A DNA stretch of 64,000 bases, taken from assembly GCA_965603825.1 (NCBI GenBank), contig CBFDEM010000012.1, positions 186,001 through 250,000 of the forward strand, read 5' to 3'. Positions 1 through 64,000 of this stretch are shown in pieces; position 1 is the first letter of the stretch, and the number at the start of each line of letters is the position of its first letter. The DNA is from Blepharisma stoltei ATCC 30299. Taxonomy: Eukaryota > Protista > Ciliophora. The notes under the pieces are model-generated. The model searched no databases. It was given only the letters and a program-made list of their open reading frames with translations, and was not told the origin of the DNA. Made by a program: the position numbers and the translations under genes.

Positions 1-3000
1 GAGACAAGAAGTAGATAAACTTGACCCACAAGGAACCGATAGTTTTGACGAAAAATCAGAGATAGCAGTGTACCATAAGCTGAAATAATAAATAAAGCCT
101 TCAAATCCAGAAGATGTACTTTTTCCTACATACAAAATATCAGATGAAACGTCTTTGAACAGTAAGTTTGTGGATAAAATTGGAGTTCCAGCAACATTGT
201 TTACTGAGGTAACAGTTGTGGTTGAGCCTGATGAATAAGAAACTGTTAAGGACAAATAAGACCACCCACTAAAAGCTGTAGATGAAGTAGTGACTGTCGT
301 TGTAGTTTGAGATGGGCTTTCTAGGATAATATTGGCTATTCCATTAGAAGCCAATTTAACTCTTGCTTGTTTTTGGAATATATCTCCATCTGTAATTGTA
401 TAAATTCAAAGGCCAACTGAAAATTGATAGTTCATATAAATGTTCACATTGGCTTGCAAGTATTGCGAACCTGAAAAATACAGTCCTCTTCCATATGAAG
501 GAACAGGGTCAGTAGAATCTGGGCTAGTAAAAAATTGAGAGGTGGAAGCAGAATTGGAGGTTGTCAATATCCCATAAGATCCTTGGAATATTGTATCAAA
601 ACTCTGGTCAATTATAGTTGATGTTGAGCTTATGCATGAGGGACTCGCTGTAAAACTGTATGGACATTCATTTAAACAGACAGTGTCAACTAAAACTTTT
701 GTGCCTGTGCAAGCACTACACTCGAAATAGTAAGTCTTTAAGCAAATAGAGCACAAATTGTCACAAATTTCACAAGTTCCTGAAGATTGAATCCAAAAAG
801 CATTAGCATTACAAGAACAAACACCTCCTGATAAACCTGCATTTGTGATGCAAGCTGTACAAGGACCATCAAATAAAGTGCAAGCAGTGCATTCCTTGTT
901 TTGGCAAAGTCTACAAGTAAGAGTACTCCTACATCCATAAGGAGAGCAAGATCCATCGCACGTTGTACAGGATCCAGACGAGAAAAAAGAGCCGAACCCA
1001 CAATTATCAGGACAAATCAGCTCAGAAGGGCAATTCGAGCAAGATCCAGAGCAGCCTGAAGTTTGCCACTCGTCCAGGAAATGAGTGTTTCCATTGTATA
1101 TTTTTAGACTCCATAAAAATCCAGTAAAACTGGGGGCTGCATTAGAAGATCCAAGATATAATATGCCAGAATCAATAAAAGGGTAAGCATTCGTTGATGC
1201 TTGACTTGATATTAAGGATCCATCGGTATAAAAAAATATTTTAGTGTATCCGCTCGCGATGTCTCCAGTAAAAGCAATATTGTGCCAATTATTAAATAGA
1301 CTTGTAGATCCTGTCAAAATCACTACGGATGAATCTTGAAGAACCACATTAATACGAGGCCATCCTGATGATGTGAACTGAATTTTGAAGATTTCCGATG
1401 GTGTATTCAGTTTGAGGAAGAGATATCCTTGAGACGTTGCCTTTACCCAAATTGTAACAGTATAGAAGGGAGTGATTGTCAAAGAGCTTAAGGACATGAA
1501 TGATGAACTAGTAAAATAGTAGCCGCGATAAATTGAAGGTACAGGATCATTTGAATCGGTTCATGATGGGTAAGCATTAGAACTTGAAGAGCCAACAGTA
1601 AAGCCACTTGTTGTATCAAGCTTAATTCAGTCTTGTAGAGCAAGGGATACAGGATTACTTGAAGACAAAGTGCATAGGTGATTCGTAGAATCTTGAGTAT
1701 ATCCAGTTGGGCATGAGCTGAGACAGAGTCCGTTTAAGTAGTAATAGCTTGTTAAACAAGATGTGCATTGATAATAGCCTGTCCCTGAGCAACCAGCACA
1801 TCCAGTAGTGCACGCCCAAATACAAGAAAAGCCATCGGCAGAAGCTATATAGTTGGTATCGCATGAGCAAGCAGTTGTTCCTCCTCCAGAGGCATGGGTG
1901 ACACATAAAGTGCATAAGTTAACTCCAAAGCCTGTGCATTGAGCACACAAAGGATCATAACAAATATTGCATGACACTGCTTGTCTGCATCCCAAATTTC
2001 CACAGCTATTGCATGATGTGCAAAATGAAGTTGCATAATATTGACCAATATTACAAGACCAAAGACAAGAACTGTCCAAGCTTGTTCCGCATGGAATAGC
2101 AAACTTAGATGAGAAATCAGTTATCGCAGTATTCCATAAAGTGAAATAATAAATAAAGCCAACAAATGTAGAAGAAGTAGAGCTCTTGCCAAGATACAAA
2201 ACATCAGAAGCTGCATCTCTATAAAGATAAGCTGTATTTGAAAGAGTAGTTCCCGGTGCATTATTCTTATAAGCAGTAATTGTTGTTGCACCGCTTGTAT
2301 AAGTAATTGCAAAAGAAAGATAAGTTCATCCAGAAAATGCTGACAAAGCTGCAGTTGATACTGATGTAGCAGTTTGAGAATGATCTTCTAAAGTTGCTGT
2401 GACAATTCCAGCTGAACTCAATGAAAGTCTGGTTTGCTTTTGTAGGACATCGCCTGCGGTTATTACATAAATTCATAGTCCCATAGAAACGCTGTTGCTA
2501 AAATAAATATTTGTATTCGATACTAAATACTGCCCTCCAGAGAAATAAAGACCTCTTTTATAAGCTGGGATTGGATCTAATGAGTCTGGACTATTCCAAA
2601 ACTGATATGTGGATGCTGATGCTGAAGTTGTAAAAATGCCATATGTTCCAAAGAAATTAGTGTCAAAAGTTTGATCTATAACGGAAGTGGAGGCTACTGT
2701 GCAAGAGGGACTTGTAGAAAATCCATACGGACAAGCGTTTAAACAGACATTTCCAACAAGGACTGCAGACCCACTGCAACCACTGCAAAGGAAATAATAA
2801 GTTCCACTGCAAGTCGAACATAAAGCATCGCATAATTCGCATGTTGCAGATGAAGCCACCCAAAATGCATTAGAATTACAAGAACAAACGCCTCCTGATA
2901 AGCCTGCATTTGTAATACAAGCTGTACAAGGTCCGTCAAATTGTGTGCAGGTAGTGCATTCTCGGTATTGACAAAGTCTGCATGTTTCTGTGCTTCTACA

Positions 3001-6000
3001 CCCATAAGGAGAGCAAGATCCAGCGCACGTTGAGCATGACCCAGAAGATAAAAAGGATCCAAAAGCACAATTATCAGGACAAAGCAACTCAGAAGGACAA
3101 GTCGAGCAACCACTTGGACACCCAGATGTGATTCATTCATCTAAGTAATGAGTATTTCCGTTAAATATTTTAAGACTCCACAAAAACCCTGTAAAGCCAT
3201 TAGCTGAATTTGAATAACCGAGATATAAGGATCCAGAGTCAGAAAAAGGAGATGCGGTACCTGAAACTTGATTTGACTTTAGCACTCCATCTGTATAAAA
3301 ATAAATTTTAGTATTTCCACTTACAATATCTCCTGTAAAAGCTATATTATGCCAGGCATTAAATAAACTAACTGTACCACTCAAAATCACAGCTGTAGAA
3401 TCAGAAAGTTTAAGTGTAATAGTTGGCCATCCTGATGATGTGAAAACAAGTTTGAAAATTTCACTAGATCCATTTAGCTTAAGAAATAAGTTCCCTTGCG
3501 ATGTTGCCTTCACCCAAATTGAAACAGTATAGAAAGGAGTGATTGTTAGAGAGCTTAAAGACATTAATGATGAACTCGTGAAATAGTAGCCTCTATAAAT
3601 AGAAGGCACAGGATCAGTTGAGTCAGTTCATGAAGGATAAGTATTAGAACTAGAAGAGCCAACAGTAAAGCCACTTGTCGTATCAAGCTTAATTCAGTCT
3701 TGCAAAGCAAGGGATACAGGAGTAGTTGAAGACAAAGTACATAGGTGATTCGTAGAATCCTGAGTATATCCAGTTGGGCATGAGCTGAGACAGAGTCCGT
3801 TTAAGTAGTAATAGCTTGTTAAACAAGATGTGCATTGATAATAGCCTGTTCCTGAGCAACCAGCACATCCAGTAGTGCACGCCCAAATACAAGAAAAGCC
3901 ATCGGCAGAAGCTATATAGTTGGTATCGCATGAGCAAGCAGTTGTTCCTCCCCCAGAAGCATGAGTGACACATAAAGTACATAAGTTAACTCCAAAGCCT
4001 GTGCATTGAGCACACAAAGGATCATAGCAAATATTGCATGACACTGCTTGCCTGCATCCCAAATTTCCACAGCTATTGCATGATGTGCAAGATGACGTAG
4101 CATAATATTGGCCAATATTGCAAGACCAAAGACAAGAGGTAACTAAACTAGTTCCACAGGGTATTGTAAATTTAGACGAGAAATCAGTTATTGCAGTATT
4201 CCATAAAGTGAAATAATAAATAAAGCCAACAAATGTAGAAGAAGTAGAGCTCTTGCCAAGATACAAAACATCAGAAGCTGCATCTCTATAAAGATAAGCT
4301 GTATTTGAAAGAGTAGTTCCCGGTGCATTATTCTTATAAGAAGTAATTGTTGTTGCTCCACTCGTATAAGTAATTGTAAAAGAGAGATAAGTCCATCCAG
4401 AAAATGCTGACAAAGCTGTAGTCGATGCTGATGTAGTAGTTTGAGATGGATTTTCTAAAGTTGCTGTAACAACTCCAGCTGAACTGAACGAAAGTCTTGT
4501 TTGCTTTTGAAGGATATCACCTGCGGTTATCACATAAATTCATAGTCCCATTGAAACGCTGTTGCTTAAATAAATGTTTGCATTCGATACTAAATACTGA
4601 CCTCCAGAGAAATAAAGCCCTCTTTTATAAGCTGGAACAGGATCTAATGAGTCTGGACTATTCCAAAATTGATAGGTGGAAGCTGATGTTGAAGTTGTAA
4701 AAATTCCATATGTTCCAAGGAAATTAGTGTCAAAAGTTTGATCTATAACTGTAGTTGAAGCAACAGTGCATGACGGACTAGAAGTAAATCCATACGGGCA
4801 TGCATTCAAACAAACATTTCCCACGAGAATCGCTGATCCACTGCAAGCACTGCACAGGAAGTAATAAGTTCCAGTACAAGTCGCGCATAAAATGTCGCAT
4901 ACATCACATGTTGCAGTTGAAGCAACCCAAAATGCATTAGAATTGCAAGAACAAACACCTCCTGACAAGCTGGCATTTGTTATACAAGCAGTGCAAGGCC
5001 CATCAAATAAAGTGCAGGTTGTGCATTCCTTATACTTGCAAAGTCTACAGGTATCTGTGCTTCTACAACCATAGGGCGAACAAGATCCTGCGCACGATGA
5101 ACAAGATCCTGACGATAAAAAGTACCCAAATAGGCAAGTGCTAGGACAAAGCAATTCTGAGGGGCACGTCGAGCACCCACTAGCGCAACCAGTCGTTTTT
5201 CATTCGCTATTATAAAGAGTATTGTCATTATACACTTTAACGCTTCATAAGAATCCAGTGAATCCATTTGAGCTTGATTGTCTTCCAATATAAAGCATTC
5301 CTGAATCTACAAATGGGGATGCATTAGAAGAAGTGGCACTAGTGACAGATGCCCCATCAATATAAAGGCTTATAACTGTCTTTCCACTTCCATTAATTGT
5401 ACTTGTGAACGCTATGTTATGCCAAGCATTGAATTGGGTTGTCGATCCAGTAACTGTGACTGTCGAAGCATCATTGAGTTTAAGCGCAAGAGAAGGATAG
5501 CCTGATGAAGTTAGGGTAAGGAGAAAAACATTAACAGTGCTAAACTTGGTTACAACGTTTCCTTGGGCAGTCGGATTGATCCACATAGTGACTGTGAAAT
5601 AAGGGGATATTGAGAGTGAAGATAAAGTCATATAGTAGGTACTTGTAAAGTAATAGCCTCTATAAATAGAAGGAATTGGATCAGTCGACTCCCAGGTCGG
5701 GTAGGTATTTGCATTAGATGCTCCTACGGTAAGACCACTGAGGGTATCGAGAATAATTTGGTTCTGAAAAGCAATTGAAAGAGCAGTGGTTATGGAAAGC
5801 GTGCAAACCTTATTGGTTGAGTCTTGAGTATACCCAGCAGGACATGAACTGAGACACATTGTGGTTAAAAAGTAATAGCTTGATAAGCAAGAGCTGCATT
5901 GATAATAGCTTCCTCCCGTGCATGTAGCACAACCTGTTGGGCAGCTTGTGCAAGTAAATCCGTCTGAGTTATAAGACCCTGGATTGCATGAGCACGCAAC

Positions 6001-7080
6001 TGCCCCGCCTCCTGAAGCATTCGTGGTGCATGTAGTGCATAAGCCTGAAGCCCATCCTGTGCAAACAGCACAAAGAGGATCATTGCAATTGCATTTATTA
6101 GCTCCAATGCATCCATTTGTGCATTGGCTTGCACAAGATACACAGCTGGAGCCACTCCAATATTTTCCAAATGAGCAATTAATAAAGCATGAGTTTGTTC
6201 CTGATCCACAAACAGCACTATATTCTGTTGCCCAGCCTGAGTAGTTTGTATTCCAAAATTTAAAGTTATATACCCAGCCATTAAAATTTCCGTTTGGCCC
6301 TTTTCCAATAATAAGTGTTTGGCTTCCTGCCTGATATCATCTGAGCAGCTGATCATTTGTAGTAGTTGTTTGATCAGCGACTGTATTCAAATATTGAACC
6401 ATTGTCGTGTCTCCATTGGAAGAGGAATAAGAGACTGTATACGAAAGGAATCATCATATATTGTTGGATGTATTGGGGTTATTGCCTGTATTTATTGTTG
6501 ATCCTTGGTTTCCATTTTTTTGCTCTAAAACAAGTCTTAATCCACCTTGCGCATTGACTCTTAAAACTTCATCTCCTGATCCTGGTTTTATATATAAAAG
6601 ATCATTGCTAGATGAGACGGATTTATATCATAAGCACAGAGCAACATTATAATTAGGATAAAATGCACCTGAGGTTGCTATGTAATCACCACCGGAAAAG
6701 TATAATCCTTGCTGATAAGCTGGAATTGGATCTACACTTTCAGGACTCCAAAAGAATTGATAAGTTGATGAGCTAGTCGCTGTAATAAAAGGGCCATATG
6801 ATCCACTGAATAAAGGTTGATCGAAAGTTACGTCAACTACAGCATTTGTATTAACAGTGCAAGAAGGAGATGTAGCGAATTCATAAGGGCAATTAGGCAA
6901 GCAAACGTTATTCAGCATTATTGTTGTAGACGGGGTAGTTCTGCATGTGGTGCATTGAAACGCTGTACCAGCGATACAGTTTGCACAAAGATCTTGATCG
7001 CACCCAGTTCCAGCACTAACTAGAGAAGATATATAAAGTAGCAACACAATAAATTTGAGAAAGCTTTTTACCAAAGACAT
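1..7080 (-). CDS. Giant secreted/surface Cys-rich repeat protein (furin-like Cys repeats alternating with LamG/ConA-like modules); >2360 aa, 3' end outside window
   Basis: Eight ORF-track fragments share one frame and are separated only by TGA. N-terminal signal peptide (MSLVKSFLKFIVLLLYISSLVSA). CxxCxxxCxxC arrays alternate with modules carrying DPxPxxxRGxYF, WHNIAFT, LYLG and FTGFLW. Repeat period 2067 nt. Confidence 0.85.
60..6700 (-). repeat. Internal coding tandem repeat, 2067-nt (689-aa) period, about 3.3 units
   Basis: Homologous positions are offset by exactly 2067 nt (406/2473/4540; 1066/3133; 1627/3694; 3178/5245). Confidence 0.9.
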
Positions 7081-8357
7081 AGATTCTCCTAATTATTAAT
7101 TATAAGGTAAAATTACCTTTAAAGATAGATTAACATAATTTAAAAATGCATTTCTCTTGATTTTTGTCGAAATAATCTATGTCAGTTATATTTGGTTTCT
7201 TTTTTAGAGCTATATATTTGGCAAATTAAGTAAGATGATACTTTTAGCATTTGAGGAATTCTCTATGCACCCTAGTTCTCTAAATTGGAGAGCAGACAAT
7301 AATTTTGTAAAAAAGAATAAGGTGGATCAGAATTTCTTATTCTTTTACTGGATATTTTACCGGTTTATCAATGAAATATGGGCTAAAAATTGATAGGATA
7401 ATTTTCGTAAGCAAGTTATAGCTGTTGAAAGTACAACATACATAAAGGAATTTGATCTCAGATATTTTAATCATTAGCTAAATTATTTTATTAATTTTAT
7501 CAAAGGTTTTGACTTCTTCTATTACAGGCGACTTCTCAAAAAAAAAATTCACAAAAGTAAAAGAATTAAATATTAATTTTATGATTATTTTTCACCACTT
7601 AATAGTGCTTATTGCCAAAAAGGAAAAAATTATCAGCTTATCATGAACATCGTGCAGTTGGTGTGGAGCACCCATAAAAGGAATGCGAATTGCTATGGAG
7701 AAACTTGGAACGACTGGAATTGGAGAGAAAATAGATTATGTGGATTAATTGTAAAATTTTATATGGTCTACATTTGAGAATCAAGTGGATTATTCATTGG
7801 AATTTTTGGAATCCTCTTTTAGCGCTACAAGCATCTGTTTAAATTGGAGATATTTTTTTGTTATAATTCAAAAAGGGGAAGTCAGCGGAATTTTCAAAAT
7901 GCCCTTTTTAGATTTCACCTGTAGCAGAAAAGCCAAAAGCTTATATTAATTCAATATTTGATTTTAAGCAAAAATTTACACAGCCTTTTAATAATAGTTT
8001 GATTCTAACATTGTAGGGAAGTTTATAGTTAAACTAGCGAATTTTTGAAAATTCTGGAAATAATTAAATAATGTATCAACTTTTGCATTTAATCCGAATA
8101 ATATCCATTTTTCTCTTAATTTTCGATCGATTTAAGGCAATTATTATATGCTTTTTTATGCCTTACAAATTATAAGAGATTTTACTTCAAATTTCTAATT
8201 TAAAGCAATTATCATAAATAACAAATTTATTCATATCTAAAAGCTTAAAAAATTCTAATGTTAAGAGATATGATTATTCATAATTGCTTATTAATGTAAA
8301 ATAATTTTTTAAATTACTATCACCCTCTTATAATATCAACATCAATTTCATAATAAA

Positions 8358-9530
8358 ATGCCAAGAACAACTCCCTTTACATGCAGCAAGTTTCTAGGAA
8401 ATTTTTTTGTTATTTTTGTATTCTTGGTATTATCATTCATTTATTCAAGTGTCCTAAAGGTCTTTGGCCCTTATTATAAAGGTATCCTACATATAGAGAG
8501 ATCTACTTTTCCAATATTAGCAATTTTTCATTTCACAACATTTATGTTTATTTGATCTTTTTTCAAAACAATGCTCACAGATCCTGGAATAGTTCCTCCT
8601 TTATGGGGGTTTTATATGGGAGATTCTGAAACAAAAAGACGGCGATATTGCTTAATGTGCCATGTATTTAAACCTGATCGATGCCACCATTGCTCAGCTT
8701 GTAATAGATGCGTGCTCAATATGGACCATCACTGCCCATGAATCAACAACTGTGTAGGCTTTTTCAACAGAAAATATTTCATCTTGCTGCTTATTTATGC
8801 CCTACTAACATTGTATGTAGTTGCAATTTCGATGTTCCAACCGATTTATGAAAAAGTAAGAACAATTATTGAAAAGCGAGACATCCACGCATATTCCGAA
8901 GGCTTCATAATAGCTGCATACACATTAGACTGCTTATTAACGATGATTTTAACAATGTTTTTCAAATTTCACTTGAAATTAGTGTTTTCGAATGGGACTA
9001 CTATAGAAACGATGGACAAAAATGCTATAGGAAAAGGAGCATCTTATAATAAAGGTGTGAAACGAAACTTTGAACAGGTCTTCGGAAGAAATCCTTGGCT
9101 TTGGCTTTTACCCATAACTGGTGAGTCTGGAAAACCCATTGGAGATGGCGTCGTTTGGGTTGAAAGCTACCAGAATCTTGAAGAAGAAGCTCCTGGAAAC
9201 GAAGCTGAGCAGCAAAGATTTTCTCCTACGCTTAACGATAATAAAATTCCACAAGATGAAGCAAAAGGGGTTGCTGCAAAAGTCTTAATGAGCCCGCCAC
9301 TTAGAAAAATTAATGATTCATTGGAAGAAGATTCAAGAGCAAGAGAATTAAACAAATATGCCCGGCCTACTGTAAAAAGAATTCAAAGCATACCAAAAGA
9401 GATGAGTACTGGGGCAGATTCTTATCCGTCGTCAAGTAGAATGGAAGTTGTAAATGCAGGCCAAAAAATAGATAGCGGAAGACCAATTGGCAAACAATTT
9501 CATGAAACTATGAGCAGTCCTGAGATCTAA
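8358..9530 (+). CDS. DHHC palmitoyltransferase (probable 15-nt intron 8482-8496)
   Basis: [30 protein letters not shown][TGA=W]INNCVG, plus TTIE and NPWLWLLP motifs. TGA at 8553 and 8739 read as Trp. Confidence 0.92.
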
Positions 9531-9946
9531 TTTAATCAAAAATAATTATGAAAATAAACAAATTTTAAAATCTTGTGCTAAATTTAGCAATAATTGTATT
9601 TAAATTCTTTAATTTTACTTAAAAAGCCCAAAAAATATTCATTGGATTTATGTTTTGCAGCATAAGTTAGAATCAAAGATTGTATTATCAATAAAGGAAT
9701 TTTATTGGAATGCTATGCATGTGAAAGCGTGGAGACATTTAACACTAAAAATGTATTTTTCATTATATTAAATTTATATTCTAATAACAAAATCATCAGG
9801 AAAGCAGAGCAATTTAATAAATGTGATATTAATAATAATGGAGAGTAATTACCCAATGATTATCAAATTTTATGCATTTAATCAATAATTTCGAGCTAAT
9901 TCTTTAAACTAATAAATTGATTAATAATTAAAGCAATAAACCAAAA

Positions 9947-10951
9947 ATGGATGAATGGGTTCCACTCCATGAGCGAAAAGAATGACAAGATGTCGTCCCA
10001 ATTCCTGAGTTTTCTCCTAAAGCTCCTATTGCTCCCATAAAATACTCGCCAGAATGTAAAAAATATTTAGTTGATGAAATCATGTCTTATTTTCGAGCCA
10101 TCTTACAATCCCAAGAAGTTTCTGAAAGAGCCTTCAAGCTTACTACAGAAACAGTCAATGCAAGTCCTGGATTTTATACAGCATGGCACTATAGGCGGTT
10201 TTTATTAGATAAATTAAACATATCAATCGTTGATGAGCTTAATTTTTTGACAGAACTCGCATCAAATCATCCCAAAAACTATCAGATTTGGTACTATCGT
10301 AGAGAATTAATGAACAAACTGCAAAATCCGTCATCAGAATTGGAGTTTGTAAATATGATGCTTGAAATCGATGAAAAAAATATTCATGCTTGGGGATATA
10401 GACAATGGGTTATTCAAAAATTCAATCTATGGGAAGATGAGCTTAAATTCACTGATGAATTGATTCAAAGAGATCCAAGAAATAACTCAGCATGAAGCGA
10501 GCGCTATTTTGTGATATCAAAAACAGAAAATCTAAATGATTTTGAAGTCAAGATGAGGGAAATTAGTTATGCCTTAAATTCTATCGAAGAAATCCCAGCT
10601 AATGAAAGTGCATGGAATTACATAAGAGGATTGTATGTAGAAGAACTATCAGATGAAATCAAAAAAGTGATGGTAAAAATTATTGATAATAAAGGATATA
10701 ATGTATATCTATTGCAATGCCTAGAATTTATATATAACAAACAAAGGAAAGGGGACTTGGAGACTGTTGTGTGCAAGCTGCTCCAATCAGTGGATTATAT
10801 AAGAAAATCATATTGGAAGTGGAGAGAAACATCAGCAAAAGGAAAGAATTTAAGCAGGTCTGCCATAGATTTGCAGCTGATTCCTATGCTAATCCCAAAA
10901 CAACCTTTCTCAAGTGTGATGGCACTTTATTACAGTCAAGCTTTAAGTTAA
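9947..10951 (+). CDS. FNTA: Protein farnesyltransferase/GGTase-I alpha subunit (15-nt intron 10056-10070)
   Basis: PPTA repeats YTAWHYR, KNYQIWYYR, KNIHAWGYR, RNNSA[TGA=W], NESAWNY. N-terminal E[W]QDVVPIP. Spliced YSPEFDEIMSYFRAIL fits the family spacing. Confidence 0.9.
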
Positions 10952-11004
10952 AATCAAATTTATTAATAAATCCTTAAACTGTCCCTCTGAATTATAGAAC
11001 ACTG

Positions 11005-11775
11005 CTAAATTACTTTAAACTTTTCAAAGGAAACTGTTTTCTGCATTTTATCTTCAGCTGAAATGCTCACTCTTTCAATAATATTTGGTGCCTTATTAAA
11101 AGCCTGAAATTTGCTATATATTTCTTTTTCACTCACGCCTTTGATATATTCTTGATATTCAGGATCCTCCTTCACCAATTGCAAGGCTGGATGCAGCTCA
11201 TTTTGGTCCAATTCTGCAGCTTCATATTTCCTCATCAATTTATCAAATAAAGCTTGCTGCACCATTTCGTCTCTTCTTTTGTTATTCCATAGCAGAGATG
11301 AGGCAAATCCTGAAACCAAAAACGAATACAAAATAATCGCCATTGTCCCAAGTTTAGGATGTGTAGCATCTTGATCTGTGAAAAAAGGCTTATAAGTGAC
11401 CCCCAGCCTATCTTCTTTAATTGGGACTTCTAGATCAAGAGGACGAAAATTAATGTATTCTCTTATTTTGTCGTCTCGCAAAACACTGCTAACTTTTCCA
11501 TCATATTTTGGTCTTTTGCTGACAAATCCTTCTTCTGTGGGGATTGCAGAATTTTCAATTTTTTCGAAGTGCTTTTTGAGGATTCCATAGGCTTCTGTGA
11601 TTTCTTTGAATTTTTCGGCTGCATTTTCGTCAGTTTTGTTGATATCGGGATGGTATTTCATGACGAGCTTTTTGTAAGCATCTTTTGCTTCTTGCTGGGT
11701 CGCGTTTTGCTTGAGGCCTAGTATGGAGTGTGGACTCCGAATGACTGAATACCACCTTTTAGTGAATTTAATCAT
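11005..11775 (-). CDS. DnaJ-domain protein with one TM segment, probably mitochondrial
   Basis: J-domain with HPD (KYHPDINK...FKEITEAY), basic N-terminal presequence-like stretch, hydrophobic segment [19 protein letters not shown]. Confidence 0.85.
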
Positions 11776-12159
11776 TATTTTGAATTAAAAATTTAATTAT
11801 TAATTATGCTGCTCTTATGCAGTTATATATTACATTTTAATCGATTTTAAATATATTATATATTGCAAATAAGCAATTTTTAGATATGAAAAATCAGTAT
11901 CTCTTTTGATTTTTTAATTAAATAACAAATAGCTCATGCGCACTAGAAGCAGCTTGAGCATCACCAATTCTACTTCATTTCTAGCAGTAAAGGGGAAAAT
12001 AATAGACCTGCATTTATTTTCCATTTTTTAGCAATTTCTAGTCATAAATTTTAATAATTTTATACATATATTATGCCTATTGCTTTATAGCTTAACCATA
12101 AATATTTCCAAAGAAACCTTTTTTTCCTATTGGAGGTTAAAAATTGTTAATAAATTAAT

Positions 12160-12405
12160 ATGTCAACAGCAGTTGAAGATATCGAAATTGAGAAATTTCA
12201 AGTAAAAAACATTTAGGATGAATTTAAATCACTTTTCAACTCCGAGCAAGCAGCCAACCTAATTGATTCCTTTCGCTTGCTTGAACTGTAAAGCCTAATC
12301 AGGAATTTCCTATCTTTTCAAAGAGGGTTAGATTACAATTGTACACTAGTTGGAGACATCCCAACAGAGAAGATCTCAGCAATTTGGGAAGCTCATTTTG
12401 CCTAA
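12160..12405 (+). CDS. Small uncharacterised protein (71 aa), paralog 1; introns 12202-12216 and 12288-12302
   Basis: Removing two canonical 15-nt introns gives MSTAVEDIEIEKFQDEFKSLFNSEQAANLIDSFRLLELNFLSFQRGLDYNCTLVGDIPTEKISAIWEAHFA, colinear with the 13600 paralog. Confidence 0.7.
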
Positions 12406-13599
12406 CAAGTATTCTAAATAATCGAAAATTATCGCTTATTTAAACCCTTAGTTTTAATTAAAACCAAGCTAATTTTGCCATAAACGTCATCAAAATGGGA
12501 TCTTTTATAATGACTTAAATTTTATAATTTTTCAATTTTTATAGATGATTAATAAGCACTTAGGCGAAAGAACAAAGAGATCCACTGGAAAGTTCAAAAT
12601 CATTTATTATAAATGATCTACTAGTTATCCCCTGATATAAACCTATACAAAGGACTCATTGTATAGTCTTTCAAATTTTATTGTATATTAGTTTTTACTT
12701 GTTTCAAATCAATCGCGATAACAACAACAAAACTTTAAATGAAATCTGCTCAACATTCATTTATGGGTATAATTTTATGAATTCATATTACTGATTTACT
12801 TTATTTCTTTATTTCTTTCTTTCTATCCAGTTTTTAATGAATCCGCATAATGAGTTAGGTTTGCATAGTCTTGATCTTTAACTTCTTAATCGTGACGTAA
12901 TAGATCTAATTACCCGATTAAATTAGGCCGCAAAGCTTTCATCAATTGATGCGGATTTCTGCTAAGCTACCAAGCCTTATTTGCGGATTGCCTCACTCTT
13001 ATATGACTCTGGAGGTTATTTAGCCAGGTCTCCCTCATTAGGAGCGTTGAGAGGCGAAACCATATGCCCTAAATAAGTTAAGGCTCTAATAGCTGAATAA
13101 AAGTCCACAGGGAATATAATAGTATGTCGCTAGGATGGAAAAGTTTCGGATAGAACTTGATCTGGTGAAGCAATTATATTATTTATATTTAATATTGGTA
13201 AACAAAAATGTTTTCACTGGACATTATAACTTAATAATAATCACTTTTTTTGATACAACGTGGTTTTGAAACCGATAGCACCTTAGTAGTAATAATTAGA
13301 AATTGAGATTTTTTGTATTAATTTAATATATTTTTAGCGTTTATTATAAAGAAAAATCAAAACGCTCAAGTTGAAGTATAAATATCCAGTTCCTTCCTCT
13401 ATAAATAATTTTTTTCCCTCTTAGCTCTATAATTAATTTTTAGTCGAATCAATTTTCTATTAAAAAGCTTAATAATTATAAAAAAATCATTTTGCCTTAT
13501 AATTTAACTAATTTCATTGGGGACCTAAGTCCTAATTATTAATCCTTGTCCTACAATTCTTATGTTCAAAAATTCAGAAAAAACATCTGGGAGTAATAA

Positions 13600-13845
13600 A
13601 TGAATATGTCAACATCTAAAGAAGTCGAGAAGTTCCAAGTAAGACTTATTCAGGATGATTTTAAATCCTTGTTCAACTATGAGCAAGCAGCGAACCTCCT
13701 TGATTCCTTCCGCTCTTTGGAGCTGAACTATCAGTCTTTCCAAAGCGGACTGGATTATAGATGCACATTGGTCGGGCACATCCCGTCTGAAGAACTCTCA
13801 GAAGTGTGGAAAAGTTCTTTGCCAAAAGGTCTTGTCTATAATTAA
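13600..13845 (+). CDS. Small uncharacterised protein (about 75 aa), paralog 2; intron 13639-13653
   Basis: Homologous to 12160-12405 with many synonymous changes; intron at the same position as intron 1 of paralog 1. Confidence 0.72.
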   Translation: MNMSTSKEVEKFQVRLIQDDFKSLFNYEQAANLLDSFRSLELNYQSFQSGLDYRCTLVGHIPSEELSEVWKSSLPKGLVYN

Positions 13846-14518
13846 TTCGAAATTGTCTGTAGTTAATCGGTTTTGCCAATAATTAAAGCTTAGTTAATCA
13901 TCAAAACGTCACCAAAATATGGACTTATGTTTAAAATGACCTAAATTTTAAGCTTTTCTGTTCTGGAACAATCATTTTACTGATATTAAGCAATAGATAG
14001 GATTAAGTTGAGATAGGATAGAGAATGGTAGGATTTCAGACTAAAACAGGTTTGAAGCTTTATTAGAGGAATTTGAGATCATTTAGTTTAGAGATTGACG
14101 ACTAAATAACAAATAATGGCTCCTCAAGTAGTAATGAGAATTTGAGTTTATTAAAGAAATTTGTTGAAATTAAGATTAAATGAAAGCTATCAGAAGAGCA
14201 AAAGGGTTTCAATGTGTAAATAAAGAAGATTTTAGATATTTATATTAGCAATTCAAAAGTTAATGCATATTTATTCACAGCTTAATAAACCTTTTATTTA
14301 TAAATGCTTTTAATAAATATGATTTTGAAGTAAACAAATTGCTATCTTTCAAATTTACTATAATTATATAAATAGACAATCATTTTATTATAATTCTTAT
14401 CTCGATTTAATTCGAAACGCAGCAATTTCAATTATTTTATTTTCAACTATATTTATTCTCATATCTATTAACAAAATCTCTCGAATATTAATTTTTAGCT
14501 AGTTGCTTGTAAATTAGA

Positions 14519-17356
14519 ATGGCGAAAGTATATAGATTGGCAACCTTACTAGAGACCGAAAATCGCATCACATCTCTTGAGTGCATCAAAGGCAAAATCT
14601 ACACTGGAGACTCCAGAGGCCAAATCCTTTCCTATTCTCTCATAAGAGCAGGAACTCCCGAAGAAACTCTAGCTTCAACACAAATCGGAAGCAAGCTTGG
14701 CAAATCTCGTATAGAAAAGCTTAAAGGTGATAAGGAAATCAATATCTTATACGCGTTTTCTGAAGGAACTCTGGTAGCCTTCGATCTTGATCTCCTTGAA
14801 GAAGTTCAAAGTTTTGGGAAAAATTTTAGTGGATTTGCTGTAAATGAGCATCCAAATTTTCACGGTAAAATCTGTACAGTCCAGAAAAGGAAAATTACAA
14901 CTTACAACTGGAGTCCAAGCTTGAGAAACAACCGAAATAGGCTTGGTGGGTATTTAGTTGATAAAGATAATTTTATGATCCCCGATGTTCCAGCAGTCAT
15001 TGTCTGGTATGGTACAAATATTTGCATTGGATTTCACAGAAGGAATTATCTAATCATCAACTCCGAGGACGGTAGAATTACTGATATTCAGGTCCCTTCC
15101 GCTACCACAAACTACACTCCTTATATAAAAGTGGTTGGGAGTGAATTTTTCTGTCTATGGGGAAACAATTTGCTCCTGCCGTTTGATTCTGATACAGGTC
15201 AAAATGCTATGAGAAACCCTATAAGCTTTGCAGAATCCAAACATTTGGTAAGCGCAGGGTACCATGACCCTTATTTGACTGTAATGACTGAAAACAGTAT
15301 TGAAGTATTTAATGCGATTGATGGAATGCCAGTCCAACAAGAGTCCTTACCTCAAGGATCTGCAGCCCTTGCCCTTGCAGACACTGATTATCCTATGATT
15401 TGTGCAACAACTGCAGGAATAATGACTTTAAGACCTGTCCCAGTAAATGAGCAAATCACAAAACTGTTGACTGACTGTAGGATCCCAGAGGCTAGAGCTT
15501 TAATAGAAAAGCATATAGATCCCACCGCATTAGATGCTGATGCCCAATATGAGCAGTTTAATTTAGACGCTGCTTGGTGCTTATTCAAAGAATTGAGATT
15601 CAAGGACTGTATTGATTATTTTATGCCGACTAATTTTGACCCAAGAGATATCATGAGCTTATTCCCTGAATACTGTGACGAAAAAGTATCAAGAGCTTGC
15701 ATGACCCAAACAAATATAAGGCAGGTCGTTAGGAATAATTTAGCAAAAAAAGGAAACTCATTTGACTCAAGAAATATATCAGAAGCTGAATATGATAGAA
15801 TTCTGACATGCAAATTTTATGTTATCACACTGCTGCAGCAGAAAAGAGAACCAATCTTCAAGCCACCAAAAGCTGCAAGAACTGTTGGAACTTATCAATT
15901 TTTAAATTCGCCTTTTTCAGTGAACAGACTTACTGCAGACCCAATAACAAGAGATGAAGCTTTAGAAATGATAGATACTTTTCTGCTTAAATGCATTGTA
16001 GATATCGGCTCAGAAGATAGATCAGCTTCAAAATTTATTGACCACTTCAAAAGGACTCATTTAACCATGCTAGAAGGGCTATTTGATCCCCTTTATAAGC
16101 CTCAGCTAAACTTCAATGAATCTGAGAGATATTTAAAAGAGAAAAAAGACCCATATGCTTTAGCAATGCTCTATGAAGCTTTTGTCAGAAAAGTCGAAGC
16201 ATTAAAAATATTCAGGGAGCTTGGAGCAGACAACAATAAAGGTATCCAAGAGCAAGCAGCAAAACAAACGGTCAAAGTTCTGTTAAAAGTTAGTGACAAG
16301 CAAACCATTTTTGAATATTCCCAATGGGTTCTGAATGCTTTTCCTTTGATTGGTCTTGAAGTGTTCACATCTCCTGATGAAACCCATCATATCTCTTATG
16401 ATACAGTTTTAGAACATTTGGCGACTTTCGAAAGAGAAGTCCCGCTGGTAGAAATTTATCTGAAATGGCTTGTAGAAGTAAAGCTTATTGATGCTGAAAG
16501 GTTCCATACAAGACTTGCACTATGCTATATTGATAAGCTTTTCAGGATGCTACCGAGAGACAGCTTCAATGATGTTCCACCTGAAGGGGTAAATACTAGC
16601 ACATTTATTAAGTATGGAAAAGATTTGTTGATGTTTTTGGAGACGTCTAAAAACTACAGGGGCTCAACTATTTTGGAGGAAATTAGAAACTCATGGCTTA
16701 TTGAAGCTGAAGTGCTACTGCTATCAAAAGAAAAGCGCCATATGGAAGCTCTGCATATTTTAGTTAATAATGGAATGCTAAAAGGAGATTTTGAGAAAGC
16801 TGAAAAATACTGTATTACGCATTGTGACAATTTACTAACCCAGCTCCTCAAAATCTACATCGAAAAAGCCTTGAATTATGAAACCTTAATGAAAGAGTCA
16901 CAAGAGCCAAAAATGCATGATGACGCTCAAAACATGCTGATGCGATTCCAAAACTGCGCCTTTAAACTTCTACAAAAATATGCCACAAATCCTGAGTTAA
17001 ACCCTTTACTTGTTATGGATATCATTCCTGACCACTGGTCTCTATCTGCAGCTACAAGCAACTCTTTGCAACTGTATTTGCATGTAGCCCTTTCTCATTC
17101 TTTACACACAGGCCGTGTAACCAAAATCATTAAGCATTTATCAGACATGGACGCCATTCAAACTGAATGTGAGTGGTACAATTGCAGAAAATCAAGTGTA
17201 AGGATTTCGAATGAAAGACTTTGTGATCTTTGCAAGAAAAGAATTTCTGATAGGCCATTTGCAGTGTATCCAAATGGAAAAGTCGTGCATCAGTCATGCA
17301 CAAAGTCTCCAAATATTTGTCCAGTTACACTTACCAATTTCGAAAATTTAACATAA
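14519..17356 (+). CDS. VPS39: Vps39/Vam6/TGFBRAP1-family HOPS/CORVET subunit
   Basis: N-terminal CNH-like propeller, clathrin-repeat-like region (FHTRLALCYID), C-terminal CxxCxKRIxxxxFAVYPNGKVVHxxC. Confidence 0.85.
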   Translation: MAKVYRLATLLETENRITSLECIKGKIYTGDSRGQILSYSLIRAGTPEETLASTQIGSKLGKSRIEKLKGDKEINILYAFSEGTLVAFDLDLLEEVQSFGKNFSGFAVNEHPNFHGKICTVQKRKITTYNWSPSLRNNRNRLGGYLVDKDNFMIPDVPAVIVWYGTNICIGFHRRNYLIINSEDGRITDIQVPSATTNYTPYIKVVGSEFFCLWGNNLLLPFDSDTGQNAMRNPISFAESKHLVSAGYHDPYLTVMTENSIEVFNAIDGMPVQQESLPQGSAALALADTDYPMICATTAGIMTLRPVPVNEQITKLLTDCRIPEARALIEKHIDPTALDADAQYEQFNLDAAWCLFKELRFKDCIDYFMPTNFDPRDIMSLFPEYCDEKVSRACMTQTNIRQVVRNNLAKKGNSFDSRNISEAEYDRILTCKFYVITLLQQKREPIFKPPKAARTVGTYQFLNSPFSVNRLTADPITRDEALEMIDTFLLKCIVDIGSEDRSASKFIDHFKRTHLTMLEGLFDPLYKPQLNFNESERYLKEKKDPYALAMLYEAFVRKVEALKIFRELGADNNKGIQEQAAKQTVKVLLKVSDKQTIFEYSQWVLNAFPLIGLEVFTSPDETHHISYDTVLEHLATFEREVPLVEIYLKWLVEVKLIDAERFHTRLALCYIDKLFRMLPRDSFNDVPPEGVNTSTFIKYGKDLLMFLETSKNYRGSTILEEIRNSWLIEAEVLLLSKEKRHMEALHILVNNGMLKGDFEKAEKYCITHCDNLLTQLLKIYIEKALNYETLMKESQEPKMHDDAQNMLMRFQNCAFKLLQKYATNPELNPLLVMDIIPDHWSLSAATSNSLQLYLHVALSHSLHTGRVTKIIKHLSDMDAIQTECEWYNCRKSSVRISNERLCDLCKKRISDRPFAVYPNGKVVHQSCTKSPNICPVTLTNFENLT

Positions 17357-17458
17357 ATTAGCTATTTTAATAATTTTCATTGAAATAATTTAAAATCAAA
17401 GGTTTTAGATAAAAAATAAGTACCCAACCATCTTAAATAGGTGATTTAATTAGTTATA

Positions 17459-18517
17459 ATGAAAAGAGCATTAAAAATTTTTGATTTGAGAAGTGACACT
17501 GTTACTAAACCAAATGCCAAGATGCTCCAAGCTATGTTTAATGCTGAAGTAGGAGACGATGTATATGGCGAAGATCCTACAGTCAATAGACTTCAAAAGA
17601 AATGTGCAGAAATTTTTGGAATGGAAGCAGGGCTGTTTGTTGCAAGTGGGACAATGGGAAATTTAGTAAGTCTTCTTACGCATTGCAAAAGGGGTGAAAG
17701 TGTCATACTTGGGGATAGATCACATATAAATGTATATGAGCAAGGTGGGATTTCTGCATTAGGAGGCATTTTCCCAACCCCAGTTCCAAATCAAGAAGAT
17801 GGCACTTTAAGAACTAGTGATATTTTAAGCAAAATATTAAAAGAAAATATTCATTTTTCAAGACCAAAAGTCATTGCAATAGAAAATACTCATAATATAT
17901 GTGGAGGAAAAGCATTAAACGTTGACTATATAAGAGAAATTGTTAGAATCAAAGAAGAAAACAAATTAAAACTTCATATAGACGGAGCTAGAATTTTTAA
18001 TGCTTATTATGCTCTAAAAGAAACAAACAATCGATTAGACCCTAAAGATTTAACACGTGGAGCTGATTCAGTTAATATTTGTTTCTCAAAAGGACTTTGC
18101 TGCCCGATAGGGTCTGTTATTGTAGGAAGTGAAAGTTTCATTCAAGAAGCTCTGAGAAACAGAAAAATTGTGGGAGGAGCTATGAGGCAAGTCGGGCATG
18201 TGGCCGCTGCTGCATTAGAGGCACTTGATTCAGTAGAAGAGATAATTACAAGTGACCATTTAAAAACAAAAAAACTATATAAAGGACTTAAAGAAATAGG
18301 CTGTGATGTAGATGCACCGACTTCTAATATATTGTTATTTACGCCTCCAAAACCGTTTTTGCCGAGCCAGTTTGTGACTTTAATGAAAGAAAGGAATGTG
18401 CTTGGAAGTGTGGCGTATACAAATAAAATCAGATTTATTCCAAATTCTGGAACTTCAAATGAAGATATTAATGAACTTTTGGAAATTATAAAACAAATTA
18501 TAAAGACAAAGGCTTAA
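17459..18517 (+). CDS. Low-specificity L-threonine aldolase
   Basis: DLRSDTVTKP, GDDVYGEDPTV, SGTMGN, ENTHN, LHIDGARIFNA, CFSKGLCCPIGS. Confidence 0.95.
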   Translation: MKRALKIFDLRSDTVTKPNAKMLQAMFNAEVGDDVYGEDPTVNRLQKKCAEIFGMEAGLFVASGTMGNLVSLLTHCKRGESVILGDRSHINVYEQGGISALGGIFPTPVPNQEDGTLRTSDILSKILKENIHFSRPKVIAIENTHNICGGKALNVDYIREIVRIKEENKLKLHIDGARIFNAYYALKETNNRLDPKDLTRGADSVNICFSKGLCCPIGSVIVGSESFIQEALRNRKIVGGAMRQVGHVAAAALEALDSVEEIITSDHLKTKKLYKGLKEIGCDVDAPTSNILLFTPPKPFLPSQFVTLMKERNVLGSVAYTNKIRFIPNSGTSNEDINELLEIIKQIIKTKA

Positions 18518-18698
18518 TAATTTTAAAAGGAGGATTTCCTTATAATACTGTTTATCTGCCGAACTAACATTCTTAATATAAATTTTTAAAAATCTCTATG
18601 ATGAAATGAAATCTAATTAAGACTTGTTTCTTTAAATATTATATTAAAATTTAAAATGTTAATTAAATGCTTAAAGATTCGTTTTTTATCTTATAAAT

Positions 18699-19430
18699 AT
18701 GTTAATCGCATTTTTATTATGTGCAATCAAGCAAGCTGTCTCAAGTTCATCAAGTGGGATCACCCTGTCTGGAACTGAGCCTACTTTCATCTTTAATCAA
18801 GATGATCATCCTTTTCAAATAGACCTCATAAATGCAAAACTTCAGCTTGGAAACGGCGAGCAAAATTGCATCGAATATGAAGAGGGAGAAAACATCTATA
18901 TAAACGCGAATGAAATAGCAGGCGACACTGCATTTGAGGTAGAAAACACATTTTCCTTAAATGGCGTCAACCAATGGCGTCTAATCCATTCTGAAGATTT
19001 CACATCACCAACTGGCTGGTCAAACAATGCAAACTCTGAATGTGCAGGCATCGTGATGCTTGGAGGTTACTGCCAATTCTCATCCTCTGAAGTCGCAAAA
19101 ACTTTTTTAGATCTCCCTTCTCATAGCAGCATCAAAATTAAGGCAACTTTTCATTTTATTGATGCATGGATCGGAGAAGCTGCATACTTAAAAGTTGACC
19201 TAGAAGGAAAGTATGAGTACGTATGGAATGAGTCATATAAAGCAGGACAAGCCAGCAGTGGAATAAACATATGTGGAGCTCATCATGCAGAAGGAAAATT
19301 CAGCAGTGATATTGAAGTAAACTTGCCTCATAGTGATAGCAGCCTAAGTGTTGTGTTCGGGACTACACTTGACCAAGATCCTTGCGATGAAAGCTGGGGA
19401 GTTTCGAGTTTCGAGATTTTCATTAGATAA
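18699..19430 (+). CDS. Uncharacterised secreted protein
   Basis: 243-aa ORF with signal peptide and a structured beta-rich C-terminal domain (LGGYCQFS, FHFIDAWIGE, ESWGVSSFEIFIR). Confidence 0.75.
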   Translation: MLIAFLLCAIKQAVSSSSSGITLSGTEPTFIFNQDDHPFQIDLINAKLQLGNGEQNCIEYEEGENIYINANEIAGDTAFEVENTFSLNGVNQWRLIHSEDFTSPTGWSNNANSECAGIVMLGGYCQFSSSEVAKTFLDLPSHSSIKIKATFHFIDAWIGEAAYLKVDLEGKYEYVWNESYKAGQASSGINICGAHHAEGKFSSDIEVNLPHSDSSLSVVFGTTLDQDPCDESWGVSSFEIFIR

Positions 19431-19474
19431 AACAATAAATTTTACTTGAAAAATTAGTTAAAAAGTGTGATTAG

Positions 19475-19654
19475 TTAAGCTAGAACTGGGTGCGAAATGT
19501 TAGGGTCATGAAGTTGAGCGAATCGTCTGTTCTTTCTGTACTTCAAATCGCAACCACGAAGAGACTCGTGCAATTGCTTCTTTGGTCTCTTAATACCATT
19601 TCTATGGTTCTTGTGTCCTTGGTTGTGACTGGAGTGTACCTTTTCCTTAGCCAT
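19475..19654 (-). CDS. RPL29: 60S ribosomal protein eL29 (59 aa; not in ORF track)
   Basis: MAKEKVHSSHNQGHKNHRNGIKRPKKQLHESLRGCDLKYRKNRRFA matches the eL29 signature HNQxxKxHRNGIKxP. Confidence 0.93.
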   Translation of the reverse strand: MAKEKVHSSHNQGHKNHRNGIKRPKKQLHESLRGCDLKYRKNRRFAQLHDPNISHPVLA

Positions 19655-19676
19655 TTACTTTATTACAAATGAAATT

Positions 19677-20840
19677 TTAGTTATGATTTTTTGACAGCTT
19701 AAAAGGCTTTGTGTAATAATTCATTTTTGCTCTCAAGAGTAAGCCCTTCATTGCTTTCGAAGCAGCAATTGAATCATAAGTACTCCCAGCTTTTGTTTTT
19801 ATTAATAAATTTGCCTGTCTTACTACCAATAGCTGAGCAGCTTCTAAGTGATCGTTTTTGATAGCAATATATAGTGGAGTAATTCCGGACTAAATAAATA
19901 TTACATGATCTTTTGCATCAATAAATGTTCCATAATCTAGCAGAAGAGTTATAATACTTACATAGTTTCTTTTAGCTGCCCAATGAAGCCCAGTTTGTCC
20001 AGCTGTATCAAAAGCAAGTGCAAGCCATCTATTCGCGACCAAAAATTTTTTGACTTCTTCATCTAGTCCTAATTTGCAAAACATTATGAATTCTTCACTT
20101 TTGGGATAATGAGGATTTTTTGGAACAAGCTTGTCAAGGCTGATGAAGTCATAATATGAGAGCTTAAGCTGGTTTAGGTGTTTTATACATGTCAAAGCTT
20201 TGGCTCTTAGCTCAAATTTAGAGGTTTCTAGAAGCTTTTCTATTTTTGGACTTCTTAAAGAAGATTGAGGCTCTAATAGCGGTACTGGTTCTGTAGCGCA
20301 TCTAGATATTATAGGCTCATCAAAATCTTCATTTGAAATATCATAATATGTACGAGGAAGCTGGACATCTCCTAGTAAAGCATGAGTGAATCTATGTTTT
20401 TTCATTGAATACCTCTCATTAAAGCTATCTTTTTTCTCAGTAGTAGGCTCTGCATGCTTTTGCCTAGCATCAAGTATGTTAGCTGTTTTTAGTCTTCTTT
20501 CTTTATTAACTAGATTTAAATAATTCCCAATCACAATTTGCCTTTTTTTAAGCTCCAGATTTGGAGGTAGGTAATTATTTTCAAAAGCTATGGATCGTCG
20601 AGGGTAATGAAAAATCGGAAATCGATTTAAGCTCTCGGAAGTCTCTGAACGCTTTGTAAGACCTAATGTTCTTGTTGTAAAAGCACTGTACATAGGATTC
20701 GTTTTGTCATACTTGATATAATGTCTATAAGTTGCCTTTGGTGTTTTTTTGATATTTTCTAAATGTAACGCAGGAGAGTTGGATTTTGAAATTGGGAGCG
20801 TTCTCAAGCCCAATCGATTTTCTCGGCCAAGTGGCTGCAT
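19677..20840 (-). CDS. C-terminal ankyrin-repeat protein (intron 19890-19904)
   Basis: GQTGLHWAAKRN...LLLDYG; splicing GTAATATTTATTTAG continues into a second repeat (SGITPLYIAIKNDHLEAAQLL). Confidence 0.85.
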
Positions 20841-20937
20841 TATATTGATTAAAATGAAATTAGCCCAAAAAAAAGGAAAACAATTGTTAAGAATAAATAA
20901 TGTTATGATAATTATGATACGAATACTCTCATAGCTC

Positions 20938-22140
20938 TTACCATTTTAGAATTCGTGTTAAAACGCCCTTTGGCATCCTATGCTCTCTAATTTTCGTCAT
21001 CTCTTCCGGAGCAAATTGTAAAAGAGTTGAGAGCACATTAATAAGCCTGTCCTGTACATCCAATTCATCTGTACAGAAATACTGTATCAGCACATGCTTA
21101 AGATACGGCACATTTATTGATTTTTTTATTTCTGACTGCAACTGCTTTATTTCTCTGCTTTTTTCTTGTGCCACAAAATCTTTTTCTTGCTGTAGGTGCA
21201 TGAGTGTCCCTTGAAACTCCTCTTGTTTTTTGCTCATTTCTACTTTAAGTCTTGAGATTTGGACTTTCATTTCTTCCTTTTCATGCATTAAAGCATCACA
21301 AGTGGCTCTCCATGCTTTTTCCTGTGTCTGCAGTTCATTTCTAGCGTGAAGTAGCCTTCTTGTGATATCAACAAGGCTTCTTTGGATTGTCCCTAAATGT
21401 TCTCTTAAATCTAAAGCATCTCCTTCTGAAGTTTTTTTTACAAAATTGCTGATACTTTTTTGCATTGAGTTGAGCTTATTGTTATCAATTTCATCGTCTA
21501 ATACAAATCCCATAACTTTTTCGTATAGTTCTGCGCTTTCGTCAATTAAGCACCGGACTAGTCCTACTGGGCGGGATTTTTCACGGCTTTCTATTTCATC
21601 AAAGCGGATTTGAAGGTCTCTGTAAGCTTGTTGTAAAGTTTGGTTTTTTTCTTCATAGGCGTCCATGTTTTCTTGGAGCCTCTTCATCCTATCTTCATAT
21701 TGCCTAACAATATTAGCTGCTTGTTCAGCTTGGATTTTTTTATTGCAAGAGTTATCAAGAACTTCAGGATTTTGCCCTTTTGCTACAAAAGTTCCTTCGA
21801 CACATCAATAGTTCCCTTTTCTAGTTCTCCAGCATGTATAGATTTCTGTGTCAATTTTAACTCTTGCCAAGATCTCGATGATGTCTTCTTCTTTAGGTGG
21901 CTCATATTTTAGAAGTTTATTGAGTCTGCCTTGTGTTTCTGCTAGCTTTATGTGTAGAGCTTCTTTCTCGTTTTCTAGTTCTTCTTGCTTGGATTTTAAT
22001 GACTTTGTGTGCTGACCTTGCTTGATTAATAGAAGCTTCAGCCTGTCGTTTTTTTGCTGAAGGGCATCAATAGTGACTTCAAGATTTTCTTTTTCTGAGG
22101 GGGCATCGGATACAACTGAACTCCCTGGACTCCCATCCAT
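20938..22140 (-). CDS. GRIP-domain coiled-coil golgin
   Basis: Two track ORFs joined through TGA at 21805; C-terminal INVPYLKHVLIQYF...VLSTLLQFAPEE is a GRIP domain. Confidence 0.85.
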
Positions 22141-22259
22141 TCTGTTCTCCACTTTATTAAATTATAAGCTTTGATACGTTTTATCATCATAATAATAAGT
22201 AAATCTATAACTAAAAATTTTAATAAAATGAAGGATATAATTAAGAATCTTACTTTAAA

Positions 22260-23672
22260 TTAAACTTCTCTTCTCCTTTGATTACCCGATGCAAGTGATT
22301 GAAGGTAGAATTTCGATTCTTTTCTGTCAGAAATTGGTATATAATGACGTGTAGTATATCCTATATAATTTTGTCTTGGTCTAACAATCTTGTTTTCAGG
22401 GTCAGTATGAAACTCTTTCCAATGCGCAAGCCATCCAGCTACTCTTGGGATCGTAAATAGCACAGGGAAAATATCAGTAGGGAACCCCATAGACTTATAA
22501 ATCACCCCAGTATAAAAATCTACATTTGGGTACAATTTTCTGTCAATAAAGTACTTATCAGTCAGCGCAATTCTTTCAAGCTCAACCGCAATATCAATTA
22601 ACGGCTCTTTTCCACATATAGAAAATACATCATCTGCCAGTCTTTTTACAATTTTAGCTCTAGGGTCATAATTTTTATAAACTCTATGCCCAAATCCCAT
22701 AAGCCTTCCTTTTCCAATTTTGACTTTATCCAAAAATGCTGGAATATTTTCAACACTCCCAATCTCTTCAAGCATTCGTAAGACTGCTTCATTAGCTCCT
22801 CCATGTTTTCTTCCATAAAGAGCAGCTGCAGCCCCTGCCACACAAGTATAGACGTCAACTTCACTGCTGGCTAAATGCCTCATAGCAGCTGTTGAGCAGT
22901 TTAGCTCATGCTCTGCATGTAAAATAAATAAAATGTCTAATGCTCTTACAAGTTTAGGATGAGGAGCATAATTGGTTTCATTAAGCCTATCTAGCATATA
23001 GAAGAAGTTCTCAATGTATCCTAGACCTTGAGCTGGCTCATTATAAGGTCTCCCGATACGATGACGGTATGCATAAGCTGCAACTGTCGGCATTCTTCCT
23101 AAAATTCTATGAATTTGTTTGTTGAGGACCAATGGGTCTGAATAAGGGTCAATCCCAACCAAAAGTGTGGGGTTTTGTTCAGCTTGGAAAGTACTCATTG
23201 CACTCATAGTGCTCACAACGATTCCCATAGGATGGGCATCGTAATGGAAACTCTGCATCATTTTGCCTATATCTGTATGGAGATAGGTATGACGTAAAAT
23301 TCTTTGTTCCCAAAGGATCTTTTGAGACTGGGTAGGGAGCTCTCCATATATTAATAGAAAAGCGACTTCTAGGAAGGTTGATTTTTCAGCGAGTTCCTCT
23401 ATAGGATATCCGCGGTATTCTAAAATCCCTTTATCGCCATCAATATAGCTAATTTTAGATGTGCAGTTGATAGTGTTCATATAGCCAGGATCATAAAGCA
23501 TAAGGTTTTCGCCTTGGTCGTTTTTCAGTTTTGATAGATCTTTTGCGTCGATGTAGTTATATTTCACTGGGACTTCGATTGTTTTACCTGTACGGTTGTC
23601 TGTTACTGTTAATGTTGGCTTGCCAGTTAGATGAGTGTTTATGAGATAAAGACGTCGCGCAGGTGAATCCAT
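22260..23672 (-). CDS. Citrate synthase, bacterial/peroxisomal type, with PTS2
   Basis: [54 protein letters not shown]; N-terminal RLYLINTHL. Confidence 0.95.
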
Positions 23673-23947
23673 ATTTTTTCAAATGACGTCGATTGTGCTC
23701 ACAAAAAAATGTCAAAAATCCTATATGCAAAAATTATAATTTTTGATATATTGCTATTTTTGTGTTTTATTAAGGAAGAATAAAATTTTTCTATTTATCC
23801 TCATTTCCTTGAAGAAATTTATTTATTATGCGCTACTACTAAAGAAGATCTTTTATTTCGAAAAATTTAAGTTAATGAACTTATTTAACTTTATTTGATT
23901 AATAATTGTTACAAACTTCCCATTAATTAATTCGTTATTCATCAGCT

Positions 23948-25744
23948 CTACTGAATAATGCATTCCTTTCTAACTTCGATTTCTTTCAGAGAGTTAGTTT
24001 TGAGATTGAACTCTACAAGTTGATTTTCTCCTTTTATAAAATAGACGTTGCTCTTAAATCTTATGACATGAGAGCATAAAGGACTCCCAATAAGATTATT
24101 AGTATTAACTTTTTCCCATACTGTAAGGTCATTGATACCGCTTCGAAAGGTAAAGTCAGATGCTTCAATTACGATTACTCTATTATCTATTGAGAATATT
24201 GCTTTAGATGAGTAGAAATTTAGCTCAAGATTTCAAATATCCTTATAACAATCTTGACTTATATCATAGCTGACCATAGAATTTAGGTGTCTACAACTAT
24301 TAAAATATGGTCATAGAATGTTGAACAGCAAGACCATGTAAAATTTTTCTCAGGAAGAGGAGCACAGCTTTGTCAGCGATTAGTAGATAAAATGTACTTA
24401 GTTGATACTGGCTGATCAACTCCTCCTAATGCATAAATACAGTTTTCATGATAAACGAGCCCAACGCAATAAGTTGGTGCCCCATCTGCAACTTCTCTTA
24501 TAACTTTGTTTTTATCAACAATAAAAGCTTCACCTGTAATTCTATTACTAAGTCAATCTAGCCCTCCATAAAAAAAAGTTGATTGATCTATTGGTATATA
24601 TGCAGATCCATACGAATCAATTTTATGGCTTAAGTTACTGCTCTTTGAAAGTGTTTTTGAATTCAAGTTAAGTGTGATTAAATCGGTTGTGCTGTCTTTT
24701 ACATATACAAGTTCATCTGATTCAGATAGAGGGCTATATAAACCATTAAAATGAGTTGATGAAGGGATTTTATTAACTTTTACTTCTTCAATCCCTACTA
24801 AAAGTGTCTCATCTTCTTTTTCTTCCTCTTTACTACTTTCATCAGTATTTTTTAGCGTTAAATTCGATAAAGGATTGCTCTCCATCATACCGCATAAATA
24901 CTGTATCAAAACAGATTGAGATGGGATTTTAATGCGCAAGCTTGTCACTTTGCGAACCACAAAAGGCTGTGTTAAAATATCATTTATGGTTGGCCTCTCA
25001 CATTTTTCCTTCTTTAAGCACCAATCCACTAGATTTTTCAAGTCATTTGAATAATTTCTTATAGGTGCCTGCTCTTCCTCTTTCACTTTTTTCATATTTC
25101 CTTCAAAAGGGTGCTTAAGCATGCAGAGAAGATAAATTACGCAGCCAAGAGCCCATATGTCGCTCTCCTTAGATGGAGTAACCCCATCTCAAATTTCAGG
25201 TGAATAATAATGAGGAGTACCTCCAATAGAAGATGTTATAAGATATCTAGACAGCCCAAAGTCTCCTGTTTTGACATTCATATTTTCATCTAACAAAATA
25301 TTTTCTGGCTTGATATCTCTATGAATATAGCCATTTGAATGTAAGCATTCCAGCCCAAAACAAATTTGGATAAAATATTTCCATATCTCGTTTTCTTGAA
25401 ATACCTGATCACTTGATAGCTTGTCAGCAATATGCTTAAGCAGATCGTGCTGCTTGCAATAATCTATAATCATATAAACATTCATATTTTTCTCAACTTT
25501 TCTCTCTAAATGCAGCAGATATGGGTTATTTAGCACAGAAAGAATCCTAATTTCATTTTCTATATCTTTTCAGCTCTTGGAATCATCAGCCTTTTTCACT
25601 ACAATTTTCATAGCAAAAAGCTTATTGTCAGCTATATAAAATTTTACAAATTCTTTGCACTTTATAGACAACTCCAAAGAATCAAAAGTTTATAGTGTCA
25701 ATCACGTCAAAATTATCTGTTATTTCTTTTGGGAGATGTTGCAT
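23948..25744 (-). pseudogene. NEK-like kinase fused to Kelch-like propeller; frameshift near 24293 (pseudogene or sequence error); 16-nt intron 25632-25647
   Basis: FAMK, HRDIKPEN, DFG, GTPHYYSPE and SDIWALGC, then Kelch-like FFYGG and IYALGG. Premature TAA at 24283-24285, while a shifted frame stays open to TAG at 23948. Degenerate G-loop. Confidence 0.65.
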
Positions 25745-25875
25745 ATTTATTAATTTCCCGCTATTTTGAAGTAGGTTAATTAGCAAGTGAAGTAAATTGG
25801 CACTAAAGATTGGTATTAAATATTTCTGAATGAGGCTAATTAGGCTTCTCTTTAATTTATATACTCTTATTATGG

Positions 25876-26346
25876 TTAAAGGCGAATCGGGAAATCTTCA
25901 ATGTCTTCAGCCATGGGTTCGCTGCAAGGCACATTTTCAATCCCCTGGGCCCATATTTGAGGGTCATCTTTTATATTATCTTCAATCATTTCGTCTGACA
26001 GCTCTATGTCAGAATTTTGGCTGCTTTCAGCTTCATTAGGAATCTCATTTATATCCCCTTCAATCTTCCCATTAGAATCTCTTGATACAAGAATTGTTTT
26101 AAATATTGGGGTCCAATCCATCAGAAATGGGTTTTCATCTACCTTCGATTTTGAAATTACCTCGGGGTCTTTTTCTGAATTTTGGATTTTTGGCTTTCTG
26201 CCTCGCTTCCGTCTGATTAATGATGCCTCAATAGTTTTTTGGACAATGCGAGACAATTGAATGGGCGCCTTTTCATTCGACTCTTGGGCCCTAAGCAATT
26301 CTCCTCTGGTTACTCTCTTTTCAAGCCTGTCTGTTAGGAATTTCAT
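25876..26346 (-). CDS. Hypothetical nuclear protein with AT-hook-like RKRGRKPK and acidic tail
   Basis: 156-aa ATG-TAA ORF flanked by AT-rich spacers. Confidence 0.65.
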   Translation of the reverse strand: MKFLTDRLEKRVTRGELLRAQESNEKAPIQLSRIVQKTIEASLIRRKRGRKPKIQNSEKDPEVISKSKVDENPFLMDWTPIFKTILVSRDSNGKIEGDINEIPNEAESSQNSDIELSDEMIEDNIKDDPQIWAQGIENVPCSEPMAEDIEDFPIRL

Positions 26347-27038
26347 TTAATTAAGTTAAGATATGTGCGAAATTTGCATAAAATTAATTTCATTAAAAGA
26401 TATGATGAAAATTATAAGAAAGAAAAATTTGGCTAAATTCCAAGTAGGAAATATAGAGCACTTCTTCAAGAAATCATTGCTATTAGAATATAATTATTTT
26501 ATTATTTCATTGAAGTAATATTTTTTATGCTATATGGTGCCTAAATGAGTGTTTGGTATTAATTTAATGCTTTAAAGCTGACTTTTTAATTATTATTTTC
26601 AAAATGCTTAAAATAAAAAACAGTTTTAAGCTTAGGTATAGAATTTTCCTTCATCTAAGTAGCTAAAAGAGTGGTGAACATCTTAAATTTACAGTTTTTA
26701 TAAATATTAACTATTACTAATTTAATAGACACTAGAATTTGAAAATAGATATGCATATTTATGCAGTTTGCAATTTTTATTAGCAAGTCTCCATTATTTT
26801 AAATTTTTTAACAATCTATAAGTTTTTATAGCTTTATTTCATACCTAAACATCATGCTCTTATTATTCCATAAATATTCATAAATATTTGCTCGAAACAA
26901 TTTTAAATTTAAATATGGAGCTTAACCATTCCAAAGCCTGTTTGCTTGAAATCATTATGTTTTTGCTTTCTAAATAACCTAAGTTTTATATACATCTGAC
27001 CGTTAATCAAGATCATATAATAAATTAATTTTAAGAAT

Positions 27039-28337
27039 ATGAATTGCCATTCACTTGACTTAAATTCAAACAAAGAAAAAACTCCAAGAGTTATCGAAAA
27101 TAGGTCCAACTTTGTAGAAAGAGTCAATAAAGTAACAGCCACTCAGATTTTCCAAACTTCTAAAAAGCCTCTTTCTTCAGAAAGAGCATGCTCAGTTGAC
27201 AAAGAAAGATTTCAGTCACCTTTTTTCCAAAAGAAGATGGAAACTTTAAACAACACCTTGTGCGCTTTGAACTCTAAAATTACATCCACAAGGAATTCTA
27301 TTAAACGAGTAAATAAAATTGAGGTAGAACTGGCAGGATATAAATTGAATGAAATTATCAAAAAAATTAAAAAATTTGGGTTTGATTGCATTCGAAAAGA
27401 ATTATTGTTATATCATGAAGAAGAGATAACACGGAAAAATTCATATGTTTGTGATGTTAAGAAAACAGTTGAAGAATGCATGAAAAAGAATTTTAATTTA
27501 AACCAATTGATTGCTATGACAAAATGCAAAAACTGTGGCCATTGCGATTTAACACTGCTAACATCATCTACTAAACATAATCTTTCGCCAAGATTTATGG
27601 AAAAAATTACGCAGCTTCTGCCAGATTCTGATAATGCAATTGACAAAGAAAATATCAATCCGAACAAAGAGCCAAAAATTTCAAAAGTTTTCGATTCTTT
27701 CAGCAAAACAAATGATTTTGACTTAAATTCGTCAGCTGAAAGCACAAAGCAAATAAAAAGCCCAAACTTTACTAGTATCGATAAATATCGAAAAGTAGGC
27801 AAAGAAGTGAAAATTCCAAAACTCAATTTCAGCGGAATTGTGCCAATTAACACAAAATCAAAATCCCAAATATACACTAGAAATTCAGCAGAGTCTCAAA
27901 AAAATACTATAAATGACCAAAAATTAGAAAATGGCCTAAAAAAGTTCACAGAAACTTTAGAAAAAGTAGTCAATGAAAGGGTTCATCGAGGCTTTGACTT
28001 AATTTTCCTATCACGAGCTCGCAGAGAAACAGAAGAAAACCAATCTTTAACCTTTGAATTCAGCCCAGAAGAAAGTGCTATACTAAGCAACCGTCCTTCA
28101 ATGCTTACAGGTGCATTTGCAACAGAGCATACATTAAACGAAATTAGCTCAATAGAAAAGCAAGACAAAACTGACGACAGTTATGACATTTACCCCCAAG
28201 AAGACATAAGCCGCTCCAGTGTATATAAAAAGAGCTCAAACTTAGCAGTCTTTAAAATCCTGTTTTCAAGGCTTGACAAGTTATTCTATAGAAGAAAAGT
28301 TAGAGGTTTTTATTCTTTAATGGATACAATGTACTAG
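27039..28337 (+). CDS. Hypothetical protein
   Basis: 432-aa uninterrupted ORF, K/S/N-rich, no recognised domain. Confidence 0.75.
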   Translation: MNCHSLDLNSNKEKTPRVIENRSNFVERVNKVTATQIFQTSKKPLSSERACSVDKERFQSPFFQKKMETLNNTLCALNSKITSTRNSIKRVNKIEVELAGYKLNEIIKKIKKFGFDCIRKELLLYHEEEITRKNSYVCDVKKTVEECMKKNFNLNQLIAMTKCKNCGHCDLTLLTSSTKHNLSPRFMEKITQLLPDSDNAIDKENINPNKEPKISKVFDSFSKTNDFDLNSSAESTKQIKSPNFTSIDKYRKVGKEVKIPKLNFSGIVPINTKSKSQIYTRNSAESQKNTINDQKLENGLKKFTETLEKVVNERVHRGFDLIFLSRARRETEENQSLTFEFSPEESAILSNRPSMLTGAFATEHTLNEISSIEKQDKTDDSYDIYPQEDISRSSVYKKSSNLAVFKILFSRLDKLFYRRKVRGFYSLMDTMY

Positions 28338-28487
28338 AAGTCCTTAATTTTATAAATCCTCCTATTAATTTAACAAGGTATTGAGAAATATTATAATAGC
28401 AGACAAAATGAAAAATAAGCTTTAATTTATAGGATTTTTTAACTCATCTATTTGCATAAATTCTAACAACTAAATCAATTCCATATT

Positions 28488-29093
28488 ATGTTCAAGAAAG
28501 AAGTGGTGGTAGATGGCAGAGGACACCTCCTTGGACGCCTTGCTTCAATCATCGCAAAAGAGCTTCTTGCTGGCCAACATATCACAGTTGTTCGTTGCGA
28601 TGAGCTCAACGTGACAGGACATATGGCTTTAAACCGCATCAAGTACATGACTTACCTCCGCAAGAGAATGAATACAAATCCAAAGCGTGGCCCTTTCCAC
28701 TTCAAGTCCCCTGCAATGATGTTCCTGAAAGCTGTAAGAGGAATGGTTCCAAGAAAAACTCCTATTGGACAAGCTGCACTTGACAGGCTTAAAGCTTTTG
28801 ACGGCGTTCCTCATCCTTATGACACTAAAAAGAAAATGGTCGTCCCTGATGCCCTGAGAGTCTTAAAACTAGGACCTACCAGAAAATACACTGTGCTCGG
28901 AGAATTAGCTGCTAAGATTGGATGGAAACACAAGGAACTGATTGATAAACTGGAAAATAAGAGAAAAGAAAGAGCGAAAGGTTGGTACCAGACTAAGCTC
29001 GATAAACAAGAAGCAAAAGCTCAGGCTGCTGATAGGCTTAAAGATGGACCTTTAGCTGGAGTCTTGCAAAATTTAGAAGCTCTTGGGCATTAA
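28488..29093 (+). CDS. RPL13A: 60S ribosomal protein uL13
   Basis: DGRGHLLGRLAS, NPKRGPFHFKSP, VRGMVPRKT. Confidence 0.97.
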   Translation: MFKKEVVVDGRGHLLGRLASIIAKELLAGQHITVVRCDELNVTGHMALNRIKYMTYLRKRMNTNPKRGPFHFKSPAMMFLKAVRGMVPRKTPIGQAALDRLKAFDGVPHPYDTKKKMVVPDALRVLKLGPTRKYTVLGELAAKIGWKHKELIDKLENKRKERAKGWYQTKLDKQEAKAQAADRLKDGPLAGVLQNLEALGH

Positions 29094-29203
29094 GCTAATT
29101 CTTTATCTTAAATTCGTTAAGCTTTATGAGGTTTTTGATTATTAGGTTGTGGTAAAAATAGATTGATTACAGGTAAATAAATTATAAAGCTAAATCAATT
29201 ATT

Positions 29204-29809
29204 TTATGCGCAGCAATTACTTTTTTTGATACTTTTCCCATCTTTTACTTTAGTAGCCCCTCCCACCCCTTTCATAGGCTCACTTGTGCTTACCTGCGTC
29301 AGCATGCTTCTCGTCAAGGTTTCAAATGCTAACCTAACATTTTGGCTATTCTTAGCTGACGTTTCTATATAACTCATCGACAACCTGTCCGCCAGTTCCT
29401 GAGCTTCAGCCAATTTAACTGTTCTTTGTGAGGCTAAATCCAATTTGTTCCCAACAAGTAATTTGGGTGTTGACGACTGAAGATGGTTCAAGGTTTCATT
29501 GTACCAGTTTTTGATGTTTTGGAAGCTGGCCTGATTTGTTATATCATACATCAAAATGACTCCTTGGGCGCCTCTGTAGTAAGACGCAACGATGTTTCTA
29601 AAGCGGTCTTGGCCAGCTGTGTCCCAAAGCTGAAGCTTGATCACCTTGCCTTGCAATTCCATGGTGGAAATTTTAAAGTCGACACCAATTGTGGTTTGGA
29701 ACTCAGGGTTATAAGTGTCATCTACATATCTCAAGAGAACTGAAGTTTTCCCAACTGAGCTGTCGCCGATCAAAAGCACTTTCATCAAGTAATCGTAGTC
29801 CTGTTCCAT
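29204..29809 (-). CDS. Rab GTPase, Rab1/Rab8-like
   Basis: YDYLMKVLLIGDSSVGKT, TIGVDF, WDTAGQ, NKLD, ETSAK, C-terminal CCA. Confidence 0.93.
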   Translation of the reverse strand: MEQDYDYLMKVLLIGDSSVGKTSVLLRYVDDTYNPEFQTTIGVDFKISTMELQGKVIKLQLWDTAGQDRFRNIVASYYRGAQGVILMYDITNQASFQNIKNWYNETLNHLQSSTPKLLVGNKLDLASQRTVKLAEAQELADRLSMSYIETSAKNSQNVRLAFETLTRSMLTQVSTSEPMKGVGGATKVKDGKSIKKSNCCA

Positions 29810-30019
29810 CTTATTGAATTATTATCATTACTTGAATAATTAAACAATTTTATTTGTTGACTAATTCTATTTGATTGTTTTAATGTTTTTAATTAGATAT
29901 TAAAATAAGCTTTAGATATAATAGCCTACTTTTAATAATAAAACTAGAATCTAATAAATAAAAAGAATAGTCACAGTCGATTAGTAGATATTCCTATTCT
30001 TTTAGCATAATTATAACAA

Positions 30020-30724
30020 TTAACTATATTCCCTATCTTTTATTAAACACTCTTTCCACACCTTATAATGAGAAGTCTGCTTCCACATATGATAAAACTG
30101 AGTCACCTCTTGATAAGTCTTGGAAAACTTCAGCAGCTTCTCTATTACTTTAAACTCTTTCCCAAAGCTGCAAAGCCCACATTCAAACACTGCAACTTGC
30201 ATGGGACTCCATAATTCTGCATATCATTTACCAAACGAAAATTCTTGCCTTAAAGGTGATAATAAAAATGCAAGCGGATCCATCTGCAGGATATTTCGCG
30301 GACGCTTTCCAGGCCTATACGCAGCTGCTGTGGCAGGTTCTGATTTCTTGGATACATAAGGATCTCCATAATACATCATAGTAATTGATGCTAAATAGTT
30401 CTCAAAAGCTTGCAAATACTTCCCCGCTAGGACTTTGGTTTTTTTCATTCCTACTGTATTTTTCTCTTGGGAATAAAAATCAGGTGTTTGAGACGCTAGC
30501 CACCTGCGAGAGGCCTTTCGGAAGATCAATGGAGAAATGGTTTTGAAAGGAATTGCTGTTCAATCTCCAGGATCACTATATCAATTTTACCTGCTTGAGG
30601 CGCCTTCGTCGTCGTTGCTGCTTCAGTCAATTAAATCTAGAAGGTCTCGCTGGGGTTCTGTGTCTTCATTGAGTGGCGATTCCCCGTTTTCGATGATTTT
30701 CTCTTCGATTTGAGTTGAAGTCAT
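30020..30724 (-). CDS. SANT/Myb-domain protein, MIER/MTA-like SANT (intron 30576-30590)
   Basis: Joined via TGA=Trp and one 15-nt intron; WSPMQVAVFECGLCSFGKEF...KTYQEVTQFYHMWK. Confidence 0.8.
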
Positions 30725-31205
30725 GATATATCAGGGATTTTAATATATGTAAATGGAAGAAAAGGATTGGTAATTTAATTCTTACTGGTGTAAATTAATA
30801 TAAGTTTTGCTTAAAGCGATTTCTTGGAGAGCGAGGAAAGAGTTTGAATAATGAGATAATAAAATAGAAAAATTATGAGAGTCCTTGATTGGCATAATGA
30901 GAAAATTAAGAGGAATTGTTTTAAGGAGGGATGTTTGGTGATAGATAGAGGAAATAGAAGGATAAGGTATCATAAAAATAATATTTTATTGAAAAAGCGG
31001 AAATTAAGCCAAATTTTACTATTTCCCAATGATTAGAATAAAAATCCAAATTCAAAAAAAATCCAGATTAGCAATGCCACCAGGGATCAGCAAAAGATAG
31101 CATATCTGTGGAAGCGAAATAATAGCGATACCTTCAATATGACTTAGATTGAGCATAAAGATTTCAACGAAAAATTTTAGTCCCTTTATGTTTTAAATTG
31201 ATCTC

Positions 31206-31262
31206 ACTGTAGACCACTCTGAAATAAGGCCAGGGTGGCCTTATCTCAGAGTGGTCTACAGT
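31206..31262. repeat. 57-nt near-perfect palindrome (27-bp arms, one mismatch, GGG loop)
   Basis: ACTGTAGACCACTCTGAAATAAGGCCA-GGG-TGGCCTTATCTCAGAGTGGTCTACAGT. Confidence 0.95.
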
Positions 31263-31647
31263 CAGCATAATTTCAATTCCAATCTATTTTGATTGCAACC
31301 AAAAAGCTGATTTAAGAATGCTTCAGTCGAAAGTTCAAAAATCTTAAAGGTCTGTCTACCTTAAAAAACTATAAAAATTCCTCTCTTTTCTAGCGAAGAG
31401 CTTAAAATCTTCTAATTATTTTACAAAGATTCCTTTATTTCAATTAATAAATTCCTTACTCTTAATTTTCATTAAAAATTATAAGTATAAACTTTTTCTT
31501 TAAACTTACCTTAGAATCGTTAATCATTAACTGACCGCACTAGTATTAATTCTAAGAAGAAATTCAAATAGTTCATTCTTATATCACCCATCTCCAATAG
31601 CCGATAATATCTATTAAATTCCAATTCGATTTGTTCTTATAATTTAA

Positions 31648-32781
31648 ATGAGCATACCTCGAACTCATTCTCGTTCAGGATCACGAGCTAACGAACTGAG
31701 CCATAGCATGAAATCAAAATCCCAATCAAACAAAACCACTTTTGACTGTGCAGGCACTTCATTTACTGTTGATTCCCACTATCAGTTCATAAAACAGATT
31801 GGCCATGGAGCATATGGCGTTGTAGTAAGTGCATTGGATAAACGCACAAATACAAAAGTCGCAATTAAAAAAATCCCAAAAGCTTTTGAAGACCTTATCG
31901 ACGCTAAAAGAATATTACGAGAAATTAAGCTACTTAACTATTTGGATCACGAAAACATCATTTCGATACTTGATGTTCAAAAACCTCCAGCTCGAACTGG
32001 GTATGAAGACATCTATATTATTACTGATTTGATGGAGACTGATTTGCATCGTGTTATATACTCTATGCAGGAGCTCAGTGATGAGCACATCCAGTATTTC
32101 ATGTATCAAATGCTAAGAGGGCTACTTTATATGCACTCAGGAGGGGTAATCCATAGAGACTTAAAACCAAGCAATTTATTGCTAAATAAGAACTGTGACC
32201 TCAAAATATGTGATTTGGGCCTTGCTAGAGGCTATGACAATGAGAGAGACGATAATTTGACTGAATATGTAGTCACAAGGTGGTATAGGGCTCCAGAAGT
32301 CATTTTAAATGCTAGTCACTATACGAAAGCATTAGATGTATGAAGTGTTGGATGTGTTTTTGCAGAGCTTTTAGGAAGATCTCCTTTATTTCCTGGAGAA
32401 GATTACTTAGATCAAGTCCAAAGGATTATTGCAGTATTAGGAATCCCAAGCCAAGAAGATATGGCTTTTATAGGAAATGAGTCAGCTAAAAGATTTATTA
32501 AAGGCTTGCCAAAGAGACAAAGAGTCCCGTGGTCTACTTTATATGCCAAAGCAAATCCAATAGCCTTAGATTTGCTTAATAAAATGCTGGTTTTCAACCC
32601 AAATAAGAGATTTACAGTCGAAGAGTGCTTAAGTCACCCATACTTTGAAGGTCTTCATAATTCAGAAGAGGAGCCAACTGCTCCAGTTCAATTTGATTGG
32701 TCATTCGATGATTTTACTCCTACCAAGCCTTTGCTGCAAAGTATGGTCTATGAGGAGTCTTTGAAATATCATCCTCTGTAG
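31648..32781 (+). CDS. Mitogen-activated protein kinase (TEY type)
   Basis: GHGAYGVV, HRDLKPSN, LTEYVVTRWYRAPE, DV[TGA=W]SVGC. Confidence 0.95.
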
Positions 32782-33061
32782 TTTTACAGGCTTAATATAT
32801 AAATTCTTTATTCGTTTAAGATTATATCATTATTTTAACATATACGTTAATTATCTTACATGCATTTTTATAATTAGCAATGAGCATTATAAAATAGATC
32901 TTAATAGTGACATTAAATTAATATTTATCAAGAATAGTTGTAATGCAGTTTAATTACAGTCTTAATTAGCTCTTATCTTATTGTCGCTCTCATAAATATT
33001 CAAATTTGACTTAAGGGTACTTATAAAAATTCTGATCATTTCTATATAAATTTTACTAGAT

Positions 33062-33715
33062 ATGAATTTAAATCCTTTTAATTGTCAAGAATGCAGCCTA
33101 AAATTTGACTCAGAAAACAGATTGCCTCTTGTGTTGCCATGCGGAGACTCTCTCTGCATGGTATGTGCTGTGCAGCTCTGTAATTTCTCTTCAAGTCGAA
33201 AAATGTGTAAAAAGTGCCATCAACCATATGAACTTTCACTACAAAAAATTAAAGACATGCCAAAAAACAAAGCTTTATTAGATCTTTTACTTTTGAATAT
33301 ACAAATTATTCCACAGGCAATAAAGCAGAGAAATGAATTTATTTTAAGCACACCAACACGAAAGTTTCAAAGCCCGTTATCTTTTGATGAGCGTCATTCA
33401 TTTACCCCAGATACTTATTCAAGGATTGCTTTTGAAGGCACTCCTGAAAGAAGCTATATAAGAACAAATCTTTTTGCATCAAAGGATAGGCAAAGCAAAG
33501 AAGAAAATAAAGAGGTAGAAAAAATTTCGAAATTTAAAGTGAAAACTGAAGAAGAGCCTGAAATAAAAAGTGAAACACCAGAGATTACAAATGAAAATTT
33601 AAGCCAAAAATGCTTAAGAGAAAACTGTGAAAATAAAAAATCCTGCAATGAAGGGAAAATTTTTAATTACTGTAGCTTAAATTGCTATAATTTGGACAAG
33701 GCTGTTTTCAGTTAG
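33062..33715 (+). CDS. RING-finger protein
   Basis: CQEC...PLVLPCGDSLCMVC...CKKC...PKNKAL; C-terminal Cys cluster. Confidence 0.75.
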   Translation: MNLNPFNCQECSLKFDSENRLPLVLPCGDSLCMVCAVQLCNFSSSRKMCKKCHQPYELSLQKIKDMPKNKALLDLLLLNIQIIPQAIKQRNEFILSTPTRKFQSPLSFDERHSFTPDTYSRIAFEGTPERSYIRTNLFASKDRQSKEENKEVEKISKFKVKTEEEPEIKSETPEITNENLSQKCLRENCENKKSCNEGKIFNYCSLNCYNLDKAVFS

Positions 33716-33938
33716 TCACCAAAAGAATCTGAAGCTTCAGATTCTTATAACAAAAATTATATAATTTTTATTAACCCACCCCAATATATCTACTAATAAT
33801 CGCTTAATTTTCATTATTCCAGAATTTTTTTCATTCTTGCACTGATTTAATAAACTAAATAGGGAATTTACGCGTCTTAAAATATCAAATAGTAAATTTT
33901 CAGCTCTAAAAATCTTTGTTTCCAAAAGCACTTAATAA

Positions 33939-34328
33939 ATGGTGTTTACAAGAGGATCCAACTTAGTAGGTCCTGAGAACAGAGACGAGAGAGGAGCTTA
34001 TGAAGAGCTTGAAGACAGAGTCAAAAAATACATGAAGATGCCTGATGACGAATGGAAAGAACTTTATGATAGGATGTACCATGACAGGAAATATCCAGGC
34101 CAAAACCACCTTAAATTGGCATTGGTTTCTTCTGTAGGCTATGCCGGGTTTATGGCAACTTTTTCTTATACTATCTATTTAAGAAGACATGCTTTCTTTA
34201 AGTATCCTTTAAATCCAGTAATGTTGGTGGCCATCCCTGTATTTGGAATGCTAGCTCTTAAAAATTTTGATGTTGCAAGTGATATCATAAGATACAGAAA
34301 AAGGTACCCAGAGATGTACCAGGGATAA
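33939..34328 (+). CDS. Small two-TM membrane protein, uncharacterised
   Basis: 129-aa ORF with two hydrophobic segments and GC-richer coding composition. Confidence 0.75.
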   Translation: MVFTRGSNLVGPENRDERGAYEELEDRVKKYMKMPDDEWKELYDRMYHDRKYPGQNHLKLALVSSVGYAGFMATFSYTIYLRRHAFFKYPLNPVMLVAIPVFGMLALKNFDVASDIIRYRKRYPEMYQG

Positions 34329-34659
34329 TAATAATAAAGCTAAACTTGGCTTTTAAAAATGATTTTTATTGTTGCTGACAACGGCTCTTATGCGTAATAT
34401 TTCTCCATTTTATAGCTAATCTGCTAAGTGCTATTCTTTATTCTATTTATTTATGGAAAATAGAGTAAATCTAACTAAAATAGAAAATTTTATTAATATC
34501 AATGAGCAGATGAATCAGCCATTTATGAGCATATAAGTTACTTTAAAATTTTTCTGTTTAGATATATAATCCCTATAATCATAAACCAAATAAAATATCC
34601 AGGGAAATATCACATGTTTCCACTAACTGAGACATATTTTATCTATGTTTTAAAGCATA

Positions 34660-35445
34660 TTAAATTATAGAGCATATATGGCAGCAAGCTGACTTTGAAT
34701 TGTTTTCAAAAGACAGCTCATTAATTTCATTAAATGTCTGTGTATATTCCTCTTTTAAATTTTTCTCTTTATCTATTGCGTTTACAAATGTAAAATTTTC
34801 ATTGGCATTATTAAAAATTGAACGTTGTAATTCATTAATTAATTCTGCAGCTTTTACGCTGCTAATGCCTTCTAGTGAATCTTCTTTCGGAGTTTTATTT
34901 ATTTGCTTTACTTTGTTTCCATTTTTATTTAAAGCAATGTCCATTGCCAATTTCATATTCGAAAGCCTTTCTTTTGTTACGTTTGTTTCAGCCGCAACAC
35001 AATTTGCGCTATTTTTTAATTCTGATATGCTATTTTTATAATTCAAAATTTCAGAAATTTTTCGCATGTTTTTTTTTACGTTTCCTGAGTTTATATATTT
35101 GAGTTCCTTGATTTTTTCTCCTATAGATTGGGCTAAATATTGGTTTTTTCGCTTAATTTTTTCGATAGAGTCAAATGATATAATACTATCAAAATTATTT
35201 GACTCAGAACTCTCAATCATTGGATCTTCATCGCTAGTATTATGTAAAAGAACTGATATCTGTAGGGTCTTTGAGTTTTCTTCTAACTGCTCACAATCTA
35301 ATTGAGAATCAATTTTATATCCTTGGAAATCCAAGTTTTCAGGGCTCTTGCTGGCCATTTTATAACTTTCATTTGAGTAATTAAGTGCACTGCTAGAAGA
35401 TTCGTTTAATTTTCCTTCCATGACCGATATTGTTTGAGTTTTCAT
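34660..35445 (-). CDS. Hypothetical protein with C-terminal CaaX (CCHICSII)
   Basis: First in-frame ATG at 35445; ends in a Cys cluster plus CaaX. Confidence 0.65.
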   Translation of the reverse strand: MKTQTISVMEGKLNESSSSALNYSNESYKMASKSPENLDFQGYKIDSQLDCEQLEENSKTLQISVLLHNTSDEDPMIESSESNNFDSIISFDSIEKIKRKNQYLAQSIGEKIKELKYINSGNVKKNMRKISEILNYKNSISELKNSANCVAAETNVTKERLSNMKLAMDIALNKNGNKVKQINKTPKEDSLEGISSVKAAELINELQRSIFNNANENFTFVNAIDKEKNLKEEYTQTFNEINELSFENNSKSACCHICSII

Positions 35446-35611
35446 TATAAATTGCCTTTTTTTATACAGTAAATATGGGGAAATTAAGATATTCAACGGA
35501 ATTACATTCTCCTTCAATTAATTTTAAGGTATTTTCACTTACGCTCAGACGTTATATAAGGCTTAAGATTATAGCTCTTAATGCTATTAATAATATAAAT
35601 AGATAATTTTC

Positions 35612-35706
35612 CTCTATTTTTGTTAATTTACTTAATTACTTACTCTATTCTTTGTTAATTTACTTAATTACTTACTCTATTCTTTGTTAATTTACTTAAT
35701 TACTTA
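35612..35706. repeat. Tandem triplication of a 32-nt unit containing the monooxygenase stop codon and 3' flank
   Basis: CTCTATTCTTTGTTAATTTACTTAATTACTTA at 35643-35674 and 35675-35706, plus a 31-nt variant at 35612-35642. Confidence 0.92.
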
Positions 35707-37220
35707 GAGGAATATAGGTGTCCATCAGGTCTTATAAGATAAGAAGTGCTGCTATGAGAAGGCATCGTAAATGTCTCATATGGAATAGTTGGTAGAGGAT
35801 TTTTTCCTTCAAGTTTTATAAAAACCGGTTTTTTATTTTTCTTCATCAGCACTGCAGGGAGCGCTCTCAATGGGATTTTTTTATTTTCATACAAAATTTC
35901 AACATTTGGGGCTAATTCGCCTCCATTCTCAAAATACCCAGATGTGTAGGCCAATTCCAAGTCCTCTTTAGGATGAACATTATCAATCAAATTTTTGTCA
36001 TCACTTAAATAATATCTTGCATTTGCGTCATTAAACATAGCTTTTTGGCCCCATTTCATGCCTTGGTTAAAAATTCATTCATTTCCAAACGGCAGGTATG
36101 AGGTAAAGTCTTGAAAAATTTTCATATTATCTAAATCCAACCGAAAATTTTTAGCTATATTTACTGCTTTATAATAATAGCCAAGTGAAGTCTTCAAAAT
36201 TTCTTCTAAAAACTGATGTCTTTCTTGGCTGTAAAATTTCAATAGTTCTGGATATTGAAATCTCCAGCATAAGCAATGGGCATCTTTAATTCCTGAATTA
36301 AGACCAAACCCTCCTGCTGGAGTCATTTGATGTGCTGAATCTCCTGCTAGAAAAACTCTGTCCTTAGAAAACTCATTTGCTAGTCTAGAAGCCAATCTTC
36401 AAGGCTTTATTGATTTTATCTCAACATCATTGATACTGCTTCCTGCCACACTGCTTATTATTTCCTTATAGTCTGCATCTGTGAAATTAGATAAATGCTG
36501 GTGTTCAGGATAAAATGGGTACTGCATTATGAACTCCCCTTCGTCTGCATTATGCATCACCATCACACAAACGTTTTCAGGATTATACACAAAATATATC
36601 ATTGCAGGGTTATTTTTGGCAAGAGAGCCTAATTCTTTTGAGATAAAATGAATATTTAAGAAATGCTGAAGGATTCCAGTGCCTTCTAGCCTAATGCCTA
36701 AAAAGTTTCTAACTTTGCTGCTGGCGCCATCGCATGCAATTAAATAATCTCCTTCGAATTCTTCCCCGTCAGCTGTTTTTACTTTAACTCCACTTGCCCC
36801 TTGAGATAACTCAGAGAATTCTTTTCCTAGACTCAAGCTGGCTGTTTCTGGTAAAGAATTAGCTAGCAAGCTTAGCAATTTGTGTTGTGGAAAATGGGCA
36901 GTATGCATATCACTTAGCTTGTTATTCAATTGATAAGCAGCGGTGCTAAAATGATCGTGGGACCTATAAACCTCTCCTAAAATATTTTTGCAATATATAA
37001 ACTTCCTCCAATTCTCTTTATTTGGCATATTTTCATATATCTGCTGGCTGATCCCTATATCTCTTAAGATTTCCATGCTTCTTGAGTGAATATAATGCGC
37101 ACTTGGATGTGTCCCAAGCTTTACTTGCTTTTCTATCAAAACACTTTCTATTCCTGCATGCCCTAATAAATGGGCGCAGCATAATCCTACAGGCCCGGCT
37201 CCTGCTATCAAGATTTTCAT
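35700..37220 (-). CDS. FAD-dependent aromatic monooxygenase (PheA/TfdB-like)
   Basis: GAGPVG, IACDGASSKVR, RVFLAGDSAHQMTPAGGFGLNSGIKDA, LIRPDGH; three ORFs joined by TGA at 36399 and 36075. Confidence 0.92.
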
Positions 37221-37238
37221 ATTAAATTTATTATTGAA

Positions 37239-38243
37239 TTATGCAACTTTAATTGGATTGGGTTTATGCATTTGTTTGGAAATCAGCTCAATCATGGTTC
37301 GGGTCATGAGGTCAATGTCAAATTTGTGTTTCCAATTCCAGTCTCTTCTAGCCAAAGAGTCATCAATACTCATAGGCCAAGAATCAGCATAAGCTTGTCT
37401 ATGATCTGACTTGTAAGTGACAGTTCCTGGGATATATTTTAATATACATGAAGTCAGCTGTTCAGCAGTAAAGCTGATTGCTCCTAGGTTGTAGACTCTT
37501 CGGGTCAGTGTTTCTTCTGGGGCATCTATTAAGTCACACTATATATTGTTTACAGTTCCTTGGATAAGATCATCAATATACATCATAGGAAGTTCAGTTC
37601 CTTTTGATAAAAAGCATTGATATTCTTGGTTCTTTAGGAGCTCAAAAAAGATTTCAACAGCATAATCAGTTGTCCCACCACCTGGAGGATCAGAAGAAAC
37701 TGCTCCAGGATATCTTAAAGATCTAAAATTCACTCCAAATTTTTTGTGGTAATAATTCCCCATCATTTCCATGTAAACTTTTGATATGCCATACGCTGTA
37801 GTTGGCTGGACTACACAGTCGTCAGGTGTTAGCACTCTTGGAGATGTTGGCCCAAACACTGCAATTGAGCTTGGAACGTAAATAGCTGTATTGTGGATTC
37901 TTGCAGCTTCTAGAGCGTTGTTGACACCTATAATGTTAACATCGATTGATTTTTGAAGCTGTAATTCTGCTTTCGCAGATAAATATGCGGCCAAGTGTAA
38001 AATATGTGTTGCCTCACTTGCTTCAACTGCTTTTGCAAATCCTTCTTTATCAACCACATCAAGGGGAAGAAAAGGTGGCTGTGATTCTACATCAAATTGA
38101 GTTTGATTTACATCAGAGACTACCACACAGTTTGGTCCATATCTTTCATATAGATAAGGTATTAGCTTTTTCCCAATCTGACCTGAGGCTCCAGTTATGA
38201 AAAACTTTTTCGAAGAAAAATTCCTGGCTATATTTAACAGCAT
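37239..38243 (-). CDS. TDH: L-threonine 3-dehydrogenase, SDR type, mitochondrial (intron 37539-37553)
   Basis: TGASGQIG, HLAAYLSA, PSSIAVFGP, YGISK, PGGGTTDYAV; after the intron RQAYADSWPMSIDDSLARRDWNW. Confidence 0.92.
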
Positions 38244-38558
38244 TTATATGGTTGAATTTTAATATGGTTTAAGCGACATAAATTTAAGAGAAATATTTAA
38301 TAAATTTTTGAATTTTACTTGGAATTTAATAAGAAATTAATAGAGTAAATAACAAAAGAAACCGAATATATTCAAAAAATTTATAAAAAAGAGATTTCAT
38401 AGAATATTTAATTTATAAAGTTTTATTAAAAATTAAGTGTAACTTGCAATTAAGTTTTATATATTAAGCTAATTGATAACAAAATTATAAATCGATTATA
38501 AATCTATGCTTAATTAAATGAAAATTTTCAAATTAAAGATGCAAAATAAGTTTAATTT

Positions 38559-39074
38559 TTAATAGTAGGTTGACCGTAGCATATTTGTTTCTTTTTTCAC
38601 ATCTGGGCTTGCTTTTCTCACAGTCTCTGCATATTTTTCCTTTTTATATTTCGGTACGCTCAGTCTTTTCGTGACATCGTCAAGGCTTGATCTTCTATTT
38701 CTCTTTTGCCTCAATCATTGAGTTTGGGTTTTAAAAAATATATCGCTGCTTTCTATAGTCTGGCTTGGTGAATGCTCTCTCAGGCTCATATGGAATGGCT
38801 TGCTTCCATATGAACTGTACATTCCTCCTCCATTCCATGAAATATAAGTATCTCTTCCACTTCCGTTGGAATTATATCTAAATACCTTGGCATCTAGCTT
38901 TGGCTTAGGTGGAGAGTAATCTCTTCTTGGGGATGGACTTCCGGATTTTGTCACAGTGGTGCATGCAGTTCTGCAAATTCCACCGTTATTCTGAATTATA
39001 TAGCTATCTCTCCCATTTCCGTCAGGAGAATAGTGAGAGGTGTTGCCTGCAAAAGTTCGATATAAAGTTATCAT
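38559..39074 (-). CDS. Hypothetical basic protein with two GxGRDxYIxxNxGG repeats
   Basis: YSPDGNGRDSYIIQNNGG and YNSNGSGRDTYISWNGGG; reads through TGA 38715 to TAA 38559. Confidence 0.75.
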
Positions 39075-39277
39075 AATAATTATTAAGAAATCATGAATGA
39101 GTCATTTTGATTACAATTTTTATTGAGCTAAAATAGTAAAATTTTAACAAAAATGCTAATGGCGTAATGATTTATAAATGATTCCATGTACTAAATTATT
39201 TTATTAAAAAGAATTTAGAACATATTAATAATTATCTCGTAAATCTATTAAATTAACATAAATTTCTTAGAATCCTC

Positions 39278-39922
39278 TTAATTCAATCCACTGTATCTTA
39301 AACGATTAAGCTTATCAAGTATTAAATGAGCTACAGACTTCAACCTTTCTAAATACTCTCTATTTACTTCTTGAAGTCCACTTTTAGCTATACATCTTTC
39401 AAAAGATTTTAGCTGTTCTAAAGGAATAATCTCACAAATAGGAGATCGGGTTTGATTTTGTGAGGGTTTTTTAGGGAAAAAATCAGAGGATTCACTTCTT
39501 TTGGATTCAGAAATTTGGGCTTTAGAGGAGTTTCGAGTTGTGGGTGAAAGTGTCCTAAAAATATTATCAAATTCATTTTTTAAGTTTGCTCCATGAGTTC
39601 TTGATACTTTTGCATTGGAAATTAAGCTCCTATATTTATTTAATTTCACCTTGTAAGCACTCACATCATTTTCTGAGTCTTCCAAAAAACTAAAATCAGC
39701 TGATTTTACAGTTTCTCCTTTATAAGGTTGAAAGTCAAAGAATAATTCTTTTTTAGGCGAGGTTGTTGATACTAGTTTTCGTCGGACTTCTTCTCGGTAA
39801 GTTTTTCAAGCGACCAGGCTAGCTTGATTATTTTTTTCATAAATCTAATTAGAGTATACATCGGCAGCTTGTCTTTTTAGTAGGCGTTCCATAGATGTTT
39901 CTCTCAACCTTTCTAAGGTCAT
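39278..39922 (-). CDS. Hypothetical protein (intron 39845-39859)
   Basis: ATG 39922, one 15-nt intron and one TGA join to the track ORF 39278-39685. Confidence 0.7.
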
Positions 39923-40185
39923 AATTTATATTGTTTATTAAAAGGGAGTACAAGAGACACTTTGCTAATAAATCTTTAGATATAAATCTTATGATAGGGA
40001 TGAATTAAGCTTATAATTGGAAACTATATATTTTTTGTGAACTTCTCAGAATATAAATTCTATTGTCATATATTTTAAAATTTTAGATCAGTTATAAAAT
40101 AATCATGCTAATAATTTAAAATTGATGCTAACCTTCGAATAGCAATTCAGTTTTTGCAATTTTTAAAATTTTTCTGATTATAAAA

Positions 40186-40578
40186 ATGTCATTAGATCGC
40201 AGTGAAATCAAAAAATATAAAGAATCCACACAATTTCAAGTCCGTAAAGAATCATATGATAAAATTATGCGTGAAAACCCTGGAAAATATCCATGTGTGA
40301 TTATAAAAGGGAATCGCTGTAAATATAATATTCCAACACACAAGTAATTTATATTTAGATTTGCATTAGAAGGCTCCATGACAGTAAGTTGCTTCCTTTA
40401 CACCCTTCGTAGATATTTCAAGCTTTCTCCAAAGCAAGGACTTTATCTATATCTTTGCGACACACTTCCAATGCTAGGAGCAAAAATCTCTGAACTTCAC
40501 CAACGATGTTCAGATGAAGATGGCTGCCTATATTTTGTTCTTACCAATCAAGAAGATAAAGGCGCTATGAGTGTATAG
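40186..40578 (+). CDS. ATG8: Divergent ATG8-family ubiquitin-like protein (intron 40344-40358)
   Basis: FQVRKESYDKIMRENPGKYPCVI...MTVSCFLYTLRRYFKLSPKQGLYLY...DEDGCLYFVLTNQEDKG; terminal Gly followed by AMSV. Confidence 0.85.
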
Positions 40579-40665
40579 GCATAAAATACCTCATTTGTAT
40601 ATACTAATTAATTTTTTGCTATCCATCTTAGCAGCTATAGAGGATTATGACATCATGTCTCAAAC

Positions 40666-41727
40666 TTATGAATTATTTTTAAGAGTTGCAAAACGATTTT
40701 TGGGTATTTTCATATGCCTTGGACATTCTTTAGTAGACACCCCTAATGATAATAAACTATCGCAATTGCTACAATGCTTTGATCTTGTAGGCGTAAGGGA
40801 ATATTTTTTAAAGCTTTTAGCAGAAACACTTCTATATGGAACAAAACATTTGCAAGACCTATCTCTTTCTTTTTCCCTTGATCTTCCTCTAGGAGTAATT
40901 GATCTTCTCTCTCTTTTCAAAAATTTCTGATTGACATTATTTGCTTCATTCCTTACTGTTTTTCTATTTTTCAACAGATTTATAGTATCCTTCGCTTTGA
41001 ACTCAGAATGCAATTTTTCTCTTAATCTATTATTTTCTTCTCTTAAAATATCGATTTCTTTTAAAAGATTTCTCTCTCTTCTTCTTGATCCTTTTTGATG
41101 ATTATTTTCATATACAGCATAGCTAAGTTCACATTTTCCCTCATTATCGAGATTTTCTTTTTCAGACTCATAATAAGAATCAAATGAGTCTTTAAGAGTC
41201 CTTCCGATTTCTTCATTACTGAAGCTTTCAGAGTTTGATTGAAGGGTTTTCTTTGTAGAGGTGTTTAAGTCTGATCTTTTTATTGTGTTTTCTGAATTTT
41301 CCATTGCGATATCTTTGATATCGCATTTAATAGTCTCTTGAGGGGATGAGAGATCAGTCTGGCACAAATTCTTGGCAGCCTTGATTCTTGTTTCGTTACT
41401 TGGAGTTATTCTTTCAGCAAATACTCTCGAAATTTCAACTGAACTCTTTGAAACTTTCTCAGTAAAACTATTAGAAAGTTTATTTTTTCTATTTGATGGA
41501 TATTTAGCTTGTGTATAAATCCCTTGGGAAAGTTTTAATTCAATTTCTTTTCTGAGAAAAGCTCTTCTTTCATCTGCAGCGAGAGGGCTTTTTCTTCGAT
41601 TTCAATTTTCATGCTGTAGTGAAGAACTTAGACAATTTACGTTGATTTCTTTTAATTGGCCTTTAAGTTTTTGAATTTCCTGCCTCAGTTTATGATTTTC
41701 AACTTGCAACTTGTTCATTGTTGACAT
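40666..41727 (-). CDS. Hypothetical coiled-coil protein with C-terminal CxxC...CxxH
   Basis: Open from ATG 41727 with one TGA (41602). Confidence 0.72.
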
Positions 41728-42050
41728 TTAAATTTAATTTTATTAATGAATAGATATGTAATTAGCAACTTTAAAAAATTTTTACAAACTCAAATAATTA
41801 CTGATTGCTCTTTTCTAATTTCGACGTTTAAAAGAGCTCCGTATATTAAGATTTAATTATTTTTCTATTTTTTAGAAGAAGTCTCTTTTCAATAATAAAA
41901 GGAAATTAAAATTTCAAGCATGAGACAAAACATTTAATTAATATCATGTTAGAGAACATTAATAATTTTTATGTTTCTTTTTAATTTCCCTCTAAGCATT
42001 TATTAAACATTTATCGCAAGTCAGTTGAAAATAATCCAAATAATTATTTG

Positions 42051-43241
42051 TTAAAGAATAGTTGCCACGTCTTCAGGCATCTCCTCTATTTGGGTTGAAT
42101 AATGCTGCTCCAAATCTCTCAAGAACTGTGCGTCTTGCTCAGTCACAAAGTTAATCGCAACTCCCTTTCTTCCGAATCTTCCACTTCTTCCGATTCTATG
42201 TAAGTAATTTTCATAGTTGGTTGGCATGTCATAATTAATGACCAATGACACCTGCTGTACGTCAATTCCTCTAGCCAAAAGGTCAGTTGTGATTAAAACT
42301 CTGCTTGAACCGCTTCTGAACTCTCTCATAATGAGCTCTCTTTGTGTTTGCTCCATTTCTCCATGCATGAAGCTGACTACAAAGTCTTTATCAGTCATTT
42401 GCTGGGCTAAGGTTTCTACCTTTTTCCTGGTATTGCAGTATATGATGGCTTGGGTGATATCTAAGTTCTCATACAAATCAGAGAGTGTTGGGAATTTCCA
42501 TTCTTCTTTTTCAATAGGAATATAGTATTGCTTAATACCTTCCAAGGTCAGCTCGTCTTTTTTGACGAGGATCCTGATAGGGTTTCTCATAAAATCTTCA
42601 GTTAGTTTAAGAATATCTGGAGCCATAGTAGCTGAGAACAAGCAGCATTGGATGTTCCCAGGGAGGTGTCTAAAGATCTCTTGGATTTGTTCTTTAAACC
42701 CTCGTGACAGCATTTCGTCAGCCTCATCAAGGATGAAAACTCTTAGATGTTGAGCTGACAAGTGGTTCCTGCTGAGCATGTCGAAAACTCGACCTGGGGT
42801 TCCTACGACGATATGGACTCCTCTTTCCAAAATTCTGATATCCTCTTTGACTACAGTTCCTCCGATGCATGCATGGCATTTGATGTGCATATACTCGCCA
42901 ATTTGACTTATAACGCGGAAGATCTGTTGAGCAAGCTCTCTGGTAGGAGCAAGGACCAGAGCTTGTAATTGATTGACTTCGGTATCGATGAGTTGGAGTG
43001 CGCCCACTGTAAAAGTTGCCGTTTTCCCTGTCCCTGACTGTGCCTGAGCAATTGTGTCATGGCCAAGGATAATTGGCTTGATGCCTTTTTGTTGGATGGC
43101 TGACGGCTTTTCAAACCCGTAAGAGTAAATGCCGCGTAGCAGCTCTTCTTTAAGACCCATATCATCGAAACTCTCAATGGATTCATCCCAATTGGATTCA
43201 ATGATAAAGTCTTCAGCTTGTCCGGCCATAGGTTCAGCCAT
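42051..43241 (-). CDS. EIF4A: Eukaryotic initiation factor 4A (DEAD-box helicase)
   Basis: [52 protein letters not shown]. Confidence 0.96.
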
Positions 43242-43669
43242 TTTATATATCCACCTCTCAATTTTCAAGAATTTAGTAAGAATATTCATGAACTCTTGGA
43301 AAGTCATTATAGAGGTAGAAGGAAGGGAAAAAAAGATGATGGGAATGATTCGGATAGATATAAGAATAAAGATTAGGAAAAAATAAAAATTTTTATATAG
43401 GTGAAAATTAAAAGTTTAACGGATGAAGATCGATAATGCCATATTAGCTTCTAATAACAACTAAAAAATACTGACGTCATTTGGGATCACTAATTAAAAT
43501 TTGATAATTTTTTAGAATGCATTTTGTAATAGTCTCTGTGAGGGATGTCAATAAAGTTATATAAAATTATTAAAAAATGATTTATTTTGAGACACTATCT
43601 AATAAAAAACATAAAATTATTTACTCTCACTAATGTCAAATTTTATTTAAAAAAATAATTAATAGCACA

Positions 43670-44935
43670 ATGGGACAAATTCTCACGAAATCTCCAATGG
43701 TTCTTAACCTCGACAACGACCCAAATTCTAAAGCAAAACACTCTCGATGCTTGTATGCATTTGGGTGTAACTCAGAAAATCAATGTGGGAGTAATCAAGG
43801 CTATATATTCCGAGAAAAAATCGTTTTGCAAGCATCTGCAGGATCATCTCATAATTTGGTAATCCTTAAAGGAGGACAGCTGGCTGCATGGGGTTCTAAC
43901 CAATATGGACAAGCAGGCACCCAGGGCTTAGGCTGGGTTGAATCTTGAATATATAATCCTCCATCTATATTTCCAGTAATTTTTGAACGCCAATTCAGCA
44001 AAGTTCAAGTTACTCAGATTTCAGCTGGTCACTGGCATTCTACTTGCATTTCTGATATTGGACTTCTTTTTACATGGGGATTAGGGACAAGTGGCCAGCT
44101 TGGATATCCTCCTGTTGGAGATGATTTTATGAAAGTTGAAAGAGGAAAGGAAAGATATGTCCTATATCCTAAACTTGTAGAAAGCTTGGGCAGTATTCCT
44201 ATGAGCCACGTGGCATGCGGAGGAACTTTTACTGTTGCTGTTTCGCAAATGGGACAAGTTTATACTTTTGGAAGATGAAGATATGGAGTCTTAGGCAATG
44301 GAGAACAAGAAAATCGTGCTGAGCCGAAAATTGTGGAATCATTAGCAAGTGTAAGAGTTGAAAAAGTTGCATGTGGGCTAAATCATGTATTAGCACTTAC
44401 AGGATCAGGAAAAGTATATCAGTGGGGAAATCAAAGCACAAATGACGATATTGCTGATATAGAAATCCCAGAATTATTGACAAATATTGATGGAGCTACT
44501 CATATCTCCTGTGGCGAGCATCATAGTGCCGTATTATGCAGCCACAATCAGAATAATTTATATACGTGGGGTTTGAATAATTATGGGCAGTTAGGCCATG
44601 AAACTTCAACAAGATTTTCTGCGGTTCCGGATAAGGTTGAAATAGCAAGTAAAATTTCAACAATAGGATGTGGAGGATTTTTTACAGTAGCTTTATTGAA
44701 ATCTGGAGACCTTTTAGGGTGGGGGAATAATAAATATGGACAATTAAGAATAAACCAATTTGAATGCTCAAAACCTACATTAATTTTGAAAGGAAGCTTG
44801 CAAAAAGTGTCTGATGTTGTATGTGGGCATGGACATATACTGGTTTTGTATAGAAAAGATGTAGATTTTGAAGCTGAGCAAAGTCTTGCAAGGTCTGCTC
44901 GACAGGAAGATTATTCATCTGCTAATTTTATTTAG
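43670..44935 (+). CDS. RCC1-repeat protein
   Basis: Repeats such as SAGSSHNL...WGSNQYGQ, ACGLNHVLAL and TWGLNNYGQLG; joined through TGA at 43946 and 44276. Confidence 0.88.
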
Positions 44936-44964
44936 AAATTTTTAAAATAATAATTACAATACAG

Positions 44965-45474
44965 CTATAATGCTGCAGCAACTGCAAAATCAATTAGAAT
45001 GACAACAGGAATCCCAATAATCACAATAGCAATAAGTGTAAATGTTCACATGAATCCTTGGTTTACCATTGCAAAATACCAAGTTTTAAACTCTTTTCTA
45101 TATGTCATAAAATATATTTCTTGGTTTAAATCACGAATATTTAAAATATTCTTTATCATGGTTTTCCATGTTTCTGGAGCATAGCTAAATTGGGAGGTTT
45201 TTAAGCAGTAATACTGATTGGGAACTTCTTTAAAATATCAGTCAATGCAAAGCTCAGGAATTGGGACCATGTTTTTGAAGGGGTTTGGCATTAATTTGGT
45301 ATTGTGATGAACTCTGTATTCAAGAGTAGCTACAGAGAATAGAAGACACAAAAGGAAGCATCAGGCAATTATATTAGCAAATGGGATTAGTAGGCCAATT
45401 ATAAGAATTCCGAGGATTAGATATTTCTGCCTTGCTGTAAAGTTTTCTATCATGATTAAAGAAGGAGGAATCAT
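44965..45474 (-). CDS. Hypothetical membrane protein (about 169 aa; not in ORF track)
   Basis: Frame is free of TAA/TAG from 45666 to 44968, with three TGA inside the CDS. Hydrophobic N- and C-terminal segments. Start uncertain. Confidence 0.6.
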
Positions 45475-46292
45475 AGTCAAAGAAATGCCGTTGACTTTGT
45501 TGAAGGGTCAATTATAAGCGTAGATAATGGAATTATAAGCTAGGATTTTGTTATTAGGTCTGTTTAAGAGTATTGGAGAAGCTCTTGAATTTTGGCTTTC
45601 TCTGTGAAAAATTTCAATCTCTATTTTATATTTATACTTTTTAAAAGCTCTAACAATGGAGTTAATCTATCACTAAAAATTATGACAATAAACAAATTTA
45701 TGATCTATATCTTTGAGCTTTGAGCGCAAAAGTCTTATAAATGTGTGTTTAAACTTAAATACATCATAGAAATTAATTTAAATTATTTAAAGCAAGCCTA
45801 GGATAAATACATAATTATCTATATCGCTTAATTATTATGTAAATGTGCATTCATATAATTCAGCTTAAATTCAAAGTATATACGATTGTGTTTTGCTGAA
45901 AGCTAAATAACCGCTTTTTAATAATTTTTTGGAGTAAACTCATATTTTTCTCTAAATTTCCTTTTCAGCCCAATTATTGTCATCGTTGCTCTTACTACGA
46001 TATAATTTTCCATTTCTTTAATAGCATAGCACATCTACTCTTCTTTTCTAAGGTATCAAAAATAATATCTCTTCTAAAGATTTCTTTTAGGGATCACAAT
46101 CTTAAATTGGCTTATCTTTTTCCTATTCTTTAATTATTGCAAAAATTATTTATTGGCAATTTTTATTCCTAAAAATTTTATTAGTTATTTTAAACCACGA
46201 GATGCTTTCATTAATTTTCAGGTTTTCTGGCTGTCTAAATAATAATTAATTATTCTTATCGAATTCCTACTCAGAATATACATCAAATAGCT

Positions 46293-46589
46293 CTAAAATA
46301 TATTACAAATATTTTGGTTGCTATTATCATTCTTCCTCCTACCTATAGGAAACAAGCAGCAACTTGTATTTTCAGTTGGATTTATAGTCATAGACTCATT
46401 TCTGGGCTTTAGATGTCCAATTAAGGTAATCATTGACTCAGTTGTGTTTCCATTTGTCAAACTTTGATAGTTATCAATAGATGCAAAAACATCTTCTCGT
46501 GATTCTCGTCTTCCTATTGTCATAATGCTTAGAGCTTGCCCTGAATCATTTGATTCTGTATCTATTCTACTTTGAGGTTTTAATAGCAT
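46293..46589 (-). CDS. Small hypothetical protein with CC and C-terminal CaaX (CNIF)
   Basis: ATG 46589 to TAG 46293, isolated in an AT-rich spacer. Confidence 0.6.
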   Translation of the reverse strand: MLLKPQSRIDTESNDSGQALSIMTIGRRESREDVFASIDNYQSLTNGNTTESMITLIGHLKPRNESMTINPTENTSCCLFPIGRRKNDNSNQNICNIF

Positions 46590-47095
46590 TAATTTTTTAT
46601 CAGAATAAAAGGAGCAAAAATTCAATTTCTATTAATTTTGAAAATATTGGCAAAACCTAATAGAGAAGACTAAATGGCTAAGCATTAATTATTTTGTATA
46701 ATTAACTCATAAAAATAATGTTACTTATTGCATGAGAAAATAATTATTGAAAAATAAATCAGCTTTTGTATAATAATTGCAATATAATTTTTCACCTGAA
46801 ACTATTAAATCCTATTCTTTTATGTCATTCATAAATTCTATAAATTCTTCTCATTGCACATTCCTCCCTTCATCGAGCGACAAATATTTAGAGTCTTACA
46901 TTTTAATATATTTTCTTAATTTAATTTATCATAAGAAGCCAATCAAAATGAATAACGGAGCTGTATTTATATTTATGAATATTTAAATTGTTCGAAATCA
47001 GCCTTCGAATTAATTTTGCTCATTTTTATAAACGAATTCTATAAATAAAGCCAATTTAAAATTTGAATACTTTTCATCTAAATTAAGTAATAAAA

Positions 47096-48907
47096 ATGGA
47101 CCTTTTCAACTCAATTGTGGACTATTTAGAAAGCAGGCACCTTCTAAAATCAGCATCAATGCTCAGGGGAATAATAAAAAGTATTAGTTTTGATGATCAT
47201 CTCACAGATCGTGAAAAAAATTTGCTAAGAAAAATCGAATCAAGCCTAGGAAATAAAGAAAACAAAGCAGGTGTTTCTCAAGAAAACGAAGCAATTATGG
47301 AAAATCTAATGACACGACTGATATCAAACCCAAAGATTGCCCAGAGCAAAGCTGTTGAAAATAATCTAGAAAGGCTTTTCGAAGTTAAGGCATTTCAAAA
47401 AATGGTTTCGTGCGCAGATCAATTATTTTTCGATAGTGACAGCATGAATATTTCATCCAAAATAGTTCACAACAACGATAAAGATGCCAGCTCTGGGTCA
47501 ATTGCCTCAAGTTTACACGAATCCCAAGACCAATCAGAATCATATAGAACAAGCCAGGAATACTCATCAGATAAACCTGGGAATTCAGAAATTGACGAAT
47601 ATGAAGACGATGATGACCCTGGCTATGAAGCTTATGAGTGCTCTGAGGAAGATTTTGAAGAAATAAGCCGACAATTAGGCGACAAGTATGGATTTCCTGC
47701 TAGAGCTGCATACCCTAAAAAAAACGAAAATAAAGAAGAAAGACGAGAGCCTATAAAGCCTCAGTTTCCTCCACATATAAAATTCCCAAAAAGTGGGGAT
47801 AGTTTTTATCCTAAAGAATTTGACGGAGTTGTATATGATTGCTATGACTTAAAGGTTATCACTGATAGAGAAAGGACAGGTTTTGAGGAAAATAAAGAAT
47901 TTCCTATTGTGGTAGATAGTGTTATTGCGGGGAGATATAAAGTGATTGAGTTTTTGGGGTCTGCTGCTTTTAGTAAAGCTATTCAGTGTTTGGATACTTT
48001 TACAGATGAAATGGTATGTTTGAAAATTATTGAAAATAATAAAGATTATATCGATCAAAGTATAGATGAAATAAAATTGCTACTATATATAAAGGAAAAT
48101 GGGGATGCTGATGAGCATAATGTTTTAAGGATTATTGATTATTTTTATCATAAAGAGCATTTGTTTATTGTAACAGAATTACTAAGGGATAATCTCTATG
48201 AGTTTTATCGCTATAACAGAGAGCACGAAGATGAATTTTATTTCACAATGGGACATCTACAAAGAATAACAGTCCAAATCTTAAAAGGTCTTGAATTTCT
48301 CCACAGCCTTCTGTTAATTCATTGTGACCTTAAACCTGAAAATGTTCTAATAAAATCTTATAGCCGCTGTTTAGTCAAAATTATTGATTTAGGCTCCAGC
48401 TGTTATATTCATGATCATTTAAGCTCTTATGTTCAAAGCAGATCTTACAGAGCTCCAGAAGTGATTATGGGCTGCACTTATGACTATCGAATTGATATAT
48501 GGTCATTAGGATGTATTTTAGCTGAACTTTGGACTGGAAATGTTCTATTTCAGAATGATTCTGTGCAAGGATTACTCGCTAGAGTTGTAGGAATCGTAGG
48601 ACCATTTCCAGATTATATGTTTAAACATGGCAGGCATGTAGGGAATTATTTCACAAGGGAAAAGTTGATATACCAAGTTTCTGATGAAAAAGTGGAGGAT
48701 TCATCCAGCAATCTTGGGGGTAAAAAGATTATGATTTTTGTACCTAAGAAAACATCTCTTAAAGCAAGACTAAGGGCAGATGACGACATGTTTGTTGATT
48801 TTATTGCTAGTTTATTAGAACTTGACAAAGAAAAAAGACCGACTGCATCTCAAGCATTGCAACATCCTTGGCTAACTCAATGTAAGTATCCAGATGGGCT
48901 TCCATAA
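47096..48907 (+). CDS. DYRK-family kinase (DYRKP-like) with LisH-like N-terminus
   Basis: RTGFEENKEFP, LGSAAFS, HCDLKPEN, SSYVQSRSYRAPE. Confidence 0.92.
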   Translation: MDLFNSIVDYLESRHLLKSASMLRGIIKSISFDDHLTDREKNLLRKIESSLGNKENKAGVSQENEAIMENLMTRLISNPKIAQSKAVENNLERLFEVKAFQKMVSCADQLFFDSDSMNISSKIVHNNDKDASSGSIASSLHESQDQSESYRTSQEYSSDKPGNSEIDEYEDDDDPGYEAYECSEEDFEEISRQLGDKYGFPARAAYPKKNENKEERREPIKPQFPPHIKFPKSGDSFYPKEFDGVVYDCYDLKVITDRERTGFEENKEFPIVVDSVIAGRYKVIEFLGSAAFSKAIQCLDTFTDEMVCLKIIENNKDYIDQSIDEIKLLLYIKENGDADEHNVLRIIDYFYHKEHLFIVTELLRDNLYEFYRYNREHEDEFYFTMGHLQRITVQILKGLEFLHSLLLIHCDLKPENVLIKSYSRCLVKIIDLGSSCYIHDHLSSYVQSRSYRAPEVIMGCTYDYRIDIWSLGCILAELWTGNVLFQNDSVQGLLARVVGIVGPFPDYMFKHGRHVGNYFTREKLIYQVSDEKVEDSSSNLGGKKIMIFVPKKTSLKARLRADDDMFVDFIASLLELDKEKRPTASQALQHPWLTQCKYPDGLP

Positions 48908-49103
48908 AGATTAATATTATTCTTCTCAAGTTAAAATAAATTTTACCATTCATTTCAGCTATCCATTAAAATTAAATCTTACTTTAATTAGCATTATCTC
49001 TAGTCCCATCAATCCTTAATTGATTTATTCTAAACCTTCGGCCATCATATAATCCCACCACCTACTATTATTTTAAAACAAACCCCAAATTTATCAAAAA
49101 TAA

Positions 49104-49877
49104 ATGTGGATTTTGCTGTTAGTAGCATTGTCTCTCATTTTGCTATTCCCTCGAAAATTTTTATTTTTCCTCAGAGTGGGGTATTCATTTTACTTCTATC
49201 CTCTCTTTTTCTTACTCATCAGGGTTTGGACAGTAAAGGATCCTCAGACTCGATGGACATCTCACTCTACGTGGTTTTGCGGTGTCAAATTGATTGAATT
49301 GCCTGGAAGTTCCAAAATTCCTTCAGACCGCAGCATCATGTTTTTAGGCAACCATCGTAACATAGCGGATTTTGTTATTCATGACTCAGTCACAAAATTC
49401 ACAGCAAATTACTTATCAAGAGCCCTTGTAGGATTTGCATTTCCATTTATGGGGATCATCAGCCATATGACAGGGAGATGTTGGTACTTCGTACGTGGCC
49501 AAAGCACAAAGGATTTAGAGCAATTTTATGTGTGGCTTGATAAGAAATTCTCATTTACTGAAAATTTGAGAAAACATCTAATTGTTTATCCAGAAGGCCA
49601 TAGAAATCTTAAAAAAGAGCCCTTGCCATTAAGGACAGGGATGATTAGATATGCATATCTGCGTAAAATGCCTGTACAGTTCTTTATGTGTGATGGCTAT
49701 GACGAAGTTTTGAACGAGAAAAAATTAACAGCTTGTTTTGGAACTTCAATTGTAAAATTCAAGCTTTTCCCTTTAATTGATCCCAAGGACTTTGATACTG
49801 TTGAAGCTTTTATTGATAAAATCAAAATAGACTTTGTAGAAAGCTTTTATGAAGTAAGGAAAACCACTAATAAGTAG
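49104..49877 (+). CDS. PlsC-type lysophospholipid acyltransferase
   Basis: NHRNIADF (HX4D) and YPEGHR motifs; N-terminal TM. Confidence 0.85.
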   Translation: MWILLLVALSLILLFPRKFLFFLRVGYSFYFYPLFFLLIRVWTVKDPQTRWTSHSTWFCGVKLIELPGSSKIPSDRSIMFLGNHRNIADFVIHDSVTKFTANYLSRALVGFAFPFMGIISHMTGRCWYFVRGQSTKDLEQFYVWLDKKFSFTENLRKHLIVYPEGHRNLKKEPLPLRTGMIRYAYLRKMPVQFFMCDGYDEVLNEKKLTACFGTSIVKFKLFPLIDPKDFDTVEAFIDKIKIDFVESFYEVRKTTNK

Positions 49878-50501
49878 ATTTAATAAGCTATAGAAATAAA
49901 TTAGAGAAAAAACCTTCAATATTAGTTTCATAAAAGTAATATGTTGAATTTTAGACAGCTTCATTTTAAAACATAACAAATTAAATTAATTTATGTGTAA
50001 ATATCTAAAAAACATTAATTAGCGAAACAAAAATTTTGTTGAATTAGCAAATTCTTAGTAAGGATTTTCTTAAATATATTTGCGATAGATAAGTTATATC
50101 AGCAATCGTAAAGATAATAATCATGCAGGCGGGATTAAGTAAAAATGCCCGGATGACCCCTTAGATATCAAATATATTATAACTCTTAATAAAAATTGAT
50201 GATTCATCACCCGTTTCATTATAAAGGCACGCAAAATTGATTTAACACTTTTAATTTTAATTAAAAATAACTTACCAAATATGCATAGCAGCAAATAGAT
50301 TAAAAGCTGAATGCCAGTTATTAAATCTTGAAGACAAAATATCGATTTGTACTAACACTCTTTTAATTAATTTGTTTGCATTGCTCTTAATGGCTTTATA
50401 AGGGAAAAAATTAGTAATCAATTTAATTGCAGCAATACAAAGAGAGGCCAAATAAGTTGAAAATATTTCATTGATTTATTCTAAGCATTTCAGTAAAATA
50501 A

Positions 50502-51617
50502 ATGTCAAAACCTATATTATCTAGAAAGCAAAGCAAAGAGTCCATAATTCCTGCAAAAACAGATACTCTATCACAAACTCAGCCAATTAGCTCATCGCTT
50601 CTAAAAAATTTTTCTGCATTAAGCTTATCAATTTCAAAATTTCCTAAATTAAACGAATCATTGAAGCTTAAAAACAAGTCTCCACTTAAGAAAATCGTAA
50701 GATCACGGTCAAAATCCACACTAAAGCATCCAAGTGATCTAAATTTATCAAAAATTGATATTAGTGTAAAGCCAAAATCAAAAAGACATAACAGATCATG
50801 CTCCTCCAGCTTCATCATGGACCCTCAAAATAAAACTTTTATTGGGCTATCAGAAGGAAAACCAAATGAAAGTAAAGTGGTAAAGCTTGACCAGTCCATT
50901 GACAATTTCAAAGCAATTTCTGTCGAAAATTCATGCGAATTAAAATTTACGAATTCTCCTGATCTTGAGCACAAGTTTGACCAAGAACTAAAAAAATTTG
51001 AAAAAATGACCGATAATGATTTTAAATTAGAACAAAAGTTTTTATTTGCAAAAAATACATTTTCAAAAATCCTTGAAAACGACAATGAGTTTACCTCAAT
51101 TTTAATTAAAATAAAAGGTGTCTATGATGCATACATAGAACATTTACTTTTAAAATGCGAAAACAAGTTAAAAAAATCGATAGATTTGCATTTAGAAAGC
51201 AAAAATTTGTCTAATCACATTGAAAAATCAAGAGAAAAAATCATAGAAGACTACAAAAAATTAAAAACAGAATTAAATGCAGCAAACAAAAAAATCAACG
51301 ATTCAGTTGTTAGGGAGAAAAAATACATTAAACTTTTAAGTTCACTCGAAAAGCAAGGGTACCCCATACAAGAAATCTATAATAATCTCAAAATGGAACC
51401 GAAAAAGAACAGAAGTTCTCTTGCTTCAATCGATGAAGACTCATCAACAACTACAGATTATTCAGAGGTTTCTAGTCTAAAACGTGATAGTAACGTTCCG
51501 ATCCCGAAATTGTCGCTTCCCGAACACTTATCTGATGGTTATCATCAAGAATTCATGTCTAAATTTAGCGAGTTTTCTGAGTCATGGAGAATTCAAATAG
51601 AAAAAGACAAAAGATAG
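50502..51617 (+). CDS. Hypothetical coiled-coil protein
   Basis: 371-aa ORF; C-terminal YHQEFMSKFSEFSESWR. Confidence 0.75.
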   Translation: MSKPILSRKQSKESIIPAKTDTLSQTQPISSSLLKNFSALSLSISKFPKLNESLKLKNKSPLKKIVRSRSKSTLKHPSDLNLSKIDISVKPKSKRHNRSCSSSFIMDPQNKTFIGLSEGKPNESKVVKLDQSIDNFKAISVENSCELKFTNSPDLEHKFDQELKKFEKMTDNDFKLEQKFLFAKNTFSKILENDNEFTSILIKIKGVYDAYIEHLLLKCENKLKKSIDLHLESKNLSNHIEKSREKIIEDYKKLKTELNAANKKINDSVVREKKYIKLLSSLEKQGYPIQEIYNNLKMEPKKNRSSLASIDEDSSTTTDYSEVSSLKRDSNVPIPKLSLPEHLSDGYHQEFMSKFSEFSESWRIQIEKDKR

Positions 51618-51650
51618 ATAAGTAAATAAAATTTATAAATTTTCCCGTCA

Positions 51651-53018
51651 TTAGTTATTGATCAATGCTTGTCTCTTCCTCTTTCTTGCTTTTATGATAT
51701 TCTTTATTACGCAACCGATAATAATCAATATAATCACTCCGAGAATGCAAACTAGAATCTTCGCCCAGGTTGGGAATGCTTCATAAGTGTCATTGTCAGC
51801 TGAAATATCTTCGCATCCATATAAATATGATCTATCATTTACATCTATGCTCCATATATAAAAATTGTGATCTCCTACAGTGGGTTTGTTAAAATTGATA
51901 GTCCCATCTTCAAAATGATGCAATTGATTTGCGACGACTAATAAAGTTTTGTCTTTATTATTAAATCCTAATGTATCTGGCCACATCATACGCTCTGAAT
52001 CATTTCCATATATTGTAAATTTGTTTACGCTAAAATCTGAAGCTACATTTGTAATGTCAGGCTGCTTATAAACTGAATTATATTCAAGCGCAGTGATATA
52101 CAAATTATTTTTCTCTGAAGCAGCTAGCCCATCACTTGCGCTTTTTTTTCATCCAATGGGTTGCACATAATTTGAAATATTTGCATGATATTTTGGGTCC
52201 CTTAAATACATAGTATCGATAGAATATAAATATTGGCTTGTCAATGGCGTATAATAGAGTGTCCTTTTATCGCATGATAACGCAATTCCATCTGCTCCTG
52301 TCTCCATTGGACTATTTTTAAGCACCTGCTCCCCATTAATATAAATTCTTAATGTTTCATTATTCATCACTGAAATATCGCTCGCTAGTAACCTCCAAAC
52401 CTGCGATGTTTTTGTATTTAACACTATAATTGCTGGCTCTAGTGGGTCATCGGAATTTATAGGCAATCCTGAATCAGTTATATATGCAAACTCTCTCAGT
52501 GGGTCTAAAACAATATCATTCAAAAACGAATTATTCGCAGAGGTGACGCTTGACAAATCGTATGTCATATTTTTCTTTCCAGTTATTGAATTATACTTTA
52601 CTAGCTTTTGGCTCTTAGCAATTGCTGAATTTCCGTTAACTTTGCCTTGATCAAGCACCCAAATGTAGTCATCTAGATCAATTTCAAAGCCTAATACAGA
52701 CTGTAATGCTTCTGCGACTCCTTCTTCATTTTCTTCTAAGCTTGGAAAAGGTTTCAGCAGTAGAGCGTCATCGTTCTGTGAAACGATTTGGTTTAAGGTC
52801 GCTACAACGTTTTCCTTCCACCTAGGGACTGATATAAAAATGTCTCCTTGTGAGTTCATTTTGATTCCTGCAGGCATACAGCAGGTGTAAAGCTGATTAT
52901 TTACATAGCTTTCAGCATCTGCTGGATCATCGAATGTGAAATTTAGCCAATTGAACTGATATAATATATCTTCTGTTCGCCCAAATACCAAAGGAACTAA
53001 GACTAAAATAATCAACAT
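51651..53018 (-). CDS. Yellow/major royal jelly protein family, with C-terminal TM anchor
   Basis: FISVPRW, LQSV, IWVLDQG, FLNDIVLD, AYITDSG, GADGIALS...LYYTPLTS, SDGL, WPDT; joined via TGA 52149. Signal peptide; TM plus RKRKR tail. Confidence 0.88.
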
Positions 53019-53053
53019 TTTATTTAGCTCAAGTTTATTATAAGTTATGAATT

Positions 53054-53689
53054 TTATGATAAAAATTTTGATGACTTTGCTTGCGGGCTTGTGTTCAGAA
53101 AAGAACTTAGCTGATTTTGAATATTATGTGCTAGGGACTCAAGATTTTCAAGCCTCTGGCTAAAATTAGTCATAGTTGCCATAATGGTTTTAAGCATTTC
53201 ATGATCTGACATATGATTATTTTCATCGGGCTGTATATGAGGCTCAACAATAACTGGCAGATTTAACTGTGGGTCTTCAAGCAAATTATCATAAAGTTGT
53301 TGTATGTTTTGAGATTTTATTAGGAGATCTTTATAAGTTGTCTCCAATTTTAAATATTTCTGCTTATATTTGTCTTCATTTATTCTATATTAGAATTACG
53401 GTGATCGAGATCTTGAGCTGCATCTTGCTGGGGTTGCAGATTTTGGGATATTCAAAATCGCTTTAGGCTCTGAGTCAGATATCATGCTTAGCACTGTTTC
53501 CTCAGGACTAACATTTCTATTAACTGGTTCCTCTGAATATATAGAAGCAGGCGCTGAAATTTCCCCTTCATAATTATCATTATAACTTTTTGAAAAATTG
53601 AATTGCGAGCTCACACTTGTTATTATTTTAGGGTGCCTCTTTTTTAATTGAAGCTTTGCAGCGGTATAGCTTCCACGTCTTTTATTCAT
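53054..53689 (-). CDS. Hypothetical coiled-coil protein (intron 53385-53399)
   Basis: 15-nt intron GTAATTCTAATATAG joins two track ORFs in frame. Confidence 0.72.
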
Positions 53690-53763
53690 TTATAATTAAA
53701 TTTAACTATAATAAAGCTTTTGTACCTTTATTATTGTTATTCATGAGCATATAGTAGAAAAAT

Positions 53764-54420
53764 ATGGATTCAATTAAACAAAAATTTTACTATAAACTTG
53801 TCTTACTTAACAAATCCAAATATTATACCATATCTGAAAAACCTCAAGAATTAGTGATGGGTGATACAACTGAACAAAATTTACTTCAAAGCTCTTTAGT
53901 ATATGTCTATAGAACCCAAGAGCTTGCGCTTTCAAATGAAATGTAAATTTAATTCAGACGCGTAAAAGATCCTAAAACTCATTTAAGCCCAAAAACTGTT
54001 ATAAAAATAATGTGCTGAGGAGATTCCAAAGAAGAAGACCCAAAATATGCATTTAGTTTTATGTGTCCTATATTGGATGTAGGATTTCCGTTTAAACCCC
54101 AAAAACCAATCAGAGACGTTTCTCGACGCTCGAAAATTATCCCTCCAAAAGAGCTTCGAAGCTTACCTTATTGAAGAGACATAACTCCTTGCAGATATGG
54201 GCTTCGAAAGCTCCCATCTCCCAAGCTCTCAGTAAGAAGCATTTCTCACATAAATTGACGAGTCAAAAGCAGCCGAGCGTATGAAAAGCTGCGAAAAATG
54301 GAAGAAGAAACTGAAAAATTGGAAAAAGAAATCTCGGAAATTGAGAAATTTGCCGATCTTCTTGACTTAGAAAATGATGATTTTTTAAAAGATTCTGCTA
54401 TAAATGAGAGTATAAAATAA
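53764..54420 (+). CDS. Hypothetical protein (intron 53943-53957)
   Basis: One 15-nt intron plus three TGA=Trp give a 213-aa frame ending at TAA 54420. Confidence 0.7.
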
Positions 54421-54445
54421 GATGTTGTTGTGAAGAAAAGTTAGC

Positions 54446-54901
54446 TTAACGATAACTCTTTTGTCGTCTTGCTCTAGCACCAGGGCCACCATATTTCTTG
54501 GGCTCTTTTCTTCTTGGATCTGCAACTAATAAACTACGATCATAAGCTAAAATCATTTCTTTGATTTGACGCTTTGATGCTTCATCAACATATTTTTGGT
54601 AAAATGCAATAATTCCTTTAGCAATTGCCTGTCTAACTGCGTAGATTTGGCTAACATAGCCACCACCATGAACTCTGATTTTGAAGTCAACTTTGCTAAA
54701 TCTTGACTCTCCAAGCAAGAGAATTGGCTCTAATACTTTTACTCTTAATGTCTGTGGTTCAACAAGGTGAAGTGGGACACCATTAACTCTGATCATCCCT
54801 TTTCCTTTGGTTATCAAAGCTACAGCCTGAGCGTGTTTCTTTTTTCCATAGGTTTGAACACTTTCAATTCTTGGAAGATGAGTGTGGACAGGCTGAGCCA
54901 T
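54446..54901 (-). CDS. RPS16: 40S ribosomal protein uS9
   Basis: [50 protein letters not shown]. Confidence 0.97.
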
Positions 54902-55322
54902 TTTAAGATTTATGGTCAATTCGCTAAAAGTTATTTTTTGGTATTGTGCACTTTCTTTGAAGTTTTTGATTTCATTTTAAGATTATTTAGTGCTCTTAAG
55001 CAATTATAAGTGAATTTCTAAATTTTCTATCAAATTTATCCTTTTTTGATCACAGATAATATGAAATTGCACCTCAGAATTTTTTAGAGCTCCCACAGCA
55101 AAACTGAAGAGTTTTCAATGAACAAAATGCCAAATAGAAGCAAAGAAACAAATGATTAGCATAGAGATGCAACAAATCAACTTTTATCTGTTTTTATCGA
55201 TAATTGGCTCACAACGATGAGGATTAATTATTCTTTTTACAAGGATTCTGAAGATAAAAGGCTCATTAATATAATTTTAATTGAAAAATCACAATATCAA
55301 ACAATGTTTGCTAACTAGTTAC

Positions 55323-55493
55323 TTAAACCTTAAGCTTGGTTCTTCTCCAGTGTCTCCTCTTTGAATTATAGCGTTGGGTGTTGTCTGTCTTGTAGAAAGC
55401 CCATCTAGGCATAGGTCTGTTTTGTTTTCTTAGCCTTCCCATTGTTTTTTTTGCTCTCAACGATTTGACAGCTCCCTAAATAGTTCTTACCAT
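55323..55493 (-). CDS. RPL39: 60S ribosomal protein eL39 (51 aa; intron 55476-55490 directly after ATG; not in ORF track)
   Basis: M|[50 protein letters not shown]. Confidence 0.95.
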
Positions 55494-55928
55494 TTGTGAG
55501 ATTTATTTATTAATGGCCGATCCTTTTATAAGTGCAGTGTGGAAGGAATTACTCAAAAATATTCATAAAAATTATAAAGGATATTGTAACTGAATTCATA
55601 AACGGGTTATTTTATTGGGACACATAAATTGTGATTTTTAATTAAATGTTAGGAGACTTATTAACATTTTACAATTAATCCTTATTAGATTATCATTTAT
55701 TATATTAATTTTTTGTTATTGGAAACTTATATTAGCTTATTCTTAATGCTTTTATAATATTGTTTGATTAATGCTGAGGCTTTTTAGATTCGATTAAATT
55801 TGAGCATTCTACTAGACTTATGGCGAGATCTATAAATTAGCAATATTTTCTAATTAGCAAATCAGTAATTATCAAAAAATTCTTATGTAAATCCTAGCTT
55901 CGATTTATCTATATTGAAAAGACTTAAA

Positions 55929-56969
55929 TTACAATCGTCGCCTTTGCTGAGGTTTAACCTCTTCATTTTGTTGTTGAGGCTCTGGTATTTTTTCATCTTC
56001 CACATTATTTTCTCTTTCTTTTGTTCTTTCCTCATTTCTTGAATTTTTATTCTAAATAGCGTTTACAAAGTTCAAAATAGTCCAATCATAAATAAAATCA
56101 TACTGATAATTTTCCCTAAAAAACAAGTCTTTGAACATCCTTTTCAAATATGCATAATCAGGTCTTTCTTCAAATCTTAGCCCTCTTGCGTAATTCATAT
56201 ATGTAAAAAACTCCTGAGGAAACCCTTGGCAGAGGACTTCATTTCTAGTATCCAGCTTGCGCTGCATGATTAAATCATATTTTTCTTTTTTTGAATGAGC
56301 TCGAATTCCCATCCATGGGAGACTTCCTCGGAGAAAATACATAAAAACAAAGCCAAGACCTTCAATGTCGTCTCGCCTAGACTGCTCAATGCCCATGTGA
56401 GTGTTGACTGCTGCATATCTTGCTGTGCCTGTTAAACTTTTGCCTTCTCGGTAAGGGATGTGTTGTTGGGTTTTCGGGTCTCGATATTTTTTGGCTAAGC
56501 CGAAGTCTATTATAAATATTTGATTTGCTCTTTTCCCAAGACCAATCAAAAAGTTGTCTGGCTTGATATCTCTGTGCAGAAAATTCTTAGCATGGAAAAA
56601 TTCTACTCGAGAAATCATTTGATCTGCCAACATCAATACTGTCTTCATAGAAAACCTACGGTTGCACATTGAAAACAAATCCTCTAGCGAAGGGCCTAAT
56701 AAATCCAGCACCATTATATTGTACTCGCCTTCTACACCATATCAGTGAATATTTGGGATCCCTACGCCACCTTGTAAGAGACGATATAGTTTTGATTCAT
56801 AGAGAAGCTGAGGGTGGCGTGAATCAACACGCTCGAGTTTTATTGCAACTTCTTCGTTAGTTTGAACGTTGGTGCCAAGATAAATTTCTCCAAAAGAACC
56901 ACTACCAATCTTTCCACCAAGTCTGTACTTACCAGCAGCTATACGAATGTCGACATTTCTGCTGCTCAT
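55929..56969 (-). CDS. CK1: Casein kinase 1 (intron 56052-56066)
   Basis: [21 protein letters not shown][TGA=W][36 protein letters not shown]. Confidence 0.95.
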
Positions 56970-57252
56970 TTTAGATTATATGAAAATCATAAAATTTCTG
57001 GTTCTTAAATAAAACCTTATAGGGAGATTTCAGATTTTTTAATAAGAAATATCTAAAGAAAATTATTCATATTTTTATTATAGATAATCAAATAATTTCT
57101 TTCTTAATTGCAAAAACATTAGACTTATTTATTTTCATGCTATTTTAATTTTTTAACAATGATTTTTTATTAATTCTTTGTCACAATCTTTTTTTAATTA
57201 ATCTGCCAATAAGCCTAGAGAAATTTTACTTAATAACGAAAAATAAATAAGG

Positions 57253-58221
57253 ATGACTGAAATTGAAGCAATAGATATCAATCCACATCAAGACCATCCA
57301 GCTGTCTGCGTTACTGTAAATGTCAACTTGAAGACAGGCGAAGTGTCACGCGAATGCTCTGATATTTTAAAGGATTTAACTCCTTTAAGGAAAGCATCAT
57401 CACTGTCAACCATGTCAGCAAGAGAAATAAGACTGCTTGCGAAGCAAGCTGAGTATAAGGCAAAGCAAAACATTAAAATTCTTGAAAAGCAAGCCAAAGA
57501 GCTTAGCGAACTTCGCGAGACTCCAGAAATCAACCCCAATTCAAGGAAAATTGCAGAAAAAGTCAAAACCAAGCAAAGCTTTGAAATTAAAGTAAAGCAA
57601 AAAGAAAACAATGTTGAAAAAACTTATCTTCCAACTGGGACTATTAAAGTTTCTCCGGAAAGTCTTTTAAATTCCTTAAAAGCGCGCCCACAATCAGCTT
57701 TTTCTTGTCTTCCTGCAGAAGAGCCAATAAGCAAGCCAAAATTAAACGTAATGGACCGTACGCAAGTGTGGCTGAAAAAGAAAAATACTAAAATTGTTGA
57801 AGAAACTAAGAAAAATGAGGAAAAAAATTTAGAAGACTGCACATTTCAGCCCCAACTTTATGAAAGAATCAGAACAGACGAGTCGCCTTTGTCAATGCCT
57901 TCTAAGCTTTCTCAAACTTTTAGTTCTTTTTATACAAAGAAACAAGAATATAAAAAGAAAGTAGCTTCATCTGCCGTAACAACACGTTTAAATACGGATG
58001 AAACTTCTCGCTCTGCAAAGTTCTTAGACAGAGTAGCTGAGAATGAAAAAAATAATATTGAAATTGTCCATGCAGCTACTGATAATTTGCAGACGAGCGG
58101 GGGTAGTATGAAATATATTAAGATTACTCCTGTAAACAAGCAGCTTAAGTTTAAATCAGGATTTAATGAGACCTCGTTTAAAAAGAAAGCCAAGCCAATG
58201 CTGTCGTATAGGTTAAATTAG
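57253..58221 (+). CDS. Hypothetical basic protein with PxINxNSRKI and CTFQP motifs
   Basis: 322-aa ORF; motifs resemble short repeats of protist cytoskeletal proteins. Confidence 0.72.
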   Translation: MTEIEAIDINPHQDHPAVCVTVNVNLKTGEVSRECSDILKDLTPLRKASSLSTMSAREIRLLAKQAEYKAKQNIKILEKQAKELSELRETPEINPNSRKIAEKVKTKQSFEIKVKQKENNVEKTYLPTGTIKVSPESLLNSLKARPQSAFSCLPAEEPISKPKLNVMDRTQVWLKKKNTKIVEETKKNEEKNLEDCTFQPQLYERIRTDESPLSMPSKLSQTFSSFYTKKQEYKKKVASSAVTTRLNTDETSRSAKFLDRVAENEKNNIEIVHAATDNLQTSGGSMKYIKITPVNKQLKFKSGFNETSFKKKAKPMLSYRLN

Positions 58222-58315
58222 TAATCACGATAAATCTTAGTTAATATAATTTAACAGTAAAAATATTTTTTCTTATTTTACCATTTTTATAGATTACAAA
58301 AATTAAAATTATAGA

Positions 58316-59005
58316 TTAATGGTTTTCTTGAAATTCTTCTTTTACTTCGAAAGGAAGAAAGTTTTCATCAATATTCAGATCTTTTTTCATCACTGTATTT
58401 TCTCTTATTGTCGAGATTGCTGATAATGTAGCATCTCTTCTTGCCAATTCTTTCGTGGTCCCTACCCCGCTAATAATATGTCTGTTAGGAAATTCCATAT
58501 GGCAGTGATAAATGTTTTTTTCTTTTAAATTATAAGCTTCTTCATACGATAAATGATAAGTTAAACCATTTTCGATACAAATATTGGATAATTCTGTATC
58601 ATATTCTTGAGCTCCGCTGGATCTCTGCAAATTTTTCTGATTTGAAATTCCACTAATTGGGATATCACCATCAAAAACATAGTCTTTTCCTTCAAAAATC
58701 TGTATGATGTGCTTGTTATTGGTAACAGACTCCCATACAGGGTGATAGCTGAGATAGTCAAAAAAATCAGGCTTTTTTATTTTTATTTTCTTCGTGAATT
58801 TCACCAAAGCGCACACGAATTCTTGGCTTTCTATGTCATTTAGTCTTGAAATAATAACAAATTGAATGGGAGCTAAACCTTTAAAAAATTTGATGAATTT
58901 TATTTCTTCTTCAGAGCAGTCGTAATACTTTAGAAAAAATTGATTTCCTGACATCCCGCGCATTTTTATATTATAAAATGCAGTCAAAATTGATAAATAA
59001 ATCAT
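58316..59005 (-). CDS. Putative inactive CRESS/geminivirus Rep-like (HUH) domain fused to dsRNA-binding domain (alternative start 58963)
   Basis: N-half: FFLKYYDCS / FVCALVKFTKKIKIKKPDFFDYLSYHP. C-half: TELSNIC...Y...YHCHMEF...GVGTTKELARRDATLSAISTI. Confidence 0.65.
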   Translation of the reverse strand: MIYLSILTAFYNIKMRGMSGNQFFLKYYDCSEEEIKFIKFFKGLAPIQFVIISRLNDIESQEFVCALVKFTKKIKIKKPDFFDYLSYHPVWESVTNNKHIIQIFEGKDYVFDGDIPISGISNQKNLQRSSGAQEYDTELSNICIENGLTYHLSYEEAYNLKEKNIYHCHMEFPNRHIISGVGTTKELARRDATLSAISTIRENTVMKKDLNIDENFLPFEVKEEFQENH

Positions 59006-59095
59006 CCCCCAAATATTAATTTAATTAATAAATTTTTATTGAAAATTAAATAGATAAATGATGATATAAATCTGAAGTTCGCAAATTATAAATAA

Positions 59096-60127
59096 ATGAA
59101 AATATCATGATTTCTCATTTTTTATATATTGCCTCTTGCTTTGTCTCAAATATCTTGTCCTAACTATTTATGCAGCCCAACAAAATTAGACTCAAATACA
59201 TGCATACTCTATGAATCAAACACATTTCTTCTCCAGCCCTGCAAAGATAACTATGTATGCCCTCCACTAACTTCTGCAGACTCATCTCAGTGCCAGCCAA
59301 AGCCAAGTCCATCCTTGGAAAAATCATGGCCAGGAGAATCATGCCAAAATAACTCAACCTGTGCTTATGGCCACTGTGAAAAATCAATCTGTAAAGGAAA
59401 ATCTCTCAATGAAACCTGCTCTATAAGTGATGAATGTGAGCCTAAACTAAGATGCCTTAATGGCATCTGCCAAGAATTATTATCAGAGTCCTCCAAAGGC
59501 TGCAATACAGATTATGACTGTGAAAATCATTGTGGCTGTGAAAATCACCAATGTGTAAGATATTTAAGCAAATATGAAGGTGATTCAGTAGCAAATTGCA
59601 TAAATAATAGCAGCATGATATGTGGTAGCACAATGTGCTATGAAGAATACTGTTTAGCATTCCTTCAAAATGATAAAGAAATCCCAACAGTTTGCAAATC
59701 AGATGAAGATTGTGCGTCAAGCCATTATGATACTCCAGCATATCCCTTTAAGTTTTACCAGACTTGCCAATGTGGAATAAATAGCTTGGGAAACGCTTAT
59801 TGTAGCTTATTCCCTGGAGATGAACCAATGAATAATTATTTAGATTGGCTTAATTACTGGTTTTATTCGAGGTCTATACAGAAGTGCAACACTGTTAGAA
59901 GAACTTCACTTAATTGCATTAAAACGTGATGGAAGGCGAAATATTATACCACATTTGCTTATATTCTTTCTATTACTATGAATTACCCTCAAATTCAAGA
60001 AAACGATAATTGCGTGGAAAAAATTTACAACCAAGCTTATATTTCTGCTCGAAATAGCTACGAAAAGACAAACAATCACTATAAACTATCAATCCCAGCT
60101 TTAATTTTAACTGCATTTTTATTATAA
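59096..60127 (+). CDS. Cys-rich secreted, probably GPI-anchored surface protein
   Basis: Signal peptide MKIS[W]FLIFYILPLALS, dense Cys, C-terminal hydrophobic tail LSIPALILTAFLL; TGA at 59108 and 59927. Confidence 0.82.
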
Positions 60128-60134
60128 TTCTTTA

Positions 60135-61232
60135 TTACTGCAAAAGAGCCATTACGGTTTCATTAAGGTTATAATGATGGCTTTCCAATAAATTTTTGAC
60201 TCTTTCTTCATCTTTGAATCCCATAGCTTTTATTTTTTCAGTCATTTCCTCTGCAACAGATTTTTTCTTTTCTTCTGGTTTTTTAAATTTCAATAAATTG
60301 TGCTCGTGGTCACTGTTCTCTTCACAAGCTTCACAAAGGTTAAAATCTTTGCATTGGTTGCACTTATATCGAATCCCAAAAATAGTCTTGATCCCACAGC
60401 CATTGCATGAAACCCCAGCGTGAGCAATTTGGCTGAACCGGAGACTTCCTACATTTTTGACTTCTTCCCTGACAATTTTTCTTAATTCTTCTTCAAATGA
60501 AGCTCTATCACACTGTATAGAAACTGGGTTTGACACAATTGGAACAGTAGCTGAATCAATAGAGGAAACATGGACGATTTCCATTCCAGTTTCTTGATTT
60601 TTCTTTATATCAGTATTCTGAGAACTGTCGACTGATTCTGGCCCATTTTGTTTTACATCAGTCAATGGCACATTTGGCTCACACGATTTATCAAGAACTT
60701 CTATAGAATTGGTAATAATAGCTTCATCTTGAGTATTTATCCCGCTAGCCATTTCATGAGTGTTAATAACAGTTCCATTTCCAGCGTCTATTTTCGGTTC
60801 TGGGACAATCTGATTTATAGCATCTATTTTAGGGGTCCCACCTATACATTTATCAGAGACATTAGGAATGGGGCTACTTGACCTGTCTAGTTTAACTTCT
60901 TCAACCACTATAGACTCTTCTATTAGAGGCTCATTGGTTATCTGAGATCTCAGTAGTGGAAGATCATCAATAAATTGTGAGGATTTAGCTTGACCTAAGG
61001 TCCCGAGGTCTTCGACTTGGATAATTGCATTAAGCTCGATCACCCAGATAAGCGCTTCTTCATATTCCAGCTGGGTTTGAACTGTGATTAGTTCTTCATC
61101 TTCATCTAGGTATTTAAAAGTTGGACGAGATGCGTCGAATTGATTTTTGCATAAAGTTATTAAGTCTTCAATCCTCCGAGGAGGAGAGATACTTATGACT
61201 TTGCCTTGGAAAGATAATTTCACGTTCTCCAT
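60135..61232 (-). CDS. p62/NBR1-like autophagy receptor (PB1 - ZZ - UBA)
   Basis: PB1 OPCA motif YLDEDEELITV; ZZ finger CNGC...RYKCNQCKDFNLCEAC...H.H; UBA AMGF...N...L. Confidence 0.88.
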   Translation of the reverse strand: MENVKLSFQGKVISISPPRRIEDLITLCKNQFDASRPTFKYLDEDEELITVQTQLEYEEALIWVIELNAIIQVEDLGTLGQAKSSQFIDDLPLLRSQITNEPLIEESIVVEEVKLDRSSSPIPNVSDKCIGGTPKIDAINQIVPEPKIDAGNGTVINTHEMASGINTQDEAIITNSIEVLDKSCEPNVPLTDVKQNGPESVDSSQNTDIKKNQETGMEIVHVSSIDSATVPIVSNPVSIQCDRASFEEELRKIVREEVKNVGSLRFSQIAHAGVSCNGCGIKTIFGIRYKCNQCKDFNLCEACEENSDHEHNLLKFKKPEEKKKSVAEEMTEKIKAMGFKDEERVKNLLESHHYNLNETVMALLQ

Positions 61233-61501
61233 TATTTATATGCAGATCAGAATAGAATGCTTAATACTTATAAAAGCATAAAGCTGTCGTTAAATCCGAA
61301 GCTGCCTAAGAATAGAATCTAAATAAAATTTAGTCTTTTATTTGAATTATCTTTTAATAAGCATTCAAATGCAATTTTTTATTAAAATCTTCTGAAGCAA
61401 ATGCATAGCATCCTTCATATAATCTATGCAAGTTCCATTATGCAGCTTGAACCTAACCAAACTCTAGTAATTTTCAATATTGTAAAAGCCATTAATAATT
61501 T

Positions 61502-61957
61502 ATGTCAAGAACAATCTTGGACACTGAGCCTGGCTACTGGGAGAACGCATTTAAGCTGTGGCATACATCTTACAAGGATTCAAAATTCAGATCTGGACTA
61601 ATTCATAGGAGTCATTTATGGGGAGAGGTCGATTCTCATGATTTGAAGTACGCGACCAACGTCCCATCAACTAAAAGAGGAGAAGCAAGACTTTATGCAC
61701 CTCCTAGAGGCATTCCATACCCACGTGAGTGTTCAAAGCAGATTAACAAACTTGTCCAATGCAAAGCTAGCTATGGAGTCCATAGTCCTGCAGATGATGT
61801 TCCTCAATGCAATCAATGGAAAAGTGTTATCTTTGAGGAATGCCCTCACTGGGTAGTAGAAAATTTAGCATTGAAGAAAAAGGTTGTGAAGAGATATGAG
61901 AATATTGACAATCTCACATACCAAAGAGCTATGGAGATATCCGACTATAATAAGTAA
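61502..61957 (+). CDS. Uncharacterised protein with Cx9C...Cx10C-PxW motif (COX6B-like spacing); 3' end uncertain
   Basis: CSKQINKLVQC...CNQWKSVIFEECPHWV. Confidence 0.7.
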   Translation: MSRTILDTEPGYWENAFKLWHTSYKDSKFRSGLIHRSHLWGEVDSHDLKYATNVPSTKRGEARLYAPPRGIPYPRECSKQINKLVQCKASYGVHSPADDVPQCNQWKSVIFEECPHWVVENLALKKKVVKRYENIDNLTYQRAMEISDYNK

Positions 61958-62199
61958 GTAAGTCTCCTTTATAGCCAATATATAACAGTCAGCAAATTTT
62001 TTAAGTTTAATTTCGAATTTTATGATTACAGAAAATTTACATTAAATGGGTTATATATAAAGCGCTCCTTAGAAATGATTCAGTTTTCTAATAATTAAGC
62101 ACTCTTATATTAGAAATTGTTTTATAATTCAAAACATGCTATTATCATAGCTTTGAAACTTAAATTCTGAAATGTTTTAAGTGCTCATCGTTACATAAA

Positions 62200-64000
62200 A
62201 TGGGAGAAGCAGTAAAAGTCGCTGTCCGCGTCAGGCCTTTTAACTCTCGAGAAAAGGCAGAAGGCGCCGAACTTTGTGTCAGCATGGACCGAAATTCCAC
62301 CAAAGTCTGGAGCCGCGAAACAAACTACGAAAAAGAATTTAACTTCGATTACAGTTATTGGTCACACGATGGGTTCATAGAAGACCCTACCACAGGGGTT
62401 CTTAAAAAAGACCGTCCAGGCTCTAAATATGCTGACCAACAAATGGTCTTTAATGATGTTGGTGTCGATATCCTGAACAATGCTTGGGAAGGTTACCATG
62501 TATGTCTTTTTGCATATGGACAAACAGGCTCAGGCAAAAGTTATAGTATTGTGGGGTATGGACCGAATAAAGGAGTCATTCCGATTGCATGTGAAGAAAT
62601 TTTTAACAGAATAAAAAACTCAGGGAACCCATTGGTGAAATATGACGTGAAAGTTAGTATGCTAGAAATCTATAACGAACAAGTGCAAGACCTGTTGCAG
62701 CCGCCTGAAAGAAGAGTCAAAGGAGGGTTAAAGGTAAGAGAGCATCCTAAGACTGGTGTTTTTGTTGAAGGACTGGTACAGCAAACAGTGTCGTCTTATG
62801 AAGAAATCAGCCAGGTGCTAGATGATGGAAATAAACATAGAACTGTTGCAGCTACTCAAATGAATGCAACTAGCTCAAGAGCACATACTGTCCTTACTAT
62901 TTCCTTTACACAGATTTTCCATGAAGAAGGCACCGGAAAACCTCTAACAAGAAAACAAAGTGATATTAACTTGGTCGACTTAGCAGGCTCTGAAAGAGCT
63001 AGCAAAACAGGTGCAACTGGAGATAGACTTCAAGAAGGAAGCAGCATCAATCAATCTTTATCATGCTTAGGAAAAGTCATCACTGCTCTAGCAAAAAAAT
63101 CAGCTGGTGGTGCAGCCAAAGGTGAAGTGATTCCATACAGAGAAAGCAAATTAACCAGAATCTTGCAAAACGCATTAGGAGGTAACAGTAAAACTACTAT
63201 GATAGCTGCCATATCTCCTGCCACTTTCAATTTTGAAGAAACTTTAAGCACACTTAGGTACGCAGATCAAGTAAAAGCTATCAAAAATAAAGCTGTCGTC
63301 AACGAAACCCCACAGGAAAAGCTGATTAGAGAGCTTAAAGAAGAAAACGAAAAACTTAAAGCCTTATTAGAAGGAAGAGGGGGCTCAGTAGGTGGATCAG
63401 GCGGAGGAATGTCAGACGAACAGAGAATGGAATTTGAAGCCCAAATTGAGCAGCTGAGGAGAGAAAAAGAAGAAGCAGAAAAAACAGCCTATCAAAGAGC
63501 TCAAGAAGAAAGCAGTAGAATTGAAAGGCAGCCAACTGTTCATAAAAAAGAAATCACTGGACCACATATTACAAACTTGAATGAAGATCCACAATTAAGC
63601 GGGCAAATACAGCATGAGTTTATGGAGGGGCAATCAAAGCTGGGTAGATCTCAAGACAACAATATTATATTGAATGGGCTAGGAATCGCCCCAGAGCACT
63701 GTGCAGTGCAAAGAAGTGGGGCAAGGCATGTGCTTATACCTTCTTCTGATGCGAAAAACAAAACGATGGTCAATGGACAAATCCTTACTGCACCCTATGA
63801 GCTAAATCATTTAGACAGGATAAAATTCGGAAACTATTTGTTTTTCTTATTTGTAGACCCATCTCAACCTGCAAACCCTGAACTCACCTGGGAATTTGCC
63901 ATAAAAGAAGCAAATGAAGCTGAAATGCAAGCCTTGGTCAGCGAGCAAGAAAAAGAAATGCGCAGAAAGCAAGAAGAAATTGAGCAAAAGCTCAAAATAG
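62200..64000 (+). CDS. Kinesin-3 family motor (KIF28/KIF1-like) with FHA domain; runs off window
   Basis: VKVAVRVRPFN, FDYSYWSHDG, FAYGQTGSGKSYS, MNATSSRAH, LVDLAGSER, ETLSTLRYAD, NLNEDPQLSG, FHA-like GRS...GIAPEHC. Confidence 0.95.
   Translation, partial: MGEAVKVAVRVRPFNSREKAEGAELCVSMDRNSTKVWSRETNYEKEFNFDYSYWSHDGFIEDPTTGVLKKDRPGSKYADQQMVFNDVGVDILNNAWEGYHVCLFAYGQTGSGKSYSIVGYGPNKGVIPIACEEIFNRIKNSGNPLVKYDVKVSMLEIYNEQVQDLLQPPERRVKGGLKVREHPKTGVFVEGLVQQTVSSYEEISQVLDDGNKHRTVAATQMNATSSRAHTVLTISFTQIFHEEGTGKPLTRKQSDINLVDLAGSERASKTGATGDRLQEGSSINQSLSCLGKVITALAKKSAGGAAKGEVIPYRESKLTRILQNALGGNSKTTMIAAISPATFNFEETLSTLRYADQVKAIKNKAVVNETPQEKLIRELKEENEKLKALLEGRGGSVGGSGGGMSDEQRMEFEAQIEQLRREKEEAEKTAYQRAQEESSRIERQPTVHKKEITGPHITNLNEDPQLSGQIQHEFMEGQSKLGRSQDNNIILNGLGIAPEHCAVQRSGARHVLIPSSDAKNKTMVNGQILTAPYELNHLDRIKFGNYLFFLFVDPSQPANPELTWEFAIKEANEAEMQALVSEQEKEMRRKQEEIEQKLKI

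Follow-up and report, generated by a model that had tools for sequence, protein, structure and literature searches.

The window analyzed is the whole 64,000-nt stretch of Blepharisma stoltei ATCC 30299 DNA. It is gene-dense, with a GC content of about 33%, and TGA codes for tryptophan in its genes. The gene under study lies in the ORF at 58316-59005 on the minus strand, which has 229 codons, is open under genetic code tables 1 and 4, and is overlapped by no ORF of at least 80 aa on the opposite strand. Its neighbors are a p62/NBR1-like gene, a gene for a Cys-rich protein, a gene without known function, and a kinase gene. The first of these (60135-61232, minus strand, two genes upstream) encodes a PB1-ZZ-UBA protein like the autophagy receptor p62/NBR1, and the second (59096-60127) encodes a Cys-rich secreted or surface protein without a Pfam match. 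A 36-nt stretch at 59090-59125 is matched at about 83% by DNA contigs from elsewhere in two runs. The casein kinase 1 gene carries a 15-nt intron at 56052-56066, past which its ORF continues. Gene density, GC content, genetic code, and this short intron agree with what the preprint 10.1101/2021.12.14.471607 describes for Blepharisma-type heterotrichs. A short transcript with high coverage and a poly(A) was found at 55323-55460 on the minus strand, and its peptide presumably resembles ribosomal protein eL39.

The initial annotation described the gene as sitting among ordinary host genes with no helicase, capsid, or origin hairpin beside it, and this was borne out across the window. No SF3 helicase, capsid gene, or origin hairpin was found in the window, and comparison of 229 viral ORFs and 38 proteins with it gave matches only to this gene and to one chance site. 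A single nonanucleotide-like word inside the gene has no hairpin, and no terminal repeats of note surround the gene. Codon use is host-like, with a GC3 of 0.29 (0.21-0.49 in 28 window ORFs) and a codon index of 0.73 (0.63-0.77 across the same number of ORFs).

The database protein, whose cluster has one member, begins at Met15 of the ORF. Met15 has an A-rich context, as in neighboring genes, and in a second strain the frame of Met1-14 is broken by a 1-nt insertion directly before Met15. Because of these three observations, the start is likely to be Met15 (58963) and the predicted product 215 aa long. The frame of 215-229 aa proposed earlier is thus intact, with its start moved to Met15. Residue numbers follow the 229-aa frame throughout, and the features are as follows.

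58316..58963, minus strand: coding sequence of 215 aa, from the likely start Met15 of the 229-aa ORF to TAA (ORF calls, database product, start context, RNA contigs over 58322-58929)
58964..59005, minus strand: in-frame upstream extension, Met1-14, probably non-coding (in the second strain, the 1-nt insertion and 2/2 changes nonsynonymous)
58661..58963, minus strand: Rep HUH-endonuclease-derived domain, aa 15-115, predicted to be catalytically dead (sequence, profile, and structure matches; 6 synonymous to 2 nonsynonymous differences over aa 15-120)
58916..58939, minus strand: motif I remnant, aa 23-30, with Lys26 at the invariant Thr position (alignment to Reps)
58811..58843, minus strand: metal-site region and motif II, aa 55-65, with Glu/His/His/His replaced by Leu55, Asp57, Phe63, and Cys65 (alignment to Reps)
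58739..58765, minus strand: FFD-x4-HP, aa 81-89, a short GRS and start of the ssDNA-bridging motif, kept (alignment; published motif role)
58682..58711, minus strand: motif III helix, aa 99-108, with Ile103 at the catalytic Tyr position in the gapless alignment (alignment, model)
58607..58645, minus strand: unconstrained linker, aa 121-133 (1 synonymous to 4 nonsynonymous)
58403..58606, minus strand: dsRBD-like domain, aa 134-201, type-B-like (Pfam, Atlas rows, PDB match; 6 synonymous to 1 nonsynonymous)
58319..58396, minus strand: acidic tail, aa 204-229, pI 4.5 (1 synonymous to 2 nonsynonymous)

The N-terminal domain was previously proposed to derive from the Rep protein of an ssDNA virus. 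Pfam Gemini_AL1 scores 15.7-18 bits on it, below the cut-off of 24. A phmmer search of 1.84e9 representatives at E<=0.001 returned three matches, of which one was the protein itself, one an artefact of fibronectin repeats, and one a Rep fragment with an E-value of 9.6e-4 and 27-29% identity to the query; this fragment is itself recognized by Gemini_AL1 at an E-value of 2.5e-24. P0003, a fish receptor phosphatase, was rejected as a phmmer relative because its score was summed repeat noise. The ESM Atlas feature search with the N-terminal domain scored 0.93, and the feature sets shown were all Rep clusters. The Atlas model, which was made without an alignment of our own, matched a Gemini_AL1 Rep with a TM of 0.81 over 104 residues; the feature score and this TM count as one source. 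The Atlas feature search with the whole protein gave no usable match, and a PDB sequence search with the N-terminal domain returned noise only (best E-value 0.29).

A Rep set was assembled from 42 viral loci collected by a Rep motif, giving 41 distinct domains, of which 33 were aligned. HHalign against this alignment gave a probability of 96.3% and an E-value of 2e-9. The HMM of the 33 Reps was scored on 366 window peptides, one of them being this ORF, which reached 36.4 bits compared with 8.0 for the best of 2000 shuffles and 10.3 for the best of the 365 other peptides. When the collecting motif was cut away, the score was 10.1 bits, compared with 5.3 for the best shuffle and 6.2 for the best other peptide. 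Single-sequence AlphaFold reached a pLDDT of 33, and a Rep-guided model reached 89.6. The best match of the guided model was the TYLCV Rep (7vg8; E-value 2.7e-6, TM 0.79), and in fold searches Z was 12-13 for Reps and about 6 for RRMs; this model and its fold matches are not independent of the Rep alignment and show compatibility only. Since phmmer and the Atlas features and model, which are free of our own alignments, agree on Rep, the N-terminal part of about 100 aa is, judged from its sequence, a CRESS-virus Rep HUH domain by origin. The proposed viral origin was thereby confirmed, as was the Gemini_AL1 relationship, which is sub-threshold in Pfam and clear in HHalign, and the TYLCV Rep came out far ahead of RRMs on the Rep-guided model.

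A host RRM or ferredoxin-fold domain that resembles Rep by convergence would be an alternative source of this fold, and RRMs are present in the fold searches. No Pfam RRM match was obtained, the Atlas feature sets shown consist of Rep clusters, and the sequence searches free of our own alignment select Reps. This explanation is refuted by the sequence evidence and keeps almost no probability.

The alignment to L017 runs without gaps from motif I through motif III, and it agrees with the earlier mapping of motifs I-III and of a GRS-like FFD/HP element. Outside the collecting motif, 6/6 of the columns that are invariant in Reps are replaced: Thr by Lys26, Glu by Leu55, His by Asp57, the HxH of the motif II metal site by Phe63 and Cys65, and Tyr by Ile103. 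FFD81-83 and HP88-89 are retained, and the residues beyond HP differ. The roles of the HUH motifs are described in PMC6668415 and 10.1101/2020.09.01.278671; in the latter, the motif I Thr and the residues following HP read origin bases. In the gapless alignment, the motif III YxxK pattern appears as Ile103/Gly106. In a rival register from a smaller alignment, a 6-residue insertion brings Tyr109 to the catalytic Tyr position, with no Lys at +3. The guided model has a helix (model residues 84-90) and a strand (model residues 95-99) at motif III, and it puts Tyr109 in the last strand. Of the catalytic losses claimed at the outset, that of the metal-binding His residues stands, and the catalytic Tyr was likely lost as well, with the Tyr109 register competing. 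Nicking is unlikely under either register because the metal site is absent. The N-terminal domain is also less basic than that of its viral kin (pI 6.7 versus 8.7-9.1), and it may no longer bind nucleic acid.

The C-terminal part was initially annotated as a dsRNA-binding domain. Pfam dsrm (PF00035) is the top family at 20-21.3 bits (E-value 4e-4), below its cut-off of 23, and Dicer_dimer is the second Pfam match. Residues 157-201 alone give 20.7 dsrm bits, with an E-value of 6.5e-4 against all Pfam. In the Atlas structure search with the whole protein, 5/10 rows were dsrm-bearing clusters at TM 0.35-0.40, below the bar for naming a family. The best PDB sequence matches were to TRBP, mainly its domain 3, and were weak (E-value 0.023 summed over two stretches). 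The likeness to a dsRBD is real and weaker than the likeness to Rep; it is sub-threshold in Pfam and comes nearly all from aa 157-201.

As first envisaged, the gene could encode an RNA-binding protein with one dsRBD, in which the C-terminal domain functionally binds dsRNA and the Rep fold provides an interface for proteins or ssRNA; this version would fit dsrm as the top family, the GxGxxK..A+..A pattern that is present in this domain, and its ratio of 6 synonymous to 1 nonsynonymous differences. The two region-3 lysines and the conserved regions 1 and 2 that mark type-A domains were not found. Region 3 reads K185-E186-L-A-R189, in which Glu replaces the second Lys and one Lys and the Arg are kept. 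The GPxH-type loop, a dsRBD motif, is absent from the domain, which is also acidic (pI 5.4, 7 K+R against 11 D+E). Its closest PDB match, the protein-binding TRBP domain 3, is of type B. Binding of dsRNA is thus not supported in the form first stated, and this version is quite unlikely. Because type-B dsRBDs, which lack the region-3 lysines, bind proteins (PMC5716075), protein binding is a better guess for the domain than dsRNA binding; it may still bind RNA, given the Lys and Arg of region 3. By the tests run, the gene is neither an active member of the Rep family nor a type-A dsRBD protein.

Part of the C-terminal half also recalls Rep. Residues 136-156, the first helix, weakly resemble a Rep middle-domain helix in 3/25 Reps, at equal distance from motif III. 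In position-limited tests, which were post hoc, 13-36/1000 shuffles scored as high, with 13-23/1000 for the best of the 25 Reps. A Rep middle-domain profile was not significant on aa 110-164, where 627/3000 shuffles scored as high, and a middle-domain HMM on aa 110-229 gave 4.8 bits, reached by 23/3000 shuffles. In tblastn, Rep P0021 is colinear with the protein up to aa 179 (E-value 1.8e-8 in the window). The viral part may extend to about aa 150 and may supply the first helix of the dsRBD-like domain. Taken further, the P0021 colinearity, the middle-domain HMM score, and the confinement of the dsrm signal to 45 aa could mean that no fusion exists and that the protein corresponds over its entire length to the N-terminal half of a diverged Rep, composed of the HUH and oligomerization domains, with a partial or chance likeness to dsRBDs. 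Against this, 0/3 such Reps give a dsrm match, aa 157-201 alone are recognized by dsrm, the Atlas rows that cover the C-terminal part consist of dsrm clusters, and no score was obtained against the exon-1 tail found in the nearest clade, the tiny-intron viruses described below. A protein without fusion is therefore very unlikely.

No orthologue was found in the protein searches, which comprised a word search and phmmer over 1.84 billion representatives. Near the protein's own length, the word search returned only the protein itself among 186 candidates, and longer fusion forms numbered 0/588 in this search, which is a weak one. A viral_contigs scan with the N-terminal domain hit 0/37 stretches, plasmid tblastn gave no match, and PHROGs gave one weak match to an unknown family (E-value 0.074). 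Neither a Rep-dsRBD fusion nor a ciliate Rep gene came up in the literature searches, and the words "virus", "HUH", and "dsrm" are absent from the main text of the Blepharisma preprint 10.1101/2021.12.14.471607. The view that this architecture has no described counterpart accordingly held in the protein and literature searches run.

The search with the L017 Rep yielded 36 relatives, one of them named Aguamentivirus racskinis of the Geplanaviridae. In a Rep tree of 61 rows, for which the motif filter had dropped 18/37 fetched proteins, the query remained unplaced on a branch of 4.65. Clade profiles scored 44.8, 42.4, 38.3, 37.1, and 36.8 bits on the query for environmental groups, and two geminivirus groups scored 28.9 and 24.4 bits. 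The top clade leads by a small margin in a sample that had been collected around it. By these profile scores, the closest viral relatives appear to be environmental Geplafuvirales rather than geminiviruses, so the geminivirus/genomovirus-type donor suggested earlier is probably not a geminivirus proper.

In 9/10 genomes of the top clade (27 loci examined), a 21-23-nt GT..AG insert lies at one site in Rep, directly after a CRKxK motif, and its removal restores the helicase frame (L043, L044, L050, L051, L052, L054, L055, L056, and L057). These inserts occur in three different phases. In L053, the insert is at the identical site and the gene reads through in frame. The insert is best read as a tiny spliceosomal intron. 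The capsid genes of the top clade stop at TAA in 10/10, making a host in which TAA encodes Gln less likely. No in-frame TGA was gained under table 4 in the capsid ORFs in 10/10, and a host with UGA as Trp is thus not indicated by these viruses. Introns are 21-29 nt long in Nyctotherus (PMC2633312) and 15-16 nt long in heterotrichs (10.1101/2021.12.14.471607). The living relatives likely infect a standard-code protist with tiny introns, possibly a ciliate. Their host is probably not a Blepharisma-type heterotrich because introns of 21-23 nt are longer than those of heterotrichs. The Geplanaviridae have been associated with plants, invertebrates, and vertebrates (PMC11945456), and ciliate hosts have been inferred from the genetic code for some CRESS viruses (PMC12796364, PMC7468197).

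A second allele is present in one DNA run; it shows 25 differences in the ORF, 23 of them from Met15 on, and contains no stop and no frameshift. Over about 900 nt, the two strains are separated by 32 differences and by 1 gap (about 3.5% divergence), and the end of one second-strain contig, at 58307, is a short loose G-rich stretch. The coding sequence has 14 synonymous and 9 nonsynonymous differences, with a pN/pS of 0.15-0.27, an estimate based on 23 sites in a single strain pair. The two domains together have 12 synonymous and 3 nonsynonymous differences, with a pN/pS of 0.08-0.11 and p<1e-4 under every transition weight tried. By part, the ratios are 6:2 in the Rep domain, 6:1 in the dsRBD-like domain, 1:4 in the linker, and 1:2 in the tail. 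Since the listed subset of neighbor variants shows 17 synonymous to 7 nonsynonymous in four genes, the constraint on this gene resembles that on ordinary host genes. A single known copy with no orthologue found and the catalytic residues apparently all gone could also be a decaying viral insertion without function, transcribed by chance. Its frame is open in both strains, the synonymous excess is strong and limited to the domains, its codons are host-like, and the core lacks indels despite the very long branch. Decay is thus largely refuted and highly improbable.

The four runs used represent RNA because the 15-nt casein kinase 1 intron is spliced out in 4/4. All come from one study, the gene is covered by RNA contigs in every one of them, and 14/23 of the coding differences recur in these contigs. 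Two runs have gene contigs of low depth (12.5 and 6.9), and the other two, which carry both alleles at similar depth, reach 135-271. The depth of neighboring genes varies between runs within about 2-3-fold. Together, these data hint at induction in mixed-strain cultures, and no more than a hint is warranted because contig depth is a poor, strandless measure of expression from one study, whose runs are given without stages. Conjugation of Blepharisma uses mixed-strain cultures, and many domesticated transposases, some with incomplete triads, are induced (10.1101/2021.12.14.471607). Expression and purifying selection, both named as checks at the outset, were recovered, and along with host-like codon use they bear out the idea of domestication.

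The gene is very probably a domesticated, nuclease-dead viral Rep domain in an undescribed fusion with a dsRBD-like domain. Under the proposed course of events, a Geplafuvirales ssDNA virus would have infected an ancestor, and the 5' half of its rep would have entered the germline. The helicase would then have been lost and a dsRBD-type module joined on. In the present protein, the open beta-sheet and the FFD/HP motif could grip single-stranded DNA or RNA without nicking, as an RRM does, and the acidic type-B-like dsRBD could dock on a protein partner, which may be Dicer-like, another dsRBD protein, or the protein itself. Such an adaptor would act mainly in mating cells. A non-cutting developmental role of this kind in the small-RNA or genome-rearrangement machinery is tentative, somewhat short of even odds. 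The explanation as a whole, a dead Rep and dsRBD-like host gene under purifying selection that serves as a developmental adaptor, is given a probability of about 0.45.

The same domains could instead form a restriction factor, in which the dead Rep would either mask the origin of the virus or act as a poison in oligomers of its Rep, and RNAi or degradation machinery would be recruited through the C-terminal domain. The retained FFD and HP of the DNA-binding face, the weak post hoc match of aa 136-156 to the Rep middle-domain helix, and the apparently protist-infecting related viruses would suit this role. The nearest Reps are only 27-29% identical, the motif I Thr and the post-HP residues that read origin bases are altered, and the middle-domain profile on aa 110-164 is not significant. 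In addition, such genes often evolve fast, whereas this one is constrained. The origin-decoy idea of the initial annotation is weakened by the changes in the base-reading sDBM and in motif I, and a restriction factor is unlikely.

The developmental adaptor can be compared with several known systems. With the Rep HUH domain of the Geplafuvirales (Gemini_AL1; TYLCV Rep 7vg8/1l2m; Geplanaviridae-like), the ciliate gene shares the fold, the order and spacing of motifs I-III, and FFD..HP. In contrast to these Reps, it has replaced metal ligands and a probably replaced Tyr, has no SF3 helicase, capsid, or origin, lies on a host chromosome, and is fused to a dsRBD-like domain. The origin-binding domain of polyomavirus large T and the DNA-binding domain of papillomavirus E1 belong to the same fold family (Z 8.6-8.9 with the guided model). 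Both are HUH-derived, non-nicking DNA binders. They are viral, keep their helicase, and bind dsDNA origins, whereas the ciliate gene is a host gene. As a separate observation, row 8 of the ESM Atlas search groups 87 Rep-like proteins (463 aa), 32% of which have a DnaJ domain, an arrangement reminiscent of polyomavirus T antigen. The type-B dsRBDs, namely domain 3 of TRBP, PACT, and Loquacious, gave the best PDB match and, like the ciliate domain, carry no complete pair of region-3 lysines. Where TRBP, PACT, and Loquacious have two type-A dsRBDs, the ciliate protein has a viral domain, and its dsRBD is single; the similarity is weak.

Domesticated ciliate transposases (PiggyMac and Pgm-like proteins; the PiggyBac, DDE, and MULE homologues of Blepharisma) are likewise mobile-element nucleases that became host genes, and they often have an incomplete catalytic site and are developmentally induced (10.1101/2021.12.14.471607). 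These are DDE enzymes, whereas the ciliate Rep gene derives from an ssDNA-virus HUH protein, and its genome-editing role is only inferred. The gene most likely works as a domesticated adaptor comparable to the dead ciliate transposase relatives. Endogenous CRESS-virus elements (Liu 2011, PMC3198968; Kinsella 2020, PMC7493932) also place Rep in eukaryote genomes and point to a host, and the main texts of these two papers do not mention ciliates. The ciliate piece differs from them in being fused, ameliorated, and under purifying selection.

It is rather unlikely that the gene is both the first ssDNA-virus replication domain in ciliate small-RNA-guided rearrangement and fossil proof that Geplafuvirales with 21-23-nt introns infect ciliates. 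If this is true, a host would be assigned to an orphan virus lineage. The tiny introns of the nearest viruses provide an independent clue to a host, one that can be tested. The gene is direct genomic evidence that CRESS viruses have reached a ciliate germline. It is a small, single gene, amenable to knock-down and binding assays. Ciliates are known for tamed DDE transposases, and host machinery would gain a new source in a rolling-circle HUH domain tamed from an ssDNA virus.
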